From NCBI GenBank assembly GCA_016839785.1, contig JAEOTQ010000177.1, positions 46,132 to 110,131 on the forward strand: a DNA stretch of 64,000 bases, written 5' to 3'. Source of the DNA: Candidatus Hodarchaeota archaeon. Its GTDB lineage: Archaea; Asgardarchaeota; Heimdallarchaeia; Hodarchaeales; Hodarchaeaceae. A model generated the notes under the pieces. The model searched no databases and was not told the DNA's origin. It was given only the letters and a program-made list of their open reading frames with translations. Below, one piece after another: positions 1-64,000 of this stretch (positions within the stretch are counted from its first letter, which is position 1; each line of letters opens with the position of its first letter). Position numbers and translations under genes: made by a program.

Positions 1-1
1 T

Positions 2-691
2 TCCTCCTCTGCTCCAATAATTGAACTGAAAGCTATTAGTAAACACTTTAAAGTAGGTAAAGAGCGAATAGAATTATTTAAAGACCTAGAATTCAACTGT
101 AACGAAAATGAATTCATTATATTTACGGGACCAAGCGGTTGTGGGAAAACAACACTTCTACAAATAATTGCAGGGTTAACACGAGTCGAAAAGGGTATAG
201 TACGTGTATATGATCATAATATAATGGAATTTAATGAAGAGTCGCTTGCCTTATTTCGCTCCTCCACAATCGGCCTAGTCTTCCAGATGGGACATTTAAT
301 AGAAACACTTACAGTGCTAGAAAATATCCTACTTCCCGTGGAATTGGCCCAAAGAGAGGAAAAGGATTATGAAAAACGTGCCTGGGAGTTATTAGAGGAA
401 TTTTACATGTCTCATCGTGCTCATTCACTTCCACGTATGATTAGTGGGGGGGAATATCAACGAGTAGCGTTTATTCGTGCGTTAATTCTAGATCCTCACA
501 TTTTACTGGTCGATGAACCAACAGCCAATCAAGATGAAAGAACTAAGGTAGCAATTTTTCAGAAACTTGCACAGCTTAAAGGTAAAAAAACCATTCTAGT
601 TGTTACGCACTCTCGTGACATATTTCCACATGCTGATCGAATTTTTATCCCTGATAATTTGAAACTGTGTGAAAAAAATGGGATCGCTTAA
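2..691 (+). CDS. ABC transporter ATP-binding subunit (LolD/MacB type), 5' end outside the window
   Basis: Frame is open from position 2, upstream of the ORF-track start at 224. It reads Walker A GPSGCGKTT, then signature ISGGEYQR, Walker B LLVDEPT and H-loop VTHS. Confidence 0.92.
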   Translation, partial: SSSAPIIELKAISKHFKVGKERIELFKDLEFNCNENEFIIFTGPSGCGKTTLLQIIAGLTRVEKGIVRVYDHNIMEFNEESLALFRSSTIGLVFQMGHLIETLTVLENILLPVELAQREEKDYEKRAWELLEEFYMSHRAHSLPRMISGGEYQRVAFIRALILDPHILLVDEPTANQDERTKVAIFQKLAQLKGKKTILVVTHSRDIFPHADRIFIPDNLKLCEKNGIA

Positions 692-2495
692 TATCGCTTG
701 GAAGGATGTCATCAGGAAACCAGAGAGATCCTTTCTCTATATCTTCACTCACTCATTACTAGTCGCTACAGGCATTAATATCTTCCTTATATCTTCTGTC
801 TTACAATTACAAGTTGATCAAGCCACACAAATGTTTAATGGGTCAATCATCAATATTATGGATATGTATCTCCTTTTTTTAACAGGTTTTTCTTTTTTGG
901 CCTCAATTATTTCTGCAAGTGTTCTTGCATCATTACTTGCAGTATCCAGAATGAAGGATTTAGCAGTTTTTCAGTCTCTGGGTGGTACTTTCAAGCAGAT
1001 CCAACGAATTCCCATTGCAGAAATTTTCATAATTACTACTATTGGGGGAATCGTAGGGATTATAGAGGGATCTGTTTTGGGAGCGCTGCTCCTTTCTTTT
1101 TTGGATTTTTCAATTTTACAAATACCTATTTGGGAATTTATACTTTTCTCCTTTTTATTTTTGTTTTTTTCTGCAGTGGGAACTTATTTTGCCGCAGGAT
1201 TTGTTATTAACGTATTTATAAGAAGAAAATTTCGTGAAATCTTAGATAGTCAATATTTTTTAACACCTACACACCCTAAGAGAATTTGGGGAATATCGAC
1301 TAAGAAAAGAACTGCTTTTCGACTGGGCCATCTTCTCCAAACAAGGGCTCGATTGGTATCACGTATTATGATACTAGGTATTCTTGTTCTTACATTGATC
1401 TCCTCATTCGGAATATTAGGGGGATCTATTATACAAAGCACCACGGACACCTACGTGAAACGAGGATATGGAGGAGAGGATGTAGTAATTATTACACCTT
1501 CTCCTTCATTTTCTGATATCATAAAGAGGTGTTATGATCCTCATGAAAAATTAACCTTTAATCCTTCTCCAAATTTTGCGAATGAATTTATCCCAGGAAG
1601 TTTCCTTAGTAATCTACCAAGTGACACAATTTTTGAATCAAGATTACTTGTTTTAGGTACTATTCGCTTGTTGGAAGCTCTTCGAGAAGTAAATGACGTT
1701 ATATCAGCTGTTAATAGTACATTTAATAGTTATATTTGGGGAGTCGATTCATCATTCTCAAGTATTTTCAACTATTATTCAGTCGGTGGTTCATCTGATT
1801 ATCCAACCGAGGATTTCATGTTTATGGCTGATGGATATCACCAGTTCGTTATCCATCAGGGAGTGATGCAGGTAATCCCTAAAACAGCGAATGGGGATGT
1901 ACTTGAACTTCAAAGATTTAAGGTCAGTAAAGTCTTGATGGATCCATTTGCCAAGGGATATTGCACATATTTACATATTAACTCATTATCAGAGTTGAGC
2001 TGGAATATAACTAATACACAGAGAAATGTTGTATTCATCAAAAACCCAAATGAGGATATTCTTAATCTAATCAATATTTCAGGGTTTGATTATTTCTATT
2101 TGAATTCTTATGGGAAAATTTACCAATCTTTTAGTGCTCAATTCTGGTTAGTCTCAAATATCGTTCTTCTCCCAGTTGTTCTATCTATAGGCTTATCCTT
2201 GGTTGCCTTTTCAAGTTTATATATCTTAATTCTAGAAAAGGATCTTTACATCATGCGAGTCCTTGGATGTAAGGCCAAAGTAATGAAACGAGTTATAATT
2301 TGGATAAACATCTTTGTTAGTCTTCCAGGCATTTTTTCGGGTCTTTTACTTGGATTTAGCTCCTCTTATTCACTATTAATTCCTCAACCCGTTCTTCCAT
2401 CCTTTTCTTCTTGGTTTTTGCTTATTTCATCCTTTCTGTTGATAACGATACTCGTAGAACAATACATCAGGCGATTCGTTAGATCTATGAGATGA
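669..2495 (+). CDS. FtsX/MacB-like ABC permease
   Basis: N-terminal IAWKDVIRKPERS; two FtsX-type TM blocks (RMKDLAVFQSLGG, KDLYIMRVLG); overlaps the ATPase gene. Confidence 0.85.
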   Translation: MKKMGSLNIAWKDVIRKPERSFLYIFTHSLLVATGINIFLISSVLQLQVDQATQMFNGSIINIMDMYLLFLTGFSFLASIISASVLASLLAVSRMKDLAVFQSLGGTFKQIQRIPIAEIFIITTIGGIVGIIEGSVLGALLLSFLDFSILQIPIWEFILFSFLFLFFSAVGTYFAAGFVINVFIRRKFREILDSQYFLTPTHPKRIWGISTKKRTAFRLGHLLQTRARLVSRIMILGILVLTLISSFGILGGSIIQSTTDTYVKRGYGGEDVVIITPSPSFSDIIKRCYDPHEKLTFNPSPNFANEFIPGSFLSNLPSDTIFESRLLVLGTIRLLEALREVNDVISAVNSTFNSYIWGVDSSFSSIFNYYSVGGSSDYPTEDFMFMADGYHQFVIHQGVMQVIPKTANGDVLELQRFKVSKVLMDPFAKGYCTYLHINSLSELSWNITNTQRNVVFIKNPNEDILNLINISGFDYFYLNSYGKIYQSFSAQFWLVSNIVLLPVVLSIGLSLVAFSSLYILILEKDLYIMRVLGCKAKVMKRVIIWINIFVSLPGIFSGLLLGFSSSYSLLIPQPVLPSFSSWFLLISSFLLITILVEQYIRRFVRSMR

Positions 2496-2555
2496 GACTC
2501 CTTAGCTTAATCGAATGATTATACAATATAAGCTATAGTTCAAAAATCCCTAAAT

Positions 2556-3164
2556 ATGAGAAATAATGATCAATTTGAGTATATTAAGAAGTATAGACCA
2601 ACAAAATCAGTTTTAAAAGAGAATATTTCGACTGGAGAAGAACTACTTCTCGAAAAACTTGTTCCAGAAATAAGATCTGTTTCAAAGGAAATTAGATCCT
2701 ACCAATGGGTTTTACGTAAATGGTGGAGGAAAATGTTTGGAAATAATAAAGGCCTTATCTTTTTATTCGAGGAAAGCACGGGAACGGGCAAAACTCTCTC
2801 AGCCAGTATTTTAAATGAGGAATTAAAAATTGATCTTTATCGAATTGATTTAGCATCAATCACAAATAAATATATTGGAGAAACGGAAAAAAATTTAAAC
2901 CAATTTCTTGCAAAAGCTGAATCTGAAGATGTGGTTCTATTTTTTGATGAGGCTGACTCATTATTTGGAAAAAGGACGGACATAACTGATGCACATGATA
3001 GAATTAGTAATCAAAAGACAAATTTTCTATTAGAACAGATAAAAAGGTATAAAGGAGTCGTTATTCTGGCAACAAATTCCAAACACCGATTAGATACCGC
3101 TTTTTCTCGTCGTATTCGTCGTGTCATAAATTTTTCAATATTGAAAGATGATGAAGAAGAATAG
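2556..3164 (+). CDS. Single-domain AAA+ ATPase resembling the C-terminal domain of eCIS (Afp15/Pvc15-type) ATPases
   Basis: TGTGKT, LYRIDLASITNKYIGETEKNL, Walker B LFFDEADSLFGKR, SRH VILATN...LDTAFSRR. Confidence 0.85.
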   Translation: MRNNDQFEYIKKYRPTKSVLKENISTGEELLLEKLVPEIRSVSKEIRSYQWVLRKWWRKMFGNNKGLIFLFEESTGTGKTLSASILNEELKIDLYRIDLASITNKYIGETEKNLNQFLAKAESEDVVLFFDEADSLFGKRTDITDAHDRISNQKTNFLLEQIKRYKGVVILATNSKHRLDTAFSRRIRRVINFSILKDDEEE

Positions 3165-3225
3165 AATTAAAAACTGGGTTAGTAATACTTTCCACTTAAA
3201 CTAAAGAGATTTCAGTGACGATCGA

Positions 3226-4548
3226 ATGAATATCGTGGATTTAATCAGACAATGGACATCAAATTCAAAAGATCTCAATCTCAACAAGATTTACACAGAA
3301 TATGGCATTGCTTCTCATCATTATCTCACAGAAATCATTCGGTATTGGAATCACCTTCACTTCATTGTCAAAAAAACACTTAGATCTTTACCGAAAGACA
3401 GTATGAGGGATAAAATAAACATAGAGACTTGTCTTTACCTGTCCTATCGGTATTTTTGGGAGGCAGCACAATTTTCGGATGTTCTCAAAGAACTCACCAT
3501 CGATGAAACGCTTCCAGAGAGAAGTTATTTGCAGACTTTCTATGATAAGCTATCTTCATTCAAGTGGGAAATAGCTCTTCAGAATAAATCGACAACTGAA
3601 AAACTAAGTATCAAATATGCTATCCCTTCCTTTATAATTAACACTTTATTACCTATCATGGATTATACGAATATTACGAAGAATATCAAGGCTATGGATG
3701 AAGGAGCGAGAAATGGAATTTTCTATCTTCGAGTTCAAAATTCTAATGACTCCATCACTCCCTTCACATACGATTTTTCATCCATAATTGAGGAATTCGC
3801 TAGAATTGGTGTGAAAACAAAACCTGACAACGATTTCCCATCTATTCTACAGGTTAGTGTTAAGGATAAGGTAAAAATTCTTAAGAGTAAATATTATAAA
3901 GAAAAAAAGGTCGTTTTTCAGGATAAAGCATCGTGTGCGGCAGTCTTATTACTCGATCCTCAACCTGACGATAAGATTTGCGATTTATGTGCTGCACCTG
4001 GAATAAAGACGAGTTTAATCGCTCATCAAACAAATAATAAAGCATTTATTGTAGCTGGGGATTTTCACCACACTCGAGCTTCTGAAATGGTTTCAGTTCT
4101 CAAGTCGTATAGGGTATCGAACGTACATTCACTACAGTGGGATGGAATACAGCCTCCACTTCAAGATAATTCATTTGATAAGATTCTCCTTGACGCACCT
4201 TGTACTGGTAGTGGAACCTTTACTTCTAATCCAGTCCTAAAATGGAGACAAAACACCCGATTTTTAAGAAGACATATTTTTCTTCAAGAAAAACTCTTGA
4301 AAAGTGCTCTCACTCTTCTAAAAAAAGGAGGAACCCTTGTTTATTCAACATGTAGTCTGTATCCCGAAGAAGGCGAGTATCAAATAGCGAAGATTTCAAA
4401 CGATCAGATTGAGTTTGTAAAGGTACCCTCTTGGTTACCTCCTACCTATACAGTTAATGGTTCGGGAATAAATGGAAGTGGCAGATTTAATCCCGCAGAT
4501 CATCAAACCATTGGATTTTTCGTCTCCAAAATGATAAAAAAACAATAA
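3226..4548 (+). CDS. RsmB/NOP2/NSUN-family RNA m5C methyltransferase
   Basis: FQDKAS, DLCAAPGIKT, ILLDAPCTGSG, LVYSTCSL motifs. Confidence 0.93.
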   Translation: MNIVDLIRQWTSNSKDLNLNKIYTEYGIASHHYLTEIIRYWNHLHFIVKKTLRSLPKDSMRDKINIETCLYLSYRYFWEAAQFSDVLKELTIDETLPERSYLQTFYDKLSSFKWEIALQNKSTTEKLSIKYAIPSFIINTLLPIMDYTNITKNIKAMDEGARNGIFYLRVQNSNDSITPFTYDFSSIIEEFARIGVKTKPDNDFPSILQVSVKDKVKILKSKYYKEKKVVFQDKASCAAVLLLDPQPDDKICDLCAAPGIKTSLIAHQTNNKAFIVAGDFHHTRASEMVSVLKSYRVSNVHSLQWDGIQPPLQDNSFDKILLDAPCTGSGTFTSNPVLKWRQNTRFLRRHIFLQEKLLKSALTLLKKGGTLVYSTCSLYPEEGEYQIAKISNDQIEFVKVPSWLPPTYTVNGSGINGSGRFNPADHQTIGFFVSKMIKKQ

Positions 4549-4702
4549 GCTAAAAATTTAAAACCAATTTCAACGAATTAATTCGAAGATTACATCTTAG
4601 TCCTTGGATATATGTTCTTATCCTAAACCCCACCAAATTTGATATTGTATCAATTTTCAAAAAGGAATTCCCATCAGAATAAACAAGAAATTTCTGTTGA
4701 CT

Positions 4703-4712
4703 AAAAAAAAAA
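4703..4712 (-). terminator. Archaeal oligo-T terminator candidate for the 4744-5625 gene
   Basis: A10 run on + strand (T10 on -) about 30 nt past the stop codon. Confidence 0.45.
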
Positions 4713-4743
4713 GGAGAAATGGGGAGAGTCGCGTGAAAAAGCT

Positions 4744-5625
4744 TTACTCGGAGATAGGAGCATAAAGATCTAAGATAAATGTATCAGGATCTGTGTTATG
4801 GGGATTAACGTGATGCTCTAACCATTGATGAGTTTTTACTAATGTGTACTTAGACTCTGAAACTCTTTCAACGAGTTTACCCCATGTAGGACCGATACTT
4901 TCCACACCTTGGCAACTCATAACCGCGTATAAACCTCCATCAAAGGTTTTTACAGTCATTCCAGATTCTACATCAAAATCGTCAGGGATAGTCACCCAAA
5001 ATTCATACCCATACAGAGGTTGCTCCTTTGTAGGATTAGGGTTATTAAACCCGTAGACCTGATGGATATCAGGTTGGTCAAACATTCCTTTAGGTTTAGC
5101 CCACTTTTCTAGCATACTCTCGGCTTCTCCTTCTGGGGAGTTACTCTCCTTTACGTGAAAGGAAACAACTCTTAGTTTAGAGAGTTGAACTATTTTTAAT
5201 ATTTCTTTTTCTTTACCCATTGTCGGCACTTCTTGACTGATATAGGGATTTGTTTTCCCTATCAGTTGTAAAAGTCGCTCCAGTCGTTGTTGTTCTCTAA
5301 GCTTCGATTCAAGATAACTGTGAGCTATCTTTTCAAGTAAATCGTCACCATCAACTGTTATTTGATAAACACCTTTTTCTTTTTTCTCGATCAGCGATTT
5401 ATCACTTAATACACTTAAATGATGAGCTAGGGCGCTTTTCTGCAGTTCAGTTTTTTCTTGCAAATCCCTAAATGTGATGTGTGCTCCTCCTAGCATCGCT
5501 ATCAACATTTCCAATCGTTTTGGATGAGCTAAAGTATTCATCAGATCCATAATTCCTTCAAGAGAATGTGTCATAAACTCACGAAGGTTTGTTTTAGAGT
5601 TAAACGGTGACTGTGAGGCGACCAT
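4744..5625 (-). CDS. ArsR-type winged-helix regulator fused to a GyrI-like effector-binding domain
   Basis: N-terminal LAHPKRLEML...LQKSALAHHLSVL...GVYQIT; C-terminal YGFNNP...YGYEFWVTIP...FDGGLYAV...WLEHH...LDLYAPI. Confidence 0.85.
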   Translation of the reverse strand: MVASQSPFNSKTNLREFMTHSLEGIMDLMNTLAHPKRLEMLIAMLGGAHITFRDLQEKTELQKSALAHHLSVLSDKSLIEKKEKGVYQITVDGDDLLEKIAHSYLESKLREQQRLERLLQLIGKTNPYISQEVPTMGKEKEILKIVQLSKLRVVSFHVKESNSPEGEAESMLEKWAKPKGMFDQPDIHQVYGFNNPNPTKEQPLYGYEFWVTIPDDFDVESGMTVKTFDGGLYAVMSCQGVESIGPTWGKLVERVSESKYTLVKTHQWLEHHVNPHNTDPDTFILDLYAPISE

Positions 5626-5822
5626 GGGGGTTTACTTTCCTATATTTTTAATCTGTTGTTCCTTGAATATAAGTATTTTTGGATTTAGGCTGAAATAAAA
5701 CTCCTTAAGGCTAATGTTTGGTGGAGGTTACGAACTTACGGAAGTACTGAATATGAATGGAAATAATAATATTTCAATCTTATGCACAAAATCACCGACG
5801 CACAAGGAGAGACCTACCTGAA

Positions 5823-6254
5823 ATGTCCCGTGTAGAACATGCAGTAAGTTTATTCAAAGAAAAAGATAACTGCTCCCAAGCTGTACTAGCTACTTCCGCA
5901 AATCAATATGGAATACAAGAGAAAACAGCTCTTAAGATAGCAGAAGTTTTTAGTGGAGGAATTGTCCGTAAGGGGAATATTTGTGGGGCATTGAATGGCG
6001 CCTTAATGGTTATTGGTCTTCATTATGGAAAAGATAAAGATTCAGATTCAACGCCAAGAAAATCCGTTTATGATGTGGCAGATGAGCTGCTAGAAAAGTT
6101 CAAGAGCCAACATGGAACAGCAAATTGTAGAGAGTTAATCCTCTTTGATTTAACCACTCCTGAAAATAGAAAGCTTGCTCAAGAGATGAAAGTTTTTCGA
6201 AATTGTCCCAAATATGTTGGAAGTGCAGTCGAACTTCTGGAAGATCTTCTGTAA
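5823..6254 (+). CDS. C_GCAxxG_C_C family putative redox protein
   Basis: NCSQAV, FSGGI, ICGALNG, NCREL, NCPKYV. ATG at 5823 preferred over 5757. Confidence 0.85.
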   Translation: MSRVEHAVSLFKEKDNCSQAVLATSANQYGIQEKTALKIAEVFSGGIVRKGNICGALNGALMVIGLHYGKDKDSDSTPRKSVYDVADELLEKFKSQHGTANCRELILFDLTTPENRKLAQEMKVFRNCPKYVGSAVELLEDLL

Positions 6255-6274
6255 GAATCTTCTCTTTTACGGGA

Positions 6275-6865
6275 CTATATTTTCCGAGAAAGTAGTAGCC
6301 CTTTTCCAACAGGTAAAATAAGAGTGTCTACCCGACTATCGGCAAAAACTCTCTCTATAAACGGTTGTAGTTCATCTTCATGACTTATTACATTATCTGC
6401 GATGAAGAATCCTCCCTTCACAAGCTTTGGAACGATCAAATCGTAGCAATCATCATAATACTCCTTTTCAGCATCTAAAAAGCAAAAAGAAATATCAAAA
6501 GCATCCTTTAAATGATCTCTTGCATCTCCGTGTATCAGTTTTACATATGAATCCACTCTAGCCTGATTAAAAGTAGTTTCAGCTAGCTTAATCTTTTCAG
6601 GAAGGATTTCAAAGGTTCTTACTATTTTTTCTAAATAGCGACATGCAAGGATCAGCCATAAAGTAGAATATCCTGCACTCGTTCCAATCTCGATAATCTC
6701 TCCTTCAGGAGCAGATGCTGCTAATAGTGAAAGTAACTTTCCTGATTCAGATGGAATTTGACGTAATCGCTGCAACCTCGGAGTACCGTCCTGTCGATCT
6801 TTCGCATCTGCTTTTTCTAATTGTTCCATTCGCTCTTTAATCAAAATAGGTATTTGATGTAACAT
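6275..6865 (-). CDS. Class I SAM-dependent O-methyltransferase (COMT/CCoAOMT-like)
   Basis: EIGTSAGYSTLW, FLDAEKEYY, GGFFIADNV. Confidence 0.9.
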   Translation of the reverse strand: MLHQIPILIKERMEQLEKADAKDRQDGTPRLQRLRQIPSESGKLLSLLAASAPEGEIIEIGTSAGYSTLWLILACRYLEKIVRTFEILPEKIKLAETTFNQARVDSYVKLIHGDARDHLKDAFDISFCFLDAEKEYYDDCYDLIVPKLVKGGFFIADNVISHEDELQPFIERVFADSRVDTLILPVGKGLLLSRKI

Positions 6866-6903
6866 CCTTTCATCACAACCAATAAATTCACAACATAGGA
6901 ATA

Positions 6904-8019
6904 TCAGTAGAGTAAATGCTTGTTTCCTATATGGACATTATCTAAATACTTTTGTGCGATCTCATAACACCTATTTGCTTGTTTTCGTGGAGTAACAGGT
7001 AAATCGGATAAGAAGGAATCAGGGTGGAATAGTAATAGAGAATAAGGAATAGATCTATCTAATGAGGAGAGAAAACGTGCTATTCCTTCAACCTCATCTA
7101 CGTCCACATATCCAGGTACTAATAATGTAGTCGCACTCAGGAGCGGATAATCTGGTCTAGAGGCATAAAATTTATCGTAACACACTTTGAAATTGTGATA
7201 TGATTGCTGATTAGACACACCACTCAGAACTTCAAACAAGGGCGGAGATGCGTATTTGAGATCAAATTTGGCATTTCCTCCTGATTTTGCAGAAAGCTTT
7301 ACAGCATTAACTATTAATTTCTCATTTCCTGATCCATTCCATTCCCAACAAATACGTAATATTGATCTTGAAGCATCAAGACCACTTAACGCCTTTCTAG
7401 CAGCTCTAATAGCAAACGGTAATTGAGGTTCCGGAGAACCACCAAAAAAACATACACACGATATTCTTGAGTTTGAATTTACTCGTTTCACGAATTTTTC
7501 AACAGAATAATGTTCTGCAGTATCAATATTTCTATGTTGATCATTTTGACATCCGAAACAAGAGAAATTACACCCATATAAGAAACAGGCAAGATTATAG
7601 TACCCAAACTCTGGACCATCTGCATAAGTATAATGAGAGATATGACCATTAGTTCCAGCAGGGCAAAAATAGGTATTACAACAATTTGTAGGAAGAGGAT
7701 CAAGGTACGTATGTAGAAATCCTCCCTTTCCAGCCCGATTTTGAATTGACCCATCATGATTCGATCTAATTCCGCAATAACCTAAGTTTCCCTCAGAAAT
7801 CCTACATTGGTTTGAACATATGTGACATTCCACATCAGACGTATCAGGTACTGATTTGGGCAATTTCCAGACGTTTCGTGCAACCATATGAGAGTCCTTG
7901 GATAATTCAATAGAGTATTCAGGATACTTTCGAATACATTCTGGACAAATGCCAATAAACCCTGCAAAGATCTCTGATCGTTTGTTACATATTTGACATG
8001 TAGAATGCATAGTTTTCAA
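6904..8019 (-). CDS. Radical SAM protein (PflA/AmmeMemoRadiSam-like) with N-terminal Cys-rich region
   Basis: CNFSCFGC [4Fe-4S] motif, CHICSNQC...GYCG, FFGGSPEP, TTLLVPGYVD, VHIGNKHLL. Confidence 0.88.
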   Translation of the reverse strand: MKTMHSTCQICNKRSEIFAGFIGICPECIRKYPEYSIELSKDSHMVARNVWKLPKSVPDTSDVECHICSNQCRISEGNLGYCGIRSNHDGSIQNRAGKGGFLHTYLDPLPTNCCNTYFCPAGTNGHISHYTYADGPEFGYYNLACFLYGCNFSCFGCQNDQHRNIDTAEHYSVEKFVKRVNSNSRISCVCFFGGSPEPQLPFAIRAARKALSGLDASRSILRICWEWNGSGNEKLIVNAVKLSAKSGGNAKFDLKYASPPLFEVLSGVSNQQSYHNFKVCYDKFYASRPDYPLLSATTLLVPGYVDVDEVEGIARFLSSLDRSIPYSLLLFHPDSFLSDLPVTPRKQANRCYEIAQKYLDNVHIGNKHLLY

Positions 8020-8157
8020 TGTAAAATCCTTTCAGCAGTACTTCCTGTAGACTTCACTTACCTAAAAGAAGACAAATATAAAATTCATCTATATTTTTGA
8101 GATTAATATGCTTTATTAGCTTTTAGAATAGAAAAAGAAGATACGGGAGAATAAATT

Positions 8158-8613
8158 GTGGTTTACAAATTTTTAATTGAAGCAATCCATCGTCATTTAG
8201 AAGAAACTGAACTTATTCTGAATCAACTTACCGATGAAGTGGTTCTGAAAGAACCAGTCAGAACTGGTCGTCCATTGGGTGAAATTGTAATACATATTAT
8301 CCGTTCTTTGGAATATTATTCCCAAGGACTTGCGAAAAATATTTGGGAACCTTTAAACTATACTTTAGATAAATATCCTGATGCAAAGAGCATATCATCC
8401 TTATACAAGGATGTTGTAACCAGAACTAAATCTCATCTTGAATCAATCTCACCCCAGACATTAGACGAGGTGTATTCAGAAGGGAATCGCACAGCTACCA
8501 GAGCTGAATTGCTTCTAGAGTTATTAGAACACAGTGTTCAGCACCGGGGCCAATTATTGGTATATTATAGATTATTGGGATTAATTCCAAAAGAAATTCC
8601 ATATATAATCTAA
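8158..8613 (+). CDS. DinB/DUF664 family four-helix protein
   Basis: RPLGEIVIHI and EHSVQHRGQLLVYYRLLG His triad. Confidence 0.88.
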   Translation: MVYKFLIEAIHRHLEETELILNQLTDEVVLKEPVRTGRPLGEIVIHIIRSLEYYSQGLAKNIWEPLNYTLDKYPDAKSISSLYKDVVTRTKSHLESISPQTLDEVYSEGNRTATRAELLLELLEHSVQHRGQLLVYYRLLGLIPKEIPYII

Positions 8614-8651
8614 TACGGGTACTTTAGACCTTTTGAGATGTGATATAGCTA

Positions 8652-9467
8652 GTGTACAAGTATCAAATGACGGTCGCTCGCAAAGATGTACGAACCTGCT
8701 TAACTATATGGAAGAATATATTGTTAGAAGAATTTCCAGAAAAAATCGAGGTAATCTATTCGAAAGGTTCTGCATGTAAACCATGGACATCTGCTATTGA
8801 CTATGTACCTATCATAAGTGATGTTGATATCCACGTTCGTTTTACAAATTCAAACCAAAAGGGCCCCCTTAACCATCTCTCACTGGATAAAGCATTAGAT
8901 ATTTCACAGCAATATGAAAACCTTTTCCTAAACAAAAGAAAGGAATCATTGCATCTACCACGAACTCAGATTGTGTCAGTAAATAAACTCATAGAAGACT
9001 CTTCCTTTATATTTCCCAGATCAGAAGACATATTACTGCTATATGGGTGGTATGACTCTCAAAACCTAGTCGTAGATGACACCATACGCGCTCTGGATAA
9101 AGAAAACGTTTTGACAGATTTTAAATATTTAGAAAATGTACCTGGATCAGTTTTTGATCGCACAGGTCTCGATTATTGGTCTCTTTTTCGTAGAATTAAT
9201 TGGCGTATTTCTCCAGCCCCTGTTAGATTATTAACGCAAATGCTACCTATTTCACCCTATGAAATTTGGACTTGGAACAGAAGCAAAATTGTGAGAGAAT
9301 TGATTAAGCAGGATTTAACATCCTTAGCGAAGTCCTATCAGGACTACTATCTTACAGGATGGAAGTTATTTCTAGCAGACTTTTCTGAAACGAAATATTA
9401 TCGCGAACTCCTCAACCATGGATATTCAGTACTATCGAAAATTTCTCTTATTCTGAAAAATTTGTGA
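8652..9467 (+). CDS. Putative Pol-beta-superfamily nucleotidyltransferase
   Basis: IYSKGS...SDVDIHV (hGS...DxD) followed by a helical C-terminal domain. Confidence 0.55.
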   Translation: MYKYQMTVARKDVRTCLTIWKNILLEEFPEKIEVIYSKGSACKPWTSAIDYVPIISDVDIHVRFTNSNQKGPLNHLSLDKALDISQQYENLFLNKRKESLHLPRTQIVSVNKLIEDSSFIFPRSEDILLLYGWYDSQNLVVDDTIRALDKENVLTDFKYLENVPGSVFDRTGLDYWSLFRRINWRISPAPVRLLTQMLPISPYEIWTWNRSKIVRELIKQDLTSLAKSYQDYYLTGWKLFLADFSETKYYRELLNHGYSVLSKISLILKNL

Positions 9468-9703
9468 ATTGTTAATCAAGTACAAGAAATGACATTAAGG
9501 TTGATCTATATAAGTAGTACTTACGATATCCATTCTATTTAAGTTATTAAGACTCGATTCTGATAAGAGTACTTGATTAGAAAAATCGATATGTAAAACT
9601 AAAGTATTCGCAAAAAAGTCAATACTCGAATATTTTCTCTGGTAACTTTTTTTATATCCGACAATAAGTGTATTGATAACTAGTCTCTCGATTGTGAAAA
9701 ATT

Positions 9704-10342
9704 ATGAGTATCTTTGAGGTAAAAGACGATTTGTATAAGATCTGTCTTGTCGGAGATGGAGGAGTCGGTAAAACGGCTATTGTTGAAAGGTTTTTAGGAA
9801 AAGGTTTCGCTTCTACTTATAATTTGACCATTGGAACCAATATATGTACTCATACCGTGGATGTGGATGGTACAAAAGTCAAATTTCAAATTTGGGATTT
9901 AGCAGGACAACAACGGTTCGAATTCGTCCGTTCCATGTTTTATCGGGGATCTCATGCTATTGTTATGGTTTTTGATGTGACCAATCCAAATTCCCTTTCG
10001 AATTTACATGAATGGAAAAATGAAATTCTACAAAATCTGGACCATAGACACCATGCCATCCCCATTGTGCTATTAGGTAATAAAAGTGATCTGCAACAAA
10101 AATTACTTATCGATCAGGACGCAATATCGAACTTCAAAGATGAATTACAGATGGAGTTCCACGCAGATTCAACCGCCTTTATGTACACAAGTGCTCGCTC
10201 AGGAATGAATATCGAGGAGTCATTTGAAGTACTAGGTCTATTGCTTTTAAAGAAGAAGAATCCACAATCCTATATTGATAAAACTTCAGGGAAATTTAAA
10301 ATTCCAACGAATCTTCATTCCATTGGACCCTCGAATGCATAA
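9704..10342 (+). CDS. Rab-like small GTPase (Ras superfamily)
   Basis: G1 GDGGVGKT, G2 YNLTIG, G3 WDLAGQ, G4 NKSD, G5 SAR. Confidence 0.95.
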   Translation: MSIFEVKDDLYKICLVGDGGVGKTAIVERFLGKGFASTYNLTIGTNICTHTVDVDGTKVKFQIWDLAGQQRFEFVRSMFYRGSHAIVMVFDVTNPNSLSNLHEWKNEILQNLDHRHHAIPIVLLGNKSDLQQKLLIDQDAISNFKDELQMEFHADSTAFMYTSARSGMNIEESFEVLGLLLLKKKNPQSYIDKTSGKFKIPTNLHSIGPSNA

Positions 10343-10357
10343 GCTATTCCTTATTTC

Positions 10358-10366
10358 TTTTTTTTT
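10358..10366 (+). terminator. Oligo-T terminator candidate for the GTPase gene
   Basis: T9 run 16 nt after the stop codon. Confidence 0.5.
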
Positions 10367-10863
10367 CAACTAATCCTAGTCATTTGATATTTTAGAAGAG
10401 ATAACCAGCCCTTAAAAAATTCTTTTTCAGACTTGAAGCTACTTCTAATTTTGACACTTCTCTCTTCTACTCTAAAAAGGGGGAGTTACATTCAGTAATC
10501 AATGTAGGTGACTCCTTCTGTCTGTTAATGAAAAACTTCAGTTAGTAAATCTAGCCAAAGATCTTTCACTGTTCCTTCCTTATATACTAAATTTTGAAAA
10601 AAGCCTTCATCAAGAAACTTCTAAGTTCATACTTTCATCATTCATATCAGATGGTCCAGTGCAACCTGGAATTGATTAAAATTTGGACTGATACATAACT
10701 TTAATCATGGGATTCAGGTTTTACTGAATATAATTACTCAATCAATTTGTATTTAATGATTTAAAAGGATATAAATGGTTGGATCATTAGATCACGAAAC
10801 AATACAAATTCTTCTGAATCTCGAACCGAATAAAACAAATAATCGTCCGAATGAAGAAGATAT

Positions 10864-11490
10864 GTGAAGTTGAACAAAATGACACAAGCCCAAGTATTAC
10901 TAGCCTATGCATCAAATTTCGGCTCTACCAGTGAGATTGCCTTTGAAATTGCTGACGTACTCCAACAAGAGAATTTAATTGTAGATCTCATTGATTTGAA
11001 GTCAGACATTGAGATATCATCATTAACAAGCTACTCTGGAGTGATTATAGGATCAGGAATTAGAATGGCACACTGGGTTGAGGAGGTGCTACATTTTGTT
11101 CAATCCAATAGCAAAATTCTGAAAACAAAACCATTAGGGGTATTCATAAGTTCAGGAGAAGCATCAAATCCTGATACCTATGAGAAAGCAAAAGAAAAAT
11201 ATCTTCTCACAATACTAGAAGAATTTCAACTAATGGGACCAAAAGTTATGTATGAAGCCTTTGGAGGTGTTTTTGACTTTTCTTCCTCCAGTAGCTATTC
11301 CTTTTTAGAGAAGAAAATACTCCAAAAAATCGCTGACTCCTCATCCAGTGGGTTCGTAGTGAATGATGGTAAACTAAACGATTTTAGAAATTGGCAACTA
11401 ATACGAGAATGGGCCACTGCCTTTGCTGATTCGATTAATTCTTCTCAACTAAATGAGAAATCTCAAACACAATCTGCCTCCCGTGTTTAG
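10864..11490 (+). CDS. Flavodoxin-domain protein (HemG/Flavodoxin_5-like)
   Basis: LAYASNFGSTSEIA, YSGVIIGSGI, AFGG, DFRNWQLIREWA. Start may be the ATG at 10879. Confidence 0.88.
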   Translation: MKLNKMTQAQVLLAYASNFGSTSEIAFEIADVLQQENLIVDLIDLKSDIEISSLTSYSGVIIGSGIRMAHWVEEVLHFVQSNSKILKTKPLGVFISSGEASNPDTYEKAKEKYLLTILEEFQLMGPKVMYEAFGGVFDFSSSSSYSFLEKKILQKIADSSSSGFVVNDGKLNDFRNWQLIREWATAFADSINSSQLNEKSQTQSASRV

Positions 11491-11563
11491 TTAAAAATCA
11501 TTGGGTGGGTAATAAACAAGCACCCTCCCCACATATATGATTTTTTCCAATCTTTAAAAGAGA

Positions 11564-12049
11564 TTACATCTTTTTCAACGAATGGTTCTCAATTAGCGAG
11601 CTTTTCTCCGAAATAACAACTTCTTCCATCACATCACTATTCTGAAGTTTATCAATTATTTCTGTGCCGTGAGTTACCTCACCAAAAAGAGTATGAACAC
11701 CATCTAGATGAGGTTGTGGAGCTCTAACTAGAAAAAATTGCGATCCACCAGTATTAGGTCCCGCATGAGCCATTGATAAAGATCCACGCATATGTTTATG
11801 CTTTCCTTTGTTTTTTTCAGTTTCACAAGGAATATTATACCCAGGACCTCCTGTACCCGTCCCTTGTGGACATCCTCCTTGGGATACAAATCCAGGGATA
11901 TTTCGGTGGAAAGATAATCCGTTATAGAAACCATTTTCGGCAAGTGAGACGAAGTTCTTGACTGTATTGGTCACTTCATCATAAAATTCGATTTTAATTG
12001 ATCCATACCTTGTTTTGATCGTAGCTTTCGTCATTTCAATCACATTCAC
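11564..12049 (-). CDS. Cyclophilin-type peptidyl-prolyl cis-trans isomerase
   Basis: FYNGLSFHR...QGGCP.GTGTGGPGY, SMAHAGPNTGGSQFF, HLDGVHTLFG. Confidence 0.96.
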   Translation of the reverse strand: MNVIEMTKATIKTRYGSIKIEFYDEVTNTVKNFVSLAENGFYNGLSFHRNIPGFVSQGGCPQGTGTGGPGYNIPCETEKNKGKHKHMRGSLSMAHAGPNTGGSQFFLVRAPQPHLDGVHTLFGEVTHGTEIIDKLQNSDVMEEVVISEKSSLIENHSLKKM

Positions 12050-12087
12050 TGTAAAAATATTCTGTTTCGCTTTAACTAAAGAATTTT

Positions 12088-13506
12088 ATGTCTGAATTAA
12101 GTATTTGTGCTTGCCTAATCTATAATATTAATGAAGTGCATACAATGAGAAAGGGATCAACAACTGTCTCAATTTACGAGATAATGAAGGGATATATTAG
12201 CTTGAACTGGAATGTCCGATTAGCTTACATACAAACAATTGCTCAAAGTGTAAGTTTTGGGATTATTCAGACTGCTTTTTCCATATTCATCACTCAAGGT
12301 CTTGGACATAGTGAATTTACACTTGGGAACCTTTTTACCGTATCGGGAGTCGCCTCAACCCTTTTCGTCTTCCCTTCAGGTTGGTTTGCAGATAAGTATC
12401 GGAGAGACATTCTAATTCGCATATCAGTTTTGTTTGGCTTGTTAGGACAAGCAATACTCATTTATTCCACGTTGATCATTGCTCCTGCGACTAATACGAT
12501 TGATTATTTATTCATCAGTCAAATTTGTGGAGGTCTCGGGTTTGGTCTCTCGGGTCCTGCATCACAGGCATTATTAGCTGATAGTATCGAACCTGGACAT
12601 CGGAGTAAAACTTTCGCAAACATGCACTTTATAAATTTACTTGCAGCCGCATTAGGCCCTTTTTTGGCGGCAGGGTTGACGATTCTAATAGGCGATTCAT
12701 GGGAACTTAATATTTTACAAGTATTAATTGTAAGTGGGGCGATATTTTCGGTATTCGCATATGGGGTGATCTTCTTTGTTTCTGACAAATATTCCCTTGA
12801 AAACGGCCATTTACCTAATTCCGCGGAAAAATCAAAAACGAAAGAGCAGATAGATCATGAGATACCAATTTCTTCTAATAATAAATCATATGATATGTTT
12901 GTTCCGGTGATACTAGTAGTCTCAGGCGTGATCATAGGATTTGGTGCAGGAGCAACTGTAGCTTTCTTTCCAGTTCTCTTTGCTGATCCAGAAATTGGAT
13001 ATAATTTATCACCACTTCTTACGTATAGTATTGTTGGAGTAGGTAGTGTTTTTACTGGATTAGCTGGATTAGGAGCCCAACGACTGTCACGTAGGATTGG
13101 TAGAGTATTATCAATGTTCATTGTGCAACTGCTAGCCATCATCTGTCTCCTAGGTATTGTAACTAATCTCTATTTATTTCAAAATAGTCTTATTGATGTT
13201 TCACTGTCTGTTATGATATTAGCAGTCTTCTATATTAGTCGTAATGCCCTAATGAATGCTTCAGGTCCTGTAAGTAGAAGCTTAATCATGGACATTGTTC
13301 CTACAAGTTCACGTGCAAAGTGGAACAGTATGGAAACACTAGCCTGGGGTATGTTTTGGTCTGTATCAGCGAGTATCGGTGGGTGGGTTGTTGTAGAATT
13401 CGGATTCACTTATGTTTTTCTATTTACTGCCACTCTGTATACAATAGCAACGTTCTTGCTACTAGCTATCAAAAATAGGGCTCCCTCTGAAGCTAAAGAT
13501 CTTTGA
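12088..13506 (+). CDS. MFS transporter
   Basis: About 12 TM segments and motif A GWFADKYRR. True start is probably a downstream Met. Confidence 0.9.
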   Translation: MSELSICACLIYNINEVHTMRKGSTTVSIYEIMKGYISLNWNVRLAYIQTIAQSVSFGIIQTAFSIFITQGLGHSEFTLGNLFTVSGVASTLFVFPSGWFADKYRRDILIRISVLFGLLGQAILIYSTLIIAPATNTIDYLFISQICGGLGFGLSGPASQALLADSIEPGHRSKTFANMHFINLLAAALGPFLAAGLTILIGDSWELNILQVLIVSGAIFSVFAYGVIFFVSDKYSLENGHLPNSAEKSKTKEQIDHEIPISSNNKSYDMFVPVILVVSGVIIGFGAGATVAFFPVLFADPEIGYNLSPLLTYSIVGVGSVFTGLAGLGAQRLSRRIGRVLSMFIVQLLAIICLLGIVTNLYLFQNSLIDVSLSVMILAVFYISRNALMNASGPVSRSLIMDIVPTSSRAKWNSMETLAWGMFWSVSASIGGWVVVEFGFTYVFLFTATLYTIATFLLLAIKNRAPSEAKDL

Positions 13507-13627
13507 AGATGAAAAAAGTAGTGAACCTCTTCATCGAACGAATTATTCATCCTAACGATCAGATTCGGATTCTGATACTCAGACATATGCCTTTAGAACA
13601 CAAGAGGTTCAAGATATTCTATGAGTA

Positions 13628-14929
13628 ATGAATTATAACCTTTTTTACTATATTGTTGAATCGAGTCAACTAGATAATTTGATAAGGAACAGAGTGATTT
13701 ATTGTAGATGGTCGTGTCTCAATTTGAGGATGAGGAGAATTATTATCTACTGGTTGGTATTCTCCCTAATTCTGGTTGTTGGATACCTTTTTTTACAAGT
13801 ACTACATAGTATTAATTTTTGGGAGAATCTTGGCATTATTCCCGCTCCCGATCATATTGAGCCATTTTCTACAATCGGCATGACTTTTTTTACCATGGCC
13901 CTCGTTGTAGGGTGGAGTATCATCTTTAGTGGGGTGATCTGGAAGTTGATAGGTCATATATATTCACCCTCTCAACCAATATTTCGACTAATTTTCGAAT
14001 TATCTCAGTCTTGGATATCGCTTTCTTTTTTTGAGATTTGTATATTCATCAATTTCACTGTTCTTTCAACTCTTGTCACGAATAGTAAAAACACCTTTCG
14101 TCCTACAGGTCAAATTTTGCTAGAAGTAGCTTGGATCAACTTTGTCCTGGTTTGTCTGTTTTATACTTTCATAGGAATTCAAGCAGCACGAAAAAACCTT
14201 GAAGTAACCCGTTTCGTCAGTAAACTAGCTTATGATTTCCTTCAAATATTATTTATGACCTTTGAAGGAGGACTCATCTTCCTTCCTTTTGGGTTGTTCG
14301 AGTTTCTGATTAACATGAGTAATTACCCAGTACTTTTGCTTTCCTTACTTATCTATAGCTACAATGCATTCTTGGCTGCATTTATTATTGAATTCTTAAT
14401 CTGGACTGATGAGAGGGTGAAAAAGGAAGAGGCAGCAAAAAATGCTAAGACTAGCTTTCGAATCTTCATCTTAGACACTTCAATGATTGTTTTTCCCCTG
14501 TTATTGATAGCCACTTTCATGGTTTATCCATTTTATATTCCTCTTCAATCCGTACCGGTATGGATTTTTCTAGTTGAGTTTTTGGTCATATTCTCAATTT
14601 TTGCATCAATTCTTTATAGTTTTGGTAAGATAATAGCTCCCAGGTTATCCAAAGACAGTTTATCAAAGATTCAAATTCTGAAATATAGATTTGAAGTATT
14701 GCTCGCAACTAGAGGAACTATGTTTAATTACCCTACTCCCATCGATATTTTTTTAGGAGGAGAATTAACAGAAAAGATCGAACATCGCTGGGAAAAAGTT
14801 TCACTAAAGATGGCGTGTGGGCAATGTTATCATGTATTTGAAGCTGAGGCTCTCAGAAAGGGAACAAATATTAAACCTATTCCATGTGCATTTTGTGGTT
14901 CATTGGCCACAACCCCAGTATGGGAATAA
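13628..14929 (+). CDS. Hypothetical multi-pass membrane protein with C-terminal zinc ribbon
   Basis: About 8 hydrophobic segments, then CGQC...CAFC. Probable start ATG at 13730. Confidence 0.7.
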   Translation: MNYNLFYYIVESSQLDNLIRNRVIYCRWSCLNLRMRRIIIYWLVFSLILVVGYLFLQVLHSINFWENLGIIPAPDHIEPFSTIGMTFFTMALVVGWSIIFSGVIWKLIGHIYSPSQPIFRLIFELSQSWISLSFFEICIFINFTVLSTLVTNSKNTFRPTGQILLEVAWINFVLVCLFYTFIGIQAARKNLEVTRFVSKLAYDFLQILFMTFEGGLIFLPFGLFEFLINMSNYPVLLLSLLIYSYNAFLAAFIIEFLIWTDERVKKEEAAKNAKTSFRIFILDTSMIVFPLLLIATFMVYPFYIPLQSVPVWIFLVEFLVIFSIFASILYSFGKIIAPRLSKDSLSKIQILKYRFEVLLATRGTMFNYPTPIDIFLGGELTEKIEHRWEKVSLKMACGQCYHVFEAEALRKGTNIKPIPCAFCGSLATTPVWE

Positions 14930-14935
14930 ATTGCT

Positions 14936-15439
14936 CTAATAAGTCTCCCGATGCACAAGTTTTTCCAAATTTTTTCGGTTCGATTCTCGAGTATGATCAG
15001 GATAACCCACCGCAACTATTGCTAACACACGTAATTTCTCGGGGATATTCAGCATGGATTTAATTTCTTTCTCAATTTGCGGTTTATTAATAACTCCTGC
15101 CCAACAGGTACCCAAACCCAAGGCGTGAGCCATAATCATAAATTGCATAGTGGCAAGAGCGGTATCTGATTGATGGTAATCCTGATGGATAGTCGGGTCA
15201 GTGAGTGGAATAAAGATAACAGGACTTTCTGCAACAAATTTAGCATAAGGATGGATAGCTGCCATTTTATTTCGAATTTCAGAGTCAGTTACAATCATGA
15301 ACTCCCAAGGTTGCTTATTTGATGCGGAGGGAGCCCATTGAGCAGCTTCAAGACATTTCTGAATTTTTTCTTCTTCTACAGGCGTTGATTTATATTTTCT
15401 AATACTTCGACGGGTTTTTAGTAATTCTAAGACGTCCAT
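14936..15439 (-). CDS. Nitroreductase family protein
   Basis: RRSIRKY, WAPSASNKQPWEF, AHALGLGTCW, VAVGYP. Confidence 0.95.
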   Translation of the reverse strand: MDVLELLKTRRSIRKYKSTPVEEEKIQKCLEAAQWAPSASNKQPWEFMIVTDSEIRNKMAAIHPYAKFVAESPVIFIPLTDPTIHQDYHQSDTALATMQFMIMAHALGLGTCWAGVINKPQIEKEIKSMLNIPEKLRVLAIVAVGYPDHTRESNRKNLEKLVHRETY

Positions 15440-15459
15440 TATAATTCCTTCTAGTTTTT

Positions 15460-16431
15460 CTATGTTACTTTCCAGCTCTGCAATTCACGTAAAGAAACAT
15501 TTGCCCCGCAGAGAATGATACCTATCTTTTCGAAGGGGGATAAATCAAACTTTTTCTCAAGAAGGGCAGCAACGATACACGAAGTTGCGGGTTCCACCAA
15601 TATTTTTTCTTCCATTAGTAAGAACTTTAGGGCTTTTAGTGCCTCCTCATCAGTCACTGTTTGCATATCATTAACACTTACTTTTATGCGAGCCAACGTA
15701 TCTTCTGTTGTTTGTTGAGCTCCTAAAGTTTTGGCAATACTAGTGATTGCAGGTAGATGCTCTATTTTTCCTGATTTGAAACTTTGGGTTACCGCGTGAG
15801 CACCAATTGTTTCTACTCCATAAACATGGATTTCAGGTTTCATTTGTTTAGCAACCATCCCCACTCCACTAATTAGCCCACCTCCACCGACTGATAAGAA
15901 TATAGCGTCGAGATCTGATTGTTCATTCAACATTTCAACTGCTATCGTTCCTTGTCCTCTAACTACAGCCACATCGTCAAACGCATGGACATAGGGTAAC
16001 TGCATTTTTTCCGCATATTCTTGCGCTTTTACATCCGCTTCATCCCATGATGACCCATGGAGAACGGGAGTTCCTCCCCAAAATTTAATTGATTCAATTA
16101 CTTCTTTTCCTGAATTAGCTGGAAGATAGACGATAGCAGGGATTTTAAGCTCATTACAAATGTAAGACACAGCTAAACCATGATTTCCTCCACTAGCTGT
16201 TACCACACCTTCCTCGCAATTCTCTAGTGAGAGTATTTTTGAACATGCCCCTCTTACCTTGAAGGATCGCGTGGGTTGGAGATATTCTAATTTGTAATAG
16301 ACTTTTTTATTAAGTAATACCTCTAATGCATATCCACGAATGATAGGACTTCGTAAAATATATGGCCGAATCGTAGAAAGAGTTTTTTGGACTTCTTGAA
16401 GGGTTAAGCCCGCATAGAGATTCTTCGCCAT
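15460..16431 (-). CDS. PLP-dependent threonine/serine dehydratase (catabolic type, no ACT domain)
   Basis: SFKVRGA (PLP Lys), ASGGNHG, SVGGGGLISG, ILCGAN. Confidence 0.9.
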   Translation of the reverse strand: MAKNLYAGLTLQEVQKTLSTIRPYILRSPIIRGYALEVLLNKKVYYKLEYLQPTRSFKVRGACSKILSLENCEEGVVTASGGNHGLAVSYICNELKIPAIVYLPANSGKEVIESIKFWGGTPVLHGSSWDEADVKAQEYAEKMQLPYVHAFDDVAVVRGQGTIAVEMLNEQSDLDAIFLSVGGGGLISGVGMVAKQMKPEIHVYGVETIGAHAVTQSFKSGKIEHLPAITSIAKTLGAQQTTEDTLARIKVSVNDMQTVTDEEALKALKFLLMEEKILVEPATSCIVAALLEKKFDLSPFEKIGIILCGANVSLRELQSWKVT

Positions 16432-16433
16432 GG

Positions 16434-17225
16434 TTATCCCTTTTTTGAGTAATATTTCTTTGCGAGGATGGCAGCTCCATAAGCTCCATTCATCTGAGGC
16501 TCTGCTGGAATTTTAAGCTCTACTTCTAATTCTCTTTCCAGCATTGTTCTTACTGCAGGATTTAACGCTACTCCACCTGTTAGAGATATTTCTGGGTGAA
16601 TACCTACACGAGCGGCAAGCGCTATGATTTTACTCACGATGGAAGTATGAATTCCTGCAATAATATCATCACGATCCGCCCCTTGATTTATTCTAGAGAT
16701 TACTTCAGATTCAGCAAATACCGTGCATGTACTTGAGATTTTACTTGGTGATGTTGATTTAAGCCCCATAGGCCCAAAGTCTTCTATCGAGACTTCCAAG
16801 GCACTAGCCATTACTTCCAAAAATCTTCCTGATCCAGCAGAACATTTATCATTCATCTCAAAATCTTGAACCTGACCCTTTTCATTGACACGAATTACTT
16901 TTGAATCCTGTCCTCCAATATCAATTATTGTTTGAATTGAAGGGTCAGAGTGATGAGCTCCTACAGCGTGACAGGTTATTTCAGTTATAGTTTTGTCAGC
17001 ATTCTCCACTAATTTCCGTCCATACCCCGTTGATATGATATAATCAATTTTTTGTTTACCAAAAAAGTCTTGAGCATTATTTAGCAGGTTTCTTGCAATA
17101 TTACCTGGTGCATAGCCCACTTTTTTTAATTGAGAAAAATTATTTTTATTAGAAGGATCTTTGGTATTTAGGACCACAATTTTTGCAGTAAGTGAACCAA
17201 TATCTATACCTGCGACGAGTGCCAT
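16434..17225 (-). CDS. 2-hydroxyacyl-CoA dehydratase activator (HgdC/BadFG-type ASKHA ATPase)
   Basis: GIDIGS, STGYGR, TEITCH, DIGGQDSK, MNDKCSAGSGRF, SSTCTVFAESE. Confidence 0.93.
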   Translation of the reverse strand: MALVAGIDIGSLTAKIVVLNTKDPSNKNNFSQLKKVGYAPGNIARNLLNNAQDFFGKQKIDYIISTGYGRKLVENADKTITEITCHAVGAHHSDPSIQTIIDIGGQDSKVIRVNEKGQVQDFEMNDKCSAGSGRFLEVMASALEVSIEDFGPMGLKSTSPSKISSTCTVFAESEVISRINQGADRDDIIAGIHTSIVSKIIALAARVGIHPEISLTGGVALNPAVRTMLERELEVELKIPAEPQMNGAYGAAILAKKYYSKKG

Positions 17226-17392
17226 TCGTTTTATCAGTCCTAGACAATTCTTGCATAAATTTTCCTTTGATCAGGTCGTTGCAATTTAGCATTATAAACT
17301 AAGTCGTGTGCTAATAATATTTGATGAGGAGGATTTTGGTTAACGAATTAATGGAAAGAAAATATTGGAAAAAATTTTAAAAATGAATTTAC

Positions 17393-19354
17393 TCAACAAT
17401 AAATGCATAAATCATTAGCCCGTATATGCTTGGAGCAATACCACTTTTGACAGTTGTTACACTGCCGAAATGTTGAGTAATAGTCAACTTGGTTATTTGA
17501 TTGATCAAGTGCTTTCCGTAATGAGGTGATCATTTTGTCTCGCTCAACATTTGACACAATCAATTCATCTAATTCATTAAGAAAGGTAAATGAATCAAGA
17601 GAGGTAATTTGTTGCTCTGAATCAGTTATTTGTTTCAATTTTGTAAATAGTAGATCGATATTTGACATTTTTTCCTGATCTAATTGTTCCCATCCTTCTG
17701 GAAACGACTCTATAAGTGTTAAAACTTGTGAAAAGTAAATTAATTTACGCCATCCAATTGCATCATCGTATTTATACAGAAAATGTTTGCATAAAGCATG
17801 ATTGCACTTAAAAACTAGGGAAATTTTGTCTATAGCTTTGTTATACTTTATACTACTCGGAATAGGAAGTAATTTTAATAAAATCCGATAAGAGTTTAAT
17901 AGATCTGAATGTAGCTTTTTGGCTGATGTGGTAATGGAGGAACGTTGGTCAGTGAATTTCTCTATCTGTTTATCAAGTCGTTCCTTCAGTTCTTGAACAA
18001 AAACTGTATTGTCCTGATCTTCGGTTACTTGTTCTTGGAGCATTGAAATAGTCATCACTGACCTCTCTAATTGACTAGCTAAAATTCGTAAATCGGCTGA
18101 GTGAAGGAACAGTGAATCTGTATCAGATAAAGATTGTAGGACTTGGAACTCTGATAAAGCTTCAGAAATGACTTCTGTTTCAACAACTGACTGAATAACC
18201 GGTAGTTGAGCCAGAATTGGATCCAATGGTAAAAATAAATCGTTTACTTGCTGTCGGATATCTTGTATAGTAGCAAAATCTTCCTCGGTTCGAATTTTCT
18301 GAGGTTGAATGACCAATATTTCTTTTCTAGAGTGTTTTTCTCTTCCAATCCTCCCCAAGATGGCGCTGTTACTGATTAAGTATTCAAGCGCCATATGTAA
18401 AACTTCTGCTGGTAACTTCATACGCTTTCGCAAATAACCAATTGAAATTTCGTTTGCACCAAAATTACGTGCTACACTCATTATCTCGTTAACTAAGGAA
18501 TCAAGTGTTTCGGTGTCAAAAATATTTAGGCTTTGCATCTCTTCTTCGGTTATTTCCCCTGAAAATTCTTCACGTAATTCTGATAGGATTTTTTCTCGTT
18601 CAGGATTTTTAGTTTCGGGAACATAAACATTAAACAAAATAGGATCTGAGATATTCGCGTACATCATCTGTAATTTTTCATCGACGTTCAAATCTACTCC
18701 TGATATCCTCTGAGTAGTAGCAAATGCCAAATCTCTACTTGGATTAAACGCGACATTTAGCTGTAAATTCTCATTTCCATAAACCATACACGTGGATACT
18801 CCTCCAGCTGCCACTTCCATATCGATACGTTCTACAAGGGTTAATAAGGAAGTTATTGAAATTGCGAATAAATATTCATCAATTTGTTGAGTTTCAGATA
18901 TCACCCAGATTGGGTAACCTTCCGAAGCAACTAAGCCAACCGTTTCAAATTTCGTCTTATAACCAAGTTCTATAACATGTTTCATCAATATTTTCATGAA
19001 GTCATTTGAATCAAGGTTTACATCGTGTATCAAAGTCAAATAGATCTTGGGATAGGGAGTAAGTAATTTGATCGATAATGCTCTGGAACGTCCAGATATT
19101 GTGAGGGTTCTCCAATTTGATAGCTGTAACTCATTAGTAAGGATTTGTGTAAGGATAGACCATGCTCGATCAAAAATTGTAAGATATTTCTTATCGACTC
19201 TGACTTTATTCACAAATATCTTTGATTTCTCATCTTCAATGGAAAAAAGAAACGCCGAATCAAGAGGTGAATCTGAAACCTCAACCATGGTATGCTCCAG
19301 GGCATTTTCCAGCAGATCAAACCATTCTAAAGGACTGCTCAAAAATTCCACCAT
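17393..19354 (-). CDS. Multidomain protein: two roadblock-like domains, PCI-like winged helix, coiled coil, C-terminal Zn finger
   Basis: VGLVASEGYPI...FAISITSLLTLVERI roadblock pattern; EISIGYLRKRMKLPAEVLHMALEYLISNSAILGRIG; CNNCQKWYCSKH...CIYC. Confidence 0.65.
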   Translation of the reverse strand: MVEFLSSPLEWFDLLENALEHTMVEVSDSPLDSAFLFSIEDEKSKIFVNKVRVDKKYLTIFDRAWSILTQILTNELQLSNWRTLTISGRSRALSIKLLTPYPKIYLTLIHDVNLDSNDFMKILMKHVIELGYKTKFETVGLVASEGYPIWVISETQQIDEYLFAISITSLLTLVERIDMEVAAGGVSTCMVYGNENLQLNVAFNPSRDLAFATTQRISGVDLNVDEKLQMMYANISDPILFNVYVPETKNPEREKILSELREEFSGEITEEEMQSLNIFDTETLDSLVNEIMSVARNFGANEISIGYLRKRMKLPAEVLHMALEYLISNSAILGRIGREKHSRKEILVIQPQKIRTEEDFATIQDIRQQVNDLFLPLDPILAQLPVIQSVVETEVISEALSEFQVLQSLSDTDSLFLHSADLRILASQLERSVMTISMLQEQVTEDQDNTVFVQELKERLDKQIEKFTDQRSSITTSAKKLHSDLLNSYRILLKLLPIPSSIKYNKAIDKISLVFKCNHALCKHFLYKYDDAIGWRKLIYFSQVLTLIESFPEGWEQLDQEKMSNIDLLFTKLKQITDSEQQITSLDSFTFLNELDELIVSNVERDKMITSLRKALDQSNNQVDYYSTFRQCNNCQKWYCSKHIRANDLCIYC

Positions 19355-19355
19355 A

Positions 19356-19778
19356 TTACATAAGTATTTTCAAATTATTAGTGAGTTTTTCAGCCAATAG
19401 ATTAGCACTACCGTTAGGGTCAGTAATTACAAGAGTAATTACCTTTTCTGCGATTGAAATCGCAATATCCCGTGATTCACCCTGAACATGAATTAATCGG
19501 ACTGTTTCTTGGCTTAGGGTGGATAATGTGCGGTCTCCTAACGATGTACTTGCACCGACAAGTGCGGCATACCGATTGGTTATACTCGCATCGGTAATCT
19601 CCTCTATCCCAGATCCTTCCCGAGAAAGAAGTATGATTGGTAGTCCTTCGGGGGAGGTGAGGGAAATCATCAGAACTTGCGAATTCTGTTCGAAAACTTC
19701 ATTCAGAACTGGACGGAACCCTTCAGATGAATTGTACAATACAAGACCTCGAACTTCTCTTCGAGAACCTAAATACAC
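19356..19778 (-). CDS. Roadblock/LC7 (MglB/LAMTOR-like) domain protein
   Basis: ISLTSPEGLPI...YAALVGASTSLGDRTLSTL...LIHVQGE...LVIT. Confidence 0.85.
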   Translation of the reverse strand: MYLGSRREVRGLVLYNSSEGFRPVLNEVFEQNSQVLMISLTSPEGLPIILLSREGSGIEEITDASITNRYAALVGASTSLGDRTLSTLSQETVRLIHVQGESRDIAISIAEKVITLVITDPNGSANLLAEKLTNNLKILM

Positions 19779-19886
19779 ATGTTATTAAAATATTCTGACC
19801 CATGAATATTTGATAACACCGAAATGAAATTACAAAGTTCATCTGATTAGCTTCAAAAAAAAAGGAAATTCAAATGGTGTAATTAT

Positions 19887-20939
19887 TTGTCTTCACTTAT
19901 TACTAGCTTCTGGCAGGATCGAGGTTTAAAATTTAAACTATTAGCGGTGATGTTCGTTGTCACTGCCATTCCCTTAACTTTACTTATGACTGTTTATAGT
20001 TTTTCAATCAATAATGTTATTGATACTATAAAAACTGAATTTAGCGGAAATGCAGCCATAGGTGAATTCGTAGAAGCCGAATTTGTTGACATGATGTGGA
20101 CTTCGGGTCTCGTCTATATAACTGGTTTATTTGGAGGTTTAGCAATAGTTTTTCTATATAGTCGATCTTTAACAAAGCCTATCTTAGATCTAGCTGAGTC
20201 AGCGGATGAAATAGCTAACAGAGATCTCTCATTGGATAAATATTCAAGCTTAGAGAACCCACGTGGAGATGAAATTGGAAAAGTACAACATTCATTCCTT
20301 TTGGCAATCAAGAACCTTCGTAATATAATTTCTACAAATCAAGGATCAGCAACAAATCTCGCTGCATCTACGCAAGAAATTGCTGCTACTGCGGAAGAGG
20401 TGAGTGCTTTAACCGAGGAAATTGCGGCAACGATTCAAGCGATTTCTGTTGGTGCTTCAAAACAAAGTGAACTAGTCTCTAACGGTTTAAAAAACCTCGA
20501 TGATATGGCTAAAGTTGTAGATTCCGCATTAATGAATATAAATAAAACGCTAGAGGTCATCGAGGAAATTGCTAACCAAACAAACTTACTGGCCATTAAT
20601 GCGGCAATTGAAGCAGCACGAGCTGGGGAATTTGGGAAAGGATTTGATGTTGTAGCGGACAATGTAAGACGATTATCCGAAGAAACACGAGTAAATGCAG
20701 TCGAAATTTCCCAAATAACGCTTGAAATCACTTCTCAAATCAGAATCTCAACTGCAAGTCTTCGTGACCATCTTCAGGAACTTGCTGTCCAAGCTGAAGA
20801 GTATAGCGCATCAAGTGAGGAAGTGGCCGCGAGTACTGAAGAACAGTCCAGTGCAGTAAGTCAGTTGACATCTTCCTTACAAGAACTCACAAATTTGAGC
20901 ACACAAATGACAGAATCCATCGATCAATTCAATCTTTGA
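19887..20939 (+). CDS. Methyl-accepting chemotaxis protein (2 TM, HAMP, signalling domain)
   Basis: [12 protein letters not shown]...DEIG; hairpin [38 protein letters not shown]; EE methylation pairs. Confidence 0.93.
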
Positions 20940-20954
20940 TTTTTCTCAAGAAAT

Positions 20955-21497
20955 CTACTCAGTGTGTGTGAAATGCCATAAAGTATAGGTATTCCCTGAT
21001 CCTGAATGAATCGCGGATTCCTTACTAATTTGCTGAGTATCAACCAACGATTCAAGAACATTGACAAGGACATCACTATCAATTTCCAATCCTTTTGCAT
21101 TTAAAGACTGGAGAATTCTTGTTTTAGAAAGTTTTTGATTGTTGAATTGAGATATTAACATCTTTTCAATTTCCTCTAATGAAATAGATTTACTTTCATT
21201 CTGTGAAGATTTTATATTATTTTTATAGACTTGGTTCAGATTTCGCCCTTCTATTAAATAGGAGGAAAGGTAATTTGCTAATATCGCAGCCGTTCCATCA
21301 CAGGGAATCCTTAACGCCTTACCATACGATATTTGGTCTTCTTCATTTTTCCGAGCTTCTTGAATTTCGATTGTAGCCCGTGTCATTCCCCATTGAGAAT
21401 GGTTCGCAGGGGCCCATAACTTAATATTTATACTTCGTTGTTTAGATATCTGTATTCTTTCAAATTTAACTGGACCAGAAGAGGATTGATTAACCAA
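20955..21497 (-). CDS. Hypothetical nucleic-acid-binding protein (beta-rich N-terminal domain, C-terminal winged helix)
   Basis: C-terminal LSKTRILQSLNAKGLEIDSDVLVNVLESLVDTQQI...YTLW fits a wHTH pattern. Confidence 0.55.
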   Translation of the reverse strand: MVNQSSSGPVKFERIQISKQRSINIKLWAPANHSQWGMTRATIEIQEARKNEEDQISYGKALRIPCDGTAAILANYLSSYLIEGRNLNQVYKNNIKSSQNESKSISLEEIEKMLISQFNNQKLSKTRILQSLNAKGLEIDSDVLVNVLESLVDTQQISKESAIHSGSGNTYTLWHFTHTE

Positions 21498-21771
21498 GAG
21501 ACTTCACCAATTTTACTAATAGTTTGTCTGCATAAAAGAGTTATTAAGGGTGATTTTGAAAATAAAGAACTTCTATTCATCATATAAAACCGAATTTCAA
21601 GAAGTCTTTTCAAAATAAGACAAATTTTCAATTGAGAAAAGAAATAAGACGAATACCGACACAGCAATCTTATAAAACTCATGAATATTAGAGTTGGTGT
21701 GCAAGCATCATCAGTTTTTAATAATCATAATTCACTCCAATTCAAAGACATGACGTGAGGGTATTTAGGAC

Positions 21772-24700
21772 ATGAGAGACTTTTCTGAGGATAATCACTC
21801 GAATGCAGATTATTTGAAGAAGAGGTTACACCAAGGTCGACTGTTGATTCAATCGATAAAAACTCGCAAGTTACGGTCTGAACTAAAGTCAATCAAATCT
21901 CATACACGAACTAATATTCGCTCACAAACTCAAAAACTTACTAAATTTTCATGGCAAAGGAGTACCAGACAAAGAGGAGCAGGAATCATGCTCTCCTGGG
22001 GATTAGCCAGACGAAATGTCACTAGATCGAAATATCGTTCTTTTTTGTTGATTTTTGGTATTATGCTAACGGTTGCTCTTGAAACAGGTATTGTAATATC
22101 TGTTGATACGCTCTATGATGATTTTGTTTTTGACCATCGAAATCAAAACTACACCGATATTACAGTCCATCCTATTAATTGGCAGAATCTCGCGAATATG
22201 ACGCAAATGGCACAGAAAGTTGCAAAAACCCCAGGGGTGGTAAGAGCCAGTCCAGTATACTATACAAACATAGATAATCTATTTGGTCAAGCAGTCAAGA
22301 AGAGTAACATACTGATTTATGGAATTGACTCAAAAACACACCCTGATTTTCGACGAATCAATATTACATTAGGTGAACGGAGTTTAAAGAATAATCGGAT
22401 GATTATTTCCGATACATTGTATGATCAAGGTGGGTTAACTATAGGTGAGAGTGTTAATCTTAATGATTTAGGCCCCGAATACAAATCCCAAGAGATTACT
22501 CTCGGCGGAGTAATGGATGATGAACCATTTTTCGGGAATAAAATCGGTTATGCATTCATTCTTCTTGATATAGAGCTTCTATATAATATTGTTTATGAAA
22601 ATCAACTTATTTCTTTGTTATCAAGTGAAATTGATGTAGAAATCAATAGTATAGTAGATATCAAGAAAATTAGTGAAAATATCAAAGATGCTGTAGGGTT
22701 AAATTACTATGTTTTTTCAGAAAAAGATATTTCAGAGATTGAAGCATCAGGAATACGTGCCTATCAAACTGCAATGAATTTAGTTATCATGGCGTCATTC
22801 GTTGTGGAATTTTTGTTTATTACGAATGTTCTCGCAATTTCAATTCGTGATAGATCAAAAGAATTCGGTATCATAAGAGCTATTGGGGGGAAAGCATACC
22901 AATTGATTGAATCTGTTGCATATGAAATCCTCATTTATTCCGCTATTGGCTGTACTATAGGAGTAGGAGTTGGAATTGCCCTTTCTTCTGTGTTAACAGG
23001 TGTAATGGATGATTATTATGTGGGTCTTGAGTTTCAACAGCTTTCTATTCATACTACCTCACTTATTGTGACATATCTCTCAGGAGCCCTTGTTGCATTA
23101 ATTTCGGGTCTTTATCCCATCTTTTTAGCTATTTCCATGCCTGTAGTTCAAAATATTCATTCAAGGATGAGATCTGGATCATCTTTTGATACTTTAACTA
23201 ATTCTTGGAAATATACCGTAGGGACTGGATTTCTTCTAGCCCTTGTTGGTTTTATTCTGCAATATTATGTAGGCCCTTCGCGCTTTCTTGATTTTGAAAT
23301 ATTATCTCTCCATTTTGTTGCAGTTCTTATGATTTTTATTGGAACTGTATTTCTAGAAATAGGAATCCTTGTGTTTCTACCAAAAATTGCCATGAAATTA
23401 TTAATTGGATTCAGTTTCATTACTCGTACGATTTCCACGAGAAATATTGCACGTGAATTTCAAAAATCGCTTTTTACAATAATGACGTCTGCTATGGCAT
23501 TAACTTTCATAATTGTTGTCGGATTGATTAGTGCTGCTGTTATATCTGGTGTACCTGCATATTATGAAAATCAATGGGGAGCAATTGATCTTGTAGCGGA
23601 GACAAGAGATGCTGAACTCCTTCCTACAAGTACCACAAACCGAATAGATGGTATGAGTGGAGTTGTTCGGAGTTCATTCATACAAGAAGTGAGAACTGAG
23701 GTTGATAACACATCTAGTTATGTTTATGGTGTCGATCCCTTCAAGTATGTTTATTTTAGCGAACCACCTGTTGATAGTTTATCATCCTTCCAACCGTATG
23801 AACTACTTAGTCAATCAAATGTTAACAGGACGAATGGTGTAATTTCTCATATCCTATATCAAAAACTTCGAGTTCCGCTAGGATCTAATATTTCTTTAAA
23901 GATCGCAACTAATTCAACCGTAAATAATTCAATTGTAAAGAATTCAACCGTAGGTAATTCAACCGTAAAAATTAGAACAGTAAATGTAACTCTGACCGCA
24001 GTAGTTAAAGCCAATATATTCTTGGGGAATGGGGAGTATTTATATATTCCCAGTGCACAATTTCGTGAATTTTTCAACTCGACTGTTGCAAAGTGGTTTC
24101 TATGTGATGTGGAGGAGGATGAGGTTCAAAGAGTAAAGAGGAATCTAGAGTTTAATTTTCCAGAATTTAAAGAAGATGGCGTAGTTTCCATTACTTTTTT
24201 CACAGATATGATGAGAGAGAGTTTGATCTTTCAGTCAGCGATTTTCCAAGTCTTATTTTTTGAATCATTTATTTTAGCTGCCATTGCTCAATTTGTTTGC
24301 ATTTTAGTATCAACTTTGCGAATGGAGCGTGAAATTGGAATAATGCGAAGCTTGGGATTGAATCGGAGAGGAGTTTTCGGAATATTTATGACAGAATCAA
24401 TTGCATTAGGCATTTCAGCATTATTTGTTGGATTGTTTGATGGAATACTCGGTGCTGTACTGCTTGCGGATTATATCTCTGCATCGATTCCAATTTTTGT
24501 CTCGTTCCCTGCCACAAGTTTAATCATCTGGATGAGTATTTCCTTTCTAATAACAATTCTTAGTACCCTTCTCCCTTCATATCGATCAAGTCGTAAAAAT
24601 ATTGTCGCAACGATCTCTGGGCGTCCTATGGTAAAGGGATATGTCGATAAAGATCCATACCGTTTAAGATCGGAATTAAGAGCGGTTGAAAGCCCATGGC

Positions 24701-25995
24701 TTACCTCATATGGTTCTTCAAATCCAACTAATCCCTTTATGCATTATTCAGATGACCCTCTATCAGAATCCAGTCGAGTACGGAGAAGACAAAATCAAGT
24801 ATCGTCTGCAATATCTCAAAGTAGTATCCTTCGGTTTATTCGGAATAATATTCTACCAGTTCAGACGATATTTTTGTTATTAATGGCAATAATTACGTTC
24901 AATTATATTCTTGATGAAAACATAATAATGCGAGGATTAAATATTTTTGACACCTTTATTAGATTTACCATGTCCTTAACAGAATATATTGATCCTCAGT
25001 ATCAAGTTACATTCCTTAACATTAATCCAGTTCTGGTTATTGTTGGACTTGCTGCTATAACCCCCATTGCGCATTATTTAACATACAAACAAGGCCCCGA
25101 ATCTCTCCTTATTTCTGTTCTTGGAAGTATATTCTGGGCTTTCCTAGGGATAATAGTTATTATTTTTTCAATGTTAGTAACGGCTTCCCTTGTAATGATA
25201 ATTCTAATACCAGTTCAGGAGAGAATTGGAGATTTTTCGACTCCAAATACGGTAGTGCTACTCGAATTTTCTAAACTTGGCTCATTACTTCTAGTTGGTG
25301 TCATTTTCTTTTATCTCTTTCAAAAATTTTGGTGTTTTATGACTATCCGTGGGATAGAACCAGAATTATCATACAGAGGACATCTTACTCTTGTTAAAAC
25401 ATATGGTTCAAGGGGAAATATGGGATTCATATTTTTGCTTTTAGGTCATATCTTACTCCAAACTGTCTTATACTCAATTGCTGGCCCATTTTCATTGTCC
25501 GATCCGATATATCCCGATCTATCCACAACCCCTCCGATTGGACCAATTGAATTCTTAATTTATTCTATTTATGAAGTTGGATATTACCTCTTACTAATCA
25601 TATATACCATTGTACATTTTGGAAAATCGGTTAATTTAGCAAGGAGTGGTTCAGTCCAATATAAACCTGTTAAAGTGCAAATCCCTGCAGAAACTATTGT
25701 TAAAAGTCAAGAACTGGCAAATAAAATTCTAGTTGACAATGTAAAAGGCATTTCTCTAAACAAAAAAGGTATTCAACTATTTAGTGAGGTGATCAATGGC
25801 CAGAAACTTCTTTTTTTCCAAGAAAACGATAGTAAAATACCAGTAGCAATGAACTATGCACTCCATTTTCCAAAAGAGTACGTACCATTATCCGAAGAAC
25901 ATCCTACTCAAATAAAAGTACCAAATGCTGAACAAATCGAGCGGTTCGTACATCTAATGCAAGATTTCGAATTTAGAGAAGATGTAACTTCATAA
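21772..25995 (+). CDS. Large FtsX/MacB-like ABC permease with extra C-terminal membrane and soluble module
   Basis: LARRNVTRSKYRS, RDRSKEFGIIRAIG, REIGIMRSLG. Probable start ATG at 21988, preceded by GAGGAGCAGGA. Confidence 0.88.
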   Translation: MRDFSEDNHSNADYLKKRLHQGRLLIQSIKTRKLRSELKSIKSHTRTNIRSQTQKLTKFSWQRSTRQRGAGIMLSWGLARRNVTRSKYRSFLLIFGIMLTVALETGIVISVDTLYDDFVFDHRNQNYTDITVHPINWQNLANMTQMAQKVAKTPGVVRASPVYYTNIDNLFGQAVKKSNILIYGIDSKTHPDFRRINITLGERSLKNNRMIISDTLYDQGGLTIGESVNLNDLGPEYKSQEITLGGVMDDEPFFGNKIGYAFILLDIELLYNIVYENQLISLLSSEIDVEINSIVDIKKISENIKDAVGLNYYVFSEKDISEIEASGIRAYQTAMNLVIMASFVVEFLFITNVLAISIRDRSKEFGIIRAIGGKAYQLIESVAYEILIYSAIGCTIGVGVGIALSSVLTGVMDDYYVGLEFQQLSIHTTSLIVTYLSGALVALISGLYPIFLAISMPVVQNIHSRMRSGSSFDTLTNSWKYTVGTGFLLALVGFILQYYVGPSRFLDFEILSLHFVAVLMIFIGTVFLEIGILVFLPKIAMKLLIGFSFITRTISTRNIAREFQKSLFTIMTSAMALTFIIVVGLISAAVISGVPAYYENQWGAIDLVAETRDAELLPTSTTNRIDGMSGVVRSSFIQEVRTEVDNTSSYVYGVDPFKYVYFSEPPVDSLSSFQPYELLSQSNVNRTNGVISHILYQKLRVPLGSNISLKIATNSTVNNSIVKNSTVGNSTVKIRTVNVTLTAVVKANIFLGNGEYLYIPSAQFREFFNSTVAKWFLCDVEEDEVQRVKRNLEFNFPEFKEDGVVSITFFTDMMRESLIFQSAIFQVLFFESFILAAIAQFVCILVSTLRMEREIGIMRSLGLNRRGVFGIFMTESIALGISALFVGLFDGILGAVLLADYISASIPIFVSFPATSLIIWMSISFLITILSTLLPSYRSSRKNIVATISGRPMVKGYVDKDPYRLRSELRAVESPWLTSYGSSNPTNPFMHYSDDPLSESSRVRRRQNQVSSAISQSSILRFIRNNILPVQTIFLLLMAIITFNYILDENIIMRGLNIFDTFIRFTMSLTEYIDPQYQVTFLNINPVLVIVGLAAITPIAHYLTYKQGPESLLISVLGSIFWAFLGIIVIIFSMLVTASLVMIILIPVQERIGDFSTPNTVVLLEFSKLGSLLLVGVIFFYLFQKFWCFMTIRGIEPELSYRGHLTLVKTYGSRGNMGFIFLLLGHILLQTVLYSIAGPFSLSDPIYPDLSTTPPIGPIEFLIYSIYEVGYYLLLIIYTIVHFGKSVNLARSGSVQYKPVKVQIPAETIVKSQELANKILVDNVKGISLNKKGIQLFSEVINGQKLLFFQENDSKIPVAMNYALHFPKEYVPLSEEHPTQIKVPNAEQIERFVHLMQDFEFREDVTS
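23911..23970 (+). repeat. Four in-frame tandem 15-bp repeats (consensus AATTCAACCGTANNN)
   Basis: aattcaaccgtaaat / aattcaattgtaaag / aattcaaccgtaggt / aattcaaccgtaaaa, encoding NSTVN-NSIVK-NSTVG-NSTVK. Confidence 0.9.
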
Positions 25996-26320
25996 TTATA
26001 CCTGAATGATGAAATTCTCATATTAAGTATTCAGACAAGTATGTTTTTTAGAATCAATCTACTTTATCTGCATTAAACGTGTAAATTAATACAAAAATCT
26101 CTTGAATTCTTTAGTAAATTAGTTGAACCTCATTGGAAAATTTCACAACATTGATAAGAAAAATTTATTAAAATCATACCTCCTTCTGATAGGAGCCACA
26201 CTAATTTGGGGAGGAAGCTGGCCCCTTGGCAGGTGGTTGGTGTCTGAGGAAGTGGGAGGAGAAACGATTCCCCAATCAATGATTGCTATTGTGAGGTATT
26301 TTATCGTAATTTGGGCATTT
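25849..26320 (+). repeat. Diverged direct repeat, left copy (permease 3' end, spacer, DMT 5' end)
   Basis: Aligns by eye with 30219-30670; shared blocks include ccaaatgctga, acaaaaatctcttgaa, aaatcatacctccttctgat, ctaatttggggaggaagctggcccct. Confidence 0.9.
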
Positions 26321-26341
26321 ATCTTGGTATTTTCTTTGTAA
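26123..26341 (+). pseudogene. Truncated 5' copy of the EamA/DMT transporter gene
   Basis: KSYLLLIGATLIWGGSWPLGRWLVSEEVGGETIP matches the 30483 gene; stops after about 2 TM; 1-nt deletion relative to the homologous TTG start (38 vs 39 nt to AAATCA). Confidence 0.85.
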
Positions 26342-26458
26342 GAGTTAATAAAAAACACAAAATCATTAGGAAGCGATTTTTCCAAAAGGTTAGATAATTC
26401 AGAGATTGTATATATACCTAAAGAAATCACACATTTGAAATTAAGTAAATTTCTCTAG

Positions 26459-27130
26459 GTGACTAATTTGGTAATTGAGAGGCTTTACGAAGCGTTGAAG
26501 AAATCTGTAGAAGAATATAAACCCGAAAAGGCTAAGAAGATTACTAAAGAACTCTTAGAAGCCCAGGTTGACCCCTTAAAAGTGTTAGATGAAGTACTGA
26601 ATCCAACAATGGAAGAAATAGGGGAGAAATTTGATAATATGGACATATTTTTACCTGATCTTATGGGTGCTGCTGAAGCAATGCAAGCGGCTACCTCCAT
26701 CTTAACAGAACAGATTAAGAAAAGTTCCACTAAACCCACTGAATCGAAAGGGAAAGTTGTACTAGGAACAGTACTTGGAGATATTCATGAAATCGGGAAA
26801 AATATTGTTAAAATTATGCTAGAAACCTCAGGATTTGAAATATTTGATTTAGGAAAAGATGTTCCTTCTCTTAAGTTCATTGAAAAAGCTGAAGAAGTTA
26901 ATGCAGATGTGATAGCTTTATCAGCACTTATGACAACTACAATGCATTCTCAGAGAGAAGTTATTGAACTATTAGAAGCGTTAGGAAAGCGTGATAATTA
27001 TATAGTTCTTGTTGGTGGTAATCCAACTAGTGAAAATTGGAAAAAAGAGATAGGAGCTGATGGATGGGCTGAAACTGCAGTCGAAGCTACAAAGCTCATA
27101 ACGAAAATGATTAGCGAGAAGGTGAGATAG
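26459..27130 (+). CDS. Corrinoid (B12)-binding methyl-acceptor protein, MtmC/MtbC/MttC family
   Basis: Cap domain IFLPDLMGAAEAM; base-off/His-on GDIHEIGKNIV; SALMTTT; VGG. Confidence 0.95.
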   Translation: MTNLVIERLYEALKKSVEEYKPEKAKKITKELLEAQVDPLKVLDEVLNPTMEEIGEKFDNMDIFLPDLMGAAEAMQAATSILTEQIKKSSTKPTESKGKVVLGTVLGDIHEIGKNIVKIMLETSGFEIFDLGKDVPSLKFIEKAEEVNADVIALSALMTTTMHSQREVIELLEALGKRDNYIVLVGGNPTSENWKKEIGADGWAETAVEATKLITKMISEKVR

Positions 27131-28516
27131 ATGGGCACTCCTCCTTGGCGTATCAATGAAGTACTAGATAGAGCACAAAATGGACCAATCTGCTTAGAAA
27201 AGGATTTTGATTCTAACCTCTTTGTACCCGAACTTAAGAGAGTAATTAAGGAGTATGATATTTGTTTTGATAAATTGACACCCGTACCTTCTGATGATAC
27301 TCTAGCAGATAGTATTTGGAAAGCCGCTATGGATTTTTACCTCACGGTGGGAACTCTTTGCACTGATACTTATCGTAGAATTGTTTTTACAGAAAATGAA
27401 ATAAAGGAAGCTCTAGGAAATTTTCCTGGAAGGTTCACATTGGGCTTTGGACGTGATTCAAGAGAAATTACTGGTAGACAAATCGAAGATAAACGAAGAC
27501 CTTTCTGTCTCTTTTCACCTGACATCACATGTGACGAAGATCTTTTTGTTCCCATGAGTATGGCATATTTACAGGAACCTCTAGCTGATGGTGTTTGTGC
27601 TCCAATTCTTGATGAAATTGAGGGTATGTCAATTCGATCTGGTTCTCCATCCGAAATAAAGGGATCAGTCGCGCATGCCATGATGTTTAGAGAGGCTGCA
27701 AGACGAGTTGGTCGTCCTGGAATTTTTCTTAAGAGTGTAGGAACCGCAGAGTCTGACGCAGCTCAAATCGCAGCCAGCAATCCTGAATGGGGAGAAAGAT
27801 TAACTGATGGACGATTTGTGGCTAGTGTAACAGAACTGAAAGTGGATAATTCACTCTTGAACAAAATGGTACATTTTCATACATATGGTTGTTTTGTAGG
27901 AGCACTTACGGGTCCTATTTTTGGAGGATTTGCTGGGGGCCCTGAAGGTACTGCTATTGTTGGCCTTGCTTATCATTTACAAGGATTACTTGTGAATCAA
28001 GCACATTTCTTAAATTATTTTCCGTTTCACTTGAAACACACTTGTAATACAATGCGTGAGCTTCTTTGGGTAATCTCTATCACCTATCAAGCCTTATCTC
28101 GGAACAGTAATTTAATCTCTCTGTCTAATGGATTTACTGCAGCTGGACCATGTACCCCCATGGTCTTAAGAGAGGCCGCAACTCACTCACTTGTAAGTGT
28201 TGTTTCCGGTTCTAATCTTTGGGAAATAGCTGTCGCTAAGAATAGGAATAAGAACTTCGCCACACCCATGGAAGCTAGGATTGCCTGTGAAGTCGGTTGT
28301 GGAGCAGCAAAAGAAAGGATTTCAAGAAGTGATGCGAATGAGATTGCGCTAGCTCTTCTTAAAACTTATGAAGAAGATATCGAGAACGCACCACTAGGGA
28401 AGAGCTTTCGTGATTGCTATAATATACGAAAGATTAAACCTTCAGTAGAATATATGGATCTCTTCAATAGAATGAAAAAAGAACTAAAGGACAATGGTGT
28501 TCCATTCGTATATTAA
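27131..28516 (+). CDS. mtmB: Monomethylamine:corrinoid methyltransferase (MtmB) family protein, pyrrolysine-free
   Basis: End-to-end similarity to MtmB: CTDTYRRIVFTENEI, GRPG, ELKVD, PIFGGFAGG, AGPCTPM, MEARIACEV, APLGKSFRDCY; no internal TAG. Confidence 0.9.
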   Translation: MGTPPWRINEVLDRAQNGPICLEKDFDSNLFVPELKRVIKEYDICFDKLTPVPSDDTLADSIWKAAMDFYLTVGTLCTDTYRRIVFTENEIKEALGNFPGRFTLGFGRDSREITGRQIEDKRRPFCLFSPDITCDEDLFVPMSMAYLQEPLADGVCAPILDEIEGMSIRSGSPSEIKGSVAHAMMFREAARRVGRPGIFLKSVGTAESDAAQIAASNPEWGERLTDGRFVASVTELKVDNSLLNKMVHFHTYGCFVGALTGPIFGGFAGGPEGTAIVGLAYHLQGLLVNQAHFLNYFPFHLKHTCNTMRELLWVISITYQALSRNSNLISLSNGFTAAGPCTPMVLREAATHSLVSVVSGSNLWEIAVAKNRNKNFATPMEARIACEVGCGAAKERISRSDANEIALALLKTYEEDIENAPLGKSFRDCYNIRKIKPSVEYMDLFNRMKKELKDNGVPFVY

Positions 28517-28748
28517 CGTGCTTTCCTAATTCAAATTTGACCATATTCAGGTTCTATCTAGTTACATAAGATAATTACATTAAACCGTTTCACAATGTCT
28601 ACAAAGATCTTCTCATCTTATTTGTGAAATATTTTCAGCAATATTTGTTGCATATGTTACTCAAAGGATCACTCGACAACCTGGATACAAAAGCATTCAG
28701 AAGAAATCTGAATGTCTAATTGAACACACTTCGAAGACGTTCCAAATC

Positions 28749-29133
28749 TTAAAGACGTGGAGGGTTCAATAATCTCATAAAACCAACCAACTTCAGATCA
28801 CTAAATCTTGCTTGTTGAGAATCTTCTGGGTGAATGTCGTGTTTATTAAAATAATCATATACATCGGTAAGGAATTCTTTTACTAATTCACCTTGTATTT
28901 CAATAACATCTCGTTTTATGCTCCTATTTATAGGATGTTTCTTTTTACGTTCTTCTTGGATCTTCCACCCATTATTCAGTCGTTCTATGGTTTCATGTAG
29001 ATCAATTTTTATTGTATCAAGGGAGTATAACTTTGCATACGATAAAAATCGTTGAGAAGCGAATATAATGAATGAGATAACTACAATAATAGTGTCTGCA
29101 ATAACTAGTATTATAATCAGTCTTATAACTGTT
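28749..29133 (-). pseudogene. Open frame without a canonical start, possible 3' gene remnant
   Basis: Stop-free minus frame reading ...YAKLYSLDTIKIDLHETIERLNNGWKIQEERKKKHPINRSIKRDVIEIQGELVKEFLTDVYDYFNKHDIHPEDSQQARFSDLKLVGFMRLLNPPRL*; no 5' ATG/GTG/TTG. Confidence 0.35.
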
Positions 29134-29304
29134 TATATTCTACATACGCCGTTGGGGTGTCGTCTAGGTATCCATAAATATAAACAAGAAGGAATGGCAA
29201 CATCTACACCAATAGAATATCACATGATCTGTTTAAGATGTGGCAAACCGAAAACTGTTTTTAGGAAAAGGAAAAAAAATAATTACAGAAACTCAAGTAT
29301 TTAG
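29068..29304 (+). CDS. Small membrane-anchored protein with DUF1660-like Cys/His motif
   Basis: N-terminal TM, then LGCRLGIHKY...CLRCGK and a basic tail. Confidence 0.55.
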   Translation: MNEITTIIVSAITSIIISLITVYILHTPLGCRLGIHKYKQEGMATSTPIEYHMICLRCGKPKTVFRKRKKNNYRNSSI

Positions 29305-29377
29305 TCTCTATTTGAATAAAATTTTTAAAAACTATACCACAGAAGCGAAATTTAGTCTTTTCTGAGGTTTAGGAAAA

Positions 29378-30052
29378 ATGAACAAAGGTTTTTTATTTTT
29401 GATCGTGATCCTTTTAGGTCTTTCTTTTGCGACCTATCCTTTACCTGTTGAGGGAGCAGTGATTCATAATGAAACTTCCCTCTTTCAACCGCTTTCGATT
29501 TCGGAACTCAGTCTATCCGGGAGGTTCTATTTTGAGAATAGTTCAGAACTGAATTCAATCTTTCGGTTATTATACTATTCTGCGGTACGTATCGGGGAAA
29601 AATATAATGTGTCTTTCAGTTTAGACAGTAATTCAACGACAAACGTGCGAATTACTTGTTCTATTAGTCCTAATATGTGGGAGGGCCCTACAGAGATAAA
29701 TCTTCAACCCTTTGAGACAAAGAGTCAGATTTATTTCTCCCATGTCTGTGGGGATAATCTAGATGTGATTAGTCCAGTCTTCAAACTCCAGTTAATGAAT
29801 AGTACAGCTAAGGTGAGCGGATATTATGAAGCAGTCTTGTTATTTGCTGGATATCAACACCCCTCCTGTGGGATTGGCCAAATAATCGTTTCAAATATTA
29901 CACAATGGTTATTCGATATTTCATCTAGTAAGACTACTAGTACGACTACTAGTAACACTACCTCCGATGTGACCAGAGAATTTCTAATTTATGTCTTCCT
30001 CGGGCCAATACTTATTGCATTCAAAAGGAAAAGGCTATTATTTACCAGATGA
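29378..30052 (+). CDS. Secreted/surface protein with C-terminal membrane anchor
   Basis: Signal peptide, several N-x-S/T sequons, S/T-rich linker, TM and KRKR tail. Confidence 0.75.
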   Translation: MNKGFLFLIVILLGLSFATYPLPVEGAVIHNETSLFQPLSISELSLSGRFYFENSSELNSIFRLLYYSAVRIGEKYNVSFSLDSNSTTNVRITCSISPNMWEGPTEINLQPFETKSQIYFSHVCGDNLDVISPVFKLQLMNSTAKVSGYYEAVLLFAGYQHPSCGIGQIIVSNITQWLFDISSSKTTSTTTSNTTSDVTREFLIYVFLGPILIAFKRKRLLFTR

Positions 30053-30218
30053 TTGTGGTATTCCAAAAATCTATATCGAATTATTATGTGAATCCAAAAA
30101 ACAACATAATCGTGTTTTTATTTGGATTAGATACCGTTTTTCGACATTATTTCATATCTTAGGTGTCTATTTGGTGTGTGCGCGAAGCACACTGTCGTGT
30201 GATTCAATTGAGATACAT

Positions 30219-30365
30219 ATGATTTATACCTTTCATTTCACAAATGAGTATACAGTATTATCCGAAGATCTTAAAACTAAAGTAAAAGTCCCAAATGCTG
30301 ATCAAATACAACGATTCATGCATCTAATGAATGACATAGAGTTTACACAAGAAACGTCTATTTAA
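30219..30365 (+). pseudogene. Orphan copy of the last 48 codons of the large permease
   Basis: MIYTFHFTNEYTVLSEDLKTKVKVPNADQIQRFMHLMNDIEFTQETSI aligns without gaps to MNYALHFPKEYVPLSEEHPTQIKVPNAEQIERFVHLMQDFEFREDVTS. Confidence 0.85.
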
Positions 30366-30670
30366 AGACACAAAAATGACAGACAAATGACATTTTTTCT
30401 ACAACACTTATTTTGTACTGCCATATCAAAGGAAATAACTACAAAAATCTCTTGAAATTTCAAGTAAAATAGTTGAATCTCATTGGAAAGCACCCAAAAC
30501 GTAGAAAGAAAATATGAACTGAAATCATACCTCCTTCTGATATTAGCCACGCTAATTTGGGGAGGAAGCTGGCCCTTAAGCAGATGGTTAGTCTCCGAGG
30601 AAGTAGGTGGTGAAACTATTCCACCTTTAATGGTTGGGATCTTGAGGTATTTCATAGCTATTTGGGTTTT
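30219..30670 (+). repeat. Diverged direct repeat, right copy
   Basis: Counterpart of 25849-26320. Confidence 0.9.
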
Positions 30671-31448
30671 TTTCTTTTTATTACGATGGCGTGAGGGTAC
30701 AATTAACTTTCCTGCTGTAACCGACCACTGGAAATCTATATTTCTAATGGGGTTGACTTCTGTAACCATTTACCAAATTGGTTTTTTATATGGAGAATAT
30801 TATACAGCTGCAAGTGATGCAAGTCTAATTGTGGCAACAAATCCAATCTGGGTCTTCATATTATCTGGATTCTTTCTGGGTGAAGGTTTTGGATGGAAAA
30901 AGGCAACAGGTGTCCTATTAGCATTTTTTGGGGTCTTATTCGTTGTAGGATTTTCACCCAATGTAGATGTCCCAAATCGATTTCTAGGCACTCTCTTCAT
31001 CCTTTTTGCTGCATTAGGTTACTCTACATATACGATTATTTATCGACACTACATTAATGGATTTGATACACCCTCTGACAAACCCTCTTCACTTTTTGTT
31101 ATCACATGGGTTTCTTTCTTCGGTTTTCTTATCACAACTCCAATTTCATTGGTTTTGAATCCAGAATATTTAAACCTTTTTCAATATTTGCAAATTCCCG
31201 AACGTATCTGGCTTGGAGCGGCGTATTTATCATTATTATCAACGGTGGTTGCTTATTGGTTATATTTAGAGGCCGTTAAGAGGTTGAATGCCAGCCGTGC
31301 TGCAATCTTCATAAATTTAGTACCCGTATGGGGGGTTTCATTATCAGTTCTTTTTTTGGGGGAATTACTTGATCCATTAGTCCATACTTCAGCCTTCATT
31401 TTAATTTCCTTGGGAATATTCTTAGTGAATCGGAGTCAAAATGGGTAA
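30483..31448 (+). CDS. EamA/DMT family transporter
   Basis: LIWGGSW, two EamA repeats, AAIFINLVPVWGV...LGE; 10 TM. Confidence 0.93.
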   Translation: MESTQNVERKYELKSYLLLILATLIWGGSWPLSRWLVSEEVGGETIPPLMVGILRYFIAIWVFFFLLRWREGTINFPAVTDHWKSIFLMGLTSVTIYQIGFLYGEYYTAASDASLIVATNPIWVFILSGFFLGEGFGWKKATGVLLAFFGVLFVVGFSPNVDVPNRFLGTLFILFAALGYSTYTIIYRHYINGFDTPSDKPSSLFVITWVSFFGFLITTPISLVLNPEYLNLFQYLQIPERIWLGAAYLSLLSTVVAYWLYLEAVKRLNASRAAIFINLVPVWGVSLSVLFLGELLDPLVHTSAFILISLGIFLVNRSQNG

Positions 31449-31563
31449 CAGAATTTAAAATCCAATTTCACCAAAATAAAATAACTAGATTCCAACTTTT
31501 GATATCTAGCATATGTATCCTGAAGTTTATTAGAAATTAGTAAATTTTGCCTCTTGATGCTGG

Positions 31564-32886
31564 ATGCCAGAATATGAATTTTTACTTCAAATAGGACTAA
31601 TTTTAACAATTGGTGTTATCGGTTCGGATGTTTTAAAGAAGATAAACTTTCCAGAAATTCTGGGGTTTCTTCTAGTGGGAGTTTTTCTCAATCTTTTTTT
31701 CATAATTAATGGACATGAAATTAATTTAACGGAGCTTTTGGATATTGTCGTTGCTGTTACCTTAGGGTTCATTGGATTCAATCTAGGTTCAGAAATCGAT
31801 TGGAATACAATTAAAAATATGTCCACGAATATTATAATTATTCTACTCTTTGAATCTCTTCTCACATTTGCTGCTGTAACAGTAGTGGTTTATGCCTTAT
31901 CATTCCCACTACATGTTGCGTTAGTTTTTGGTGCACTGGCATCGGCAACAGCACCTGCAGGAACTGCTGCAATATTCTGGGAAAATCATTGTATAGGGCC
32001 ATTGACAACAGCAACAATGTTCATACTTGCTCTAGATGATATTGTCGCGATTATATTAACAGACTTGGCAATGGATTATTCTACTATTGTATACAGTGGT
32101 CATGCTTTAAATCTCACAGAATTATTCTTACCCATAGTTTTTGATCTATCGGCTTCATTTATGTTAGGGATTACGGCTGGACTATTAATTGTTTATGCAT
32201 TAAACCGAGTGGAAGATCATGGACGATATGTAAGCCTCGTAGTTGGTTCTATCTTAATGTGTATCGGTGTTGCAAGCATTCTGAATATTTCTTACATTTT
32301 ACCTACAATGGTATTCGGAATAACTGTTTCTAGTCTTTGTAAAAAGCCAGACATTGACTATCCAACAAAAAAGGTTTTACGGGAAGTACTCGGTTTATCC
32401 TCGCCAAAGTTAATGGAGATTATCTATAATAAGAAGAAAAATGGAGAATTCAAGACTGAACCTCACCAGATATTTCATGAAGTATTTCGAATTTCAACCC
32501 CCATAATCGCTTTGTTCTTCATTCTAATTGGCATAAGTCTCGATTTAACCTCTTTATTTGATATAGGACTTATTGGAATAGTCTACATGCTCACTAGGAC
32601 CCTTGCTAAGAGTGGTGGGGCATATTTTGGTGGAATTGTGGCTAAAGCGCAACCAGTAGTCCAGAAATATTTAGGCCTATGTCTGTTATCTCAAGCAGGA
32701 GTAGCGCTAGGACTGGCTGTTATTATTTCAGAACATTTTGCGCAATTTGGTACCGAAGCAGGAGCTCTCGGTATTTTCATCTTAAATACAATTACCGCTA
32801 GTACAATAATATTTCAAATTTTTGGACCTGTCGCCATAAAATGGGCGATTGACAAATCAGGAGAGGGGAATGGTCAAAGCTGCTAA
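31564..32886 (+). CDS. Cation:proton antiporter (CPA2-like)
   Basis: ASATAPA, LALDDIVA, FFILIG, SQAGVALGLA. Confidence 0.9.
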   Translation: MPEYEFLLQIGLILTIGVIGSDVLKKINFPEILGFLLVGVFLNLFFIINGHEINLTELLDIVVAVTLGFIGFNLGSEIDWNTIKNMSTNIIIILLFESLLTFAAVTVVVYALSFPLHVALVFGALASATAPAGTAAIFWENHCIGPLTTATMFILALDDIVAIILTDLAMDYSTIVYSGHALNLTELFLPIVFDLSASFMLGITAGLLIVYALNRVEDHGRYVSLVVGSILMCIGVASILNISYILPTMVFGITVSSLCKKPDIDYPTKKVLREVLGLSSPKLMEIIYNKKKNGEFKTEPHQIFHEVFRISTPIIALFFILIGISLDLTSLFDIGLIGIVYMLTRTLAKSGGAYFGGIVAKAQPVVQKYLGLCLLSQAGVALGLAVIISEHFAQFGTEAGALGIFILNTITASTIIFQIFGPVAIKWAIDKSGEGNGQSC

Positions 32887-32914
32887 ATTAGTCATGACTT
32901 TTAATCCTCTGTTT

Positions 32915-34495
32915 TCATGAGTTTAATCGATGATAGGCTTTCTTGTTATTCTTGTAAAGCAAGAGAAATTCTTTGAATATCCTGTCATACAATTTAACAT
33001 TCTGAGGATTAGGAGTAAAGGTTTTAGAAACATGAATTAAGTGAGGTATTTCTTCAACTTTAATAAAGCCTAATGCGACCGAAGCGATAAAAGCCGCGCC
33101 TCGAGCATTCGCTTGGATTGGATCTTTGATTTGTCTAATAGTGCGGTTTAGGACATCTGCGTAAATTTGACACCAGATATCTGATTTGGCACCTCCACCA
33201 ATAATGTTAAGCGGATTTAATCGTCGCTTAGTAAATTTCTCAACATATTTTAACACCCAGCGACTATTATAAGCAACACCTTCAAATACAGCTCTTATAA
33301 TCTCTTCTTTTTTAGTGGTCAAAGAAATATTAAAGATATTTCCTCTTAATTTATGATCTTCGACAGGTGTTCGTTCTCCATATAGCCAGGGAGTGAAAAT
33401 TACTCCATTACTACCTGCAGGTACCTGTTCTACAAGCTTGTCAAACGATTGATAGACCTCTGAATTTCCATAGAGATCTTCATTGTCAGAATAAAAGATG
33501 TTATCACGTAGGAAGGTTAAACTGGCTCCAGCTGTTTCCTGTTCGTTCACTACAAAATACCTTCCTGGAATAACTGAAGGAATTGAAGCTATGTTATGAC
33601 TGATATCTGTTTTCTTATAGGGAACATGACAGATCAACCATGAACTTGTTCCAATATAGATATGACCCTGATAGTCGTTAATAGCTCCAGACCCGATGAC
33701 CGCAGATTGGAGGTCAGGTGCGCCCATGGCTACTTTAACATCATGCTTTAACCCTAATTCATCAGCCACATCTGGTTTAATATCACCCAGGATAGAGGTG
33801 GGAGAATGGAGGTCAGGAAATTTATTTCTCTCAACTTTTAGTCGTTTAATCAGGCCTTCATCATAATGCACGTTGTCAATATTTCGGTTATTTGTTATCC
33901 AATGAAGAATGATAGAAGTTGTTGAAGCTGCAAATTTCCCAGTAAACTTCAAATTGAGGTAGTCAATACATTCAAGAAATTTGTAAGTCTTCTCATAAAT
34001 TTCTGGGTATTTATATTTAATAAACAGAATATGGGAGATAGGATCCTTCCCAGAATGAGTTGGCGCTCCACCTGTCTTGTAAAGAAATCGAATAATATCT
34101 CTCAGCGGATATCCAGAAATTTTAATTAATCCTCGAAAGACTTTTTCTTTCAAATATTTCGCTCCCCGAGCGTCCATCCATATTATAGCATTCATTAAGG
34201 GGTTTCCCTGTTCATCAACTGCAACGGTTCCTGACCACTGAGAAGAGGAGGAAACAGCAATAATATCTTCAACTGGAACAATTTCTTTTGCTAATAATTC
34301 TTTTGATGTATTAAGAATAGCTTGCCACCATTCATTTGGGTTCTGCTCTGCTCCTCCTTGATCCTGAAAATAAACAGGAGTATGTTCATACACGAAATCT
34401 AAAACTTCCCCGTGTGTTGAAACAAGGGCAGTTTTCATTCCAGATGTACCATGATCGATTGCTAGAACGTATTTCTTTGAGGAAGTAGATGTCAT
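32915..34495 (-). CDS. FGGY-family carbohydrate kinase (xylulokinase-like)
   Basis: AIDHGTSGMK, IIWMDARG, YIGTSSW, PWLYGERTP, RAVFEGVA, IGGGAKSDIW. Confidence 0.92.
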   Translation of the reverse strand: MTSTSSKKYVLAIDHGTSGMKTALVSTHGEVLDFVYEHTPVYFQDQGGAEQNPNEWWQAILNTSKELLAKEIVPVEDIIAVSSSSQWSGTVAVDEQGNPLMNAIIWMDARGAKYLKEKVFRGLIKISGYPLRDIIRFLYKTGGAPTHSGKDPISHILFIKYKYPEIYEKTYKFLECIDYLNLKFTGKFAASTTSIILHWITNNRNIDNVHYDEGLIKRLKVERNKFPDLHSPTSILGDIKPDVADELGLKHDVKVAMGAPDLQSAVIGSGAINDYQGHIYIGTSSWLICHVPYKKTDISHNIASIPSVIPGRYFVVNEQETAGASLTFLRDNIFYSDNEDLYGNSEVYQSFDKLVEQVPAGSNGVIFTPWLYGERTPVEDHKLRGNIFNISLTTKKEEIIRAVFEGVAYNSRWVLKYVEKFTKRRLNPLNIIGGGAKSDIWCQIYADVLNRTIRQIKDPIQANARGAAFIASVALGFIKVEEIPHLIHVSKTFTPNPQNVKLYDRIFKEFLLLYKNNKKAYHRLNS

Positions 34496-34517
34496 TTCTC
34501 AATTCTCCGTGAATTTT

Positions 34518-35738
34518 TCATATAGTAATTTTTTCGATATTTCCCTCTGCATCAATAGACTCGATAGTTAGAGGGGAGGATCCTCCACTAGCAGTTTCTA
34601 AACTAAGATGCTCTTGTAATATCCCTAAAAATTCCATAGGATCCACACATGCCTCAGGGGGAAGGACTCCTTTATCAGTGACGAGTCCACGCTGTAACAT
34701 GATTGCTCCAAAGGCCACTGGCATTCCAGTACCCTCACCAAGTGCCTGATCAGCTGATGCAAGTGAAAATACAATTGTATGTTCTAAATCAGCTTTTTTT
34801 CCCTTAACAACAATTTTGACACATCCACGTTGGGTACCAAAGTTGGATTCTTTTAGTATCCGTTCACGAGCATGAATTATGTACGATATTGCGAAATCAA
34901 TTGGTTTAATTTTATCTCGAGTACCTTCAACATTAATCGGGGTTTCCTCATGCAGACCATTCTTCACCAAGTCAACAATTAAATAAAAATATTCAGGAGG
35001 AAGTACGGTTCCTTTATTGGTAACACGTTTCACATTCGGAATAAATTGAGGAATCGTAATCGTTTCAGGATGAGGATAGGGGTGTACACGGCAGATGCCT
35101 AATTTTTCGAACTCTACGTCCTCTTCTAAGGATTTGCCTTCATCACTGAAAAAATTAACAGTTTTAAAGCTTCCATCAATGAAAACAGGAATATCTGTTG
35201 TCATAGCATGGATTCGATGGAAAATAACTCCTGGCCCTTCCGTGGGTTCCCCTCCATGAGCATGATACAAATCTATAGAATCAACCTCATCCAGTAAGTC
35301 AGTTGCAGCAAACCTAGCAAGAATATTAGTGACACCAGGAGAGCTACCTAATCCGATTATTGCAGATACTTCTGTAGCTTTTGCCTCGGAATGCATATTC
35401 AGTGCAAGTTGTGTTGCATCAACATCATCGCTTACATCCACGTAATTTTTACCTGCTTGAATAGCAGCTTTAAGTACCAGAGGTCCATATTTATAAAAAG
35501 GGCCTATTGTATTAACTACAACATCAAACTCTTTCAGAATGTCAACTAATCTATCAAAATTATTAACATCAATCTTTTGAAAAAAAATTTTCTCAGGATT
35601 GGTTTGAATTAATTCTTGCCCTTTATTGGAATTAATATCTCCAATTACAACCTCAGAAAAGTCAGGAAAGGCCGCAAGTGTCTTTATTGCAATACTTCCG
35701 ACTACCCCACATCCCCCAAGACAGATTACCCTTGCCAT
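34518..35738 (-). CDS. Saccharopine dehydrogenase-family oxidoreductase
   Basis: LGGCGVVG Rossmann motif, NTIGPFY, NYVDVSDD, GLGSSPGVTN, HPE, GVLPPE. Confidence 0.9.
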   Translation of the reverse strand: MARVICLGGCGVVGSIAIKTLAAFPDFSEVVIGDINSNKGQELIQTNPEKIFFQKIDVNNFDRLVDILKEFDVVVNTIGPFYKYGPLVLKAAIQAGKNYVDVSDDVDATQLALNMHSEAKATEVSAIIGLGSSPGVTNILARFAATDLLDEVDSIDLYHAHGGEPTEGPGVIFHRIHAMTTDIPVFIDGSFKTVNFFSDEGKSLEEDVEFEKLGICRVHPYPHPETITIPQFIPNVKRVTNKGTVLPPEYFYLIVDLVKNGLHEETPINVEGTRDKIKPIDFAISYIIHARERILKESNFGTQRGCVKIVVKGKKADLEHTIVFSLASADQALGEGTGMPVAFGAIMLQRGLVTDKGVLPPEACVDPMEFLGILQEHLSLETASGGSSPLTIESIDAEGNIEKITI

Positions 35739-35824
35739 AAGTTATTTCTCCTAGGAATACAGTGAGTAGTTAATTAATCATTATCCCTTGAGAACTTTTT
35801 TAATAAAATATATCATCCTAGATC

Positions 35825-35904
35825 TTGCTCGCTTGTTATAGTAGAATTCAGAAATTTCTCTTGTACAAAAGATCTTTGTGATGGATTCATTCCCAAGCGA
35901 GCAA
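35825..35904. repeat. Perfect 11-bp inverted repeat enclosing 58 nt
   Basis: TTGCTCGCTTG (35825-35835) and CAAGCGAGCAA (35894-35904). Confidence 0.8.
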
Positions 35905-36033
35905 CATTACTTTATCCACATTAAATTTCACGAAATAATTCAAAATTTGTATAAAAGGAATCAAGATGTATTTTTGAGGAATAAATCTCCATCAGACAAA
36001 ATTATATCACATTAACTTAAAGAAGGACAAATT

Positions 36034-36288
36034 ATGACAAGAACGATTGAAATTTTAGGGGGAGGATGTTCAAAATGCGAAGCTTTGACTAAAAGTGCTG
36101 AATCAGTGGTCGAAAAACTCGGTTGGCAAGCAACAATTGTGCACATCACCGATATGGATGAAATTGTCGATAGAGGGATATTTACCACTCCCGCATTAGC
36201 ATTGGATGGGGAAATTATTGTATCAGGTCGGTATCTGCCTCCAAATCAACTCGAAACCCTTTTCCTCAAATATCCTACAAAAAAGTAA
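36034..36288 (+). CDS. Small thioredoxin-like redox-active disulfide protein (MTH895 type)
   Basis: IEILGGGCSKC...GIFTTPALALDG...SGR. Confidence 0.92.
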   Translation: MTRTIEILGGGCSKCEALTKSAESVVEKLGWQATIVHITDMDEIVDRGIFTTPALALDGEIIVSGRYLPPNQLETLFLKYPTKK

Positions 36289-36300
36289 GTAATAGGGATT

Positions 36301-38712
36301 GTGATGTCTACCCAAAGCCTTAAGGCATCCATTCAGTCACTCATCCTCTCCCTATTCCCAATTGACCCAAGAGCAATTAGCGACCAACATTACACTGATA
36401 TCCTATCTAAAATACAGAAAATCTGGAACTCTTACGAAAAAAAGCTACAGTCTGAGATAGAGGGCAAAAATAGAGATAATTTTGACAAAAACGAAATCCT
36501 CGGTCCCCGTGTCTACAAATATTTATTCCAATATTTGGAAAAATTCCAAGAGGCACGAAAAAATCATTTTAAAAATGATTATCAGCCCCTTCACTGGTGG
36601 CCTAGTGCAGATGATGTCTTTCTGAGCAACCGAGTTCCTGCTTTCTCTCACACCTTCCGATTTCATGATTCGATGGTTTATTTTTCTTTGGAAGGATCAT
36701 CGTTCAGGAAAAATGTCAAATATTCCCCAAGGAAGAAATATTATCTCTTATCTCCAACCCCCATTCAACAACAAGATTCATTGATCAGAATCGTGTTTCA
36801 ACATAGACCACTTTCAGAGAATGAAACAGTTGAGATGGGAAAACAACCTAAACAAGAAAGAATTAATGATAAAATATTGAAAATACTTTGTGAAAAAATG
36901 AAAAAATTCCCTAATCTAGCAGATCTCGATTGGAATCAATACAATGAAGTTTTATCTTTTCATATCTCTTTATTCACTCAAAAAAATGACCCTATTATCT
37001 TACACAAGAATCTTTTAACAAAATTTACAGCTTTAATCAATGATATTTGCTTACACAACTCATATAACGTTGCTTACCAAAACCGTCCTCCAAAACCAAC
37101 AGAAAAGCAAGATATTCTCAAATTAAACGAGATTCATTCTTGGTTCTTATTGGAGGTAGCTAGGCTTCTTAGTTCATTCGAAGAATCCCTTCTGACTATT
37201 TGGGGGAAAAAAAGCCTAGTTTCTCAAACTGACTATATAATCTCTCTAGGAAAATTAATTGACTGGGTAGGAAGGGATTTTGTTGAAGAAATAGTAGATT
37301 TAATAATTGATAATGGCAAGCAGACAAAAGAATGGATTGATCTTTATAAAATTGACTTAAATACTATTAAAGAATATTTAGGAGATTCTAAACTCCAAAG
37401 AATTTTCTATATAGATACAGGTCACTTTAACGATGATTTTAAAAGTAATTTACTGGATGCTTTACCTAAAGACCCCATACATGACCTTCTTGATGGTTAC
37501 GTATACCGAAGTGATAATTGGTATGCGTTAAATTCCCTAAGGGACCTGTGGGTTGGTAAAGTAAAATGTATTTATCTTGATCCCCCTTACAATACAGGAA
37601 ACGATGATTTCATCTATAAGGACGACTTTTCTCGGTATGAGTGGATGGTTATGATGCGAAACCGTCTTGAACTTGCCAAATCTTATCTTTCAGAGGATGG
37701 AGTCATCATAATAAGTATCGACGACAATGAAATGTATAATCTGAAATTATTGTTGGATGACATCTTTGACGATAACTCAATTGGGCCAATAATTGTACAA
37801 ACCAATCCTCGTGGTCGTACTTTAGATAAACACCTTGCCAAAACTCATGAATATCTCTTAATATATGCGATAAATAGAGACCATGTCAATACTTTGTTCA
37901 AAATTCCCAAGAATGAATTTCAACTTGCCGAATACAATAAAATTGATGATGAGGGTCGTGCATATCGCTTAATTGAGCTCCGAAATAGAAATCCACGTTT
38001 TAATCGGACTAATAGGCCAAATCTATATTATCCTCTTTATACCAACAAAAACTCCTTTCAAATCTCGTTAACGCAATCAGCTAATTTTCCTATAGAGATC
38101 TTGCCAAAAACAAGTCGTAATTCCGATGATTGCTGGACCTGGAGCAAAGAAAAGACGCTTGCTAATCTAGATATCTTGGTTTCAAAAAAAGTTTCAACAG
38201 GTGCTTGGCGGGTCTTCAGAAAGAACTACTTAGATAAAAAGGGGGATTCATCAACCACAAAAGAAAAATCCATCTGGATAGAGGGTTATTTGAGCAATGA
38301 AAGAGGAAGGGAACAATTACGTGACTTATTTGGATCGCATACTCATGATTATCCGAAATCTGTTGACTATATAGAACGCATTATTCAATTAGCCACAAAT
38401 GATAATCATATGATTATGGATTTTTTTGCTGGATCAGGGACAACAGCCCATGCAATAATGCACTGTAATCAGAAGAACCATACAAAGAATAAATTTATTC
38501 TTATTGAGAAGTCCCACCAATTCCAAGATGTTATTTTACCGAGGATTAAAAAACTCTCATATTCTTATCAGTGGAAAAACGGATATCCACTTAATAAAAG
38601 TGGCGAAGGAGTATTCATTCAGTACCAAATATTAGAACAACCCATGGAGGAAGTTTTTACTAAAGTTAATCTGAAGAATTTTCAATCAGGAACTAAAATG
38701 AAGTATACATAA
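36301..38712 (+). CDS. Type III Mod-like adenine DNA methyltransferase with long N-terminal region
   Basis: CIYLDPPYNTG (motif IV), central TRD, YPKS, MDFFAGSGTT (motif I): beta-class motif order. Confidence 0.88.
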   Translation: MMSTQSLKASIQSLILSLFPIDPRAISDQHYTDILSKIQKIWNSYEKKLQSEIEGKNRDNFDKNEILGPRVYKYLFQYLEKFQEARKNHFKNDYQPLHWWPSADDVFLSNRVPAFSHTFRFHDSMVYFSLEGSSFRKNVKYSPRKKYYLLSPTPIQQQDSLIRIVFQHRPLSENETVEMGKQPKQERINDKILKILCEKMKKFPNLADLDWNQYNEVLSFHISLFTQKNDPIILHKNLLTKFTALINDICLHNSYNVAYQNRPPKPTEKQDILKLNEIHSWFLLEVARLLSSFEESLLTIWGKKSLVSQTDYIISLGKLIDWVGRDFVEEIVDLIIDNGKQTKEWIDLYKIDLNTIKEYLGDSKLQRIFYIDTGHFNDDFKSNLLDALPKDPIHDLLDGYVYRSDNWYALNSLRDLWVGKVKCIYLDPPYNTGNDDFIYKDDFSRYEWMVMMRNRLELAKSYLSEDGVIIISIDDNEMYNLKLLLDDIFDDNSIGPIIVQTNPRGRTLDKHLAKTHEYLLIYAINRDHVNTLFKIPKNEFQLAEYNKIDDEGRAYRLIELRNRNPRFNRTNRPNLYYPLYTNKNSFQISLTQSANFPIEILPKTSRNSDDCWTWSKEKTLANLDILVSKKVSTGAWRVFRKNYLDKKGDSSTTKEKSIWIEGYLSNERGREQLRDLFGSHTHDYPKSVDYIERIIQLATNDNHMIMDFFAGSGTTAHAIMHCNQKNHTKNKFILIEKSHQFQDVILPRIKKLSYSYQWKNGYPLNKSGEGVFIQYQILEQPMEEVFTKVNLKNFQSGTKMKYT

Positions 38713-38751
38713 AAAAAAGGGGGAAGATAACTAAGCTTGATGTTTCAAAGC

Positions 38752-39132
38752 TCAGAATATACTTAATCCACCAAAAATAATTAAACATAATGCTGCAACC
38801 GAAACAACACGGAACCAGATATTTTTGGACTCATCAAAGCAGACAGCAGCAAAAGATAACCCTGAGCATAGCCTGACAATTGCCCAGAGAAGCGCGTTAA
38901 TCAAAGCAAAAAGTGGTCCTATTCCCTTAATGTAGATAAGATTTTTTGCCCCCACTACACCTGATCCAAGAATGTACGCATCTGCACCAGTTAGTACTCC
39001 AAAATTGTCATAAACGGGAACCACCCCAAACAATAGGGTAAGAAAGTATGCTATGACTGCTATCATTAATAAGACTGTACTCATCCTAGTAATTCGATTT
39101 GAAACTTTAGTTAATTGTTCTTCTGCACTCAT
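38752..39132 (-). CDS. Hypothetical small membrane protein (about 3 TM)
   Basis: Hydrophobic ORF with GAGGT upstream of the ATG and T8 downstream (38711-38718). Confidence 0.65.
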   Translation of the reverse strand: MSAEEQLTKVSNRITRMSTVLLMIAVIAYFLTLLFGVVPVYDNFGVLTGADAYILGSGVVGAKNLIYIKGIGPLFALINALLWAIVRLCSGLSFAAVCFDESKNIWFRVVSVAALCLIIFGGLSIF

Positions 39133-39291
39133 ATTTAGTACCTCAAAGGTTTTTTACAATTTTCATACGAAAATTGAATAAAGTAGCTGAGAAAGTACGA
39201 ATTAATAAATATTTACCAAGAGATTTAAGAAACTACAAACTACACATAGGAAAGTACCTGATTAATGTGATGAAGAAGAAAAAAGAGAAGA

Positions 39292-41280
39292 TTATGGATG
39301 AAATTTTTCTCTGAGCTTCTCTCGCTCTTCAGGACTCATCTTCTCAAACCGCTCTTTCATACTCTTACGATCTTCCACACTCATATTAGCGTGCATAGAC
39401 ATCATTGAACCCCCAGATTCAGCCATAATTGGTGAAGAAACGGGAGTAGCTAAAACATCAGGGGCTTTCCGAACATCCTTTAATTCCTCCACACCTTGAT
39501 GACTATAATATGTATAGTACAACTCAGAATACACACCATCTTTTACTAATAATTCCTCATGTGAACCTAGTTCTACGAGTAACCCTTTTTCAAATACTGC
39601 AATACGATCGACATCCCGAATCGTGGTTAAACGATGAGCAATGACAAAAGTCGTACGTCCTTCGAAAAGAGCTTGTTGTGCAAGCTGAACGAGACTTTCT
39701 GAGTATGCATCCAATCTAGACGTTGCTTCATCAAGTACAAGAATCTTAGGATTGGCTAACATTGTCCTAGCGATGGTAATCATTTGTCTCTGTCCACTAC
39801 TTAACCCCTTACCACTTTCTTGTAGCATTGTGTTATAACCATCAGGGAGGGCATCTATAAAATCATCTGCCCCGATGAGTTTACACAATTCATAAATTTC
39901 ATTATCAGAAACTTCTGTATTCCCGTATCGAATGTTTTCTAAAACAGTATCAGCAAAGAGATATGGTTCTTGAGGTATTAGGCCGATTGACCGTTGTAAG
40001 CTTTCAAGAGTTACATCTTTTAGATTCTGATTACCAATATAAATCTCTCCACTTGTGGGATCATAGAAACGAGTAATGAGTGCAGCAAGTGTAGTTTTGC
40101 CTGCTCCAGTATGTCCTACAATCGCAATTTTTTCGCCTTGATTTACGGTAAATGAGACATCTTGAAGTACTGGAGTACCCTTCACATACTCGTAGGTGAC
40201 ATTATCGAATTTCAGGCTAGTATCGTCCAAAGAAATCTCCTTCGCATCAACTTTGGTTGTAACATGTGGCACTTGTTCTAGGACATCAGTCACTCGATCC
40301 ATTGCAGCCAAACTGGATTGTAATTGAGGATAAAACATCGACATATGGAGTATGGGACTTAGAAATCGCTGAACCAATACAGTTCCAAGATAAATCTGTC
40401 CGAAACTTATTGCACTTGCGGGTAACCAACCACCTACAATAAGAGTTAACGAAACAAGGATTATCGAAACCACGGAGACAGCAGGGAACAAAAAATTGAA
40501 AAGTGCACCTAGTTGTTTGAAATAATTGTAAGTCCGCATATTCAAATCATACAGAACAGAAGACGACCATTCCTCTCTGTTAAATGATTTTGCAATTGAA
40601 ACACCTGCTAAACTTTCAGCCATTTGGCCAGAAACTTCTCCATAACTTTTTCTCGTCTTATACATAATTCTTCGTCCATAACCACCCAAGAACATCGCAA
40701 GAAAGAATGCAAATGGTATTGCTAGTAATGCTATTCCCGCAATAATCCAGCTCGTCATAAGAAGCAAAACAAAGGTCCCAACTGTAAGTAAGAGTTGGGA
40801 ACTTGCTTGGGTGAATACTGTTAATCCTGTAGCTAATTCATCTGTATCACTAGTCACTCGACTGGTTACATTTCCAGATTGCTCCTTTTTGTGATAAGAC
40901 ATATCAGCTTTGACTAAATGACTGAAAACATCTTTTCTCACATCATGTAACATATTAGCTTTGACTCTCGCCAAGATATATGTATTAACTGCATTAGTAA
41001 ACCATACAAAAAGTGAAATCCCCAGAAAAACATAAAATAATATAGTTAGGAATTCTACATTTGGTGAAGCATTTTCAACAGCAGCGTCGAGTCCTGAACT
41101 TATAATCAACGGCGATATGATTTGACCAAGGGTTGAAACTAGAATTAACAATCCTGAAAAAAGAACCCAAAATTTAAATTTGCCTAAATACCCCCAAAGT
41201 CTGCCTAATAGCTGTTTTGTAGGACGAGTCTTCTTAGCTGACTCCATCATAAATCTACCAGGTCCGCGACCGTGCCCCAT
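39292..41280 (-). CDS. Heterodimeric ABC exporter subunit (TMD+NBD), catalytically competent Walker B/H-loop
   Basis: GHTGAGKT, LSSGQRQ, VLDEATS, IAHRL. Confidence 0.93.
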   Translation of the reverse strand: MGHGRGPGRFMMESAKKTRPTKQLLGRLWGYLGKFKFWVLFSGLLILVSTLGQIISPLIISSGLDAAVENASPNVEFLTILFYVFLGISLFVWFTNAVNTYILARVKANMLHDVRKDVFSHLVKADMSYHKKEQSGNVTSRVTSDTDELATGLTVFTQASSQLLLTVGTFVLLLMTSWIIAGIALLAIPFAFFLAMFLGGYGRRIMYKTRKSYGEVSGQMAESLAGVSIAKSFNREEWSSSVLYDLNMRTYNYFKQLGALFNFLFPAVSVVSIILVSLTLIVGGWLPASAISFGQIYLGTVLVQRFLSPILHMSMFYPQLQSSLAAMDRVTDVLEQVPHVTTKVDAKEISLDDTSLKFDNVTYEYVKGTPVLQDVSFTVNQGEKIAIVGHTGAGKTTLAALITRFYDPTSGEIYIGNQNLKDVTLESLQRSIGLIPQEPYLFADTVLENIRYGNTEVSDNEIYELCKLIGADDFIDALPDGYNTMLQESGKGLSSGQRQMITIARTMLANPKILVLDEATSRLDAYSESLVQLAQQALFEGRTTFVIAHRLTTIRDVDRIAVFEKGLLVELGSHEELLVKDGVYSELYYTYYSHQGVEELKDVRKAPDVLATPVSSPIMAESGGSMMSMHANMSVEDRKSMKERFEKMSPEEREKLREKFHP

Positions 41281-41281
41281 C

Positions 41282-43084
41282 TTATTTCCCTCCTACGATC
41301 TCTGGCAGTGCCTTGAAGATCGTCTTATACTGTTCTGAAATTTCAAGCAGCTGTTCATGGGTTCCAGTAGCCGCTATCTCTCCTTTATCAAATAGAATGA
41401 TGAAATCGGATTCTAATAACGTACGTAATCGTTGAGTGACTACGATGGATGTACGGTTCTCCATGAGCTTATCTAGTGCTCTTCGAAGTAAAAGTTCAGT
41501 TTTAGAATCGATAGCAGATACAGAATCATCAAGTAATAATACTTTAGGATCTGCTAGAATTGCTCTTGCAATCGCAATCCTTTGCCTCTGACCTCCTGAA
41601 AGCTTTGACCCACGTTCGCCTATTTTCGTATCAAACTGTTCAGGTAGTTTATTAATGAAAACCTCTGCTTGAGCGTTTTTCGCTGCATCGTAAATTTCTA
41701 CATCTGTTGCATTGTCTTTAGCAAAAGCAATATTCTCCTTCACAGAGGCAGAAAAGAGGAAAACTTCTTGTTCAACCATAGTTACTCCTCTCCTGATTTC
41801 TTTAGCTGGAATATCGGTCATAGGAACACCTCCAAAGGTAATTGTTCCAGAAGAGGGATCATATAATCTTAAAAGCAGTTTTAGGAAAGTAGATTTTCCT
41901 GATCCCGGACCACCTATAACAGCCACGCGTGATCCTTTTGGAATCGTAATGGAGATATTTTTCAGAGCATATTTCGAATTCTGTCCATATTGAAAATCAA
42001 TGTGGTCAAAAACAACATCGCCATTCCAGTTGGGAAGAACTCCTTCCTGAGCAAGGTCGGGTACTGGATCTTGCCACGTCATTTTTTTCCAAATTCTATC
42101 TGCATTGGTTTTTCCTGCCCTGACGTTCAGAATCGACATAGGTAACATGAAATTCATAAACTGAAGTGACAACAAGATTGAAACTGAAGCTATAAATTGG
42201 TTTAATGTGTCAGGATTGTTAGCGAGATTTATTAAACCTAATCCAAAAATAATAGCCGTTATTGCAACAAGTACAAGAGCTGGCCAAAAAAATGCCGATA
42301 AACGCCCTTCTTTGGTAACAATGTCGGCATAATTATCACTCCCTGCCACAAAACGTACATTTTCACGATCTTCTTGATTGAAACTTCGGACTACTTCGAT
42401 TCCACGAAATATTTCCTGAGTATCACGAGTGACAACTGCTAAGCGTTGGGCGAGTTCTTCACGGATTGGGCCAATTACTGCTGCATATCTAACCACCATG
42501 ATAAGATAAATAGGAAATCCAATAGCTAGAATTAAGAAATAGGTAAAATTAAAACTCAGAAAAAATATCATGGTAAAAATTAAACTTAACAGTGAAGCAG
42601 ACATCATTCGCATCGAGGGATTAACTCCCATTCTCATTTGTGAGATTTCATTCATTGCCATTGATAATAAACTACTGCTATCAATCGAATCATGAAAACC
42701 CATACTGTGGTTCTGAATAGTATCGAAGAATTCTTGACGTGCATCTCGTTCAAAACGGAAAGCTGCGAGGGTCCACGCATAATTAGTGATGAAGGTGAAA
42801 AAAAAGTTCAAAATTGCCGTGCCAATAATAGAAAGGCAGATAAGTATAAAACCTGTACTAAATCCTTCATTTTTCAATACATCGAATGCTACTCCAAGTA
42901 AAATACTAGGTGCTAGTGTTAATAGTGTACTGATTAAAGAAACCCCGAGACTAAGAATAACTAATCCAGGACTTCTCCAAAAAAAGCTCAAATACCAATG
43001 AGTGGCCGAACGATACTTATTAGTGGGAAGTTGTGCCTCCTCAGGTCTCTGATACTCCATTGATGACGGTTGTGTAACATGCAT
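41282..43084 (-). CDS. Heterodimeric ABC exporter subunit (TMD+NBD), degenerate site
   Basis: GGPGSGKS, LSGGQRQ, LLDDSVS (E to D), VTQR (H to Q), as in TM287-type subunits. Confidence 0.93.
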   Translation of the reverse strand: MHVTQPSSMEYQRPEEAQLPTNKYRSATHWYLSFFWRSPGLVILSLGVSLISTLLTLAPSILLGVAFDVLKNEGFSTGFILICLSIIGTAILNFFFTFITNYAWTLAAFRFERDARQEFFDTIQNHSMGFHDSIDSSSLLSMAMNEISQMRMGVNPSMRMMSASLLSLIFTMIFFLSFNFTYFLILAIGFPIYLIMVVRYAAVIGPIREELAQRLAVVTRDTQEIFRGIEVVRSFNQEDRENVRFVAGSDNYADIVTKEGRLSAFFWPALVLVAITAIIFGLGLINLANNPDTLNQFIASVSILLSLQFMNFMLPMSILNVRAGKTNADRIWKKMTWQDPVPDLAQEGVLPNWNGDVVFDHIDFQYGQNSKYALKNISITIPKGSRVAVIGGPGSGKSTFLKLLLRLYDPSSGTITFGGVPMTDIPAKEIRRGVTMVEQEVFLFSASVKENIAFAKDNATDVEIYDAAKNAQAEVFINKLPEQFDTKIGERGSKLSGGQRQRIAIARAILADPKVLLLDDSVSAIDSKTELLLRRALDKLMENRTSIVVTQRLRTLLESDFIILFDKGEIAATGTHEQLLEISEQYKTIFKALPEIVGGK

Positions 43085-43132
43085 AATAAATCGATCTCAT
43101 AGACAATGTTTTATTGATAAGTTTGGAGCAAC

Positions 43133-43156
43133 AGGAAACCTATATATAGGTTTCCT
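43133..43156. promoter_or_regulatory. Perfect 24-bp palindrome, likely PadR operator
   Basis: AGGAAACCTATATATAGGTTTCCT in the 85-bp gap between the divergent ABC exporter and PadR genes. Confidence 0.7.
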
Positions 43157-43169
43157 TCATATATCTTAA

Positions 43170-43772
43170 TTGAAGGTTCTAGTATTGTCAACTCCCGTAC
43201 AACAAGAAGAGGATGCACAGCTATTAGTAGACACGTGGATACATCGGTACAGACGAGGTAGCCTTCGATTCTTTATTTTACATCTTCTTTTACATAAACA
43301 CACCGATCTTAAAGCTGAAAGTCAGTCATTTCACGGCTATAAACTTGCCAAGGCAATTCAAGAAGAAACACATGGTGAATGGAGTCCAAAAACTGCTTCA
43401 ATATATCCTATATTAAAAGAACTTGTTAAAGAAGAAGTTATTGAGCATACCAGTGAACGAGAAACAGTTTCTGATGAGAGTTCCAGAAGCATTAAGCAAT
43501 ACTGCTTAACTCCTTTTGGAATGGTTGTAGCAAAAAAACTTGAAGAAAATAGAAAAAATATGGCTAAGCATTTCATTTCGAGACATGGAGATGCACCACG
43601 TCCTCTCCCTCCTATGTTCCGTCTTCCGAAAAAAGAACTATTAGCAATTTTAAAAGAATCAGATGTAGTCCATCTTGAAGATTTTCGACAACACTTGATT
43701 AAGATGCAAAAACATAATCATGAACTTCTTAATATTATTGACAATCTCCTCAAGGAGAAGAAAACTGAGTAA
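43170..43772 (+). CDS. PadR-family transcriptional regulator
   Basis: RGSLRFFILHLL...HGYKLAKAIQE...WSPKTASIYPILKEL...YCLTPFG. Confidence 0.9.
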   Translation: MKVLVLSTPVQQEEDAQLLVDTWIHRYRRGSLRFFILHLLLHKHTDLKAESQSFHGYKLAKAIQEETHGEWSPKTASIYPILKELVKEEVIEHTSERETVSDESSRSIKQYCLTPFGMVVAKKLEENRKNMAKHFISRHGDAPRPLPPMFRLPKKELLAILKESDVVHLEDFRQHLIKMQKHNHELLNIIDNLLKEKKTE

Positions 43773-43783
43773 ACTTACAAATT

Positions 43784-43981
43784 TTAATTGAAAATAATAT
43801 ATACAATGAAAACCGCTATCATAGCGGCTACTATGTCTCTTACTCGGTTCTTGACGAATTGTTTTCTTCTATTGCTTTTAATATCAGAATTTTGGAAGAT
43901 CTTGCTGACTTTTTTTTGTTCTAGGTCAACTTCGTACATTTTTCGCAGCATATCTTCGGATCCTGACACTTTCAAATTCAA
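43784..43981 (-). CDS. Small tail-anchored membrane protein
   Basis: Charged N-terminal part, basic juxtamembrane segment, single C-terminal TM; GAGGT at the 5' end. Confidence 0.45.
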   Translation of the reverse strand: MNLKVSGSEDMLRKMYEVDLEQKKVSKIFQNSDIKSNRRKQFVKNRVRDIVAAMIAVFIVYIIFN

Positions 43982-44062
43982 CCTCTACGATGTAAATAAT
44001 TCTAACTCCTAATCCTATTAAATTTTGTGCTCAATAATTATTGTGATAGGCTTTTAACTTAC

Positions 44063-44815
44063 TTACCTGCTGGCTAGACCACCAGCGAGTTCTCCTCCAT
44101 CTATTACAAACGTTTGTCCTGTCAGGTATTTTGCGTCATCTGAAGCCAAAAATGCAAATAATCCTGCGACCTCTTCTGGTTTTCCAAGTCTGCCGAGAGG
44201 GACTTTACTTTCACATTCACGAAGCATTTCGGGTGTGTATTCTGTTTCTTGCATAGGTGTGAGAATATAACCAGGACACACAGCATTTACTCTTATAGCT
44301 GGAGCTAATTCCAGAGCTAAAGATTTTGTCAGCTCTATCACTCCTGCTTTTGATGCATTGTACGAAGCATAAAATGGATATCCCGCAATTCCATTAGTTG
44401 AACCCATATTCAGGAGTACTCCACCTGAATCTGCTAACATCATTTTTGCTGCAGCTTGCGCAACTAAAAACACACCGGTCAGATTAACACTGAGAACTTC
44501 CTCCCATTGGGAGAGGGAAATATCCAAAAAGGGATTTCTAATACTGATTCCGGCATTATTAACTAAAACATCAAGGCCTCCCATTAAATTTTTCACTTTA
44601 TCGAAAGCAGAATTGATATCAGAAAGGTTCACTACATCTGTCTTTATTATTCCCACAATATCAGGAAAATTTTCTTTTATTTTGCTTAAAGCACTCTCAT
44701 CACGATCCAAAATGGTAACTAAGGAGCCTTCAGATATAAATCGTGAAACTGTTGCTGCTCCTATTCCACTGGCTCCTCCTGTTATAACAACTCGTTTATT
44801 TTTCAAACCTTTCAT
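44063..44815 (-). CDS. Classical SDR oxidoreductase
   Basis: TGGASGIG, NNAG, YNASK, VNAVCPG, IDGG. Confidence 0.95.
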   Translation of the reverse strand: MKGLKNKRVVITGGASGIGAATVSRFISEGSLVTILDRDESALSKIKENFPDIVGIIKTDVVNLSDINSAFDKVKNLMGGLDVLVNNAGISIRNPFLDISLSQWEEVLSVNLTGVFLVAQAAAKMMLADSGGVLLNMGSTNGIAGYPFYASYNASKAGVIELTKSLALELAPAIRVNAVCPGYILTPMQETEYTPEMLRECESKVPLGRLGKPEEVAGLFAFLASDDAKYLTGQTFVIDGGELAGGLASR

Positions 44816-45002
44816 TAATAATCCCTTAAAGATGAAAATTGAATAAACTGTGAATAATGCATTCTTAAAGAAATTATAAGTCTTGAGACTCGGAAGGTGT
44901 CATCGATATTTCTGAGAAAACGAAATAAATGTAAATTATTTATTTTTCTGAATTATAATAACTGTATCTTGATCTAGGAACAGATCTTTTGGGGATCATC
45001 AT

Positions 45003-45797
45003 ATGAATAATCAAAAAATTAAATCTTCTACTTTTCTTTCTTTAGAAACCAGAGTTGCCGTAATTACTGGGGGAGCTGCTGGTATTGGGCTTTCAACAGC
45101 GAAATTATTGGCAAAAATGGGGGCTACTATTGCATTATTGGATGTTAATGAAAGTCGTGGGCATGAGGCAATAAAAGAAATTAGAAAAATAGGAGTACAA
45201 GCTAAATTCTATCTTTGTGATGTAACGAAAGATACACAATGCCAAAAAACTGTAGCTGCTATTGTCAACGATTTTGAAAGAATAGACATTTTGTTTAATA
45301 ATGCTGGAGTCATTGTGAGGAAAAATGCAGTAGAATTACAGGAAGATGAGTGGGATTTAGTTATCAATGTTAATTTAAAAGCAATATTTTTACTTTCACG
45401 CCACGTACTTCCTATTATGATCAAACAGGGTAATGGAGGAAGTATTGTAAATACAGGGTCAGGTTGGGGACTTAAAGGGGGGCCGAACGCTGTAGCTTAC
45501 TGTGCTGCTAAGGGTGGAGTTGTGAATATGACCAGAGCGATGGCCATTGATCATGGAAAACATGAAATTAGGGTAAATTGTATTTGTCCTGGTGATACTG
45601 ATACAGAGCTCTTGAGAGGTGAAGCAGTTCAATTAAATCAAGACATGAAAGAATTCATGGAAGAAGCGGCGGAACGTCCACTAAAAAGAGTTGGTAGACC
45701 TCTAGATATTGCACACACTGTTCTATATCTTGTTAGCGATCTTTCAAGTTGGATAACTGGAACTACAATTGTTGTTGATGGTGGAGGAATAGCATAA
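45003..45797 (+). CDS. Classical SDR oxidoreductase
   Basis: TGGAAGIG, NNAG, YCAAK, VNCICPG, VDGG. Confidence 0.95.
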   Translation: MNNQKIKSSTFLSLETRVAVITGGAAGIGLSTAKLLAKMGATIALLDVNESRGHEAIKEIRKIGVQAKFYLCDVTKDTQCQKTVAAIVNDFERIDILFNNAGVIVRKNAVELQEDEWDLVINVNLKAIFLLSRHVLPIMIKQGNGGSIVNTGSGWGLKGGPNAVAYCAAKGGVVNMTRAMAIDHGKHEIRVNCICPGDTDTELLRGEAVQLNQDMKEFMEEAAERPLKRVGRPLDIAHTVLYLVSDLSSWITGTTIVVDGGGIA

Positions 45798-45832
45798 ATT
45801 CTGATTGATAAATTTAGAATGGAGACACACAA

Positions 45833-47230
45833 ATGAATACCAAAAAAAATCTTGTTCATCCATATATACCAAACTCTGCACCAGAAATTAAAGAAAAAAT
45901 GATGCGAGAAATTGGGATTGATGATATTGAGGAACTTTATAACGATATTCCAGATTTTTTACGATTTAAGGGAAGAATGAATCTTCCTGACCCTTTACTA
46001 TCGGAAATTGATCTTAAAAGTCATGCAGAAAGAATATTATCAAAAAATACAACATGTCAAGAATCCATCAGTTTCCTAGGAGGAGGATGTTGGCAACATT
46101 ATGTCCCTGCAATCTGTGATGAAATCAATCAGCGTTCAGAGTTTTTAACTGCTTATGCAGGGGAACCTTACGAAGATCATGGACGATTTCATGCCTTGTT
46201 TGAGTATGCAAGTATGATGGGAGAATTATTGGAGATGGATGTAGTCAATGTTCCAACTTATGATTGGGGACAAGCAGCAAGTACAGCAATTATGATGGCT
46301 ACGAGAATTGCAGATCGTACGGAGATCCTCGTTTCCGAGAGTATTTCCCCTGATAGATTATTAATAATTCAGAATTACTGCAATCCAACACTAAAAATTA
46401 AAACTTTGAAAACTGATTATGAAACTGGAAAAATAGATCTTGTAGATCTAGAGGATACCATTTCGAATAAGACTGCAGGAGTATATTTTGAAAATCCTTC
46501 CTATTTTGGCTGTATAGAAGATCAGGGGACAAAAATTTCAACAATCATCCACGATAATGATGCATTATGTATTGTGGGTGCTGATCCAGTATCACTAGGA
46601 GTATTGACTCCTCCAAGTAGTTATGGCGCAGATATTGTTTGTGGAGATATCCAAGGGTTAGGTATTCATATGCAGTATGGTGGAGGACATGCAGGGTTTA
46701 TAGCTACACATGATGAAGAAAAATTCGTCATGGAGTATCCATCCCGATTATTTGGAGTTATTCCGACTATTGTTAAGGGAGAATATGGATTTGGTGATGT
46801 AACATATGACAGGACTTCTTTTAGTAAAAGAGAAAAAGGAAAAGAATTTATTGGTACTGCAGCAGCTCTATGGGGAATCACTGCAGGAGTATATTTAGCA
46901 TTACTAGGTCCCCGAGGTATGCAAGACTTAGGGAAGTTAATTTTACAGAAATCTCAATACGCTATGGAGAAAATATCCACTATTGACAAGATTGACATCA
47001 TTTTCGAGAAAACCCCTCACTTCAAAGAATTTGTTGTAGATTTTAATAAAACCCAGAAAAAAGTCTCAGAAATAAATGAACTCCTGGTTAAGAGGAAAAT
47101 TTTTGGTGGAAAAGATTTATCTAAAGAATTTCCTAATCTCAGAGAAAGCGCGTTATTCTGTGTAACAGAGATTCATAAAAAAGATGATATTGACAAATTA
47201 GTACTAGGATTAGAGGGGATTATTCGTTAA
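45833..47230 (+). CDS. gcvPA: Glycine cleavage P-protein subunit 1 family (divergent paralogue)
   Basis: HPYIPNS, SFLGGG...HYVPA, RSEFLTAY, YFENPSYFG, YGADIVCG. Confidence 0.88.
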   Translation: MNTKKNLVHPYIPNSAPEIKEKMMREIGIDDIEELYNDIPDFLRFKGRMNLPDPLLSEIDLKSHAERILSKNTTCQESISFLGGGCWQHYVPAICDEINQRSEFLTAYAGEPYEDHGRFHALFEYASMMGELLEMDVVNVPTYDWGQAASTAIMMATRIADRTEILVSESISPDRLLIIQNYCNPTLKIKTLKTDYETGKIDLVDLEDTISNKTAGVYFENPSYFGCIEDQGTKISTIIHDNDALCIVGADPVSLGVLTPPSSYGADIVCGDIQGLGIHMQYGGGHAGFIATHDEEKFVMEYPSRLFGVIPTIVKGEYGFGDVTYDRTSFSKREKGKEFIGTAAALWGITAGVYLALLGPRGMQDLGKLILQKSQYAMEKISTIDKIDIIFEKTPHFKEFVVDFNKTQKKVSEINELLVKRKIFGGKDLSKEFPNLRESALFCVTEIHKKDDIDKLVLGLEGIIR

Positions 47231-47245
47231 AGGAAGTGTTGTCGA

Positions 47246-48811
47246 ATGTCACCAGTTAAAAAAATTAAAGTACGAAATTTTCATCAAGCAAAGTGGGATG
47301 AACCCATAATCTTTGAATTAGGAACAAAAGGAGAACGAGGAATTCTTTTACCTGAAATTGAGGGTGAAATTGAAGCAGCAGTAGGAGATGGCCTTTCAAA
47401 AATACCCAAGCATATGATCAGAAAACAACCTCCTCGTCTTCCTGAAATTTCCCAAATGCAAATCTTGAAGCACTATCTTAGATTATCTCAGGAGACTCTC
47501 GGGGCTGATTTGAATGTTGACATCGGGCAAGGAACTTGTACAATGAAATATAGCCCTAAAATTAATGAAATATTAGCTACATCACCAAAATTAACAGCCT
47601 TACACCCCTCACAACCAATCAGCACAGTTCAAGGAATATTAGAAATTTTTCATAAGACGGATTTATTTCTAAGAGAAATTTCTGGATTGGATCAATTTAC
47701 ATTGCAACCAGCAAGTGGTAGTCAAGCAATATTGACGATGAGCTCTATAATTAAAGCTTATCATGAGGATAATGGCGAAAATAAACAACGTGATGAAATT
47801 ATAACAACAATTTTTTCCCATCCGTCAGATGCGGCAGCTCCAGCCGTACAGGGGTACAAGATCATTGATATCTACCCTAATCAAGAGGGATTACCTGATC
47901 TAGAGGCGTTAAAGGAAGCAATTTCGGATCGAACGGCTGGATTGTTCATAACCAATCCTGAAGATACAGGTATCTATAATCCAAAGATTAAAGAATTTAC
48001 CAGGATGATTCACGAAGTTGGAGGATTATGTGGTTATGATCAAGCTAATGCCAATGGAATACTAGGGATAGCTAGGGCAAAAGAAGCAGATTTTGATATG
48101 TGCTTTTTCAATCTTCACAAAACCTTTTCTTCTCCTCATGGATGTGGTGGGCCGTCAGCGGGAGCACTTGGAGTGAAAAAGGAACTTATAAAGTTTTTAC
48201 CAATACCATTGGTGGGTTACAACGGATCAGAATATTATCTTGATTATGATGTTTCTCATACAATAGGAAAAGTAAGGTCATACTATGGAGTCGTCTCAGC
48301 TGTTTTAAAAGCCTATTTATGGATTATCAGCCTAGGGAAAGAAGGATTAGAAGAGGTATCCAGAATCGCTGTTCTTAACAACAATTATTTATTAAAAAAA
48401 GTCCTAGAAATTTCTGGTACCAGTGCCCCCTATGCTGAAGGTCATCACAGGATCGAACAGGTTCGGTATAGCTGGAGTAAATTAACAGAGGAAACGGGGA
48501 TTACAACGGAAGATATAACCAATCGTATGATAGACTTCGGTTTTCATATGTGGTCGAGCCATCATCCCTTTATCGTACCACAACCATTTACCCTTGAACC
48601 TACTGAATCGTATTCTAAAGCAGAAATCGATGAATATATTGCAGGACTAGCAAAAGTCGCAAAGGAAGCATATACAAATCCAGAAATAGTCAAAAATGCC
48701 CCACATCGAAGTGTTGTTCACAAACTTATAACAAACTCCTTAGATGATCCAGATAAATGGGCTATCACGTGGAGAGCCTATTTAAAGAAATGGAAGAATG
48801 ATAGAATATAA
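47246..48811 (+). CDS. gcvPB: Glycine cleavage P-protein subunit 2 family (divergent paralogue)
   Basis: GTCTMKYSP, ITNP, NLHKTFSSPHGCGGP (PLP Lys), EPTESYSK, NAPH. Confidence 0.88.
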   Translation: MSPVKKIKVRNFHQAKWDEPIIFELGTKGERGILLPEIEGEIEAAVGDGLSKIPKHMIRKQPPRLPEISQMQILKHYLRLSQETLGADLNVDIGQGTCTMKYSPKINEILATSPKLTALHPSQPISTVQGILEIFHKTDLFLREISGLDQFTLQPASGSQAILTMSSIIKAYHEDNGENKQRDEIITTIFSHPSDAAAPAVQGYKIIDIYPNQEGLPDLEALKEAISDRTAGLFITNPEDTGIYNPKIKEFTRMIHEVGGLCGYDQANANGILGIARAKEADFDMCFFNLHKTFSSPHGCGGPSAGALGVKKELIKFLPIPLVGYNGSEYYLDYDVSHTIGKVRSYYGVVSAVLKAYLWIISLGKEGLEEVSRIAVLNNNYLLKKVLEISGTSAPYAEGHHRIEQVRYSWSKLTEETGITTEDITNRMIDFGFHMWSSHHPFIVPQPFTLEPTESYSKAEIDEYIAGLAKVAKEAYTNPEIVKNAPHRSVVHKLITNSLDDPDKWAITWRAYLKKWKNDRI

Positions 48812-49981
48812 TTGTTAAATATAATTTGTTGCATTCAAACACCATTAAAGGAAATGATGATCATAACCAAAAAAGTAGGATTAATTGTAAATCCTATTGC
48901 TGGGATGGGGGGACGGGTAGGACTAAAAGGTACCGATGGGGTCGAAATTTTAGAACAAGCTAGGCTTTTAGGTGCACAACCTGAATCACATAACCGCGCA
49001 TTGATCGCAATTCAAAAATTACTACCAATTAAAGAGAAGATAGAATTAATTACCTATCCAGAAGAAATGGGAGGAATTATTGCTAAGAAATGTGGTTTTC
49101 AACCGACAATTATTGGGAGTATCTCAAAAGGAAAAACTACTTCAGAAGATACTCAAAAGGCCGCTAAAGATTTACTAGATTTAAATATTCATTTGCTCCT
49201 ATTCGCTGGTGGGGATGGAACAGCGAGAGACATCTATGATGCAATAGAAAGTAAGGTAGTCACTTTAGGAATTCCAACTGGAGTTAAAATCCAATCTGCA
49301 GTTTTTGCCCGCAATCCGACCCGTGCTGGGGAGCTAGCTCTAGCATTTCTCCAAGAGAGAACTCACAGAGTTAGGGAGACTGAAGTGATGGATATTGATG
49401 AAGATTTATTCAGAGAAGGAATTGTTAGAGCAAAATTATATGGTTATTTGACAATTCCGTATGAAAGAGCTCATGTTCAGAGCTCAAAAGCGGGTAGTCC
49501 TGAAACAGAAAGCTTCGCTCACCAAGCAATTGCAGAAGAGATTATAGAAAATATGGAAACCGATTATTTCTATATTGTTGGTCCAGGAACTACAACAAGA
49601 GCAATTATGGATAAGTTACAATTGGTAAATACTCTATTGGGAATTGATCTCATCTATAACAAGAAGTTGATCGCCAATGATCTAAATGAATCCAAACTTG
49701 TGCATCATATACAGGGAAAAAAAGTTAAATTAATTATAACGCCTATTGGAGGGCAGGGATACATACTTGGAAGAGGTAATCAGCAATTAAGCCCTGATAT
49801 TATTAAAAAAATCGGAAAAGAAAATATAGTTGTAATAGCAACAAGAAATAAACTTAATTCTTTAAATGGGCAGCCCTTATTAGTTGATTCTGGTGATAAG
49901 GGGGTAGACGAATTATTATGTGGGTATATAGGTATAATTACAGGCTATCGAGAAAAAAGTATTTACAAAGTTGTATGTTAG
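48812..49981 (+). CDS. ATP-NAD kinase family protein
   Basis: IVNPIAGMGGRVGLKGTDG, GGDGTARD, GIPTGVK, GGQGYILGRGNQQ. True start is likely the ATG near 48854. Confidence 0.88.
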   Translation: MLNIICCIQTPLKEMMIITKKVGLIVNPIAGMGGRVGLKGTDGVEILEQARLLGAQPESHNRALIAIQKLLPIKEKIELITYPEEMGGIIAKKCGFQPTIIGSISKGKTTSEDTQKAAKDLLDLNIHLLLFAGGDGTARDIYDAIESKVVTLGIPTGVKIQSAVFARNPTRAGELALAFLQERTHRVRETEVMDIDEDLFREGIVRAKLYGYLTIPYERAHVQSSKAGSPETESFAHQAIAEEIIENMETDYFYIVGPGTTTRAIMDKLQLVNTLLGIDLIYNKKLIANDLNESKLVHHIQGKKVKLIITPIGGQGYILGRGNQQLSPDIIKKIGKENIVVIATRNKLNSLNGQPLLVDSGDKGVDELLCGYIGIITGYREKSIYKVVC

Positions 49982-50007
49982 GGATTCTCTCAAATTATTG
50001 AGATTTT

Positions 50008-50047
50008 TCTAGACGATGAAAAGAAAATCCTGAGTTTTTCGTCTAGA
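50008..50047. terminator. Hairpin between convergent genes
   Basis: TCTAGACGA ... TCGTCTAGA 9-bp inverted repeat. Confidence 0.35.
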
Positions 50048-50051
50048 GTTT

Positions 50052-50306
50052 TCAATCTGTGTTTAACGAAGAAATCCTATCATTTGGTGTTTCGCAATAT
50101 GGACACACTCTCCATTCAGGATAAAGTATTGCACTACATACACGACAAGTAAATAATTCACTCGACCTCTTTCTACTATTAAGTAAAAATGGTGGAAACA
50201 AAAGAAAGAAGAACAAAAAGGGAAAATCGAAGAATACGAACAAGAATAGACTAACTACACTTATTGTGAGTGATATAACAAAGATCACAATCCGCTGATT
50301 ATTCAT
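50052..50306 (-). CDS. Small membrane protein with zinc ribbon
   Basis: Hydrophobic N-terminus, CRVC...CPYC. Confidence 0.7.
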   Translation of the reverse strand: MNNQRIVIFVISLTISVVSLFLFVFFDFPFLFFFLLFPPFLLNSRKRSSELFTCRVCSAILYPEWRVCPYCETPNDRISSLNTD

Positions 50307-50346
50307 CTAGATCAACATTTTTAGAAGGCTATCTGATCCTTAGATC

Positions 50347-51285
50347 TTAATTCTTTTCATTCTCAGTGACCCACATCCGAGCATGATCTTCTAACGTATG
50401 TGGGGTATAGTTAAAGGTATTCTGAAGAAGCTGATAATCTTTCTCTACCTGCAATGCAATTTCTGATTCAAAACTATTCAATAAGAGAATAAAAGGAAGC
50501 AATTGTGAGATATAAGGCATAATAGGACGTAAAAGACTTGTAATTTTCACTGCAACTTTCAAGGGAAACAGGGGAATTTTTCCAAAGGGAATTTCTTTTC
50601 CTATAACTTTTGAAATACGTTCTGCGGCTTCAGGAAATGAAGGAGCCGATGGACCAGCTAATCTATATCGTTTTTGGGGCAATTTCGTTACTAGTACAGC
50701 TTGAGCTGCAATCTCTCCCAGATCAAGGGGAGAAATATTTGGTAGGGATGAGGGACCTCCGCCTGGTACACGCATTTTCCCTCCACGAATTAAAGAAAAA
50801 AAGATTTCAATTGAAGGGGGTGCTCCTAAGATTGTATAATCAAATGTTGATTGTTCTAATGCTTCCTCTATAGCATATTTGATCTTCCCTGATTCCATTT
50901 TTATGTCTGGAACAGGTTTTTCATATACAGATATATACACGATACGTTGGATGTGTCTCTCGGATGCAATTTGAAAGAGTTTTAGAATCGAATCATGTTC
51001 AATTAAACGTAGTTGACGAATAGTCTTTCGATTAAACGCAGAAACCGCAATAACTATTGCACTACAATCTTGTAGACTTGTGGTTAACACTACTTGATCT
51101 AAAATATTCCCCTCTATGATTTCTAGTAAAGGATCTTTTCCTAGAATCAGGAGTGCTTTTTCCTTATTCCTCGATAATACTCGAACAGGAATATCTTTAT
51201 TCAATAATGCCCTTACGATATGTTGTCCATAGTGTCCTGTTCCACCAATTACTAAGATAAGATCCGCATTCTTTTTGATTGACAA
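50347..51285 (-). CDS. NmrA-like atypical SDR (NAD(P)H-binding)
   Basis: LVIGGTGHYG, VRVLSR, IVYIS, ISPLDLG, LAGP. Confidence 0.88.
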   Translation of the reverse strand: MSIKKNADLILVIGGTGHYGQHIVRALLNKDIPVRVLSRNKEKALLILGKDPLLEIIEGNILDQVVLTTSLQDCSAIVIAVSAFNRKTIRQLRLIEHDSILKLFQIASERHIQRIVYISVYEKPVPDIKMESGKIKYAIEEALEQSTFDYTILGAPPSIEIFFSLIRGGKMRVPGGGPSSLPNISPLDLGEIAAQAVLVTKLPQKRYRLAGPSAPSFPEAAERISKVIGKEIPFGKIPLFPLKVAVKITSLLRPIMPYISQLLPFILLLNSFESEIALQVEKDYQLLQNTFNYTPHTLEDHARMWVTENEKN

Positions 51286-51758
51286 CAGTATTCCTCACTG
51301 ATTTATCCATTCCAACCTCATAGTTTATTTGTTTTTTTTATGGTAAAAAATTAGTAGTATTGGAATAGCCGTTAAAAAGCCAATCAAATCAAAATTAGTC
51401 GAACTACTTCTTATCATTGTTTGGTTCACGATCAATGGTATTCAAAATCTCCATTTGTCAAAATTAATATACTTGCGAATGGTGCAAATAGAAGCATAGA
51501 ATGAAATACAACGATTTTCTCTCTCTAAGAATAAAAAACCTTTTGTATCAGGGATAATGAGAGGTAGACAAAGCCTAAGAGAAGATTAATAAAAGGAAGA
51601 AATACGGTTCAATCAACGATACCTCATCTCTCATGAATATGATCAAAGATTAGAATAATTATGGTCAAAATTAGGATAGATTTGTATTTTAACATTTAAT
51701 TCGTATATATCCACATAGAAACCTTAATTTTACTATTATTGGAGAGAAACTTATTATA

Positions 51759-52925
51759 ATGCCTCCACAAACAAGAAAAACTATATTAAATAGAGTACGT
51801 AAATATTTAAGACAACACCCTAACGAATTAAAGGGAGTCCGAGGATTTCATAAGAATCGGTTAGAAGGTTTAATTCAGCGATTAGATGCATTTGCTCTAA
51901 TTGAATCTTTACCTTGGAATGTTCCAGATAGGACATTATTTAGAGAAATAGCATTAGCAGCAGGTGTTCAATTTGTACGACAATACCCCTTCCTTTATCA
52001 CACACCCAATTCTCTACGTGCCTGCTTCGGTATGCCTACACGTACTGATCGTAAAAAAGGCCGATATTCCTCAATATTTTATCGAAATGAAGCCGTAGAA
52101 CGTCAATTACGTCCACGTGTTGAAGACTTAGAATCAATTCAAGCATTGATTAATACTGCTAAAGAATCTGAATTTGTAGAATTACTTCCTACTCTAAATA
52201 ATTATATCGAAAGAGCAAAACGGAGAAGATATGCTGAAGAACTAATTGAAGCTCCAGAAAGCGATCATTCAAAAGATAGTATTAACGTTTTAAGATCCTT
52301 TCTGTCTGAAATTGGATTTGAGGATCTACAAGAAGCTTCAGATATGGAAGAAAAGCAATTAGAAGACCTATATGGAGTTATTCTGGCACCAGATCTAGTA
52401 GGGAAGTGGAAAGACCGAGAATGGTGGGTAGAATTGAAAGAGTATCATTCATTGAAATTCAATTCTAAAGTCGTTTTCCAAGTTTTTCGGTATTTATATC
52501 ACACACCATATGTTATTCTAGCAAGTATTTCACCATTACCAGCTTTTACTGAATTAATTGGACAAGAAACGTGGGTTTCTACAGAACTTCATCAATGGGG
52601 AAAAGAAAAAGAGATTGAACTGAACGAGAGGGTGAACTTATGGACTGGCATGCGAAAAACCTATCAGAATTTTGGCCGCACGCTGGAGCTTACACCTCGA
52701 TTTGAAGCATTACTCTTAGCACTTACAAATGAAATTGTGACCCGTGAAATTGGTTTAGCAGGAACTGAGTTACGTGGAATTGAAAAATTCCTGGATATTG
52801 TTATGAAATTTGATATTCCCATCAAAATTATGGATTTTGATAAATTTCTTCAACGGCATGAAACAGAACTTCCAAAACCCCTATTACTATTGAAAATGGA
52901 TTTTTCAGAAGAATCACAGGACTAA
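51759..52925 (+). CDS. Hypothetical protein with PD-(D/E)XK nuclease-like motif
   Basis: APDLVG...WVELKE...FQVFRY (PD...ExK...QxxxY). Confidence 0.6.
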   Translation: MPPQTRKTILNRVRKYLRQHPNELKGVRGFHKNRLEGLIQRLDAFALIESLPWNVPDRTLFREIALAAGVQFVRQYPFLYHTPNSLRACFGMPTRTDRKKGRYSSIFYRNEAVERQLRPRVEDLESIQALINTAKESEFVELLPTLNNYIERAKRRRYAEELIEAPESDHSKDSINVLRSFLSEIGFEDLQEASDMEEKQLEDLYGVILAPDLVGKWKDREWWVELKEYHSLKFNSKVVFQVFRYLYHTPYVILASISPLPAFTELIGQETWVSTELHQWGKEKEIELNERVNLWTGMRKTYQNFGRTLELTPRFEALLLALTNEIVTREIGLAGTELRGIEKFLDIVMKFDIPIKIMDFDKFLQRHETELPKPLLLLKMDFSEESQD

Positions 52926-53686
52926 ACTGTAAGTTCGAATAATTCAGGGCCACCAAATGAGGGCCAAATAAAAAGAAGTCCAAAGATTATTATGAGAACT
53001 CCCATAATGAGTTCTACTAGTCTGAATTTCTCCGCTAAATATTGAGCTGCTCGTACTCGCGCTTCAGCAGTAACAACGACAAGGATAAAATAAGGAATAA
53101 ACAGCCCAAGGCTAAATAACGAAAGCCCAATTAATGTAAACACGGGATTTACAGCTTTAATGATGATAAGTATTAACGCATAAAAAACAGAGAATGCACA
53201 AGGAAGAGCTATAAACGAATATCCAAATCCAATCAGAAACAGATCCATCTGTTTGTATTCTTCACGTGCCATTAGGTTGGAAATTTTCATAGGGATCGGA
53301 ATTTTAGCAAAGGTTTTCTCCGATAGTTTTGGATAAAGAATGAATATCCCCATTATGACTAGCAGGACGCCTAATAAGAAAGAAAATGGTCTATAAATAC
53401 CCTGAATTTGCGTAGCAATTCCAACCCATAAATACATTATGATTAGGGCGACTCCTAAAAATGTAACTAAAATTCCACTAACTAAAATGCTTACCCATTT
53501 CAGAGCAGTGAAACGAGAAGGATGAACTGTATTACCCTCCGAATCGGTGATATCCTTGTTCATAATTCGAAAGATTGTCAGAGGCATTATTGGAAACAAG
53601 CATGGTGAAAGAGCAACGTACAATCCAGCTAAGAAAAATAACGGAAGGCCAATTGAATCATCAATAAAGAGACCAAATATATACAT
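52922..53686 (-). CDS. ccdA: CcdA/DsbD-family disulfide transfer membrane protein
   Basis: ALSPCLFPIMP and ALPCA catalytic Cys motifs; 6 TM. Confidence 0.88.
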   Translation of the reverse strand: MYIFGLFIDDSIGLPLFFLAGLYVALSPCLFPIMPLTIFRIMNKDITDSEGNTVHPSRFTALKWVSILVSGILVTFLGVALIIMYLWVGIATQIQGIYRPFSFLLGVLLVIMGIFILYPKLSEKTFAKIPIPMKISNLMAREEYKQMDLFLIGFGYSFIALPCAFSVFYALILIIIKAVNPVFTLIGLSLFSLGLFIPYFILVVVTAEARVRAAQYLAEKFRLVELIMGVLIIIFGLLFIWPSFGGPELFELTV

Positions 53687-53711
53687 AAACTCACCCGTGC
53701 TTTTATAACAT

Positions 53712-54395
53712 CTAATCGGCTCTTATCCAACTACTCATAACTGATTCGGAAGTAATTCCTGGAGGGTGGTCAATGTATTTACGTATCCCCTGACTATTAA
53801 AAAATGCCATCGTCGGTATAGAATTAATTTGATAACGTGAAGCCGCTTTTAACGTCGCATCACGTCCTACAATCCATTCCATTTCATGTTCAAGGGAATA
53901 TCCTTCAAGAATACTAATAGTATCATCCTTTTCAATCGAAACAGAGATAATATGAACATTAGGATATTTAGTTTGCAATTTCTGCAATTCTATTATTTGG
54001 GTTGCACAGGGTTGACACCAAGTAGCAAAGAAATCGAGTATGATGGAGGCACCCAAATAATCCGATAACATAACTTGTGAGTAATTAAGGAGCTGGATTT
54101 GAAAATCCAGACCATCTGTCAGTTTAACCTCACTCTCTGTATCTTGAGTGGAAGGGAGGGATCCAAAAGAAAGCAGTAATGTTGCTGCAATAGCGATAAT
54201 TACGATGGCCATTCCAATCGTGGTAGGTTTGACAGTATTTCCCGAAATTTCACTCGAAGAAGCCAAATTTTTTCGTTTGGTTTGAATTGAATCTAAAGAG
54301 TGGAGTACATCATCATACGTCTCTTCTTCGGATGAAGTGTTACTACCTACTGCTTTTGATGGAATTTTTATCGATCTTCTTGCCATAGTTAACAC
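53712..54395 (-). CDS. Membrane-anchored TlpA/ResA-like thioredoxin
   Basis: TM, then LDFFATWCQPC and YQINSIPT. Confidence 0.9.
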   Translation of the reverse strand: MLTMARRSIKIPSKAVGSNTSSEEETYDDVLHSLDSIQTKRKNLASSSEISGNTVKPTTIGMAIVIIAIAATLLLSFGSLPSTQDTESEVKLTDGLDFQIQLLNYSQVMLSDYLGASIILDFFATWCQPCATQIIELQKLQTKYPNVHIISVSIEKDDTISILEGYSLEHEMEWIVGRDATLKAASRYQINSIPTMAFFNSQGIRKYIDHPPGITSESVMSSWIRAD

Positions 54396-54453
54396 TTAAT
54401 ACTCTTTAACAAGAATTTTTCCTCCCCTCTTTTTGTCGATTTTGATGCGATTT

Positions 54454-55197
54454 TCACCAATACAGTTCTTTAGCAGGAGTATATTTTTGGGTGAAATTTT
54501 CCGCAACTTTTCCATCAGATAATCGTACAACCCGGTCACCAAGTGGGCATATTGCTGGATTATGTGTAACAATGAGTACTGTACGATTTTGAGCTTTACC
54601 TGTCATCGCTTCCATAATTTCTAACACATTTCGACCAATTTGATAATCTAAATTTCCAGTCGGTTCATCCGCAAGGAGAATTTCGGGCTCTTTAGCCAAT
54701 GCGCGCGCAATTGAAACTCGTTGTTGTTCACCACCACTCAGCTGGGTTGGAAAATGATGCATTCTATCTTTCAATCCGACCTTATCAATGTATTCTTCCG
54801 CCTTCTCACGAATGATTTTACTCTTAAACGAAGGCTTACCATTCTCTTGTTTAACACCGATAAGATCAATGGCATACTCAATATTTTCAAGTGCATTTAA
54901 TCTAGAGAGGAGATTAAAGAATTGGAATACTACACCGATTTTTTTCTTACGATAAGCAGTAAGCCATTTCGCAGAGAGGGAAGACACAGGAATCTCATCT
55001 ACGGTGACTTCTCCTGAGTCAGGTATATCCAAGCCACCTATCATGTTTAAAAGAGTGGTTTTACCTGCACCCGAAGGGCCATATAGGATAACTAATTCGC
55101 CCCTATCTATTTCTAAATTAATACCATTTAATGCAATTGTCTTCGTTTCTCCCAACGAGTACGTCTTTGATAATTCTTTTATCACGATGAATGCCAT
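54454..55197 (-). CDS. ABC ATP-binding subunit (LolD/MacB type)
   Basis: [29 protein letters not shown]. Confidence 0.95.
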
Positions 55198-55208
55198 GAT
55201 TCTACCTC

Positions 55209-57743
55209 CTAGACTACTCGCTCCTTTGTTGCTTCTGCTAAGTTTAAATTTAGGGTTTTACGCAAAGGAAAGTATTGAGTAACAAGAACTCCTATATATG
55301 TAAGGATAAAACTCGTTAGAATGGTATTGTTGCTTATAAAGAGCTTGATACGGAAAAACTCCATATCTAGAATAACACGCATGAAAAACCACAGCAAAAT
55401 CCAGCCGAAAATTAAACCAAGTACTGTTCCTACAAAAGTTATAATGGTATTTTCAACAGTTACATTCCTTATCAACTTTCTATTGTTTGTTCCTATAGTA
55501 AGAAGAGTAGCAATTTCTCTTTGCTGTTCTTGAAGGCCTATATATATCGTGTTGTAAATAATTGCACAAGAAAGAATTACAGCAAAAATAGCGACGATAT
55601 AAATAATATTATAGAGTAAATCCATTAGTTTTAGCAATTCCCCTCTTTGTTCAGCTTTAGTAGCAATATTTCGGACATTATACCCATATTTCTCGTAGAT
55701 CTCTTCACGAATTATATCTAAACGTTCTGGAGTAGGATCCTCGATCTTCAAGAGGATGGTATTAGCAGGTTCTCCAGGAAAATTGCTAACTGATGCCAAT
55801 TTCTCTAGACCGACAAAAGCAGTTAGACCATTAAATTCGTCAATTATTCCAGTAATTTGAAATGTGATATTAATTAGCTCGAAATGGGCTCGTAAGGGAG
55901 TCGTAGAGACTAATTTTGTTAATTTGGGAAGTTCTAAATTCACTTCATCGTTTAATCCAACATTTAATGCATCTGCAACCGGTACAGAGAGAACAATACC
56001 ATCTGCATTCCAACCACCAGCTTCAAAATCGAAAGTATGACCTAAATATCCATCTGAGTCATTCATACCTATTACACTCACCTGTTTGCTAGAGGATGAT
56101 TCGGAAGAAGTGACAGTGGCTCCAGATAACAGATGATAGGTAATATCTGTGACACCTTCAACATTCTGCTTTATTGATCGTGCAATCTGCGAACCATTCG
56201 TTGGTATTTCTGAAAAATCAACTTTTAGATCCCAATTTTCTGAAACATCATAATAGAAGGTTAATGATCCATCCATTGACTCGATCATACCAAAGGCCAT
56301 TGAAATCAATGATACAGAAACAATGATTGCGAATACAGAGGAGAATGTGCGTCTTTTACTTCGAAAGAAATTCCTTAGAGGGAGTCTTAATCCTGTTACG
56401 CTTGGAGTAATCTTGAATTTCCGAATAACGCGCTCTATCAATGGAATTTTACCTGTAGTGATATGTAGAGAGGGATCAAATCGAAGACTTTCAGCTGGAA
56501 GTGGTTGTATAGCCCCGCGCACTGGGAAGTATCCGCCTACAAGTCCTGTTAATATTCCTATAATAATACCAGCAATTACAATGGGCCATTCAATTGTGAC
56601 TTCAGGGTCAAAGGGAATAGTTAGCATGTCAACATAAAGAGGACTAAAATAGCTTAAGAACCACAGACCTAGGAATGTGCCAATAATCGTACCAACAATT
56701 GCTATTACCAAAGAAATGCCTAGGTATTGCAAAATAATAGTTCTTCTATCGTAACCAAGTGCCTGAGCGACACCAATATCTTTTCTTTCTGCAACAACCA
56801 TTCTACTAAAAAGTACATACAAACCACCAATAGCCATGCCTAAGATGATCAGTGGGAGAACAATGCCAAATTCACGGGCCTCTTCTATATCAATTAGTAA
56901 GAGCCAGTATGCGGCTTGATTATCGATATCTATAGGATCACTCAATTTAAGATTGTAATTTGTCTCCAAGAATATTTTCAGATCATCTGCAATGTTTTCA
57001 CGACTTTTTTTAGACAATCCATCCTCTAACAATACCGATATCTCATTAACTTTTCCTTGAACTCCCAATAAGGACTGCGCGGCTCTTAAGGGTAAAAACA
57101 CAACCCCAAAGCGCCGTGGACTTGGCATGATATCTGAAAACTCACCCTGATTAATTAAATACTCTGGAGATGCAATAACCCCTGCTATTTCAAATGGAGT
57201 TCTTGCGTCGCCAATCGCAATAAATTCTTGGGGCTCTAACTTCCAGTATTCTGCAAGATGCGTCTCAACAAGACATACATTTTGATATCGACTAAGTTCG
57301 GAAAATGGAGTACCGGAGAGAATTCTATACCCGTTAACATCAGACTGGTCACGATGATTTCCTTGGGAATCCAAAGTGTTCATCGCGACAATTCTTCCAT
57401 TTTGTTTTTCACCACGTATCTCAAATACAGTACTGTGCACAATTCTAAGTTCGTAGGCTTTTACACGCGGTTCTTGCTTTTGAAATTCACTCAGAAAATT
57501 TGTTAAATTAGCGTAATCAATCCAGGCATCCTCCCCTGACCCTCCAGGATTGGCAGTTTGTATAGTAAAACTTGCCATATTATGTTCTTCGAATGCTGTA
57601 TCGTAGGTACGAGTCATATGGACAAAAGCAGTAATCATTCCGTTAAATGATGTAATACCAATTGCGATGACTAGCGCAATAGTGAATAAGCGTAATTTAC
57701 TCGCATTTATTGCCCGATAAATATTTTTAACTGTTTTTGCCAT
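55209..57743 (-). CDS. FtsX/MacB-like ABC permease (two halves)
   Basis: ERKDIGVAQALG, LRNFFRSKRR, QREIATLLTIG. Confidence 0.9.
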   Translation of the reverse strand: MAKTVKNIYRAINASKLRLFTIALVIAIGITSFNGMITAFVHMTRTYDTAFEEHNMASFTIQTANPGGSGEDAWIDYANLTNFLSEFQKQEPRVKAYELRIVHSTVFEIRGEKQNGRIVAMNTLDSQGNHRDQSDVNGYRILSGTPFSELSRYQNVCLVETHLAEYWKLEPQEFIAIGDARTPFEIAGVIASPEYLINQGEFSDIMPSPRRFGVVFLPLRAAQSLLGVQGKVNEISVLLEDGLSKKSRENIADDLKIFLETNYNLKLSDPIDIDNQAAYWLLLIDIEEAREFGIVLPLIILGMAIGGLYVLFSRMVVAERKDIGVAQALGYDRRTIILQYLGISLVIAIVGTIIGTFLGLWFLSYFSPLYVDMLTIPFDPEVTIEWPIVIAGIIIGILTGLVGGYFPVRGAIQPLPAESLRFDPSLHITTGKIPLIERVIRKFKITPSVTGLRLPLRNFFRSKRRTFSSVFAIIVSVSLISMAFGMIESMDGSLTFYYDVSENWDLKVDFSEIPTNGSQIARSIKQNVEGVTDITYHLLSGATVTSSESSSSKQVSVIGMNDSDGYLGHTFDFEAGGWNADGIVLSVPVADALNVGLNDEVNLELPKLTKLVSTTPLRAHFELINITFQITGIIDEFNGLTAFVGLEKLASVSNFPGEPANTILLKIEDPTPERLDIIREEIYEKYGYNVRNIATKAEQRGELLKLMDLLYNIIYIVAIFAVILSCAIIYNTIYIGLQEQQREIATLLTIGTNNRKLIRNVTVENTIITFVGTVLGLIFGWILLWFFMRVILDMEFFRIKLFISNNTILTSFILTYIGVLVTQYFPLRKTLNLNLAEATKERVV

Positions 57744-57757
57744 TTTTGATCACTAAT

Positions 57758-58510
57758 TTACCAAGATAATTCCTCTGCATGGATAGGAGTCTGTTTTTCA
57801 ATCGAATCAACTTCACCTGATCGTAAACGAATTACTATATCGCCGATTTGAGATATTTTCTGATTATGTGTTACGAGGACGGTTAAAACATCAGGCCGTT
57901 CTTTCATCATATTTTGAAGGACGGCAAGTACTTGTTTTCCCTCTGCCACTGATAATTCTCCAGTTGGTTCATCACAAAGAAGAAGTTCAGGATTTTTAGC
58001 CATCGCACGAGCTGCAGCAACTCGTTGTTGTTCACCACCTGATAATTGAGAAGGAAAATGATAACGCTTTTCAAATAACCCAACTTTCCGTAGATAATCT
58101 GTTGCACGCTTTGTAACCTCTTTTCGAGAAAGTCTTGAGGCTAATTCTATCGCATATTCAACGTTCTCAAGTGCATTAAAAACAGGAAGTAAATTAAAAA
58201 ATTGAAAGATGAATCCACATTTCTCACGTCGATATTTGGTTAATTGCTTTTTATTCAATCTAGTAATATCTAAATCGTTAACTATAATTCTTCCGTCACA
58301 CTTATCAATAGCACCAAGTACATTAAGAAGTGTTGTCTTACCAGATCCTGAAGGACCTAATACCACAACAAGCTTTCCAGTTTCTAAAGATAATGAAACA
58401 TCTTTTAATGCATGGATTTCATGATTTCCCATTTTGTACACTCGATTGACATGTTCAAGTGTAACTACCCCTTCAAGTGAAATTTTGATACCTTGATCTG
58501 TGACATACAT
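57758..58510 (-). CDS. ABC ATP-binding subunit (LolD/MacB type)
   Basis: [29 protein letters not shown]. Confidence 0.95.
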
Positions 58511-58546
58511 TCTAGGGATTCATCTCTCGTTTAGGTTGTTTTTAGC

Positions 58547-58948
58547 TTAGGACAAGCCTTTGACTGAAGGATCAATTTCTTTTACAACTTTGGTTCCTGC
58601 TCGCAAGAAGAAAAAGCGCTTAAAGTGCAAAGTAAACATTCTTTTGGTAGATTCATAAGAATCAGTTACAACTCGTATGCCAAGGACCAGTTTGCCTACA
58701 GATTGACCATTCGTTAAGCTAGACATCAAGATATGATATATTGGGAAAGCAACAAAGAACCAAAGAACAACTAACGACATTGCTTCGCCTTCTAAATTGA
58801 ATAACTTCGACCAAAATATATCATACTCCAATGTCCAGCCTATATCTACTAAAAATGCAAGAATTACTCCTATCACAATATCAATAATCAAAGCGATTAA
58901 ACGGAGAACAATTGATGCATCTTCATATTCAATTCGTTTCATAGACAT
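58547..58948 (-). CDS. RDD family membrane protein
   Basis: ASIVLRLIALIID and GQSVGKLVLGIRVV. Confidence 0.9.
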   Translation of the reverse strand: MSMKRIEYEDASIVLRLIALIIDIVIGVILAFLVDIGWTLEYDIFWSKLFNLEGEAMSLVVLWFFVAFPIYHILMSSLTNGQSVGKLVLGIRVVTDSYESTKRMFTLHFKRFFFLRAGTKVVKEIDPSVKGLS

Positions 58949-58959
58949 TTTTTACACCT

Positions 58960-61005
58960 TCATTTTTGTTTTCTTTTTGATTTTAATCCATAAATAGTCA
59001 TAATTGCCATTATTACAAGCGGTAGCTCAAATGAGGGAATAGAACCCCCTCCTACTTCGACTGATTTTAGCTGAGTACTTTCCCCTGTCTCTACAAGTGC
59101 AAAATATTGATGATACTCAATTACTGTCGTTACCCATGCGTGTAGGACCTGATTATAGATAGTTTCGACTTCAGACCAATCTTGTGACTGATCATCCCAC
59201 ACAACCCATTGTTTCACTTGGAAATCTTGATTGTTATTCACAAGAGGCTCTGGTAGAAGATATGTGAAAGAGAGATAGATTATATCTTCAGGAACTTCAC
59301 ATTGGAATTCTATTCCAAATTGCATTTCTGTGGATAAAGATGGAGATTCGACTAGTGGTAGTTGGGAAATATTGAATGATTGATCGGTTTCAGAAACAAT
59401 GATAAATGAAAACCATAGGATGCCGTTTTCATCAACAAAATCATACGCTTTCGCTTGTTCAGCTTCAAGATGCCAATTCCAATTGAAAGAGCTAGAATAA
59501 ATAGAAAATATTAAGGAATTAGTGAGGGAGTTTCCGGCTTCGTCTTCTAGAGTTATTTCTAGTTCATAAGTCCCATTCTCAAGATCGTTGAAAGTCAAAG
59601 TAGAATTTTCATCAGCTTCAACAACTAAAAAGCTTTGTAGACCCTGGTTAAGAGAATATGAGAAATTTACATCCTCGGAAGTGGAAAAAGATATACTTAT
59701 CTCACCCTTTAGGACAGAATTGTTTACAAAATCATATATAATTACCTCAGGAGGAGAATTATCAATGGTAAATAGATAGGTGCTTCTTATCCAATCTGCC
59801 GTTATATTACTCTTGATATAAACTTGTAAGGTTCTAACAGTCTCTACTTCTGGAGAGGGAACGTAAATAACAGTATTATTACTGCTCATCGTGAAACTAA
59901 CATTCACAGGATTATAATTCCAGTTATATGTAAACGTACCATTGCCTGATATGATGGTAAAATTTAATTCTTTTGAACCTTGTATCCTGCTATTATTTTG
60001 GGGATCATTCAGAATTATACCTGGTAAAGAGTTATCGGTGCTATAGAGAAGTGAATAAGAGGAAGAATAACCGATCGAGTCTGTTGCTGTTATTGATAAA
60101 TTATGTAAACCGTCCACAGAAGGAATTGGGGTCTGAAAATCAGAGGAGGTGAGAAGTGTATCTGTTTCATCATCCCATTTATATCGTAACTGCTGAATAC
60201 CATAAGGAGAAGTAAAGGAAACTGAAATTAGTGATCCGGAGGCTAGTATGGAAGTATTTGTAGGGGAAAGAACATCTAGTGTAGGACCTACATAATCACC
60301 AGGAAGTGTAGCCAGCTCTGCAAATGTGAGATTATACCAAATATCTCCGATAAACTCCAAATACGTACATAAGACCATTCCTGTGTTTCTCTCATACAGA
60401 GCAAAATTTGGAAAACCTGGAATATCAATTGTAAGATTCCACGCTTCAAATGTACCTACTCCACTCATAGTTAAATTAGCTAAACCAGTAATTCTTGCGT
60501 CACGATAACCGTACCCTTGAATATAGACAGAATAGATATAGTCAATAGTAAAATCTGTAGGATCTATCCAAAAGTCAAACGATTCATCCTCCTGTTCTTC
60601 CCAATTCCAATATCCTGAAGTTGAATAGGAATGATTCACACTATCACGGGAGATTACCGAATCAAAGGGTGAGGCGATTGCACTTGTATTAGCATAATTT
60701 GAACGAGTGAACCAATGAGTACTATTCAAGGATAGAACAGATGTACTGAAGGTATTAACTTGACCCTGGCCAGTAATATACTGGGAAACTGATAAATTTG
60801 TAGTAGGCAAAATCGTATCTTCAAGTTGTACCCTGCCTTCCGTTCTTGAGATTCGTGAAGAAATTTCTCTCTCTGTTACGGACATTTGGGAGAAATAACC
60901 CTGTTGGTTCTCTATTGCTTCAATCGGGTATGTCATCGAAAAACAGAGGAAAATTAAAATCGTGTAGTTTATCGTGAAGATCATAGATAACCTGAGATTT
61001 TTCAT
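58960..61005 (-). CDS. Cell-surface glycoprotein with Ig-like repeats and PGF-like C-terminal sorting signal
   Basis: Signal peptide; repeats such as DGLHNLSITATDSIG, DNSLP, DNSPP, NGTYELEITLEDEAGN; many sequons; C-terminal IPSFE-TM-KSKRKQK. Confidence 0.8.
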   Translation of the reverse strand: MKNLRLSMIFTINYTILIFLCFSMTYPIEAIENQQGYFSQMSVTEREISSRISRTEGRVQLEDTILPTTNLSVSQYITGQGQVNTFSTSVLSLNSTHWFTRSNYANTSAIASPFDSVISRDSVNHSYSTSGYWNWEEQEDESFDFWIDPTDFTIDYIYSVYIQGYGYRDARITGLANLTMSGVGTFEAWNLTIDIPGFPNFALYERNTGMVLCTYLEFIGDIWYNLTFAELATLPGDYVGPTLDVLSPTNTSILASGSLISVSFTSPYGIQQLRYKWDDETDTLLTSSDFQTPIPSVDGLHNLSITATDSIGYSSSYSLLYSTDNSLPGIILNDPQNNSRIQGSKELNFTIISGNGTFTYNWNYNPVNVSFTMSSNNTVIYVPSPEVETVRTLQVYIKSNITADWIRSTYLFTIDNSPPEVIIYDFVNNSVLKGEISISFSTSEDVNFSYSLNQGLQSFLVVEADENSTLTFNDLENGTYELEITLEDEAGNSLTNSLIFSIYSSSFNWNWHLEAEQAKAYDFVDENGILWFSFIIVSETDQSFNISQLPLVESPSLSTEMQFGIEFQCEVPEDIIYLSFTYLLPEPLVNNNQDFQVKQWVVWDDQSQDWSEVETIYNQVLHAWVTTVIEYHQYFALVETGESTQLKSVEVGGGSIPSFELPLVIMAIMTIYGLKSKRKQK

Positions 61006-61077
61006 TTAATCACCGAATAGCTCAAATAACTGGGAGAAAGGACGATAAAAAAATATGCGGATTTTATTAAAAATCCC

Positions 61078-61094
61078 TGTGCACAGTGTATACA
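61078..61094. promoter_or_regulatory. Tandem 8-bp palindromes, candidate RHH operator
   Basis: TGTGCACA-G-TGTATACA just downstream of a TATA-like TTTATTAA and about 35 nt upstream of the RHH gene. Confidence 0.5.
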
Positions 61095-61128
61095 CCACTA
61101 TTTATGTTATCGGTAGGTAGAATTCCAA

Positions 61129-61305
61129 TTGAAGACTTCAACTATTACAATTCGACTTCCCTTAGAAGTACTCCATGAGATCGATCATTTGGCAAAACTG
61201 ACTAAGTTACGACCTTCGGTCCTCTGTTCCTATGTACTGCAAGAAAAAACGCATGAATGGGTAAAAGAGTATGGAGAAAAAATAATGGAGGAATATGGTG
61301 ACTAA
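61129..61305 (+). CDS. Ribbon-helix-helix (CopG-like) protein, 58 aa, absent from the ORF track
   Basis: TTG start; MKTSTITIRLPLEVLHEIDHLAKLTKLRPSVLCSYVLQEKTHEWVKEYGEKIMEEYGD*; stop lies 2 nt before the next ATG. Confidence 0.75.
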   Translation: MKTSTITIRLPLEVLHEIDHLAKLTKLRPSVLCSYVLQEKTHEWVKEYGEKIMEEYGD

Positions 61306-61307
61306 TT

Positions 61308-62057
61308 ATGATAGAATTACTCTTTAAAATCAGTACTTTTGCTTCTCTACTCATTTTTGTAGTCATCTTTTTAGTTGGAGGTATCAAATTCTTTAAAATA
61401 TGGTTAACCCTTAGAGAAGAATCTTTATTTCACCTCGCTATGATATGCTTCGGTCTATTAGCATATCTACTTTTTGTCAATTGGATGGTACTCATTATGG
61501 AAGACAACGAGATGGTGGAATTTATGATTAAACATCTTCTCGGTCTTATGTTTACCCCATTATATCTTGAAGTTAGTCTATATTATCTTACAACTTATAT
61601 TAATCGACGAAATTTGTGGGAAAAATATTTTCCATTCCTGTTTGGGATTATGGTTGGAGTTTCATTCCTACTTCTCACTTTACCTGAATCAGATCCATAT
61701 TTTGGAATTTTGTCTTCAATTGCCTATGGTGTCCCAGTTTTACTTACGAGTATTTTGTTAATACGAATCTGTTTACGAAACTATAATGTCTTTAAAGAAT
61801 CGGAATTAGCAGAAAAAGATAGAAATTTCATTCTTGCTTTTACACTATTAACCATCATCATGTTCTTTGGATCGTTATTTGATATTTCATTTTTCATAAT
61901 AATTGCGATTACTGGGATTGAGCTCTGGCCCCTAATAATTCCAGTAACGGGTACTTTGGGTCCGATTATGGTAATCATTGCAGTTTATTATTTTAGAAGA
62001 ATTCTCAGGATGATTGATGACGCCGATATTCTGTATATTATGAATATTCTAAGTTGA
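61308..62057 (+). CDS. Hypothetical 7-TM membrane protein
   Basis: Seven hydrophobic segments; GGTGA upstream of the ATG. Confidence 0.7.
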   Translation: MIELLFKISTFASLLIFVVIFLVGGIKFFKIWLTLREESLFHLAMICFGLLAYLLFVNWMVLIMEDNEMVEFMIKHLLGLMFTPLYLEVSLYYLTTYINRRNLWEKYFPFLFGIMVGVSFLLLTLPESDPYFGILSSIAYGVPVLLTSILLIRICLRNYNVFKESELAEKDRNFILAFTLLTIIMFFGSLFDISFFIIIAITGIELWPLIIPVTGTLGPIMVIIAVYYFRRILRMIDDADILYIMNILS

Positions 62058-62084
62058 TCGAAAATTACTCTTAACATGATCCCT

Positions 62085-62291
62085 CTACAGTATCTTTCCT
62101 TTATTTGCTTGCATTGGGGGACATTTTACATCCCCGAATGAACAAAACACACAGCAATCCCCGATATTCGGTGTGAAAGTAGAGTGGCATTCAGGACAAT
62201 CATAAACTAACTGACATGAATTTTTAGGCATTGTTACCAAATTCTCATAACCGCAGGTAGGACATGTTACAGTTGAGTTTAAGAGGGACAT
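62085..62291 (-). CDS. GDCCVxC domain-containing Cys-rich protein
   Basis: CPTCG...MPKNSC...YDCPEC...GDCCVFCSFGDVKCPP. Confidence 0.9.
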   Translation of the reverse strand: MSLLNSTVTCPTCGYENLVTMPKNSCQLVYDCPECHSTFTPNIGDCCVFCSFGDVKCPPMQANKGKIL

Positions 62292-62356
62292 AGAATCTCA
62301 ATTCAGTTAATTATCAATCAATTCTTAAGTGGATATATTCGAAATACAAGAGCTTG

Positions 62357-63556
62357 TCATAAATCCTTGCTTGCTGCAATCCTCTCCTTTATTGGAGGAT
62401 GGGACATGAAGAAATATTTTTCCCACCTGGGAGGATCGATATCTGAAAGATTTTGATCAGCCATCTTCATGAATAAACTAGTTACAATAGTAGAATTGTT
62501 AATATAAGAGGATGCAAACGAATCAGCTTCAGCTTCCCGGTTTCGTGAATAAGCAAGTGAGGGAACGTTAAACAGAATCGAATTTATTACTAAAAAAATA
62601 AATCCAAGGACAGGCAAGCTACCTATCGTAGTAATGTTCCCTGGATATCCTAAGAAATCAGCAATAGGAGTGAATAAGAAATGAGTAAGAAAAAACATGA
62701 AGACAGTGGTGAATATACTTATAATCATTTGCCTCCATAGATCACGATGCTTAAAATGGGCTATTTCATGTAATAATACCCATTTTATTTCTTCAGGTAT
62801 ATATTTTTCCAGCATAGTGTCAGCTATAACGATTCGGCGTGTTGAACCAAACCCCATTAATCCCGCATTCCCCACAGTTGCTATTTCACCTAAATGCCAG
62901 TTTAATACTTTTGTCGTTTTCACCCCTAACGTTTTGGCCATTTGGATAACTTCAGCTGCTAATTCGGGATGTGTAGTATCTAATGCTGAGAATTTATAGA
63001 AACGGGGGAGGATAAGTATTGGAACTAAGCTTCCCAAGATTAATGAAACTAAAATAAGTGCAATGGTTCCAATAATCCACCAAGTATCGGGAAAGGCCCT
63101 TAAAATCCAATAAAATCCTTCCAACAGAATAATTCCTATTAGAATGCTGAAAAGATCTCCTTTAAGATGACGCTTTAGCCAAAGTCGAGTTGACATCGTC
63201 ACTAGTCCATACTTCCGAGAGTATCGGGTGAAGGTATAATATGCAATGGGGAGTTCCACAATTGTAATGATGATAAATGAAATAAGGAAAAAGAGTCCAA
63301 CAACAATGAATGGATTATCTGAAACGTTAATACTGATGGTTTGTTCAATTTCGACCGTAATCTTGGAGAGTAAAATTATAATTGAGACAAAAAAGGATAC
63401 AACTGTCATTTTGAAGCCAAAACGCCGGGAAGCACGAGTATAAGATAAGGCTAGGTCTCTTCGCTCTTTATCAAACTCAGTTATCAGTTGAGGAGGGGGT
63501 ATTACAACTTTAGATCCTTCATTTTCACCTGTTAACTCTGTGTCATCTTCTATCAT
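62357..63556 (-). CDS. M48 family Ste24-like zinc metalloprotease
   Basis: NAGLMGFGSTRRIVIADT, HEIAH, EAEAD, SHPPIKERI. Confidence 0.93.
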   Translation of the reverse strand: MIEDDTELTGENEGSKVVIPPPQLITEFDKERRDLALSYTRASRRFGFKMTVVSFFVSIIILLSKITVEIEQTISINVSDNPFIVVGLFFLISFIIITIVELPIAYYTFTRYSRKYGLVTMSTRLWLKRHLKGDLFSILIGIILLEGFYWILRAFPDTWWIIGTIALILVSLILGSLVPILILPRFYKFSALDTTHPELAAEVIQMAKTLGVKTTKVLNWHLGEIATVGNAGLMGFGSTRRIVIADTMLEKYIPEEIKWVLLHEIAHFKHRDLWRQMIISIFTTVFMFFLTHFLFTPIADFLGYPGNITTIGSLPVLGFIFLVINSILFNVPSLAYSRNREAEADSFASSYINNSTIVTSLFMKMADQNLSDIDPPRWEKYFFMSHPPIKERIAASKDL

Positions 63557-63847
63557 TATGATTCCTTCGTTTTTGAACCTAATAAATTAAATTTGATATT
63601 ATACTCACATCACATTTATTACATCTTGTATCTGATCACTTCCAACTAGTTGAGATATTACTCCAATCATTAAAGTCAAATGGGTTGTATATCAATGTAG
63701 AGGCTTATGTAAATTATCATGAGACAATTCCATTCAAACTCTTCTATGAAAAATTAGTGGAGCTACAAGTCATCTAACCATCTTTACCAATCCCAAGGAT
63801 TAACAATTTCATCTCTGACAAAAGAATCGTTTGAATTTTCATTCAGT

Positions 63848-64000
63848 TCAGCTTTCTGTATGCATTTCCTTCCTTGGATAGAGAAAAGTCTTTTCAAAGA
63901 GTGTATATACAATTGCAAGGTATATCATGATAATATATATCACCAAAAACCAATCTAAAATATTTAGAATGATTATAGTCCAGATAATGTATACATGACC
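63848..64000 (-). CDS. 3' end of a membrane protein that starts beyond the window
   Basis: Open frame GHVYIIWTIIILNILDWFLVIYIIMIYLAIVYTLFEKTFLYPRKEMHTES*. Confidence 0.45.
   Translation of the reverse strand, partial: GHVYIIWTIIILNILDWFLVIYIIMIYLAIVYTLFEKTFLYPRKEMHTES

Follow-up and report, generated by a model that had tools for sequence, protein, structure and literature searches.

The 64,000-nucleotide window analyzed here, from a Candidatus Hodarchaeota genome, encodes a homolog of the methylamine methyltransferase MtmB that carries lysine where the Methanosarcina barkeri enzyme carries pyrrolysine (Pyl). What does such an enzyme do, and is its lysine a relic of the pyrrolysine codon? 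The second idea makes an attractive evolutionary story, which our results disfavor. The protein belongs to a published group: Pyl-free MtmB homologs “of unknown function” were recognized years ago, with Asgard archaea among their hosts (Kashyap et al. 2026; Holland et al. 2022), and in their accessible parts these two papers make no separate mention of the Lys-bearing Hodarchaeales clade described below, of its Gln- and Val-bearing sisters, or of the conserved Arg228. The superfamily is large, with 960 cluster representatives at E 0.001 or better, and only one member of the Pyl-free family has a known function.

The gene lies directly behind that of a corrinoid protein (Table 1), an arrangement already noted from the sequence alone. 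The corrinoid gene ends in TAG (27128-27130), and the ATG of the methyltransferase gene follows directly. The 461-aa ORF contains no internal stop, amber included, and matches the Pfam MtmB family over residues 8–456 (E 1e-96), scoring 325 bits against a gathering cut-off of 25 and covering profile positions 3–449 of 450. Its partner contains both B12-binding and B12-binding_2 domains together with an Asp-x-His-x-x-Gly motif, which provides the histidine ligand to cobalt. Across 49 aligned cognate corrinoid proteins, Gly107, Asp108, His110, Gly113, and Lys114 do not vary. Against the NCBIfam model TIGR02370 (“methyltransferase cognate corrinoid protein”) the partner scores 204.6 bits, below the cut-off of 215.3, and it likewise falls under the cut-offs of the MtgC and MtbC models.

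Table 1 Features of the gene pair and its surroundings, in window positions.
Feature	Position	Strand	Basis
Repeat copy A (left scar): 3′ end of a 1407-aa FtsX-like gene, spacer, truncated EamA 5′ fragment	25849..26331	+	Direct repeats, empty sites
Corrinoid (B12-binding) protein gene, 223 aa	26459..27130	+	PF02310 and PF02607 (Pfam)
Cobalamin-binding motif of the corrinoid protein, Asp108-x-His110-x-x-Gly113	26780..26797	+	Alignment of 49 cognate corrinoid proteins
Gene of a Pyl-free MtmB-superfamily methyltransferase, 461 aa, predicted MT1 (substrate:corrinoid methyltransferase)	27131..28516	+	PF05369, PDB match, AlphaFold2 model
Codon 201, AAG (Lys), on the pyrrolysine column	27731..27733	+	phmmer alignment to 1l2q; sequence read
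Codon 204 (Gly); Glu in all Pyl-type sequences	27740..27742	+	Family alignment
Codons 228-229 (Arg-Phe); His-Glu in Pyl-type sequences	27812..27817	+	PDB and family alignments
Codon 259 (Leu); Glu in Pyl-type sequences	27905..27907	+	PDB and family alignments
ORF224, 224 aa, no family match, within the inserted segment	29378..30052	+	Pfam
Repeat copy B (right scar): dead FtsX-like C-terminus fragment, spacer, 5′ end of the intact EamA gene	30219..30682	+	Direct repeats, empty sites

Comparison with PDB chains by phmmer aligns residues 11–459 to M. barkeri MtmB (1l2q, 1tv2; E about 1e-67). The alignment to 1l2q is gap-free near the site and places Lys201, in the context GRPGIFL-K-SVGT, on the X that stands for Pyl202, where the sequence-only reading had put it. 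The genuine Pyl genes retrieved for comparison contain one in-frame TAG each, located at the Pyl202 column in all full-length extracts; the window gene has no in-frame UAG at this column and carries AAG instead. An AlphaFold2 model of the 461-aa protein (mean pLDDT 96.7) is a TIM barrel as in MtmB, and Foldseek superposes it on 1tv2, 1l2q, and 1nth with a TM score of 0.95, an rmsd of 1.9 Å, and 30% identity. In this model, Lys201 sits at the end of the barrel strand formed by residues 199–201.

With pocket residues assigned from strand positions and the alignment to MtmB, the center of the predicted barrel contains Lys201, Arg228, Phe229, Leu259, and many aromatic residues. The M. barkeri segments cited in the sequence-only reading do appear in the 1l2q alignment, where Glu229 and Glu259 correspond to Phe229 and Leu259 of the window protein; the third Pyl-type glutamate (the Glu of the GPE motif) corresponds to Gly204. 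These three glutamates reportedly have a catalytic role in MtmB, and a literature search found no paper naming MtmB together with Glu259. In the family alignment, all 13 rows with TAG have the Glu triad (columns 204, 229, and 259; Glu205, Glu229, and Glu259 in M. barkeri), and none of the 186 others does. The three columns read EEE in all 13 TAG rows and GFL in all 13 rows of the Asgard Lys clade. Column 228 is His in every Pyl row (13/13) and Arg in the 13 Asgard Lys-clade rows as well as in all 10 of the lineage's Gln rows; Arg228 also occurs together with Val at column 201 in 19 rows of the tree. The barrel-strand motifs are near-identical across the Lys, Gln, and Val clades.

The host genome is 84.5% complete, a figure that limits each absence reported for it. 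Within it, we found no McrA; PylS (C-terminal domain, 25.1 bits versus a cut-off of 178) and PylD (21.6 versus 150) remained below threshold, and none of the 16 tRNAs found has a CUA anticodon. TAG serves as an ordinary stop, ending 322 of 1431 long ORFs in the genome as well as the corrinoid gene itself. The host therefore looks like a non-methanogen, in line with what had been suspected from the window. Searches of the same 84.5%-complete genome found no RamA/RACo activator, MtrH, CdhC, or pterin-binding methyltransferase, its sole Pterin_bind match being dihydropteroate synthase. Nothing scored above the NCBIfam cut-offs for MtbA, and tblastn with the RACo, pterin methyltransferase, AdaA, and Ogt proteins of relatives gave no match. 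Two MT2 candidates are encoded elsewhere: contig C200 carries an MtaA/CmuA-like protein of 464 aa, and contig C202 a homocysteine S-methyltransferase-domain protein beside a second corrinoid protein and an MttB homolog. Inside the window, the lack of an MT2 or RamA gene in the cassette also held up, with neither family found in 51 of 52 non-overlapping ORFs of at least 110 aa (7 + 44 scanned), the one outside the scan being a gene fragment at 29991-30365.

Related loci show what the pair may work with. A search with a 14-row family alignment as query, taken to its best 80 matches, returned no methanogen gene among them. Of 78 related loci, drawn from many phyla, 53 have a corrinoid gene no more than 6 kb from the MtmB homolog, mostly directly upstream on the same strand; within the genus, it stands directly upstream at 10 of 22 places. 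Complete systems are seen at related loci, with a RACo activator and a UroD-type MT2 encoded at L088, L089, and L106 and a pterin-binding MT2 at L064 and L072.

The cassette was inserted between two host genes. Two direct repeats flank it, and empty sites are found in four related genomes, which lack the gene. The repeat copies have diverged to 72–86% identity, which argues that the insertion is old. The inserted segment also holds ORF224, which has no Pfam match, is absent beside the MtmB-homolog gene in the related loci examined, and has paralogs of about 33% identity at other places in the same genome. The stretch from the methyltransferase gene to ORF224 (861 bases) contains neither a recognizable gene remnant nor a repeat. 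A scan for sigma-70 promoters and terminators, a model ill-suited to an archaeon, found 12 sites versus 16.8 expected and hence no enrichment.

We propose that the gene pair encodes the substrate-specific MT1 and the cognate corrinoid protein of a cobalamin-dependent methyl-transfer system whose substrate is other than monomethylamine, a reading to which we assign a probability of about 0.7. The enzyme would hold a methyl donor that is already activated, and the Co(I) of the partner protein would take the methyl group by direct attack on it, a mechanism with precedents in MtgB, a Pyl-free MttB relative, and in MtqB, a Pyl-free MtmB relative; Lys201 would be a residue that positions the substrate and no substitute for pyrrolysine. 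By analogy with Pyl-free MttB homologs, a different substrate is likely because the Pyl-type acidic residues are absent and the host resembles a non-methanogen. To this extent the sequence-only reading stands: it had proposed a Pyl-free corrinoid methyltransferase without those acidic residues and with a different substrate. Monomethylamine is an unlikely donor. Given the conserved Arg228 and the aromatic residues, our guess is a donor that bears both an acidic group and N-methylation, quaternary or other; betaines and N-methyl amino acids would be examples. The positive charge of lysine in the pocket counts against a purely cationic donor, yet it identifies no acidic one. Three features offer a handle for the choice of assays: the strict tie of the Glu triad to pyrrolysine, the common pocket design of the Lys, Gln, and Val clades with their conserved Arg228, and the travel of the methyltransferase and corrinoid genes together as one cassette.

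Lysine is the backbone of pyrrolysine, and AAG is one change from UAG. Lys201 also falls exactly on the Pyl column and is invariant in its clade, occurring in 54 of 54 relatives of at least 75% identity. These points could make Lys201 a stepping stone in the evolutionary gain or loss of pyrrolysine, or a residue modified post-translationally to do its job. The phylogeny argues otherwise. Column 201 holds Gln in 43, Lys in 3, and His in 1 of the relatives at 60–74% identity, and Val in 7, Ala in 5, Gln in 1, and Met in 1 of those at 50–59%; fixation of Lys is confined to a single Hodarchaeales-like genus. In the tree, the Lys clade branches from within sequences that carry Gln (CAA) and has a Val-bearing clade as its sister, whereas a single Pyl clade lies far away in another major branch. 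Constraining the Lys and Pyl clades together, a grouping named after inspection of the tree, costs 437.8 log-likelihood units and is rejected by the AU test (p-AU 0.0023). Among distinct gene contexts, AAA is the commoner Lys codon (16 versus 7 AAG), and lysine arose at this column a second time, separately, in an unrelated clade with P0224 and a Formimonas paralog. All three Pyl-associated glutamates are absent, and PylS, PylD, and a CUA tRNA were not found in the 84.5%-complete genome. The sequences thus do not support a reading of AAG as a pre- or post-Pyl state: the nesting within Gln sequences, the AU rejection, the mixed codons, and the Gln and Val of close relatives all speak against it, and we regard a stepping stone or a modified lysine as highly improbable. 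Less probable again is a genuine monomethylamine methyltransferase working without pyrrolysine. The NCBI pipeline does name relatives “monomethylamine:corrinoid methyltransferase”, a name that rests on family membership only, and the Pyl-free homolog MtqB is credited with a small monomethylamine activity in the accessible text of PMC13044021. The window protein shares with MtmB1/MtmC of M. barkeri (1L2Q, 1NTH, 1TV2) the Pfam family, the predicted TIM-barrel fold, the length, and an adjacent gene for a small B12-binding partner. It differs in having neither UAG nor pyrrolysine, in the replacement of Glu205, Glu229, and Glu259, the triad found with Pyl in 13/13 rows, by Gly, Phe, and Leu and of His228 by Arg, and in its position in a distant branch of the family. 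Its host, unlike M. barkeri, appears to be a non-methanogen in which Pyl genes, McrA, and MtrH were not found and MtbA did not exceed NCBIfam cut-offs. A decaying passenger without function in this genome is very unlikely too, if somewhat less so than either of these. The insertion between two host genes left dead gene fragments, the four nearest empty-site relatives lack the gene, and neither an activator nor a clear MT2 was found in the genome. Both ORFs are nevertheless intact and tightly coupled, from TAG straight to ATG, and are still open after an old insertion; proteins 87–93% identical to the methyltransferase are present in other assemblies, and the synonymous Lys codons indicate selection on the protein.

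Unlikely, though with more in its favor, is orthology to MtqB, which would make the enzyme a demethylase of tetramethylammonium and/or choline. According to the accessible parts of PMC13044021, MtqB of Methanococcoides methylutens Q3c demethylates tetramethylammonium and choline, the first and only function shown for a Pyl-free MtmB homolog, and Pyl-free MtmBs also occur in Asgard archaea. Like MtqB, the window protein is a Pyl-free MT1 of the MtmB family encoded next to a corrinoid protein, and the two probably have a general mechanism in common, with Co(I) directly attacking a positioned methyl donor; the barrel of the window protein is rich in aromatic residues. Identity to the M. methylutens homolog P0309, which was found by homology search with P0265, is however 31%. 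The MtqB clade (P0265, P0309, and P0311 of strain AM1), placed through P0309 and through P0311, an MtqB homolog according to the same partial source, rather than through the Q3c sequence, stands beside the Pyl clade, whereas the window protein lies in another branch with support of 98–100. MtqB has Val or Gln at the Pyl column; columns 204, 229, and 259 are Met, Leu, and Cys in its clade versus Gly, Phe, and Leu here, and column 228 is His in P0309 versus Arg. Lys201 and Arg228 would moreover repel a purely cationic substrate, and the MtqB host, as far as the accessible text describes it, is a methanogen with MtbA and RamA, unlike the Hodarchaeales host. An activity toward halomethanes or similar small electrophilic methyl donors, or some other tie to alkylation stress, has a slimmer chance than orthology to MtqB. 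In four related genomes, a 77–80%-identical copy stands directly upstream of genes encoding an Ada-type sensor of methylation (Ada_Zn_binding and HTH_18) and an O6-methylguanine-DNA methyltransferase, and locus L046 combines Ada/Ogt genes, both MtmB paralogs, an MFS transporter, a nitroreductase, and a corrinoid gene within 10 kb. A Pyl-free MtmB-superfamily member is also the most strongly induced protein of ‘Ca. Formimonas warabiya’ on dichloromethane, in the accessible parts of PMC9768040; that protein is one among seven Pyl-free paralogs there and, by the same partial account, only ~30% identical to other family members. Every Ada/Ogt-linked locus comes from one genus, so these are not independent, and the link is unseen in the other 60-odd loci. 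AdaA and Ogt homologs were not found by tblastn in the 84.5%-complete genome, and the window copy is of the corrinoid-linked type.

For the preferred reading, an MT1 with its corrinoid partner acting on another N-methylated donor, a functional parallel also comes from outside the family. MtgB and other members of the Pyl-free MttB superfamily, with substrates that include glycine betaine, proline betaine, carnitine, and gamma-butyrobetaine, are also Pyl-free kin of a Pyl enzyme and also have a corrinoid partner. The MtgB site has two aromatic residues that hold the quaternary nitrogen, with Arg312 and His348 holding the carboxylate (PMC13080624, accessible text). Arg228, Lys201, and the aromatic residues of the window protein could, by analogy, do as the MtgB basic pair and aromatics do, although the two belong to unrelated sequence families (PF06253 versus PF05369) with a Foldseek TM score of about 0.5. 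Neighboring genes in relatives encode an amino-acid permease, enolase-superfamily racemase-like proteins, a C-N hydrolase, and a TRAP transporter; they vary between genomes and so give a thin context signal for an amino-acid-like substrate.

A more specific version, which we hold to be improbable, is that Lys201 and Arg228 provide Pyl-independent binding and activation of an N-methylated compound other than a simple quaternary amine (an N-methyl amino acid would be one example), and that the methyl group goes to biosynthesis rather than energy metabolism; the Ada/Ogt-linked sister copy would then belong to a pathway handling or generating DNA-alkylating methyl donors. In the Hodarchaeales host, no methanogenesis, acetyl-CoA synthase, or MtrH was found; there the methyl group could go, for example, to homocysteine via the corrinoid-linked homocysteine methyltransferase on contig C202. 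More broadly, the sequences point to possible corrinoid-dependent demethylation in an Asgard lineage with neither methanogenesis nor acetogenesis. RNA libraries from three studies contain short contigs that match the methyltransferase gene at 90–98% identity, which is a weak hint of transcription; DNA carry-over could also account for these matches.

The cassette is made up of a corrinoid-protein gene and, beginning 1 base past its TAG stop in a tightly coupled arrangement, the gene for a Pyl-free MtmB homologue (the query). No NCBIfam model takes the methyltransferase in an NCBIfam scan, and the corrinoid protein falls slightly below the cut-off of the NCBIfam model “methyltransferase cognate corrinoid protein” (204.6 versus 215.3 bits). 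The MtmB family counts 960 cluster representatives at E ≤0.001, of which 224 are retained at ≤1e-30. Short RNA-library contigs from three studies match the methyltransferase gene at 90–98% identity, a weak hint of transcription. The cassette is a real, intact, and conserved gene pair, and its enzyme belongs to a group that is recognised but little studied.

Features of the cassette and its insertion site (window coordinates)
Feature	Position	Strand	Details
FtsX/MacB-like permease gene	21772-25995		1407 aa, unusually long
Direct repeats flanking the cassette	25849-26331 and 30219-30682		72-86% identity
Dead EamA fragment	about 26144-26340
Corrinoid-protein gene	26459-27130	+	223 aa; B12-binding plus B12-binding_2 (Pfam)
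MtmB-family gene	27131-28516	+	461 aa; PF05369, E 1e-96, whole domain (Pfam)
Codon 201	27731-27733	+	AAG = Lys, context GRPGIFL-K-SVGT
Dead FtsX-like C-terminus fragment	within 29991-30365

A search against PDB-chain sequences aligns residues 11–459 of the query to M. barkeri MtmB (E about 1e-67), ungapped around the site, with Lys201 paired to the X that denotes Pyl202 in 1l2q. Glu229 and Glu259 of M. barkeri MtmB are replaced by Phe229 and Leu259. An AlphaFold2 model built from 99 relatives (mean pLDDT 96.7) superposes in Foldseek on the MtmB structures 1tv2, 1l2q, and 1nth with a TM score of 0.95 and an rmsd of 1.9 Å, and places residues 201, 229, and 259 one each on three consecutive barrel strands. 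In MtmB, a strand within the barrel anchors Pyl202 (PMC9842639). The sequence read, the PDB alignment, and the model superposition thus confirm every detail observed in the sequence-only reading: the open reading frame, AAG at codon 201, its place in the Pyl column, and the glutamate replacements.

That reading had further suggested that the lysine might represent a pre- or post-Pyl state. We aligned the query with 270 relatives and binned rows of at least 400 aa by identity to the query. The Pyl column holds Lys in 54/54 rows at ≥75% identity; Gln in 43, Lys in three, and His in one at 60–74%; Val in seven, Ala in five, and Gln and Met in one each at 50–59%; His in three and Val in one at 40–49%; and nearly any residue below 40%. 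In the DNA of distinct relatives the lysine is encoded by AAA 16 times and by AAG seven times, and the glutamine by CAA. Given this mixed usage, it is lysine itself that is selected in one clade, and AAG is no frozen neighbour of UAG. A second, unrelated lysine occupies the column in protein P0224 and a Formimonas paralogue.

Genuine Pyl genes were identified by family search in “Ca. Formimonas warabiya” (genome G086, loci L124–L135), where one MtmB gene contains a single in-frame TAG and seven paralogues are Pyl-free, and in a Thermoplasmatota-like phylum, where 19 of 201 genomes contain 37 single-TAG MtmB genes. In the query-anchored alignment, the TAG of every full-length extract falls in column 201/202. 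The Formimonas Pyl-free paralogues belong to different clades, and the one at L132 acquired its lysine independently.

Two unrooted trees, one from FastTree (199 rows) and one from a quick IQ-TREE run (87 rows), agree. The Lys clade (support 100) sits inside a grade of Gln-bearing sequences, a nesting that holds unless the root falls inside the Lys clade itself. By source names the Gln grade includes Bathyarchaeia and also a bacterial protein of [Eubacterium] cellulosolvens that is 71% identical to the query. The Lys/Gln group is sister to a Val clade (support 100), with His-bearing clades next. The TAG genes make up a single clade (support 100) elsewhere in the tree; its sister clade (support 90) includes the Pyl-free homologues from Methanococcoides methylutens and strain AM1. 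When the Lys and Pyl clades were joined by constraint, a grouping chosen once the tree had been seen, the best tree was 437.8 log-likelihood units worse (p-AU 0.0023). The glutamate triad (columns 204, 229, and 259) is present in 13/13 TAG rows and 0/186 remaining rows; where Pyl enzymes have these residues the query has Gly, Phe, and Leu. With lysine nested in glutamine, the p-AU value, the missing triad, and the mixed codons, a state adjacent to pyrrolysine is unsupported, and Lys201 is a putative clade-specific pocket residue and no trace of a pyrrolysine codon. Three Pyl-free rows (P0244, P0266, and P0205) fall within or next to the Pyl clade; their Pyl column is occupied by Ile, Leu, or Gly, and they retain one or two of the three triad glutamates. 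They are candidates for recent Pyl loss and suit the “post-Pyl” question better than the Lys clade does.

The host assembly, 84.5% complete in 248 contigs, was searched for Pyl machinery and methyl pathways. PylS and PylD gave sub-threshold matches only, the 16 tRNAs detected by aragorn include none with a CUA anticodon, and 322/1431 long ORFs end in TAG. This ordinary TAG usage, along with the Pyl parts missing from an incomplete genome, argues against amber recoding in the host. McrA, MtrH, CdhC, and RACo/RamA were likewise not found in this 84.5%-complete genome. It does contain two candidate methyl acceptor enzymes: a 464-aa MtaA/CmuA-like protein next to a CobW gene on contig C200, and, on contig C202, a homocysteine S-methyltransferase-domain protein (PF02574) flanked by a second corrinoid protein and an MttB homologue. 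The latter cluster (L166 6656-9251) runs from the second corrinoid protein, 40% identical to that in the window, through the PF02574 protein to an MttB-family gene cut by the contig end, and looks like a methionine-synthase-like route from methylated amine to homocysteine.

Kashyap et al. 2026 (PMC13044021) report that the M. methylutens Q3c protein MtqB, an MtmB homologue lacking Pyl, demethylates tetramethylammonium and choline, and present this as the first function shown for a Pyl-free MtmB homologue; they note that such proteins had been known for years and are widespread in Asgard archaea. The strain AM1 homologue is 78% identical to MtqB (PMC13044021), and since P0311 bears the strain AM1 name, the MtqB clade can be placed in our tree. 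The query falls outside it, with 31% identity to its member P0309. A Pyl-free MtmB-superfamily protein was the most strongly induced of all in Formimonas on dichloromethane (Holland et al. 2022, PMC9768040). Literature searches for MtmB with Heimdallarchae, or corrinoid with Hodarchaeales, returned only Sun et al. 2021, which mentions MtmB once, for Sifarchaeia, and its preprint.

The barrel-strand motifs are nearly identical in the Lys, Gln, and Val clades, and Arg228 is found in 13/13 Lys rows, 10/10 Gln rows, and 19 Val rows. In contrast, column 228 is His in 13/13 Pyl enzymes and in P0309. The Pyl-free MttB relative MtgB binds glycine betaine through two aromatic residues at the quaternary nitrogen and through Arg312 and His348 at the carboxylate (PMC13080624). 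By analogy with MtgB, we propose that the substrate may be an acidic N-methyl compound anchored by Lys201 and Arg228. The barrel would take up an already activated N-methyl compound bearing an acidic group, Lys201 (a position held by Gln or His in sister clades) and Arg228 would serve as its polar anchors, and direct attack by Co(I) of the partner protein would strip the methyl group.

In 53 of 78 related loci, the MtmB homologue has a homologous corrinoid gene nearby, mostly directly upstream on the same strand; the DxHxxG motif of the partner corrinoid proteins is invariant (n = 49), and the other neighbours vary by clade. Val-type bacterial loci carry RACo and a UroD-type MT2 (L088, L089, and L106) or a pterin-binding MT2 (L064 and L072), indicating that the Val lineage functions as a regular corrinoid methyl-transfer system; Val-type L063 has a TRAP transporter. 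The Gln-type Bathyarchaeia locus L060 reads corrinoid protein, MtmB, amino-acid permease, unknown, enolase-superfamily racemase-like gene, and C-N hydrolase, and Gln-type L061 ends in a UroD-type gene. In deltaproteobacterial MAGs (L090, L091, L094, L095, and L122), His-type Pyl-free MtmB and corrinoid genes occur in histidine-utilisation-like clusters with an aromatic amino acid (histidine-type) ammonia-lyase, formiminotransferase-cyclodeaminase, amidohydrolase, aminotransferase, and TRAP transporter, a context suggestive of a substrate derived from histidine by N-methylation.

Proteins with 79–93% identity carry the source labels Candidatus Hodarchaeum mangrovi, Hodarchaeota/Hodarchaeales, Heimdallarchaeota, or Promethearchaeota. 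Judged by these names of relatives, the host is a Hodarchaeales-type Asgard archaeon. Within the host’s class the Lys-type gene is confined to one genus (15/21 other genomes), with one distant match elsewhere among 83 genomes. A survey of this genus returned 22 places with 1.5-kb flanks: at ten the MtmB homologue is immediately preceded by the corrinoid gene, and at four it instead has an Ada-type sensor gene and an O6-methylguanine methyltransferase gene downstream and faces a 45%-identical His-type paralogue. The Ada-linked loci, all in one genus, carry a 77–80%-identical copy with the Ada-type Zn/HTH methylation sensor gene and the O6-methylguanine-DNA methyltransferase gene directly behind it (L041 9327-11893; also L039, L044, L085, and L046 2-800), with MFS, Ras-like GTPase, and Roadblock genes past the His-type paralogue. 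In L046, the corrinoid gene, sensor, O6-methylguanine methyltransferase, and MtmB copies all lie within 10 kb. In several relatives, a nitroreductase-family gene directly upstream of corrinoid or MtmB genes (L041 11949-12623, L044 12589-13263, and L046 6653-7318) has as its top NCBIfam match BluB, the synthase of the cobalamin lower ligand, at 63 bits, far below the cut-off of 150.

Each repeat flanking the cassette runs from the FtsX-like 3′ end across the spacer into the 5′ end of EamA; the final ~45 codons of the permease are part of the duplicated segment. In four related genomes EamA directly follows the FtsX-like gene across a gap of about 120 bases, and these same genomes have no Lys-type copy. 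The flanking repeats and the intact junctions lacking the gene thus identify the cassette as an insertion at the FtsX-like/EamA junction. EamA orthologues in two related genomes (G054:C195:3352-4308 and G049:C82:56911-57870; L171 and L172) show one TAG in the match, in the gene or just before its start.
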